Under the pieces are notes generated by a model that saw nothing but the letters and a program-made list of their open reading frames with translations, made no database searches and had not been told where the DNA came from. Of a stretch of 25,277 bases of DNA, positions 1-25,277 are shown in pieces. The number at the start of each line of letters is the position of its first letter. Position 1 is the stretch's first letter. Origin of the DNA: Pseudobdellovibrionaceae bacterium (GTDB lineage Bacteria; Bdellovibrionota; Bdellovibrionia; Bdellovibrionales; Bdellovibrionaceae); NCBI GenBank assembly GCA_041288045.1, contig JBGGMM010000192.1:1-25277 (forward strand), written 5' to 3'. The position numbers and the translations under genes are program-made.

Positions 1-1107
1 TTTCCCACCGGCAATCAAAATGATGTTCTCATCAAAAGAATCGAGAGCCCGCAAAACAGCATGCACATTGGTGGCTTTGGAATCGTTGAAAAATTGCACT
101 CCACCGACTTTGCGAACGTACTCAAGTCGATGTGCCAGACCCGTAAAAGAGTTCATCACTTTTTGAATCGCATCATGAGTCGCCCCGTGCTCGCGAGAGG
201 CGAGAATAGCTGCCATGATATTTTCAACAGAATGCTTTCCGCGCATTTTTACCTGAGAAATGTCATAGACCTCGATCTCAGGACCTGTACGCACTCGAAC
301 TTCTTTACCGATATTGACGGCTCCACCGATGTTCATGATCTGTGGCTCCAATGTCGACTTGCGAGAGAAATAAAAAATGCGCCCGCGCTGAACAGCTGGA
401 TCTCGAGCCAACTCAACAACTGCATTGTCATCGGCATTTAAAATGCTGGTGGTCGCTTGATTGGTGTTCTTGAAAATGCGGCGTTTGGCATTGACGTAAT
501 CTTCCATGGATCGATAGCGATCCAAATGATTTTCAGCCAAATTCATAAAAAGAATATTTTGCGGAGTGAAAGTCTCACAGAGCTCCAGCATGTAGCTGGA
601 GACTTCGGCAATAACCACCTGAGATTTTTCTTCGCTTCGCAAGTAATCGGTCATTGGTACGCCCATGGAACCGCCCACCCAGCAAGAGATTCCTGATTCT
701 TTCAAGAATGCTTCAATCAAACGAGCTGTGGTCGTTTTTCCATTGGTTCCAGTCAAAGCAATGACCGGCTGCTTGATGAACTGAGTGGCAAATTCAAACT
801 CGCCAGTGATTTTGATTCCCTGAGAGCGAGCATAATCAAAAATCTTCAAACCAGAAGGCACACCCGGACTGAGGATCACCAGATCCTGAGCCAGGAAAGT
901 TTTCGGACTGTGACCGCCCAAATCCAATTTCACCGGCAAATCGCCCAACTGCTCGAGCTGAGTGGACAGCTCGGGTTTTGATTTGTGATCGGTCAAGGTC
1001 ACTTGTGCGCCGTGAGTGTGCAGAAACTTGGCCAGTGAAACCCCGGTTTTGCCCAGGCCCACGACCAAGATTTTTTTATCCTTTAATTCCGAAACGTCTG
1101 TAAACAT
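1..1107 (-). CDS. murD: UDP-N-acetylmuramoyl-L-alanine--D-glutamate ligase (3' end outside the window)
   Basis: Not in the ORF track because there is no stop in the window. Manual translation from ATG 1107: MFTDVSELKDKKILVVGLGKTG...VILSPGVP...IALTGTNGKTTT...ENIILIAGGK. GGAGA RBS upstream; directly follows mraY. Confidence 0.96.
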   Translation of the reverse strand, partial: MFTDVSELKDKKILVVGLGKTGVSLAKFLHTHGAQVTLTDHKSKPELSTQLEQLGDLPVKLDLGGHSPKTFLAQDLVILSPGVPSGLKIFDYARSQGIKITGEFEFATQFIKQPVIALTGTNGKTTTARLIEAFLKESGISCWVGGSMGVPMTDYLRSEEKSQVVIAEVSSYMLELCETFTPQNILFMNLAENHLDRYRSMEDYVNAKRRIFKNTNQATTSILNADDNAVVELARDPAVQRGRIFYFSRKSTLEPQIMNIGGAVNIGKEVRVRTGPEIEVYDISQVKMRGKHSVENIMAAILASREHGATHDAIQKVMNSFTGLAHRLEYVRKVGGVQFFNDSKATNVHAVLRALDSFDENIILIAGGK

Positions 1108-1130
1108 ATGTTCTCCAAAAAGAGAGTTAA

Positions 1131-2207
1131 TTATCTCAGTTTCAATGTGCTCAGTGAAAGAATGGCCAGCAGAATGGAAATGATCCAGAAACGCACGATG
1201 ATTTTCGTTTCGGTCAATCCCTTCAATTCAAAGTGATGATGAATCGGCGCCATTTTGAAAATCCGCTTACCTGTGGTCTTAAATGAAATCACCTGGGTGA
1301 TCACCGACAGAGCTTCGACAACGAAAACTCCGCCCAAAACCAGCATCAAAATTTCGTTCTGGGTGATGACGGCCATGATGCCGAGAAATCCGCCTAAGCT
1401 CAAAGATCCTACATCACCCATGAAAACCTGTGCGGGATAAGTGTTGTACCAAAGAAATCCCATCCCGGCGGCGACAATGGTGGCAGCCACAGGAGTCAGC
1501 TCGCCAGCCCCCACGACGTGCGGAATTTGCAAATAGCCGGCAATTGCGTAGTGACCTGTCACATAAGCAAAAAGACCCAAGGTCGCCGCCGACACCATGA
1601 CTGGAACAATTGCCAAACCATCCAATCCATCCGTGAGATTGACGGCATTGGCAGTGCCAACCACAACCAAAGAGCCAAACACCGGATAGAGAAGTCCTAA
1701 ATCCAAAGCCACAGTTTTGAAAAAAGGAACCGACAGCTGAGTGGGAAGTTGAAACCATTCATTCAAAGCGTAAATGACGAGACCTGAAATGAGGAACTCA
1801 CCGAGCAAGCGGACTTTTCCAGAAAGTCCCTTGGTGTTTTTTTTGCTGACCTTCAACCAATCATCAATGTAACCGATGGCCCCAAAACCCCAAGTGATCG
1901 CCAGCACTCCCCAGACAAAGGGATTCGTCACATCCACCCACAGCAGACAGGGAATCAAAGTGGACAGCAGAATCAATCCTCCACCCATGGTGGGAGTTCC
2001 GGCTTTTTTCTGATGCGACTGAGGACCGTCATCACGAATGGCTTGACCAATTTGATAATCTTTTAGGCGGCGAATGAAATAAGGTCCCCACATCCAGCAA
2101 AGCAAAAATGCTGTGAAGAAGGCGATAAAGGTTCGAACTGTGATGTAACGAAAAACATTAAATGCCGAAACTTGATCGGCAAACGAATACAGGAGTTGAT
2201 AAAGCAT
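1131..2207 (-). CDS. mraY: Phospho-N-acetylmuramoyl-pentapeptide transferase
   Basis: [32 protein letters not shown] and MAPIHHHFE motifs; polytopic membrane protein; dcw context. Confidence 0.98.
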
Positions 2208-2214
2208 GTTGTGT

Positions 2215-3645
2215 TCAGTCTTCTTTCTTCAGTGAAAAATCCACGGGATCGCAAGCCATCACAAAGCGTTCCAGCTTCATTCCTCGTGAGCCCTTCACGA
2301 GAACCGTATCGTGCTCATTTAGCATAGAGGCGACATCAGATGCAAGTGATTCTTCATAAACATTTGATATCATTGATTTTTTTGAATATTGAGAAGCTTT
2401 CAATCCAGCTTCAAAAGACTGTGAATCTGCACCGTAAAACCAGACAAGATCAAATCCCGATCGGCCGACTTTTTCACCCAATTCGCGGTGCAGCTGAGCC
2501 GAGAGATCGCCGAGCTCCAGCATTTCAGCGAAAACTCCCACTTTTTTGCCGGAAGTTTTGAGCAGTTTGACGTTTTCCAAAAGAGCGCTCATGCTATCAG
2601 GGTTGGCATTGTAAGCATCAAACAAAAGTTCCGCTCCGGATTTCAAATGCACCAACTGATTGCGACCCCAATTGGTTTTGCATTTTTCAAGTGCAGGCCA
2701 AATTTGCACAGGAGTCATGCCGCTAGCAAGTCCAATGCTCGCCGCCACCATCAGGTTCACCAGATTTTGTTCGCCAAAGACATTCACTTTGGCTTTTCCT
2801 GAAACTCCGCTGATTTGGCCCTTCAGTTGAATCGAAGACATCGTGAGCACTTCGATTTGAAAAAACACATCGGCTTTGGGATCGAGGCTTGAGAAAGTCA
2901 GAATTTTTTGAGCTAGCGGAAATTCTTTTTTGGCTTTGGCGTGCATGCGAGCAGTGAAAGGATTGTCCAGATTGTAAATTCGAATCGCTTCTGGCTTTGC
3001 AAATTGATAGATCTCCTCTTTGGCTTCAGCGATTTTTTCGATTGTGCCAAAATGCTCGATGTGGGCCCGGCCCACCATGGAAACCACAACCACGTCAGGT
3101 TCAGCAATTTCACACAGTCTTTGAATTTCACCTGAATGATTCATTCCCATTTCAATCAAGCTCACTTGTGAACCCGCCGGCTCGGCTAAAAGAGTGAAAG
3201 GAACTCCCCAATGATTGTTGAAGCTGCCTTTTGGGAAATGGACTTTGCGTGCCGTCGAGAGAACTGCAGCCGAAAATTCTTTGCTGGTGGTTTTGCCATT
3301 GGATCCAGTGATACCGACAATCAGCGAGGGACTTTTGCGGCGAGAATACAGGGCGAAATCCTGCAAAGCTTGCAAAGTGTTTGGCACCAGAATCACAGTG
3401 ACTTTTTTCTTGAGAGCTTCCAGCTCGGGCCTGGCTTCATGAACGACCAGAGCGGCGGCACCTTTGTCCACAGCTTGAGAGAGAAACTGGTGAGCATCAA
3501 AGCTTTCGCCTTGAAGAGCGAAGAAAAGCTGTCCCTTGAGGTCGGCACGAGTGTCGCTGCCGACGGCTTGAAAATTTTTTTCTTTTTCTGAGAGCAATTG
3601 CCCTTTTGTCGCTTGCAGGACATCTGTCAAAGTGATGGGTGTCAT
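2215..3645 (-). CDS. murF: UDP-N-acetylmuramoyl-tripeptide--D-Ala-D-Ala ligase
   Basis: [11 protein letters not shown]-loop, [42 protein letters not shown]. Confidence 0.97.
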
Positions 3646-5129
3646 AGCAGAAGCTCCTTGGCAGTTTCAAAATCGCTGAAATGAATTTTTTCTTTGCCGA
3701 TGATTTGATAATCTTCATGACCTTTGCCCGCGATTAAAATCACGTCGTGTGGCTTGGCCATTTTAAAAACTGTTTCGATTGCTTTTTTGCGATCGACTTG
3801 CATTTCGACTCGTTTTTTTCTTTCGCTTTCAGTGAAGCCATCCATGATATCGTTGATGATGGCATAAGGGTCTTCGGTCCTTGGATTGTCCGAAGTCACC
3901 ATGACAAAATCAGAAAGCCGAATGGCGATTTCGGCCATTTGTGGTCTTTTGCCTTTGTCGCGATCACCGCCGCAACCAAAAATCGTCCAAATCTGTGAAT
4001 GGGATTTCAGATCTGTGCGCACTTTGTTGAGAGCTTTCAGCACATTTTCAAGGGCGTCCGGCGAGTGAGCGTAATCCACGAACACATGCAAAGAGCGCGA
4101 ATTGGGGACCAGTTGCAATCGGCCCGGGACTCCATGAAAACGAGTCAGTGCTTCTAAAGACTGTCGAATCGGAATTCCAATGGTGCTCGCAGCGATGGCG
4201 GCGGCAACCGCATTGGCGACGTTGTGGGTTCCGCACATCGGAAGAAAGGATTGGTAATCACTGAGCGGAGTTTTCAAAATGAAATCGGTGCGATTGAAAT
4301 CCATGCGTTGGATCTCATAGCGAAAGTCGGCGTTTTTTTTGGTCCCATAAGTCCACAAACTGGCCGAAGCCGCCACTCGCATTTTGGCTCCCCAGGGGTC
4401 ATCGCTATTGACAATGGCAAAATGCGGATTCTTTCGGGAATTCCACAAAAGATCCGTGAAAAGTTTCTGCTTGGCCTGAAAATAATCCTTCATGCTCTCG
4501 TGATAATCCAAATGATCGCGACTGAGATTGGTGAAAATCACAGTGTTGAAATGAACTCCATCGGCCCGCGCCTGATCCAGAGCGTGACTTGATATTTCCA
4601 TGGCCACGGCTTTGGCTCCCGCTTCTTTCATTTCACGCAGGCGTTTTTGCAAAGAGACCGCATCGGGAGTTGTCAGGTTCGTGGGCCAGACTTGTGAGCC
4701 CAAATGATGGTTGATGGTGCCAAGCACTCCGCAAGGAAAACGGAATTTTTCTAAAATGGCTTCTAACAAATAAGTCACCGAAGTTTTGCCATTGGTTCCA
4801 GTCACTCCAAAGCAAGCCATTTCCATGGAAGGATGCTGGTAAAATTGAGAGGCCAAGAGATCCAAAGCTTCTCTTGAGCCCTTCACTTTTTGCACAAAGC
4901 CAGTGAAATTGGCGGGAACGAGGTCTTCTCTTTCTACGACCAGAGCGATGGCTCCAGCGGCACAGGCTTCATTGAGAAACTGATGCCCATCCCAGCTCGT
5001 TCCTGGCACTGCCACGAAAACCGAACCCAAGTGAACCTGCCTTGCATCATGAGTCAGCGAAAGAACTTCCACTTCCGGTGCAGAAGATTGATATTCAGGC
5101 AAAATTTTGAGAAGCTCTGGCAGTTTCAA
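3642..5129 (-). CDS. murE: UDP-N-acetylmuramoyl-L-Ala-D-Glu--meso-DAP ligase
   Basis: GVTGTNGKT, NLSRDHLDYH, VDYAHSPDAL, FGCGGDRD, DNPR (meso-DAP specificity motif) and AGKGHE. TTG start with GAGGA RBS; overlaps the murF start. Confidence 0.97.
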   Translation of the reverse strand: MKLPELLKILPEYQSSAPEVEVLSLTHDARQVHLGSVFVAVPGTSWDGHQFLNEACAAGAIALVVEREDLVPANFTGFVQKVKGSREALDLLASQFYQHPSMEMACFGVTGTNGKTSVTYLLEAILEKFRFPCGVLGTINHHLGSQVWPTNLTTPDAVSLQKRLREMKEAGAKAVAMEISSHALDQARADGVHFNTVIFTNLSRDHLDYHESMKDYFQAKQKLFTDLLWNSRKNPHFAIVNSDDPWGAKMRVAASASLWTYGTKKNADFRYEIQRMDFNRTDFILKTPLSDYQSFLPMCGTHNVANAVAAAIAASTIGIPIRQSLEALTRFHGVPGRLQLVPNSRSLHVFVDYAHSPDALENVLKALNKVRTDLKSHSQIWTIFGCGGDRDKGKRPQMAEIAIRLSDFVMVTSDNPRTEDPYAIINDIMDGFTESERKKRVEMQVDRKKAIETVFKMAKPHDVILIAGKGHEDYQIIGKEKIHFSDFETAKELLL

Positions 5130-5168
5130 ATTTGATCCTCATAGTAGGGTGAGAAAGAAAGTGATCCC

Positions 5169-5870
5169 ATGCGAAAATTAGGACCGATCCAATGCCTCGA
5201 AGCTCATCCTAAGGTTGAACCCAAAGAGGGTCAACAACCACTGACTTTCCTTCTCTTTCATGGCTACGGCGCAGATGCCTACGATTTGAAATCATTGGCA
5301 GAGGTCATTCAAACTCCGACACCGACCCATTTTCTATTTCCGCAAGGAGTTCTCGAAGTCCCCATCGGTCCCGGCTGGACCGGCCGCGCTTGGTGGCCCA
5401 TCGACATCATGGCTTTGCAAGAAGCCGCCCTCCGAGGCGAACCGCGGGATCTTTCTCGCGAGACCACTCCAGGAATTGGCGAGCTTCGAAAAAAAGTTTT
5501 CGCGGCCATCGAAAGCCTGAAAACTCCATGGAATCAAATCATCCTCGGTGGCTTCAGCCAAGGAGCGATGCTGGCCACGGATATTTTCCTGAATGCTCCC
5601 GAAAATCCGCGGGCATTGGTCAGTCTGTCAGGCGCGCTCGTCAACAAAGACGAATGGAAGGCTTTGATCCCTCGTCGAGCTGGAGTTCCCTTCTTTGCCA
5701 GCCACGGAAAAATGGACGCTGTTTTGGACCACCGCTGTTCCGCCCAGCTTGAGACTTTCCTCACCCAAGCCGGAATGAAGGGAAAGCTTTTCAGCTTCAA
5801 CGGCGCTCACGAAATTCCAATGGAAGCAATTGTGCGGCTCAATGAATTTTTGAAGGACGTCGCCAAATAA
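5169..5870 (+). CDS. Alpha/beta-hydrolase, phospholipase/carboxylesterase family
   Basis: FHGYGA oxyanion loop, GGFSQGA nucleophile elbow, HGKMD (Asp) and GAHEI (His) give a complete triad; no signal peptide. Confidence 0.9.
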   Translation: MRKLGPIQCLEAHPKVEPKEGQQPLTFLLFHGYGADAYDLKSLAEVIQTPTPTHFLFPQGVLEVPIGPGWTGRAWWPIDIMALQEAALRGEPRDLSRETTPGIGELRKKVFAAIESLKTPWNQIILGGFSQGAMLATDIFLNAPENPRALVSLSGALVNKDEWKALIPRRAGVPFFASHGKMDAVLDHRCSAQLETFLTQAGMKGKLFSFNGAHEIPMEAIVRLNEFLKDVAK

Positions 5871-5872
5871 GA

Positions 5873-5919
5873 CGGATCAGTTGTGGCGTTCAGAAAACGC
5901 TGCGGCATTTGCTGATCCG
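5873..5919. terminator. Imperfect hairpin between the convergent hydrolase and ftsI genes (possible bidirectional terminator or REP-like element)
   Basis: CGGATCAG (5873-5880) pairs with CTGATCCG (5912-5919); inner stem TTGTGGCGTT/AACGCTGCGG with G-U pairs. No clear U-tract. Confidence 0.4.
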
Positions 5920-5943
5920 AACCAGCTCCTCAGTCCGTCGCGC

Positions 5944-8001
5944 TTACTGAGCGTCAGGTTCCGGCTTCAAAATCAAAGTCAGCCGTTTATTCGAAGGCAT
6001 TGGGCTTCCGGGAGCTGGAATGACTTCGGAAATCAAACCCGAACCCCGCACCTTCACTTGCATGTTTTGACTTGAAAGCTGGCGAAGGGCTTCTCGCAAA
6101 GACATGTGAGTCAAATCTGGAACCACTTCATCCATTTCTGGATAAGGTGTTTGTGCCAGATCTGTGGCCGTCAGGATTTGTTGAGACGGCAGAATCGGAT
6201 CTTTTAAATTCTTCATCTGCAGCTTGGTCTCTTTGCTGAGAGCGATTTCCCGCTTCTTTTTCTTTTTTCGCGAGATGGGGTCGCCCAAAGTTTTATCGAT
6301 GAAATTCTTTTCAGTCAGCAGAACAGGTGCGATTCCTTCACGGCGGACGGCGTAGGAGGCCAGCTTTGAAAAAAGTGGAGCTGCCACTTGCGAACCGTAG
6401 TAAGAATTTTTCTTTGGATGATCGATCATCACGTAAATCACAAATTTGGGATCCGTGGCTGGGATAAAACCGGCAAAGCTTGAAACATAGGCACCTTCAA
6501 GGTAGCCAACGCCTTTGGGATTTACTTTCTGAGCTGTTCCGGTTTTCCCAGCAACGAGAAAACCATCGACTTTCGCATTCACGCCAGTTCCACCAGGAGC
6601 CGTCACACCAGTGAGCATCATTCGGACACTCGCTGCATCTTCTGGTGAAAGAACTCGTCTTTGTGCTTTGGTTTCAAATTCTTTGGTCTCACCAGTTTCT
6701 GGATCTCGAATGGCTTGGACGATGTAGGGGGTGTTGAGGACTCCACCATTGGCGATGGCCGCGTAGGCATTTGCCAATTGCAGGGCAGTGACGGCAATTC
6801 CATGACCGAAAGAAATATTCGCGAGCAAATGCGGCCGCCATGGCAAGGGCTGCATCAGGCCTCTGGAATCCCCGGGGAGATCCACGCCAGTTTTTTGACC
6901 GAAGCCAAAATCGCTCAAGCCTTTTTTCAAAGACTCGGGGCCCAGATCAAAAGCAATTTTCGTAGTCCCGATATTAGAGGAATAAGTCAGGATGTCAGAC
7001 ACCGAAAGATTCTGCCATTTTTCATGGATTTCAGCTTCTCGAATGACTCGGTCGCCGACTTTGAAGACTCCGTTTTCGGTGTTGTATTTGGTGTTGGGCT
7101 GAATGATTTTTTCTCGCAGAGCCGCAGCGATCACAAATGTCTTCAGAGTGCTGCCGGGCTCAAAGGCATCAGTCACAGCCCGATTTCTCCGAAGTTCTGG
7201 TTTCATTTTCTGAGCTCGGTTGGCGTCAAAGCTTGGAGCTGAAGAAATCGCCAGAACCGCCGACGTCTTCGCATCCAGAATAATTCCCATGGCGTTATCG
7301 GCATCAAATTCTGAAATCGTTTGATTGAGCTCTGTTTGCAAAACGTGTTGCAAATCTGCATCGACAGTCAATTTGATTTCAGCTCCGTCTGGATTTTCAG
7401 CAAACATCAAACCATCGGCGATCAGCGGCCGGCCGCGAGCATCCCTGCGGACAGTGACTTTCTTTTTATTTCCCTGCAAGGCTTGATCGAAAGAAAGCTC
7501 CAGCCCTTCAAGGCCCTGCCCTTCTTGCCCGACAAAGCCAATCACTTGTGAGAGCAGATTTTCATTGGGATAAACGCGCTTGAACTCTTCAACCATCTGC
7601 AGCCCTTTGATGTTGAGAGTTTTCAGTTGAGCCGTTTTTTCCTCTGAAAGAAATCTTTGGATCCAGATAAAGCGGCGATTTTTGTCTTTGATTTTCCCGT
7701 AAATATTTTCAGCTGACATTCCCAAAATGGGAGCCAGCTTGCGAGACACCCATTTTTTGCTGTCCAAAATTTTTGGATCTGCATAGAGAGAATAAACCTT
7801 GGTGGAAAGTGCCAGCTCTCGACCCTTGCGATCGACAATCGCGCCCCGACGGCTTTGCAAAGTGATCACAGTTTCAAATTGTCGGGATTTCAAAACTTCC
7901 AAGCGCTCATTGGGGAAAACCTGCAGGACCGAAGCTCGCAAAATGAGAATTCCCCACAGGACGACGAGGCCTGAGAACAAAATGACGATTCGGCTTTTCA
8001 A
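5944..8001 (-). CDS. ftsI: Class B penicillin-binding protein (PBP3) with C-terminal PASTA domain
   Basis: N-terminal TM, RGAIVDR, EPGSTLK (SxxK), SSN (SxN), GKTGTAQ, and a C-terminal VVPDLTHMSLREA... PASTA-like repeat. TTG start overlaps the upstream stop. Confidence 0.95.
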   Translation of the reverse strand: MKSRIVILFSGLVVLWGILILRASVLQVFPNERLEVLKSRQFETVITLQSRRGAIVDRKGRELALSTKVYSLYADPKILDSKKWVSRKLAPILGMSAENIYGKIKDKNRRFIWIQRFLSEEKTAQLKTLNIKGLQMVEEFKRVYPNENLLSQVIGFVGQEGQGLEGLELSFDQALQGNKKKVTVRRDARGRPLIADGLMFAENPDGAEIKLTVDADLQHVLQTELNQTISEFDADNAMGIILDAKTSAVLAISSAPSFDANRAQKMKPELRRNRAVTDAFEPGSTLKTFVIAAALREKIIQPNTKYNTENGVFKVGDRVIREAEIHEKWQNLSVSDILTYSSNIGTTKIAFDLGPESLKKGLSDFGFGQKTGVDLPGDSRGLMQPLPWRPHLLANISFGHGIAVTALQLANAYAAIANGGVLNTPYIVQAIRDPETGETKEFETKAQRRVLSPEDAASVRMMLTGVTAPGGTGVNAKVDGFLVAGKTGTAQKVNPKGVGYLEGAYVSSFAGFIPATDPKFVIYVMIDHPKKNSYYGSQVAAPLFSKLASYAVRREGIAPVLLTEKNFIDKTLGDPISRKKKKKREIALSKETKLQMKNLKDPILPSQQILTATDLAQTPYPEMDEVVPDLTHMSLREALRQLSSQNMQVKVRGSGLISEVIPAPGSPMPSNKRLTLILKPEPDAQ

Positions 8002-8291
8002 TTGAGCTCCCGCGAACGTGATGAAGTCATTTGTTGCGCCCCTGAGAGATGGATGATTTGGCTTGCTTGCACTTTTTTAAGAGTGAATCTTCTCTGAGCC
8101 ATATTTTCCACGTGCTGGGGACGAGTCACTTTCGCGAGCTGCATGACTTTGTCTCGCTTTTCATCAACAATTTGACGTTGTTCGCGGGTCAGCTTGAGGA
8201 TTCCATAACCAAGGCGGCGTTCTTCCATTTGCAGAAAGACCAATGTAAAAAGAGTCCCAATAATGAGAAGAATACTTACGAATGGCTTCAC
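7998..8291 (-). CDS. ftsL: Small bitopic coiled-coil protein, probable FtsL
   Basis: 97 aa; N-terminal TM followed by a heptad-like charged helix; canonical position between rsmH and ftsI; GAGGTGAGG RBS before GTG. Call rests on synteny and architecture. Confidence 0.7.
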   Translation of the reverse strand: MKPFVSILLIIGTLFTLVFLQMEERRLGYGILKLTREQRQIVDEKRDKVMQLAKVTRPQHVENMAQRRFTLKKVQASQIIHLSGAQQMTSSRSRELN

Positions 8292-8302
8292 GATGCCTCA
8301 CC

Positions 8303-9208
8303 TCAGCTGCGGTTGGATCGTTCAAAAACGCGGAGCTTGGCACTGCGGGCTCGTGGATTCTCTTTCGCTTCATTCCATTCAGCTTGAATCACTTTTTTAT
8401 TCACGATGGAGCCCGCATCCATGGTCTCCGCAAGTTCTTTGAACTTGTTCTTTACGATTCTATCTTCAAGTGAATGAAATGTCAGGACAGCGAGACGCCC
8501 TTTGGACTTCAGTCCATGTGCCAAGTTTTCAAGAGAGTTTTCCACAACTTCCAGTTCGCGATTGACCTGCAGACGAAGCGCCAAGAAATACTGAGTGGCA
8601 GGATGATGACCTTTGCGATGCCAGCCCTCCACTCTCTCGATGAGACCCGCCAGATCCCTCGTGTTGAGAAAGGGTTTCTCTCCCCGATCGTGCACGATAG
8701 CTCGGGTCACACGGTAAGGTCTTTGAACTTCGCCAAGAGTTTTGAAAAGTTCGTTGAGCTCCTCTTCTGAAAATTCGCGAATGATGTCGGCAGCCGTTGG
8801 TCCAGTCGAGTTGTTCATCCGCATATCCAGCGGACCTTCATGATAAAAACTGAAACCTCTGAGACCTTGGTCCAGTTGAGGAGAGCTCACTCCCAAATCC
8901 AAAAGCATCAGATCGAAGCTCCCGAATTTTTCAGCCGTGTATTCAGAAAAATTTCCGTGATGCAGCTGCAATCGGCCAATCGCAATCCACTCGGAAAAAT
9001 TCTCTCTGGCATAGGCAATCGCCTCGGGATCCTGATCAAACGCGAGAGCACTGACTTGTGGATATTTCTCGAGCAGAGCACGCAAGTGGCCGCCTCTTCC
9101 GAAAGTTCCATCAAGATATCTTAACGGAAGATCGGGCTGTGCTTCGACAGTTGGAGCGAGCATGCTGAGAACTTGATTCAAAAGAACCGGCAGATGAGGT
9201 GCATTCAT
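8303..9208 (-). CDS. rsmH: 16S rRNA m4C1402 methyltransferase (MraW)
   Basis: HLPVLL, YLDGTFGRGGH, DLGVSSPQLD, RGFSF, PLDMRM, TFHSLEDRIVK, NPRARSAKLR. Start moved from 9265 to ATG 9208, which matches the family N-terminus (MNAPHLPVLL) and lies downstream of a predicted promoter. Confidence 0.96.
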   Translation of the reverse strand: MNAPHLPVLLNQVLSMLAPTVEAQPDLPLRYLDGTFGRGGHLRALLEKYPQVSALAFDQDPEAIAYARENFSEWIAIGRLQLHHGNFSEYTAEKFGSFDLMLLDLGVSSPQLDQGLRGFSFYHEGPLDMRMNNSTGPTAADIIREFSEEELNELFKTLGEVQRPYRVTRAIVHDRGEKPFLNTRDLAGLIERVEGWHRKGHHPATQYFLALRLQVNRELEVVENSLENLAHGLKSKGRLAVLTFHSLEDRIVKNKFKELAETMDAGSIVNKKVIQAEWNEAKENPRARSAKLRVFERSNRS

Positions 9209-9217
9209 GAGCTCACC

Positions 9218-9246
9218 AAAATAAAGAGCTTTGAGTTTCACGTCAA
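9218..9246 (-). promoter_or_regulatory. Sigma70-like promoter for the rsmH/dcw genes
   Basis: Minus strand TTGACG-17 nt-TATTTT, ending 9 nt before ATG 9208. Confidence 0.6.
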
Positions 9247-9259
9247 TGCTGGTTAGCAT
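9231..9259 (+). promoter_or_regulatory. Sigma70-like promoter for the Zn-ribbon/upp/hpt genes
   Basis: TTGAGT (9231-9236)-17 nt-TAGCAT (9254-9259), 6 nt before ATG 9266; no SD sequence. Confidence 0.6.
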
Positions 9260-9265
9260 ATCCAT

Positions 9266-10309
9266 ATGCTAGTGAACTGTCCCCGTTGCGGATTTTCCCA
9301 ACCTAAGGATCGATATTGCGCGAGTTGCGGCGTGGACATGGAACTCTATCGTCCTGCCGGTGTTCCCATTTGGAAAAAAATTCTCAAAAGCCCCATTTTG
9401 CATGTCAGTTTGGTCTTTGTGATGGTGCTGGTTTCCATTTTGTACGTCAGGCAAAAGCAGCGCGAAGAATTGCGGGCCCGGGTCGAATACCTCCGGGGTG
9501 GTCCTCTGCTGGTGGAGCGTGGAAAAAAGCCAGTGCAAATCGATGCCAGTTCCGAAGCCAAGGAGCAATTGGCTCCGCCTCAGGTCGCTGCTGCCGCCGA
9601 TGGAGCAAAAAAGAACCTCGAAGTCACCAATGCCTCTGGAGAATTGCCAGCAGGCTCTTTGGCCGCCCGATCGGCAACCAGTAATCCAGCCGGGCCGGCC
9701 TCGACTGGAAATCCAAATCCAGCGGCCTTTCCTGCGAAAATCAATGTCTATTACATGGAAGTTGAAACGGCCACATTGAATTCTTGGATCGAAGAGTCCA
9801 AAGCCAGCAATCAAATCCGCCAATTTGACGATGTGCTGACGGGACCGCTCTTGCAAGTGAAGCAAAAAATCCGAGCGGCCAAGGGATTGAAGCTTTTGCA
9901 GAAAATCGATCTCAATATATCAACTCCGGGAGCCCCAGCCGAGTGGTTTGCTGGCACTCACAAGGGTTCAGATCCCGAAAGTGAAATGGGATTTTTCTCA
10001 TCACTGGTGATGGGTGATTCTCGAGATGGGCTGATTCGCGGGGAAATCGAAGTGCAAAGAGCTTTTCGCGACCCCAATGATGTGGCGAAAACCATGGAAA
10101 GAATTTCCTATGGTGGCCCTTTTGAGCTGGCCTCTGGGCAGGGATTTTTCATGCGTGGATTGCTGCCGCGTAAATTTGCCACGGATTTCGAAGAAGAGAC
10201 TCACCCTGACGCCTATTTGACGATTTTCAAATCGCGAAATTACCGTGAAGGCCAGACCGAGTTTACTTTGATTCTTGATTTTGATACGACATCTCCACAA
10301 GCGAGATGA
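9266..10309 (+). CDS. Hypothetical bitopic membrane protein with N-terminal Zn-ribbon
   Basis: CPRC-x10-CASC, one TM (ILHVSLVFVMVLVSILYV), an Ala/Pro-rich linker and a C-terminal globular region. Confidence 0.8.
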   Translation: MLVNCPRCGFSQPKDRYCASCGVDMELYRPAGVPIWKKILKSPILHVSLVFVMVLVSILYVRQKQREELRARVEYLRGGPLLVERGKKPVQIDASSEAKEQLAPPQVAAAADGAKKNLEVTNASGELPAGSLAARSATSNPAGPASTGNPNPAAFPAKINVYYMEVETATLNSWIEESKASNQIRQFDDVLTGPLLQVKQKIRAAKGLKLLQKIDLNISTPGAPAEWFAGTHKGSDPESEMGFFSSLVMGDSRDGLIRGEIEVQRAFRDPNDVAKTMERISYGGPFELASGQGFFMRGLLPRKFATDFEEETHPDAYLTIFKSRNYREGQTEFTLILDFDTTSPQAR

Positions 10310-10312
10310 TCG

Positions 10313-11089
10313 ATGAAAATTGAACATTTTTATGGTTCCCAAGTTCACATTCTGAACAACACTTACCTCAACGGGCTTTTGGCCAAGCTCTGCGCGCCTG
10401 AAACTTTTCAGCCAGAGATCAATCATCTGGTTGAAACTTTGTATGGTCATTTGTTGACGACAGTGATGAATGAGCAGTTTCCCAAAGAGACTCTCGAGAC
10501 CCTCACTCGAATGACTGAAATGCATCCTGAGCAGAAACTTCGAAGTGAGCGCCTCAAGAGCAGCCAAAAAGTGATTTCGGTGAATATTGCCCGGGCCGGG
10601 ACTTACCCCAGTCACATTTGCTTCAATGCCCTCCACTACGCCATTCATCACTCTTGCCTGCGCCAAGATCATATTTTTGCGGCTCGAGCCACCGATGGCA
10701 AAGACCAGGTCACTGGGACTGCCATTGGTGCGACGAAAATTGGCGGGGATCAGCAGGATTCCATCGTGCTTTTTCCTGATCCCATGGGGGCCACTGGCAA
10801 CACCCTGCTGGCTGCTTTGGATTATTATAAAAAATCAGTGCCTGGTCGAGCTCGACAGATGATTGCTTTGCATTTGATTGTGACCCCCGAGTATTTGCGC
10901 AAGGTTCTGACTCACCATCCTGATGTGCAGGTCTATGCTCTGAGACTTGACCGTGGGCTTTCGACTGAGGCAGTTTTAAAAGCTCCTCCGGGAAAGCATT
11001 GGGATCAAGAAAAGGGTCTCAATGAAAAAGGCTACATTGTCCCTGGCGGTGGTGGCTTTGGCGAAATCATGAATAATTCTTTTGTCTGA
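10313..11089 (+). CDS. upp: Uracil phosphoribosyltransferase-like protein
   Basis: IARAG, DPMGATGNT (PRPP-binding loop; UPRTase consensus DPMLATG) and LNEKGYIVPG; adjacent to hpt. Confidence 0.75.
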   Translation: MKIEHFYGSQVHILNNTYLNGLLAKLCAPETFQPEINHLVETLYGHLLTTVMNEQFPKETLETLTRMTEMHPEQKLRSERLKSSQKVISVNIARAGTYPSHICFNALHYAIHHSCLRQDHIFAARATDGKDQVTGTAIGATKIGGDQQDSIVLFPDPMGATGNTLLAALDYYKKSVPGRARQMIALHLIVTPEYLRKVLTHHPDVQVYALRLDRGLSTEAVLKAPPGKHWDQEKGLNEKGYIVPGGGGFGEIMNNSFV

Positions 11090-11125
11090 TCAAGAGATAA
11101 CGAAACGAAAACAAGGAAAACGGCG

Positions 11126-11656
11126 ATGACAAATTTGAAACTCTCTAGCTATATCAAAGAAGAAGACATCCAGGGCAAAGTCAAAGAAATGGGCCAAGCT
11201 CTTTCAAAGAAATTCAAAGGCCAAGAAGTGGTCGCCGTCTGCGTGCTCAAAGGCTCTTTCATGTTTTACTCGGACCTCATTCGCCAAATCAGCACTGATA
11301 TCACTTGCGAATTTTTCGGAGTTTCCAGCTATCACGGTGGAACCACATCATCAGGGGAAGTGAAAGTCACTTTGGATCTGGCAGGACCTGTCGAAGGCAA
11401 GCATGTGGTTTTGGTGGAAGATATCGTCGATACAGGTTTGACCATGAACTATCTAAAATCTGCTCTGATGTCGCGAAAACCCAAGAGCCTCACAACTGTC
11501 GCTCTATTGGAAAAACCAGAAGCTTTGAAAGTGAAATGCGAAATCGATATGGTCGGCTTTAAAATCCCGAACGATTTCGTCGTCGGCTACGGCCTGGATT
11601 ACCAAGGCTTCTACCGAAACCTGCCCTACATCGCCCAAGTCCAAAATTTCAACTAG
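11126..11656 (+). CDS. hpt: Hypoxanthine phosphoribosyltransferase
   Basis: VLKGSFMFYSDL, VSSY, VLVEDIVDTGLT, FVVGYGLDY, YRNLPYI; AAGGA RBS. Confidence 0.96.
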   Translation: MTNLKLSSYIKEEDIQGKVKEMGQALSKKFKGQEVVAVCVLKGSFMFYSDLIRQISTDITCEFFGVSSYHGGTTSSGEVKVTLDLAGPVEGKHVVLVEDIVDTGLTMNYLKSALMSRKPKSLTTVALLEKPEALKVKCEIDMVGFKIPNDFVVGYGLDYQGFYRNLPYIAQVQNFN

Positions 11657-11666
11657 GTCAGGGGCC

Positions 11667-11775
11667 GAGGGTGCCTTTCTCTTTTTCCTTCACCCGCTGC
11701 AGCAGGAGTCCCTGCTGAGCCTCTTATTTCGCGCACTTAATGCGCTGGGTGAAGCAAAAAGAGAAAGGCACCCTC
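11667..11775. repeat. 109-bp palindromic element with 29-bp terminal inverted repeats (MITE/REP-like)
   Basis: GAGGGTGCCTTTCTCTTTTTCCTTCACCC (11667-11695) matches the reverse complement of 11747-11775 at 28/29 positions. Internal hairpins CAGCAGG/CCTGCTG and GCGCA/TGCGC. Confidence 0.85.
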
Positions 11776-11778
11776 AAG

Positions 11779-13449
11779 CTACGGGATCAGGAGGACTTGG
11801 CCGGTTCGCAGTTTTGAGTTCTTTTTGAGTTTGTTCAGCTTGCGGATTTCTTGGATTGAAATTCCGTACTCTTCGGCAATTTTTTTGATGTTCTCGCCTC
11901 TTTTCACTCGGTGAGCGAAAGGTTGATTTTCATCTTCCGAAGCTGGCGCTGCTCGGCCTTCGGCCTCGGCGGTGGCTTGGGCCTTTCTCAGAGCTTCGGG
12001 ACTTTCAAGCTCTTTGGCGATCATTTCGGATTTTACTTTTGGAATTGAGACGATCACGTTTTTGGGAATCAGTCGACCGCGGGTTCTGGCCAGCTTTGTG
12101 ATGTGCGGATTGAAAACCTGAGTTTTCAAATCATCGCCATCAAACCAACGAAGCAAATCGCGGTATTTTATCGCCAGCGGCAGTTTCACATCATGAGATT
12201 CCAGTGGCTGGGACCAAGAGACTGAGCCTAAATACTTTTGTGCATTGCTTGTGACTTCCAGAGCTGCCAGAAAACTGGCGTAGAAATTTCTAGAAGCAAA
12301 ACCAAATTTTTTCTGTGAAACCAATTCGCCAATGTCGCGGGTCTTCGCTTTCTTTGAAATTCGAAGCACTCCGCTGGGTCCGTGATTGTAGCCCGTCAAA
12401 GCCAGTGGCCAGCTTTCCAGCATTTTATAATTGATGCGCAAAAGCTTGGCCGCCAATCGAGCCGCTTCAGCTGGATGATTGCGAAGATCGATGGCTGGAT
12501 CTCGCTTCATAAAGCCACGCATGGTGTATGGCATGATCTGCCAAAGCCCACTGGCGCCGACTTTGGATCTGGCTAAAACATTGTAAGAGCTTTCGACAAA
12601 GGGAAGTCTCACAAGCTCAATGGGCAAACCGGCTTCACGAAAGATTTTTTCAAATTCGTCCAAATACCGACCGGAAAAATAAATCCCTTGGATGATTCGA
12701 TCCTTTTGCCCCAACTGAAAGCGAAGCCGGCTTTTTTTCGCAGCTGTCGTGAATTTCTTCGGATCGTCGAACTGGGCGAAATAATCCCAAATTTTTCTTT
12801 CATTAAAATTTAATGACGAAGGCTCGTTGATATTTTTAAATTTTTCCAGCAAAGCAACTGTTCGCTTTTTGGCCTCTTTGACTTTTTTGATTTTCAAAGC
12901 TTCTTTTTGGTAGGGATTCAAATCTGTGCGCGAAGAGATGTCCGTGAAATCCAGCTCTTCATAGATCAAGTCCATATAATCAGAATCATGCAAGACGCCC
13001 TGATCCGTTGTGTATTTCGAATAGACATTCAGCCAAAACTTGAAGTTGACCTCAAGGCCCTTGGGAATGGCAAAGGTCTGTGGACTGTAACCCAAAGCCC
13101 CTTCTTGATTGGAAAAATCAGGGGACTTCCAAGGACGCGAAGTTGTCAGATTTTTTTCTCCGGCCACATCTTCGTGAGAAACAGGAGTGTCTTCATCGGT
13201 GACTGGAGTGAAAGTCGAATCCTCAGCTTCTGCCTCGGGAGCGGGCTTATCACCGGCTTCTGTGCGCGGAGTTTCTTCGGTCTCGCCAGGCGAGTCGACA
13301 ACAAAGGGAACTCCGTTTTCAGTAAAGTCTTTTTTTGCAGGTGTCACCATTGGCTCTTGCGCAGAAGCGCCAGCCGAAAAAAGAAGCAGAAATGAAAAGA
13401 GGATTTTTAACTGCCGCACCCAGGAGCCTCCGCTCAATTCAACTCTCAT
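11779..13449 (-). CDS. MltD-like lytic transglycosylase (SLT domain plus C-terminal LysM)
   Basis: Signal-like N-terminus, acidic linker, FVESSYN (catalytic Glu), GASGLWQIMP, GYNHG, and LysM HRVKRGENIKKIAEEYG...LRTGQVLLIP. ATGA overlap with dacB. Confidence 0.9.
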   Translation of the reverse strand: MRVELSGGSWVRQLKILFSFLLLFSAGASAQEPMVTPAKKDFTENGVPFVVDSPGETEETPRTEAGDKPAPEAEAEDSTFTPVTDEDTPVSHEDVAGEKNLTTSRPWKSPDFSNQEGALGYSPQTFAIPKGLEVNFKFWLNVYSKYTTDQGVLHDSDYMDLIYEELDFTDISSRTDLNPYQKEALKIKKVKEAKKRTVALLEKFKNINEPSSLNFNERKIWDYFAQFDDPKKFTTAAKKSRLRFQLGQKDRIIQGIYFSGRYLDEFEKIFREAGLPIELVRLPFVESSYNVLARSKVGASGLWQIMPYTMRGFMKRDPAIDLRNHPAEAARLAAKLLRINYKMLESWPLALTGYNHGPSGVLRISKKAKTRDIGELVSQKKFGFASRNFYASFLAALEVTSNAQKYLGSVSWSQPLESHDVKLPLAIKYRDLLRWFDGDDLKTQVFNPHITKLARTRGRLIPKNVIVSIPKVKSEMIAKELESPEALRKAQATAEAEGRAAPASEDENQPFAHRVKRGENIKKIAEEYGISIQEIRKLNKLKKNSKLRTGQVLLIP

Positions 13450-14870
13450 TCGACCAATGAAACAGCCAAGCGATCAAAGAGAGAACGCACTTGTGCACCA
13501 TCGGCATTTCCGTTGTACATAAACACGAAGGGAAGGACAGTTCCGTCGCTTCGTCCGGCATATCCTGCCAAAGCGACAACCCCATCCAAGAGTCCAGTCT
13601 TGGCCCGCACCCACCTTTGACCAGGTCCATCCTTCATTCGATTTTTCAAAGTGCCATCCACTCCACCAATCGGCAGCGAAGCCACGAACTCGGGCTGATA
13701 GCGAAACTGAAATTTCATGTCGTTAAGAACTTTCCAGATGGCAGTTGCGGTCATTTTGTTTTGCCGAGTGAGCCCTGAGGGATTGAAAAGCTCAAAGTGA
13801 GTTCCTGGAACTCCGATTTCCAGCAAGTAGCGATTGAGAACTTTCATTCCTTTTTCAATGGTGCCTGGTGGCGAAGTCGCTGCCGCTAAATTCTTGGTCA
13901 GCATTTCAGCCACGTAATTATTTGAAAATTTATTCATGTCCGCCAAAATGCCTTCGATGGTTTTGCTTTCAGCTTCGGCCATGAGCTTGGCTGATTCAGG
14001 AGTCTTTCCGGATTTGATGGAGCCTTTGACTTCGACTCCTCGTTGCTGAAGAAAGGATTTCAAATTGGAGCCGGCCCACAAATCGGGCTGCGTGATGTTT
14101 TTATAAACCACCACTTCTTTTGAATTGAGAGCGATTTTTCCGCTGACGACGATCACATCGCCAGCCCCTTTGGAATCCTCGTCCCGATCCACCATGACAT
14201 TGGTTTTTCCATCAGCAGCGAGAGTTGTGACTTTGGATTTCAGTTGGATGTATTGGTTTTCTGGATCGGCGAACACCAAGGCTGGATCGCCGGCTTTTTT
14301 TCCAGGTCTGACGAAGACATTGACGGAATTCCAGTTGAAAGACATGGCTCCGGTTGGCGCGTCGTAAGCGCGGTCGACTCTTTCTTTTTGTCGACTGGGA
14401 TCAAATCTCAATTGATCAAAATAAGTGTCATCGACAAGAATGTTTCCTTCGATGGTTTTCACTCCTGAGCGAATGAAGGCATTGACTAAAAACCACATGG
14501 TTTCAGAGACGAAAGAGGGGTCGCCTCCCCCTTTCAGGATCAAATCGCCTTTGAGAACTCCGTCTTCAATTGCGGCTGAGCTCCAAAGGCTTGTTTTGAA
14601 TTTGGTTCCTGGAGGAAATTGCGAAATGGATGTGGCCGCAGTCACCAATTTGGTGATCGAGGCCGGGATCATTTTCTTGTCGGGGTTTTTGGCCAGAATG
14701 ACTTTGGGTTCGCCTTCGCCACCAGCGATGTAAATGCCGAGCTGAGAGTCGGGGATTCCTGATTTTTTGAGAATTTGTTCTAGATTTTTTTCTTCTTTAG
14801 AAATCCAAGCCCCATCTAAGGCCAAGGCCTTCCCACTGAGCGCGAGAAGCGTAACAGCAATCCATTTCAT
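13446..14870 (-). CDS. dacB: D-Ala-D-Ala carboxypeptidase/endopeptidase, PBP4 (peptidase S13)
   Basis: Signal peptide, PASITK (SxxK), LKGGGDP, FSNN (SxN), SGLTRQN, GVDGTL, AKTG. Confidence 0.94.
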   Translation of the reverse strand: MKWIAVTLLALSGKALALDGAWISKEEKNLEQILKKSGIPDSQLGIYIAGGEGEPKVILAKNPDKKMIPASITKLVTAATSISQFPPGTKFKTSLWSSAAIEDGVLKGDLILKGGGDPSFVSETMWFLVNAFIRSGVKTIEGNILVDDTYFDQLRFDPSRQKERVDRAYDAPTGAMSFNWNSVNVFVRPGKKAGDPALVFADPENQYIQLKSKVTTLAADGKTNVMVDRDEDSKGAGDVIVVSGKIALNSKEVVVYKNITQPDLWAGSNLKSFLQQRGVEVKGSIKSGKTPESAKLMAEAESKTIEGILADMNKFSNNYVAEMLTKNLAAATSPPGTIEKGMKVLNRYLLEIGVPGTHFELFNPSGLTRQNKMTATAIWKVLNDMKFQFRYQPEFVASLPIGGVDGTLKNRMKDGPGQRWVRAKTGLLDGVVALAGYAGRSDGTVLPFVFMYNGNADGAQVRSLFDRLAVSLVE

Positions 14871-14887
14871 TTGAACCTCGTTGTTTC

Positions 14888-14916
14888 ATGCTAAAGGGCC
14901 CTTGAAGCTCAGGCAA
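14888..14916 (-). promoter_or_regulatory. Sigma70-like promoter for dacB and the transglycosylase
   Basis: Minus strand TTGCCT-17 nt-TAGCAT, then a short leader with a GAGG RBS. Confidence 0.55.
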
Positions 14917-14930
14917 TCAGGAAGTATGTT
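14902..14930 (+). promoter_or_regulatory. Sigma70-like promoter for the diguanylate cyclase
   Basis: TTGAAG (14902-14907)-17 nt-TATGTT (14925-14930), 6 nt before ATG 14937. Confidence 0.55.
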
Positions 14931-14936
14931 GAAATG

Positions 14937-15842
14937 ATGTCGCTCACCAAGCCTTTGCTTTTTATTGTCGACGATGAACCTTCCACCCTCGCTGCGCTGG
15001 AAAGACTGCTTCGAAATGATTTCGAAGTTCAGACTTTCACTGAAGCTGAAAAGGCCTTGGCCCAATTGGAGCAGCAAGATCCGGCTTTGGTCCTAACGGA
15101 TTCCATCATGCCGAAAATGACCGGCCATGAATTCTTAAAAAGAGTGCGACTTTTGCGTCCCAACAGTCTTCGCGTCCTGCTCTCGGGCCAAATTGCCAAT
15201 GATGACCTTTCTGAAGCGATCAATATCGGGCTGATCCATCGCTTTTTCGTCAAACCCTGGGACAATGAAATTCTGAAATTGCAGCTTTTGGAATGCTTAC
15301 AGCAACGAAAGACTTTAATTGAAAAAGATTTTCTGGCCACTTTGGCTCTCACCGACCCAGTGACTGGACTTGGAAATCATCGCTTGTTTCAAGAGCAGCT
15401 GCGAATTGAAATTGCCAGAGCTCAACGTCACCAAAGGCCTCTTTCGCTGATGATGATGGACATTGATCATTTCAAAACTTGGAACGATCAATTTGGTCAT
15501 CCGGCGGGGGATTTGCTGCTTAAAAATGTTTCCTCTTTGCTGCTCAAAGGATTGCGCAATATTGATTGGGTGGCGAGATACGGCGGTGATGAATTTGCAA
15601 TGATTTTGCCTGACACTCAATCGCATCATGCTTTGCAAATTGCTGAGCGATTGCGAACTCAGTTTTTCAAATCGCAAGAAGCCCACCAAGGTCCAGGCCC
15701 ACTTTCACTCAGTTTTGGAATTGCTTCTTTTCCTGAGCATGCGGCGAAAGCAAAAGAGTTGATCCAGGCTGCAGACCAGGCCCTCTACCAGGCCAAACAT
15801 CAGGGCCGAAATCAATCCCTTATTGCAGCCACTGCCCAGTGA
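14937..15842 (+). CDS. Response-regulator diguanylate cyclase (REC-GGDEF)
   Basis: REC domain (IVDDE, VLTD phosphoacceptor, KPW) and GGDEF domain (DIDHFK, RNID I-site RxxD, RYGGDEF, ADQALYQAK). Start could be 14934 or 14937. Confidence 0.93.
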   Translation: MSLTKPLLFIVDDEPSTLAALERLLRNDFEVQTFTEAEKALAQLEQQDPALVLTDSIMPKMTGHEFLKRVRLLRPNSLRVLLSGQIANDDLSEAINIGLIHRFFVKPWDNEILKLQLLECLQQRKTLIEKDFLATLALTDPVTGLGNHRLFQEQLRIEIARAQRHQRPLSLMMMDIDHFKTWNDQFGHPAGDLLLKNVSSLLLKGLRNIDWVARYGGDEFAMILPDTQSHHALQIAERLRTQFFKSQEAHQGPGPLSLSFGIASFPEHAAKAKELIQAADQALYQAKHQGRNQSLIAATAQ

Positions 15843-15851
15843 TTCTACACT
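15823..15851 (+). promoter_or_regulatory. Sigma70-like promoter for the lspA fusion
   Basis: TTGCAG (15823-15828)-17 nt-TACACT (15846-15851); AAGGAAG RBS 8 nt before ATG 15878. Confidence 0.5.
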
Positions 15852-15877
15852 GAAAGAATCACAAGGAAGTGCGCCGG

Positions 15878-16909
15878 ATGAAAAATCGCGAATGGTTCAT
15901 CGTTTTTATTCCACTTGTTCTCACTTGGGCCGTCGATTTCTTTACCAAGCAGTGGGCCAGTGAGCTGACTTCGTATAAAGATTTCGGAATCGTCAATTTC
16001 GTTCTTCACCACAATCCGGGAGCCATGCTGGGTCTTTTCGCCGACCTGCCACCCATTTTGCGAGTGGTCTCTTTGTCGACGGGTGGAGCTTTCTTGTTTT
16101 GCACTTATGGTTTGATTCAGTATTTGCTGCCGATCAAATCCCTGACTTTGAGAACCGGTCTGTCGATTTTGCTCGGCGGAATTTTGGGCAATGTCACCGA
16201 TCGCATTATCTATGGTCACGTGATTGATTTCATCGTTTTCCGCTTGGGTGATTTGGGAAGTCCCGCTTTCAATTTGGCTGACGCTCTTCAGTGGGTGGGC
16301 TATGGGCTCATCGTTTATGCGATTGTCAAAGAGGGTGATCTTTTGTGGCCCGAATTCAACTCGAGAAGAAAGTACTGGATCAATCCAAGATTTCAATTGA
16401 AGTACTGCTTTTTCTTGCTGGGCGTGGGCTTCGGAGTGGGCTTGGTGTCGATGGTTTTCTCGTACACTTATTTGCGAGTGACGATGATCGAACTGAGCGG
16501 TCACAACACTCTGATCCTGGATAAATTCTTACTGCCTTTCACAATGACTTTCGGTTTGATCATCATGGGTCTCTGTGCGGGTCTTTTCACAGTGGGAAAA
16601 ATCATTTCCCACAAAATCGCCGGCCCCCTTTACGCTTTTGAAAAAGTCATGAGCGATGCCATCGAAGGCAAAAACCGCCCCTTCAAATTGCGCTCAAAAG
16701 ACGAATTCAAACATTTAGAAGATTTAGCAATGCAAATCCAAAAGCACCTGATTCGCTACGGAGCCCTGCCAGCAGATAAAAACGTCGAAGAAATTTCAGC
16801 CGAAGATCTCGAAGTCCAAGGCGCTTTGGTCGCCGAAGTGGCAGAGAAGTCTCATCAAGAGCATGAAAAAGCGCAGGCAACTCCGGCAGTCACGAAGATT
16901 TCCGGGTAA
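15878..16909 (+). CDS. lspA: Lipoprotein signal peptidase II with C-terminal TM-TM-HAMP-like extension
   Basis: DFFTK, NPGAMLG, GGILGNVTDR, VIDFI and FNLAD (both catalytic Asp present). About 190 extra aa with two hydrophobic helices and SHKIAGPL...LRSKDEFKHL. ATG 15878 preferred over GTG 15869 on RBS spacing. Confidence 0.88.
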   Translation: MKNREWFIVFIPLVLTWAVDFFTKQWASELTSYKDFGIVNFVLHHNPGAMLGLFADLPPILRVVSLSTGGAFLFCTYGLIQYLLPIKSLTLRTGLSILLGGILGNVTDRIIYGHVIDFIVFRLGDLGSPAFNLADALQWVGYGLIVYAIVKEGDLLWPEFNSRRKYWINPRFQLKYCFFLLGVGFGVGLVSMVFSYTYLRVTMIELSGHNTLILDKFLLPFTMTFGLIIMGLCAGLFTVGKIISHKIAGPLYAFEKVMSDAIEGKNRPFKLRSKDEFKHLEDLAMQIQKHLIRYGALPADKNVEEISAEDLEVQGALVAEVAEKSHQEHEKAQATPAVTKISG

Positions 16910-16995
16910 AGCCGGACTCTGTAGTTCGGGGGTCTTCATCCATGATGTTGACCCTTGGTATGGCGTGCTAATGCCAACTCTTCCACCACCTCCCA

Positions 16996-17095
16996 AAACC
17001 GGGGGTATCGGTCACATCTCTAACTTCCAAAGCCAATCTCCCGATTCCAAACCGGGGGTATCGGTCACACCTCAAGAATCCAAAGCCAACCACCC
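16996..17095. repeat. Two-copy direct repeat, 53-bp period
   Basis: AAACCGGGGGTATCGGTCACA is identical at 16996-17016 and 17049-17069; each copy is followed by N-CTC-N5-TCCAAAGCCAA. Confidence 0.9.
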
Positions 17096-17125
17096 AACTG
17101 AAGAAGTCGGTCTTCCTGACACGTT

Positions 17126-17198
17126 CATCCTGGAAACTGGGGCATCCATGCCCCAGCCCCAAAGGGGTGCGGCCATGGATGGCCGCATTTCCAGGATG
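17126..17198. repeat. 73-nt palindromic four-way-junction element (REP/REPIN-like)
   Basis: Closing stem CATCCTGGAAA/TTTCCAGGATG (11 bp) encloses CTGGGGCAT-CC-ATGCCCCAG, CCCC-AAA-GGGG and TGCGGCCAT-GG-ATGGCCGCA with no linker bases. Confidence 0.85.
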
Positions 17199-17285
17199 CA
17201 AAGCTAGGAAGGCTTACCCGAGCGAAGAATGAAATTGAATTTTGAATTGGAACTAGAGGCAAAGACGTGAAATCGCAGCAAGCAG

Positions 17286-18128
17286 CTAGTAAGCCACCAC
17301 AGCATCCTTAATCTTCTGCAGATAAAACCGCTTCTGCGCCCCGTCCCGATGACAGGTGGCCATCACAAAATCCCCATCCGGATTTCGCACCAAGCCCAGC
17401 GGAGTGATCCTTCGAGTGTCCGTTTTCGATTTGCTGCTCTCGTAGGAAATATCCAGATGCAAATTCTTCTGCACACATTCGATCACTTTGTCGACAGTGG
17501 GATTATGGGCGTGAAGCAGGCTGTATTTCGACCAGCTCAGATCTTTTTCCACCACTTTTAAAACTTCCGACAGCGGAGTCAGCGGCCCTAATCGGTTCAT
17601 GCACTCGAGGCCCACGTGCAAACAGGCTCTGGCATCATCCAAAGCTCGGTGGGCTTTTCCGCCGTCGATCTTTAAAAGCGGAATCAGTGTTTGCAGTTTG
17701 TGATTGGGACTTTCGGTGATGAGTTTGCGCGCCAGCAGACTGGTGCAAAGCACGGGTTCGCTTGGCAGCGGCAGATTGTGTTTTTCAAATTCCACCGCCA
17801 TAAATCCCATATCGAAGGGGGCGTGGTGGGCCATGGGGATAGAGCCTTTGAGAAATTCGTGGATCTGAGAAATTTTCTCTGACATCAGGGGCGCATCGGC
17901 CACCATCTCGTTGGTGATTCCGTGAATAGAGATGATGAAATCACTCATGGGCTTTGAGGGTCTGAGCAAGGTCTGGAAAGAGTCGATTTCCTGCCCGCCT
18001 TTCCATTTCACGGCACCGAATTCGACCACTTCAGAGCCTAAGGGATAGGCTCCGGAAGTTTCAGTGTCAAAAGCGACGAAAGTGAACTCTGTCCAAGGTT
18101 TCGAAAAATCAGATTCGGATTCAGGCAT
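17286..18128 (-). CDS. DnaQ-like DEDDh 3'-5' exonuclease with C-terminal WYL domain
   Basis: ExoI VAFDTETSG, ExoII AHHAPFD and ExoIII HRALDDA. The C-terminal ISYE...RRITPLGL...VMATCHRDGAQKRFYLQKI fits the WYL pattern. ATG 18128 preferred over TTG 18137, which overlaps the predicted -10 box. Confidence 0.88.
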   Translation of the reverse strand: MPESESDFSKPWTEFTFVAFDTETSGAYPLGSEVVEFGAVKWKGGQEIDSFQTLLRPSKPMSDFIISIHGITNEMVADAPLMSEKISQIHEFLKGSIPMAHHAPFDMGFMAVEFEKHNLPLPSEPVLCTSLLARKLITESPNHKLQTLIPLLKIDGGKAHRALDDARACLHVGLECMNRLGPLTPLSEVLKVVEKDLSWSKYSLLHAHNPTVDKVIECVQKNLHLDISYESSKSKTDTRRITPLGLVRNPDGDFVMATCHRDGAQKRFYLQKIKDAVVAY

Positions 18129-18135
18129 AGGATCC

Positions 18136-18164
18136 AAGCTAACAAAGCCACCGATGAAAGTCCA
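18136..18164 (-). promoter_or_regulatory. Sigma70-like (extended -10) promoter for the exonuclease-WYL gene
   Basis: Minus strand TGGACT-17 nt-TAGCTT with TGn extension, 7 nt before ATG 18128. Confidence 0.5.
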
Positions 18165-18231
18165 GGCCGGCTCGAGAACGAGTTACATAGAAAGACCCAG
18201 TTCGGCTATGATCTCTAAAGAGGATTCATCT

Positions 18232-18918
18232 GTGATCAGCGACAAACTCAAATTCTGGTTCGGCCCCTTGGTGGTTTTGATTGTGACGGCAGCGATTGGC
18301 GCAAAAGCCCAAGCGCAAATGTCGAAAATGTATGGAACTGTGGGTTTGACTTCGAATTATGTCGATCGCGGGATCACTCAATCCAAAAAAGGACCTTCGC
18401 TCAATGCCGGGATGGGGTATTGGTTTGGTCCGCAGGGCCGCATCGGTTTTGAAGGCGCGAGTGTCGCTTACCAAAATGAAAGTACCAGCGTTGAAATGCG
18501 GCTTCTCACCGACTACAAATTTGTTTTCACGCAAGCCACAGATTTCAAAATCCGCGTCGACTGGGTCCGCTACTTTTCTGAAAATATTCGCAGCAAATTG
18601 ATCGCCACTTTGGATCTGAATCTTTTTACTTATCACGTCCTGGCCTCGCGTGAGGACAACTTTGAAGGAACCAAAAGACCCCGCAACTGGTTCGCTCTGC
18701 ACAAGGATTGGGCTTACACCCAAAGCGTGCAAATCAATGGCACTGTCGGGTATTCGATGCCCGAGGGATATGATAGCTATTTCGACACTCGCATTGGTGC
18801 TAGCTACTTGATGACCAATATCACTGTCGGAGTTTTTAACACCTATGTTTCAAAAGCCCAACAATTCGGCGGCACTGCCGACACAGCTTTCCTGCTAGAA
18901 TTGCAAGCTCGGTTTTAA
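18232..18918 (+). CDS. TorF/Gcw_chp-family putative outer-membrane beta-barrel
   Basis: Signal peptide ending AKAQA, family-like motif GTVGLTSNYVDRGITQS, alternating beta-strand pattern and C-terminal Phe. Start moved to GTG 18232 (AGAGGA RBS) to avoid overlap with the divergent gene. Confidence 0.75.
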   Translation: MISDKLKFWFGPLVVLIVTAAIGAKAQAQMSKMYGTVGLTSNYVDRGITQSKKGPSLNAGMGYWFGPQGRIGFEGASVAYQNESTSVEMRLLTDYKFVFTQATDFKIRVDWVRYFSENIRSKLIATLDLNLFTYHVLASREDNFEGTKRPRNWFALHKDWAYTQSVQINGTVGYSMPEGYDSYFDTRIGASYLMTNITVGVFNTYVSKAQQFGGTADTAFLLELQARF

Positions 18919-19084
18919 ACGAATTTTTTAGAATTTCTTATTTTCCCCTCTTTCTGAGACACCGAATTTTTTGATCCTGGCTCAAATTGATCAAATACAA
19001 TTATATTTAAAGATCTTTGCCAAGCTTCCGTAAAGTAAGAGTCCTATTCGCGGAACGTTGTTTGGACATTGCTCTGGAGATGAC

Positions 19085-22000
19085 ATGAGATGGACTCTTG
19101 GTCTTTTGCTGTTCACGTTGCTTCTGCACCAGTCCCTTTTTGCTGCTCCCGCCACTGTTTTTGGACCAAAAACATTTCAAGCGGCTCCCAGTACCGCGTC
19201 TTACAATGAATCATTCTCGAATTCCAAAGAGAACGCTGATGGGGTTTTGACCATCACCAATGGAAATGGCCAGGATCTTTCTGAGCTGGAATGTCCAAAA
19301 AAGCCAGTGGCGACGATGATTCTCTGCAAAGCTGAGAATGTCGAAAGGCATTTGCGCACAATTTTTGAAAGACCGTCTCAGTTTGAGATCAGTTTGAATG
19401 GCAGAGTGATCGCCACCCAAGCTCAGCTCCCCGACGTGAAGGGCAAGTACCAAACCGCGATCAAAGTGACGCTCGCGAATACTCTCAAAGTCCGCGTGAA
19501 GGGACTTTGGACTTCTTATCTTTCCGTTGAGATCAAAGCGGATTCGACCACAGTGAATCAAAATCCGATCGCTCGGTTCTCGGCAACTCCCGCTCAGGGG
19601 ATTGCGCCTGAATTGATTTCCTTCTCGGGACTGACCAGCTCGGATCCGGATGGCGATGCTATCACTCAGTACACTTGGGATTTCGGTGATGGCGGTTTTG
19701 CCACGGGGTCTTTGGTTACTCACAATTTTCTCGCGGCTGGAACATATCAAGTGAAACTCACCGTCCAAGATTCTCGCGGTGGGACCGGAAGTCTCACGCA
19801 AGCGATTGTCATTCGCGCCAATCAGGTGCCGATTGCGAACTTCACGGCCATTCCTGAAACGGCTCTCGGAGTTTTGAAAGCCAAATTCGATGCATCGACC
19901 TCGCAGGATTCGGATGGCTCGATTGTTTCTTATGATTTTGATTTTGGTGACGGCAGTCATGCGAGCACCGCCGTGGCTGAGCATATTTACAGTGCGCCTG
20001 GTACTTATCAGATCACGCTCACCGTGAAGGACAATAAGTTTGCTACTGCTACCAAGACAATCAGTCTGTTGGTGAAAGACGCGACTCCGCCGGTCGTGGC
20101 TGTTTCAAGTCCTGTGAATAATTCAACTCTCTCGAATTTTTCTGTTCCGGTTGCTGGCTCTAGCAATGAGCCTCTGTCTGAAATCACGGCTCAGTTCGGT
20201 AGTGATATACCTGTTGTATTAAATCTTAGCAGTGATCGAAAATCCTTTTCTGGAACGCTCACAGCAACCGGCACTGGAAGTAAAATTATCACACTGTCAG
20301 CAAAAGACTTGGCTGGAAATCAGACGGTCAATGGTTTGACGATTACGATCAGTGCGGACCTACCACCGATTGCCAAATTAGAAACCACAGCTCCACAATC
20401 CAAAGTCGCTCCGCTGATGGTGCTCTTTGACGCTTCAAAGTCCACTTCGCCTCAAGGCAAAGCTCTGTCATTTCATTTCGATTTTGGTGATGGCAGCGGA
20501 GCGGACAGCGCAAATGGAGTTATTTCGCACAGCTTTGAATCCGCTGGTAGCTTCACTGTAACTGTGAAAGTCACCGACAGCTCAGGCCTTGAATCCATAG
20601 CCTCAACTCAGATCATAGCTGTGGATCCAGAAGTGCCACCGCCTGTTGAAAATCAGGCGCCACCATTGGCCAGCTCGGGGCTTCAACCAATGATTGATTC
20701 TGTTAAGTTCCTTTATGAAGGTGAAAATGCAATTCAGAGAAATGTTCAACCTGGAGCCATCGATGCCAATCGAGTGGCAGTGCTCCAAGGAGTGGTTTTT
20801 AATCAAGATGGCTCCCCTCTTTCTGGAGTCAAAATTTCTGTATTGGAAATGCCCGAAGTGGGTGAGACCTTCACAAGTGAAAATGGGAAATTTCATATCG
20901 CAGTCAATGGAGGCGCTGTTTTAACTGTTCACTATGAGCGCAACGGCTATTTTCCATTGCAAAGAAAAATCTCAACTTCAGCGCTTGATTACTTTCACAC
21001 TGAGAAAGTGGTCATGGTACCGCCCGACTCAAAAGTCACCCAGCTGCAGAACAATGCAGCATCCATTCAAGTCGCCAAAGGCTCAAAAGTCAGCGACACA
21101 TCAGGTGAAAGAACACCCATGCTTGTGATTCCTCCGCTCACTGAGGCAAAGCTACAAATGCCGGATGGAAGTTTGAAGCCAATCTCAACAATTTCACTTC
21201 GAGCCACCGAATACACGGTCGGAGCTGATGGACCTCAACGAATGCCGGCAGAATTGCCCACGATGACTGGTTATACCTATGCTGTTGAACTGAGTGTTGA
21301 CGAAGCTATTGCAGCTGGCGCTGAGCATGTTGTGTTTTCAAACCCAATTCCATTTTATGTCGATAACTTTTTAGATGTTCCTGCTGGAAGCGTTGTTCCC
21401 GTTGGCAGCTATGATGCCCAGTTAGGTGCTTGGAAAGCTGAAAACGATGGAATTGTCGTCAAAGTTCTGTCCATTCAGAATAACTCTGCAATTCTCACTT
21501 TCGACGATAACGGAACTCCTGCGACTCCCCAACAGCTTTCCGTTTTGAAGATCACTCCCGATGAGTTGATGAAAATCGCCGAGAACTATGCGCCCGGGCA
21601 AAGTTTTTGGCGAGCTCGATTGAGCCACTTAAGTCCCATTGACCTGAATTTCCTAACAAAATTACCACGCGTTCGAGTTGCGACCAAGCGTCCTGGACCT
21701 CCCCAGAACCCGAAGGAAACAGGTTGCACAATGGGATCTATTATTGGCCTAACGGATTGCAGTCTTGGTGAAGAGCTTAGCTTTCCCGGTGTTCCGACCA
21801 ATTTTCATTACAGTACGCTCACTAAGCCAGGCCGAGTTGCTGAACGCCAAGTGGTCATTCCACTTTTCAATGACGTTTTTTTACCATCTGATTCGACTGA
21901 AAATATTCATTTAAAAATTGAAATTGCTGGACAGGTCTATGAGCAGGATTTTACGCCTTCGAGCTACCTTTCGACAACTTGGTCTTGGGATGGGAAGGAT

Positions 22001-25000
22001 AGCTTTGGAAGAAACGTCTATGGGCGTACACCAGCCCGCATCACTATCGATTATGAAAGTCCAACATTCTACGAAATTTCGACGGCAAATTTCACACTTT
22101 TGGTTGACGCAAAATCTTTTGGATCCGGATCCCTGGATTTGATTACTACTTCATTTCCATCTCGTCAGCTGAGTAAAGTGACACAGACATACACGATTCC
22201 GATTGGGAATGGGTTTTCGACAAACACAATTGATGTAGGTGGTTGGAGCCTATCACAAGTGCATCGTTACGACCCAATTTCACAAAGTCTTCAGTTAGGA
22301 AATAGCTCAGTTGTTGATGGCTCTAACATGTCTCCAATTTTAACTAGGATCGCCGGTAATTTTACTGCTGGATCATCCGGCGATAACGGCCCGGCTTCAC
22401 TTGCCAAGTTCAATGGCATCACAGCATTAGCAGTTGGACCTGATGACAGCATCTACGTCGCTGAGTTCGGTCGCATTCGAAAGATTGGTCCCGATGGAAA
22501 TGTTGTGACGATTGCGGGAAATGGTGTGTTTGGCCCTATTTCCGAAGGTCAATTGGCTCTCAATTCAAGTATGACTCGGATCGATGGTTTAGCGATTACG
22601 AATACTGGCGCCATCATTTTTGGTGCTGACAATCGAATTTGGAAATTTTCGGAGGGTGGCACTCTTTCCCGAATAGCTGGCACTGGAGAGTATGGTTACT
22701 CTGGTGACGGAGGCTTAGCAATTAATGCCAAGATGTTTGATCCGAAAGATCTCGTCCTCGGCAGTGATGGAACACTTTATTTTATTGATTCAAAAAATCG
22801 AAGAATTCGAAAAATCGCTCCTGATGGCATGATTTCGCTTTTGGCAGGAAATGGAGAATTCGGACTTCAAGGAAATGGTGGTCCCGCCACGCTCGCAAGT
22901 TTTTCTGAGCCCACTCACCTGGCGGTTGGGTTGAATAAAGAAATCTATGTTTCCGACAAATTCGCTTTTTCAGTACGAGTGATCACCAATGACGGGTTCA
23001 TCAATCGCTTTGCAGGAGTTGAAACTGCCGGTGTAAGCCCTCGAGACGGTGAAGTTGCCCTGCAAGCGAAAATGGGAACGACTGGGGCACTTGCTGTTGA
23101 CCGAGAGGGCAATGTTTATATTAGCGATATTAGCAATGGACGAATTTATCAAATCACACCCAATGGAATCCTGCTCACAATTGCAGGTGCCATCAATTCC
23201 AATGAAAACTTTTTTATTGGTTCGGTCGTCGCACTCAATAATTCCTACGCTGCTGTTTTTCTTAAATTTTATGGAAAAGACCGTTTGTTAGCAGTTCCTC
23301 AAGGATTTCCAATGGTTCATCTCTACCATAAAGCTCTGCCAGATTTAAATACGGCAGGTTACTCGATTGGTTCACTGGATGGGTCCGAAATTTATCAATT
23401 CTCCTCAATGGGTCGTCATTTGCAAACTCTCTTTTCTAAAACTGGAAAGGTGAAATGGAAATTCGCTTATGACAATGAAGGTCGCTTGATTTCAATGACG
23501 GACGCTTACTCAAAAGTCACCACCATCCAAAGAGATGGCAATGGACGACCTCTGGCAATGGTTGGCCCTTTTGGTCAAGCGCTTTCTTTCACATCGAACG
23601 CAGATGGCTACCTGACATCGGTGTCATTGCCAACTGGCGAGACGACTCGGTTGGATTATAATTCGGGTGGTTTGCTCCTCAGTTACCAAAGACCGAATGG
23701 CAACGCTTCAACTTTTGAATACAATTCTTTAGGTGAATTGATCAAAGACTCAGATGCCGCTGGAGGATTTAAAATTTTAGAAAAAATCAGCCAGTCCGTT
23801 TTTCAATTCACTATCAATGAAACGACCGCAACCGGACGAAAAACTGAATTCATCGTCGACGACTCAGGAGCTAATTTCACCACCTATCGCACAAATCATC
23901 CCTCGGGACGAACTGATTATGAAATCCAGTCTTTGAATTCAGAACAAATGCAAACCTTTTCTGGAAGCTCCTTCGCCAAAACGAATCGGGACATTGATCC
24001 ACGTCTTGGGGGAATCACTCAATTTTTTAGTCAAAAACTGAGCAGCTATCCCTGGGGGAGTGATCTTATCAACGTGACGTCGTCCTATACGCCTCAAAGT
24101 TCGACGGACTTTTTCAGTTTCACTCAGGTTGAGGAAGTTCAAAATGGCCCTACTATGCTGACAACTGTTTATCGGTCTTTGGACCGTCAGATTTCTTCTG
24201 TCACTGGCGCAGGTAAAAAATCTGTCACAGCGATCAATGAATTTGAACAACCTGTTTTGGTTCAAAACGGGGCGCAAGCTCCTATTCAGTATTCCTATAA
24301 CAATCGGGGGCAATTGATTTCAATCCTGCAGGGAGATCGCGAATCGACACTTTCTTATAATTCACTTGGGCAGGTTACGACTGTGACAAATCCTGAGGGG
24401 CAAACGACTTCGCTTTTTTGGGATCCTTCAAGCCGTCTAACTCAAGAAAAAAGAGCCGATAACAAAGTGATCAATTATCAATATGATCTCAATAGCAACC
24501 TCTCTGGTATTCAGCCTCCAGATAGACTTCTGCATCGGTTTACCTCCAATTTGATCGATCTTTTCGCCGTCTACACTCCACCGACGACTCCGAATGGCGG
24601 CGGAAGCACTCGGAATTTTTATAATCTCGATCGGCAAATCACCAAAATTGTCCGACCCGACGGAACTGAGCTCAAATTTTTGTACAATCCGACGACTTTT
24701 GCTCTGACCCGGGTTGAAGGGACACTGAAAAGTATTGATTTTGAAATGAGCACATATTCAAATACTTTTCCGAATTTTGCTAACTCCAGCGATGACATCC
24801 AAATCTATAACCAAGCAACGGATCACGTTCTTTCTCTTCGGATTTATCAAAATGCGGTTTCAGGTATAATCACCTATCGCCGCACTCGACCTTCTTTGCT
24901 CAATGAAATGATCATCAACGATCAAGTCTCTGTTGCCTACCAATACGATCAGGATGATTTTCTGCGCCAAGCTGGGAATTTAGTGATATCGCGAGAACCT

Positions 25001-25277
25001 CTGACTGGCACCATCATTGGCACTCAAATTGGCAATATCACTGAGTCTCATCAATTGAATTCTTTCGGCGAAATCAGTCAATCGAGCCACAGTGTGGGCA
25101 GCACATCTGTCTTCGCGAATCAGTACACTCGAGATAAGCTCGGAAGAATCACAAAGAAGATCGAAACTATTTTGGGCCAAACTAAAACCCACAATTATTC
25201 TTACGATTTGGCAGGACGGCTGATCACAGCATCATTGAACGGCGTCATCGAACGACAGTACACCTATGATGGAAACG
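19085..25277 (+). CDS. Giant exported teneurin-like protein (PKD/Ig, TTR-like, FN-plug, NHL, YD/RHS repeats); 3' end outside the window
   Basis: Manual translation: GGAGA RBS, ATG 19085, no stop for 2064 codons. Signal peptide MRWTLGLLLFTLLLHQSLFA; three PKD domains (W/F-DFGDG); one Ig-like domain (DATPP...DLAGN); NHL repeats (IAG..G..GDGG.A) at about 22330-23340; YD repeats (YDNEGRL, YNNRGQL, YDLAGRL) from about 23360. Confidence 0.93.
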   Translation, partial: MRWTLGLLLFTLLLHQSLFAAPATVFGPKTFQAAPSTASYNESFSNSKENADGVLTITNGNGQDLSELECPKKPVATMILCKAENVERHLRTIFERPSQFEISLNGRVIATQAQLPDVKGKYQTAIKVTLANTLKVRVKGLWTSYLSVEIKADSTTVNQNPIARFSATPAQGIAPELISFSGLTSSDPDGDAITQYTWDFGDGGFATGSLVTHNFLAAGTYQVKLTVQDSRGGTGSLTQAIVIRANQVPIANFTAIPETALGVLKAKFDASTSQDSDGSIVSYDFDFGDGSHASTAVAEHIYSAPGTYQITLTVKDNKFATATKTISLLVKDATPPVVAVSSPVNNSTLSNFSVPVAGSSNEPLSEITAQFGSDIPVVLNLSSDRKSFSGTLTATGTGSKIITLSAKDLAGNQTVNGLTITISADLPPIAKLETTAPQSKVAPLMVLFDASKSTSPQGKALSFHFDFGDGSGADSANGVISHSFESAGSFTVTVKVTDSSGLESIASTQIIAVDPEVPPPVENQAPPLASSGLQPMIDSVKFLYEGENAIQRNVQPGAIDANRVAVLQGVVFNQDGSPLSGVKISVLEMPEVGETFTSENGKFHIAVNGGAVLTVHYERNGYFPLQRKISTSALDYFHTEKVVMVPPDSKVTQLQNNAASIQVAKGSKVSDTSGERTPMLVIPPLTEAKLQMPDGSLKPISTISLRATEYTVGADGPQRMPAELPTMTGYTYAVELSVDEAIAAGAEHVVFSNPIPFYVDNFLDVPAGSVVPVGSYDAQLGAWKAENDGIVVKVLSIQNNSAILTFDDNGTPATPQQLSVLKITPDELMKIAENYAPGQSFWRARLSHLSPIDLNFLTKLPRVRVATKRPGPPQNPKETGCTMGSIIGLTDCSLGEELSFPGVPTNFHYSTLTKPGRVAERQVVIPLFNDVFLPSDSTENIHLKIEIAGQVYEQDFTPSSYLSTTWSWDGKDSFGRNVYGRTPARITIDYESPTFYEISTANFTLLVDAKSFGSGSLDLITTSFPSRQLSKVTQTYTIPIGNGFSTNTIDVGGWSLSQVHRYDPISQSLQLGNSSVVDGSNMSPILTRIAGNFTAGSSGDNGPASLAKFNGITALAVGPDDSIYVAEFGRIRKIGPDGNVVTIAGNGVFGPISEGQLALNSSMTRIDGLAITNTGAIIFGADNRIWKFSEGGTLSRIAGTGEYGYSGDGGLAINAKMFDPKDLVLGSDGTLYFIDSKNRRIRKIAPDGMISLLAGNGEFGLQGNGGPATLASFSEPTHLAVGLNKEIYVSDKFAFSVRVITNDGFINRFAGVETAGVSPRDGEVALQAKMGTTGALAVDREGNVYISDISNGRIYQITPNGILLTIAGAINSNENFFIGSVVALNNSYAAVFLKFYGKDRLLAVPQGFPMVHLYHKALPDLNTAGYSIGSLDGSEIYQFSSMGRHLQTLFSKTGKVKWKFAYDNEGRLISMTDAYSKVTTIQRDGNGRPLAMVGPFGQALSFTSNADGYLTSVSLPTGETTRLDYNSGGLLLSYQRPNGNASTFEYNSLGELIKDSDAAGGFKILEKISQSVFQFTINETTATGRKTEFIVDDSGANFTTYRTNHPSGRTDYEIQSLNSEQMQTFSGSSFAKTNRDIDPRLGGITQFFSQKLSSYPWGSDLINVTSSYTPQSSTDFFSFTQVEEVQNGPTMLTTVYRSLDRQISSVTGAGKKSVTAINEFEQPVLVQNGAQAPIQYSYNNRGQLISILQGDRESTLSYNSLGQVTTVTNPEGQTTSLFWDPSSRLTQEKRADNKVINYQYDLNSNLSGIQPPDRLLHRFTSNLIDLFAVYTPPTTPNGGGSTRNFYNLDRQITKIVRPDGTELKFLYNPTTFALTRVEGTLKSIDFEMSTYSNTFPNFANSSDDIQIYNQATDHVLSLRIYQNAVSGIITYRRTRPSLLNEMIINDQVSVAYQYDQDDFLRQAGNLVISREPLTGTIIGTQIGNITESHQLNSFGEISQSSHSVGSTSVFANQYTRDKLGRITKKIETILGQTKTHNYSYDLAGRLITASLNGVIERQYTYDGN

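Follow-up and report, generated by a model that had tools for sequence, protein, structure and literature searches.

Bacterial teneurin-like proteins (TLPs), first noted in PMC5851990, are a published family of polymorphic toxins with immunity genes (PMC13018210). In the type example, BiTLP of Bacillus inaquosorum (PDB 9IFO/9PT5), release of the C-terminal cargo by an RHS aspartyl autoprotease has been shown, and gels together with N-terminal sequencing revealed two cleavages only, none of them in the TIP domain (PMC13018210). A single disulfide between N-terminal fragment and cargo is visible in the BiTLP map, and most of the cargo density had disappeared when the protein was purified under reducing conditions (PMC13018210, peer-review file). 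The disulfide was called surprising in that 2026 paper, which left open the way in which a toxin escapes from a closed RHS shell if there is no injection machine (PMC13018210). Structure and function of the TIP domain, which is kept in choanoflagellate and amphioxus teneurins, have been called unknown since 2018 (PMC5851990). Among the Rhs effectors of type VI secretion systems (T6SS), the Tse5 cargo depolarises membranes, according to the accessible part of PMC10684867, and the N-domain of Tse15 associates non-covalently with its cargo, according to that of PMC11461821.

Here we describe a TLP of a Pseudobdellovibrionaceae-like host whose genome is 83% complete. The window, i.e. the whole stretch of DNA analysed, is a complete contig of 25277 bases (G000:C192). 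The protein is an already known kind of toxin; what is new is its phylum, Bdellovibrionota. The value of the locus therefore lies in its relatives, since the window gene itself is one more TLP from a phylum unlisted in the published survey. Comparison of these relatives suggests that TLP containers use cysteines to tether the enclosed toxin to their front part. This cysteine parity and the likeness of the TIP domain to ZU5 are additions beyond the cited literature.

Reading frame and domain architecture

An open frame starts with the ATG at 19085, behind a ribosome-binding motif (GGAG, 19076-19079), and continues without a stop for 2064 codons to the last base of the window (19085..25277; this and the other features given for the gene lie on the forward strand). 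As the initial annotation had noticed, this frame was missed by the ORF track, because it is open-ended and is listed only if such frames are allowed. Since the window is the entire contig, the frame ends where the assembly breaks off and not at a stop codon. The region immediately upstream (18930..19084), presumably functional, is common to the window gene and a paralog on contig C64 (79% mean column identity); we found no sigma-70-type promoter site and no terminator upstream of the gene.

The N-terminus reads as a predicted Sec signal peptide of the signal-peptidase-I type (19085..19144) with no lipobox cysteine, the first cysteine of the protein being residue 70. It is followed by a tip domain common to Bdellovibrionales TLPs (19145..19555), modelled with a pLDDT of 93 as a jelly-roll sandwich with a helix inserted between Cys70 and Cys81, both invariant in an alignment of 7 sequences. 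This domain is a probable target-binding module. A named family for it, e.g. a carbohydrate-binding or PPC jelly-roll, emerged neither from the structure search (generic matches only, best Z 7.3, many ties) nor from Pfam (no match above noise) nor from the Atlas (best neighbour 0.89, unnamed). The adjoining stalk (19556..20620, last boundary approximate) consists of PKD, PKD, Ig-like and PKD units (PF18911 in three stretches, PF05345 at residues 335-422), so that signal peptide and stalk stand in place of a type II membrane anchor.

Behind the stalk lie a teneurin TTR-like domain (20762..21016; PF25020, E 2.3e-19, and fold match), the TIP domain (21023..21655), the FN-plug (21737..22315), a six-bladed NHL propeller (22337..23344; PF25021, E 5e-19, six blade-start motifs) and a YD/RHS shell (23345..25277), which breaks off with the contig, some 230 codons short of the cargo. 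With this truncated sequence, the Pfam match of the TEN_YD-shell (E 4e-12) stays under its curated threshold. That of the FN-plug (PF24329, E 8e-4) is likewise under cut-off, although phmmer and a fold match make the assignment secure. Residues 312-2064 align in phmmer to the solved bacterial TLP (PDB 9IFO, E 1.5e-238), and the alignment to teneurin-3 comprises TTR, FN-plug, NHL and shell in order. The structure modelled for residues 531-1079 superposes on fly teneurin over 227 residues (Z 19.8, rmsd 2.5). The motifs from which colinearity with animal teneurins had initially been proposed were all found in place (TTR 20783-20941, FN-plug 21764-22270, shell start 23387), and with profile and structure matches in the TTR and FN-plug regions the protein is not a generic RHS protein. 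We regard its identity as a TLP as virtually certain.

Probable tail, cargo and downstream gene

Contig C188 very probably holds the tail of the window gene, joined to it by homology. On a 62%-identical paralog, base 1 of C188 maps about 8 bases past the last base of the window, which would give a gene of about 2434 codons. The assembly contains two TLP N-termini; of its RHS cores two are full and one is an orphan. In addition, murD at the other end of the window is broken likewise, resuming on C244 after about 8 codons. The contigs C192 and C188 share no k-mer overlap. When contigs of two public runs were compared with window positions 23278-25277, none extended past the window end: three short pieces from X1 matched parts of this region, and X2 yielded nothing. 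The stretch was present in a single study, possibly its source.

The probable remainder of the shell, the RHS core and the cargo occupy G000:C188:1-1104. The catalytic residues of the RHS autoprotease are conserved there, with Arg, DPIL and DPSG at BiTLP spacing; this bipartite DPx(G/L) core, which TLPs follow with a variable cargo of about 15 kDa, is also present in the paralog. A gene for a 99-aa membrane protein (G000:C188:1126-1425) begins 21 bases past the stop codon, and orphan pieces follow at G000:C188:1978-2781 and 3420-3738. The initial annotation had placed cargo and immunity gene beyond the window, and on the probable tail we indeed located the DPxG core, a C-terminal domain of 136 residues and a downstream ORF with a putative immunity role; a premature stop just beyond the window was not seen on C188.

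The cargo is composed of 21% Gly and 17% Ala with 7 charged residues, 10 GxxxG motifs and four weakly hydrophobic helices, and the 99-aa product has 2-3 hydrophobic segments. A homologue of the cargo (57% over 77 aa) is found on the NHL-bearing metagenome locus L180, again followed by a small hydrophobic frame. Composition and gene order point with reasonable likelihood to a membrane-acting cargo paired with a membrane immunity protein. The cargo alone yielded no PDB relative in the structure search, one faint Gly-zipper match in Pfam (E 0.023) and only unnamed, weakly recognised Atlas neighbours, and complex prediction with the 99-aa protein scored 0.00, the latter being poorly folded. A likeness to the BiTLP cargo was dropped, as the alignment was carried by the core. 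Among the relatives, cargoes are unrelated to each other, small genes lie downstream and orphan cores occur (13/38 loci).

Cysteine parity

Alignment to 9IFO equates Cys881 (21725..21727), the predicted cargo tether, with Cys719 of BiTLP, and Gly884-Ser885 (21734..21739) with its N-terminal cleavage site Gly723-Ser724 (PMC13018210). A cysteine precedes this site in every TLP in which it was located (40/40 and 118/118). The residue after the cut is Ser in 88 and Cys in 30 of the 118 sites, the search pattern having demanded one of the two. This Ser or Cys may be the nucleophile of the cut, although in Tse15 a Glu further downstream is essential and the Ser is not, as stated in the accessible part of PMC11461821.

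We counted the cysteines of the cargoes and found an odd number in 116 of 122 unique TLPs, corresponding to 109 of 114 clusters (45/49 in the first set and 76/79 in the replicate set). In a DUF6531 Rhs family the parity varies with the upstream cysteines: with two of them the cargo count is even in 70/80 proteins, with one it is odd in 8/10 (median p 0.004 for one pick per cluster). Searches for control Rhs cores yielded 2 loci in a viral-contig scan and 10 in a motif scan. Odd parity is not specific to TLPs, an idea that we rejected: it was also observed in 27/28 non-TLP Rhs proteins of Bdellovibrionota, in 70/86 unclassified metagenome RHS cores and in 7 of 8 clusters of E. coli Rhs elements. 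Six weak-match loci among the non-TLP Bdellovibrionota Rhs were inspected and have a common C..G-S-[IV] motif. The E. coli elements have odd cargoes despite an upstream CxxC and do not fit a simple rule of cysteine matching. In TLPs with two upstream cysteines the cargoes are still odd (7/7 and 4/4 in two counts). We also rejected a C-terminal position of the cargo cysteine, which lies within 6 residues of the end in 34/79 cases and is otherwise scattered.

Because cargo cysteines are odd in TLPs and even in the two-cysteine DUF6531 family, the single published disulfide looks like a general tether. A cysteine tether between N-terminal fragment and cargo of TLPs is therefore likely. Parity over more than 100 unrelated cargoes, together with the opposite parity where two anchor cysteines are present, turns a single bond into a family-wide, testable rule, and makes the tether a clue, open to experiment, to the way in which the toxin leaves the shell.

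The TIP domain resembles ZU5

The model of the TIP domain (model residues 117-327) matches the ankyrin ZU5 domain 3f59 with Z 8.7 and rmsd 3.1 over 135/149 residues, the Z being middling and the domain folded as part of a larger model; ZU5 structures were the sole matches over the TIP part of this 549-residue model. No ZU5 profile match was obtained in the TIP domain. Autoproteolytic ZU5 and GPS domains have a His-x-Ser/Thr triad at the last strand. In the window protein His848-Leu849-Ser850 (21626..21634) is a candidate for such a self-cleavage triad; of 230 distinct TIP domains, 223 have the motif H-[FL]-[ST], which we take to resemble the triads of PIDD, Nup98 and GPS. By predicted fold we classify the TIP domain as a ZU5-like member of the ZU5 superfamily. 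That its self-cleavage is active seems doubtful, and the main explanation does not need it. The CxH mark of ZU5 autopeptidases (PMC3482391) is absent from the TIP set, in which I, V, L, T and M are the commonest residues at position -2. Membership in the ZU5 superfamily adds a further site that can be tested and has a bearing on the loss of toxin-release parts by teneurins.

A wider scheme for RHS/YD shells with a Ser site combines both observations; as a whole we consider it speculative and unlikely to hold. The cargo would have to bring as many free cysteines as remain on the cleaved N-terminal fragment (a single one for TLPs, two for DUF6531 proteins), and a covalent A-B pair would leave the shell. 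The TIP domain would be a ZU5 autoprotease cutting between His-Phe/Leu and Ser/Thr, so that the handle is released by contact or force as in the GPS of latrophilin-type GPCRs; in Bdellovibrionota it may fire inside prey. Latrophilin is an adhesion GPCR and the teneurin's own partner.

Proposed mechanism and alternative explanations

We propose that the gene encodes a TLP that acts as an accessory polymorphic toxin against bacteria, and assign a probability of roughly 60% to the full stepwise explanation. The protein would be exported by Sec via its cleavable signal peptide and then cross the outer membrane by some further route, as suggested by the missing lipobox, the failure to find VgrG in the host genome (83% of which is covered) and the presence of four secretins. 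The TorF-like porin, exonuclease and LspA-like genes upstream of the window gene were rejected as a dedicated outer-membrane partner, since none of them turned up in 22 further loci of TLP regions. FN-plug, NHL propeller and YD shell would fold round the C-terminal cargo, which the RHS aspartyl autoprotease would free. The cut at Gly884-Ser885, shown for BiTLP and conserved here as a site, would free a fragment of tip, stalk, TTR and TIP, with Cys881 linked to the only cysteine that the cargo has, a bond seen once, in BiTLP. This fragment may serve as a handle by which the cargo is towed from the shell in the manner of A-B toxins when the tip engages its target. The Gly/Ala-rich cargo would then enter the inner membrane of the target from its outer side and depolarise it, whereas the 99-aa membrane protein would protect the producer; both roles are suggested by composition and gene order. 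Most likely the targets are competitors or non-kin relatives.

Improbable, but the most serious competing explanation, is a predation effector released on or inside prey, where a membrane toxin acting from the periplasmic side needs no injection machine. The host may be a predator, judging solely by its family, which includes periplasm-invading predators (PMC3818213 and PMC4267844 in their accessible parts). The hydrophobic BiTLP cargo kills only if directed to the periplasm, and TLPs are enriched in predatory Myxococcota (PMC13018210); the lack of a lipid anchor and of VgrG and the upstream element shared by two paralogs would also suit this explanation. However, TLPs occur in only 12 of 400 genomes of the phylum, in 1 of 26 genomes of the family's best-sampled genus and in 4 of 7 congeners, which argues for an accessory gene and not for core predation gear. 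In addition, cargo swapping, immunity genes and orphan cassettes would suit a reciprocal arms race better than feeding. All 19 Bdellovibrionota rows fall on one side of a branch with support 99 (FastTree, no bootstrap, unrooted). The initial annotation had offered prey recognition or competition as possible roles of a toxin-delivery particle. Delivery of a toxin agrees with the whole-length match to BiTLP and with its polymorphic-toxin family, and competition is retained; prey recognition becomes the weaker option, given the sparse, patchy distribution of the gene across the phylum and the cargo swapping that marks competition systems.

It is similarly improbable that the role of the cysteines is to bind a metal or to close a local Cys881-Cys892 loop and that the cargo exits non-covalently, as proposed for Tse15 (PMC11461821, accessible part) and RhsA. 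An extra density near the BiTLP site may be metal (PMC13018210), and a second cysteine lies at +1 or just after the site in 98/118 TLP sites; in the window protein this is Cys892, just after Gly884-Ser885, which could pair with Cys881 instead of the cargo cysteine. The 2+2 pattern of the DUF6531 proteins, rich in CxC/CxxC, looks like a zinc site and may be a metal site, as no oxidising export route is evident for them. Yet the disulfide is visible in the BiTLP map (PMC13018210). A local loop leaves unexplained why 121/122 unrelated TLP cargoes contain cysteine when 1292/1580 equally long windows elsewhere in TLPs have none, and a metal site shared with the cargo would be a tether all the same.

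A non-toxic surface adhesin or kin-recognition receptor with a teneurin-like role, its cargo a signal or a vestige, would accord with the long PKD/Ig stalk, the jelly-roll tip and the NHL propeller, with the 75-aa Pro-rich cargo of the C64 paralog, which has no recognisable toxic fold, and with the inhibition of E. coli by only three cargoes of a nine-member panel (PMC13018210). We judge it very unlikely, given intact autoprotease residues, a hypervariable cargo, a small gene directly behind it, orphan cassettes and no anchor holding the protein on the cell. Likewise very unlikely is a third, unassembled TLP on C188, with another cargo for the window gene or a pseudogene in its place: the two contigs lack sequence overlap, the genome is incomplete and congeners carry as many as two or three pieces of TLPs, some split by stops, but with a gene length of 7 kb the third gene would have to be interrupted at most three codons away from the break in the window gene, head and tail copy numbers agree, murD is broken in the same style and the 2064 codons are free of lesions.

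Comparison with known systems

The window protein has signal peptide, adhesion stalk, TTR, TIP, FN-plug, NHL propeller and YD shell in the same order as BiTLP, and at sequence level the G-S site with its upstream cysteine. The probable tail adds a bipartite RHS core, a hydrophobic cargo of about 13 kDa and a small downstream gene. Unlike BiTLP it carries a lineage-specific tip domain, and it has no lipobox, whereas Gram-negative TLPs are reported mostly as lipoproteins (PMC13018210). Bdellovibrionota are absent from the six phyla surveyed in 2026, and orphan cassettes such as those downstream on C188 go unmentioned there (PMC13018210).

With animal teneurins (Ten-m, Ten2-4) the protein shares the superfold of TTR, FN-plug, NHL propeller and YD shell, including the relative pose of TTR and FN-plug in the model. 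It lacks their transmembrane helix, their EGF repeats, their ABD and their Tox-GHH (no EGF family match in Pfam for the window protein, no Tox-GHH match on the probable tail), and differs further by its TIP domain and its cleavable core. The Rhs effectors of T6SS (RhsA, Tse5, Tse15, DUF6531 Rhs) resemble it in shell, aspartyl core, two cleavages and cargo/immunity pairs; in the window protein, however, there is no PAAR/VgrG-type N-terminus but a Sec signal, FN-plug and NHL replace the cork plug, and a covalent tether is proposed.

Like the ZU5-bearing RHS toxins of PMC3482391, the protein has a ZU5-like fold N-terminal to RHS repeats and a conserved His-hydrophobic-Ser/Thr motif; the accessible part of that source ties ZU5 mainly to SpvB/TcdB-type proteins and CxH, with no link there to the teneurin insertion. 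YD repeats are known, within the bacterial family of the host, from Bd0109 and other RHS proteins of Bdellovibrio bacteriovorus HD100. As far as described in the accessible part of PMC3818213, these are pilus-linked regulators or short Rhs proteins without TTR-TIP-NHL and apparently not TLPs.

Identity and occurrence of the protein

From the ATG at 19085 the frame runs through 2064 codons without a stop and reaches the end of the window, which is the entire contig G000:C192; the giant open frame of the initial annotation is real, and all its motifs lie where it had placed them. Pfam found three PKD stretches and an Ig-like stretch, followed by teneurin TTR (E 2e-19), NHL (5e-19), YD shell (4e-12) and, weakly, FN-plug (8e-4) domains. 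The closest solved relative is the bacterial teneurin-like protein (TLP) of Bacillus inaquosorum (BiTLP, PDB 9IFO/9PT5; E 1.5e-238); animal teneurins come next (E about 1e-53). We modelled residues 531–1079 from 42 sequences (pLDDT 84): 16 teneurin/TLP chains rank first in Foldseek, and fly teneurin matches with Z 19.8 and an rmsd of 2.5 over 227 residues. The teneurin-like identity proposed initially was thereby borne out, with no sign of a generic RHS protein or of a premature stop just beyond the window. The window protein is an additional member of the TLP family.

According to the available parts of PMC13018210, TLPs are polymorphic toxins in which TTR and TIP precede an invariant FN-plug/NHL/YD superfold. 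One cleavage falls at Gly723|Ser724 and another behind the RHS core, the shell encloses a cargo of ~15 kDa, and an immunity gene lies behind. A TTR-TIP-FN profile matched 3146 cluster representatives at E ≤1e-30, fragments included, and the family is therefore far larger than the published set of 139 genomes from six phyla. The profile matched 4 of 7 congeners and, phylum-wide, 12 of 400 genomes; among 17 further genomes of the host family one had a full-length match. A branch with support 99 in an unrooted 94-row FastTree tree has every one of the 19 Bdellovibrionota rows on the same side; the other 75 rows were picked by motif and score, and several Bdellovibrionota rows are of odd composition. 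Among named TLP loci the nearest bear the label Bdellovibrio sp., and the named matches of the window MurF are Pseudobdellovibrionaceae and Bdellovibrio (57–59% to B. bacteriovorus). Bdellovibrio, Bacteriovorax-type names and the word 'orphan' are absent from the available text and searchable supplements of PMC13018210. A search by title and abstract start, with most subscription journals outside its range, for teneurins, Rhs and polymorphic toxins with immunity genes in Bdellovibrio or Bdellovibrionota, returned no publication on a protein of this kind.

Overall we read the window TLP as an accessory weapon against competitors, with a probability of roughly 60% for the whole mechanism. That it serves predation is unlikely, the Bdellovibrio labels of the nearest loci standing beside matches in only 12 of 400 genomes.

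Export and gene neighbourhood

The protein begins with what reads as a cleavable signal peptide, and its first Cys is residue 70. By a crude pattern a lipobox is absent from 14 of 15 Bdellovibrionota TLP starts, the start codon being not located in three. Four secretin genes but no VgrG were found in this 83%-complete genome. The model of the tip domain (residues 21–157) is a confident jelly-roll into which a helix is inserted, and it has generic structure matches only (best Z 7.3).

Directly upstream lies a TorF-like porin gene (18064–18918, +), and near it a gene for a DEDD exonuclease–WYL fusion protein (17286–18137, −); neither stands beside the other TLPs examined. Elsewhere in the window, a frame at 15869–16909 (+) joins a signal peptidase II-like domain of ~150 aa to a 190-aa extension without family match, and ftsI and murE of the cell-wall cluster are separated by an oppositely oriented phospholipase/carboxylesterase gene (5169–5870, +).

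Cysteine parity of the cargo

Cysteines near the cargo ends of Bdellovibrionota loci prompted a count. Among 94 TLP frames from 93 loci the cargo was readable in 49; in the other 45 it was truncated, broken up or not recognised by the pattern. Of the 49 readable cargoes, 45 hold an odd number of cysteines. A second set of 150 representatives (71 without readable cargo) gave 76 odd cargoes in 79 and none without cysteine, where 39 and 6 were expected; among those absent from the first set 70 of 72 are odd. Both sets and the cargo of contig C188, the probable tail of the window gene, make 116 odd in 122 unique cargoes, or 109 of 114 clusters. A cysteine precedes the N-terminal G|S cleavage site (Gly884|Ser885 in the window protein) at all located sites, 40/40 in the first set (9 of 49 not located) and 118/118 in the second (32 of 150 not located). 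A further one follows in 98 of 118, either at P1-prime (30) or a few residues later (68) and never at both; in the window protein (window 21737–21760) it is Cys892. Two controls came from within the TLPs: the shell has an even count in 35/40 and 48/63, and of 1580 random stretches of equal length 1292 lack cysteine, while 118 of the remaining 288 have an odd count. Even cargoes were not seen in TLPs with two upstream cysteines (0/7 and 0/4 in two counts).

The odd-cargo pattern is not TLP-specific. As a TLP-only trait it was ruled out by non-TLP Rhs proteins of Bdellovibrionota (odd 27/28; 30 loci, 3 unreadable), unclassified metagenome cores (70/86) and E. coli Rhs elements (7/8 cargo clusters; 93/120 readable). 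The last have CxxC upstream and yet odd cargoes, so a simple matching rule does not predict them. Six weak-hit non-TLP loci inspected share the signal-like start and C..G|S-[IV] motif of TLPs. Shorter non-TLP Rhs proteins of Bdellovibrionota, about 1200–1430 aa long (L009–L013, L016, L150–L179), have signal-like starts, a small Cys-rich N-domain and a TLP-like C..G|S-[IV] plug motif. All 10 genomes of genus g10 that were searched contain RHS cores.

The discriminating control consisted of 120 relatives of DUF6531 Rhs (P0395–P0514; Pseudomonas, Burkholderia and relatives), in which two cysteines precede the N-terminal Ser site. Only 23 of their 107 unique cargoes are odd and none lacks cysteine; 13 of 54 clusters are odd, versus 109 of 114 in TLPs. 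Parity tracks the upstream number: with two cysteines 73 of 84 cargoes are even, with one 9 of 12 are odd (70/80 and 8/10 with a stricter anchor). When one member of each cluster was drawn at a time, 1000 times over, the median p-value was 0.004 and the worst 0.037, N-terminal kinship being ignored.

The cysteines are best read as a tether joining the cleaved N-fragment to the cargo, a disulfide in TLPs; in the DUF6531 family the tether would be two disulfides or a zinc site. That they form no tether is quite improbable, the E. coli elements standing on one side and, on the other, the DUF6531 counts and the single Cys719–Cys2216 bond of BiTLP, termed surprising in the available text of PMC13018210. 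No family-wide cysteine or disulfide test of TLPs was found in that text or the wider literature, including the available parts of PMC8765631, PMC11461821, PMC10684867, PMC9935623 and the main text of bioRxiv 10.1101/2024.02.26.582050.

Cargoes and the missing end of the gene

TLP relatives carry cargoes unrelated to each other and small downstream genes (variety loci L021, L127, L129 and L023). With this variety set beside the teneurin-like fold, a pure adhesion role is very improbable. Of 38 TLP loci whose downstream DNA spans 3 kb or more, 13 have a second core within the first 3 kb (Bdellovibrionota 4/10). HExxH motifs were noticed in Bdellovibrionota cargoes of G024 and G155; others are Gly-rich and hydrophobic. 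The G114 cargo presumably resembles Tlde1-type peptidoglycan enzymes, and what we take to be transposase-like frames follow the TLPs of G006 and G005. In-frame stops split the TLP at the FN-plug/NHL border in G002:C6 (L018:12157–12159, −) and within the shell in G141:C9 (L132), through either decay or assembly error.

A complete paralog of the window gene lies on G000:C64:40652–47782 (−) (L002), with 62% identity and a similar upstream region. Its Pro-rich cargo has 75 aa and one Cys; behind it come two frames, one of 331 aa that begins in a signal-like way and a membrane frame of 108 aa. In G379 (L134) a Pro-rich cargo is likewise paired, with a 389-aa frame.

Contig C188 is very probably the continuation of the window gene. 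It opens in frame with shell sequence, on the paralog ~8 bases past the window's last base, and the assembly totals two TLP heads and three RHS cores (C64; C188:460–690; an orphan at C188:3420–3605). C188 and the window do not overlap. The other window end served as control: murD, cut by the contig start (1–1107, −), stops at profile position 349 and restarts at 363 near the end of another contig (G000:C244:14413–14662, −), which therefore adjoins the window's left end, again with a gap (~8 codons) and no overlap. With the lacking overlap weighed against this junction and the in-frame opening, C188 has only a slim chance of being the wrong tail.

The Arg, DPIL and DPSG of the BiTLP autoprotease are conserved on C188 with equal spacing. 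The C188 cargo of 136 residues (21% Gly, 17% Ala, 7 charged residues, one Cys) is followed by a 99-aa frame with 2–3 hydrophobic segments and has a relative (57% over 77 aa) in the NHL-bearing metagenome locus L180. By likeness to the cargo of BiTLP, to Tse5 (PMC10684867) and to CDI ionophores (PMC11630599), as far as the available parts describe them, it may depolarise membranes. Behind the 99-aa frame lie an orphan shell fragment (C188:1978–2781, L001), whose DNA matches the C64 paralog (82% identity) rather than the window gene, and, with a different cargo start, an orphan core (C188:3420–3738, L001); both suggest that the two loci have exchanged sequence.

TIP as a probable ZU5-like domain

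The TIP part of our model aligns with ankyrin ZU5 (Z 8.7, rmsd 3.1, 135 of 149 residues), and its fold is probably ZU5-like. The last strand reads H-[FL]-[ST] in 223 of 230 distinct sequences, with Ser/Thr in all 230, presumably similar to the triads at which PIDD, Nup98 and GPS sites cleave themselves. Active self-cleavage of TIP is possible but doubtful; recombinant BiTLP shows two cuts only. The parity rule, together with the placing of TIP in the ZU5 fold, makes the open question of release testable. The ZU5 autopeptidases of the available part of PMC3482391 are N-terminal in RHS toxins, grouped with GPS and defined by CxH; TIP differs from them in having no CxH.
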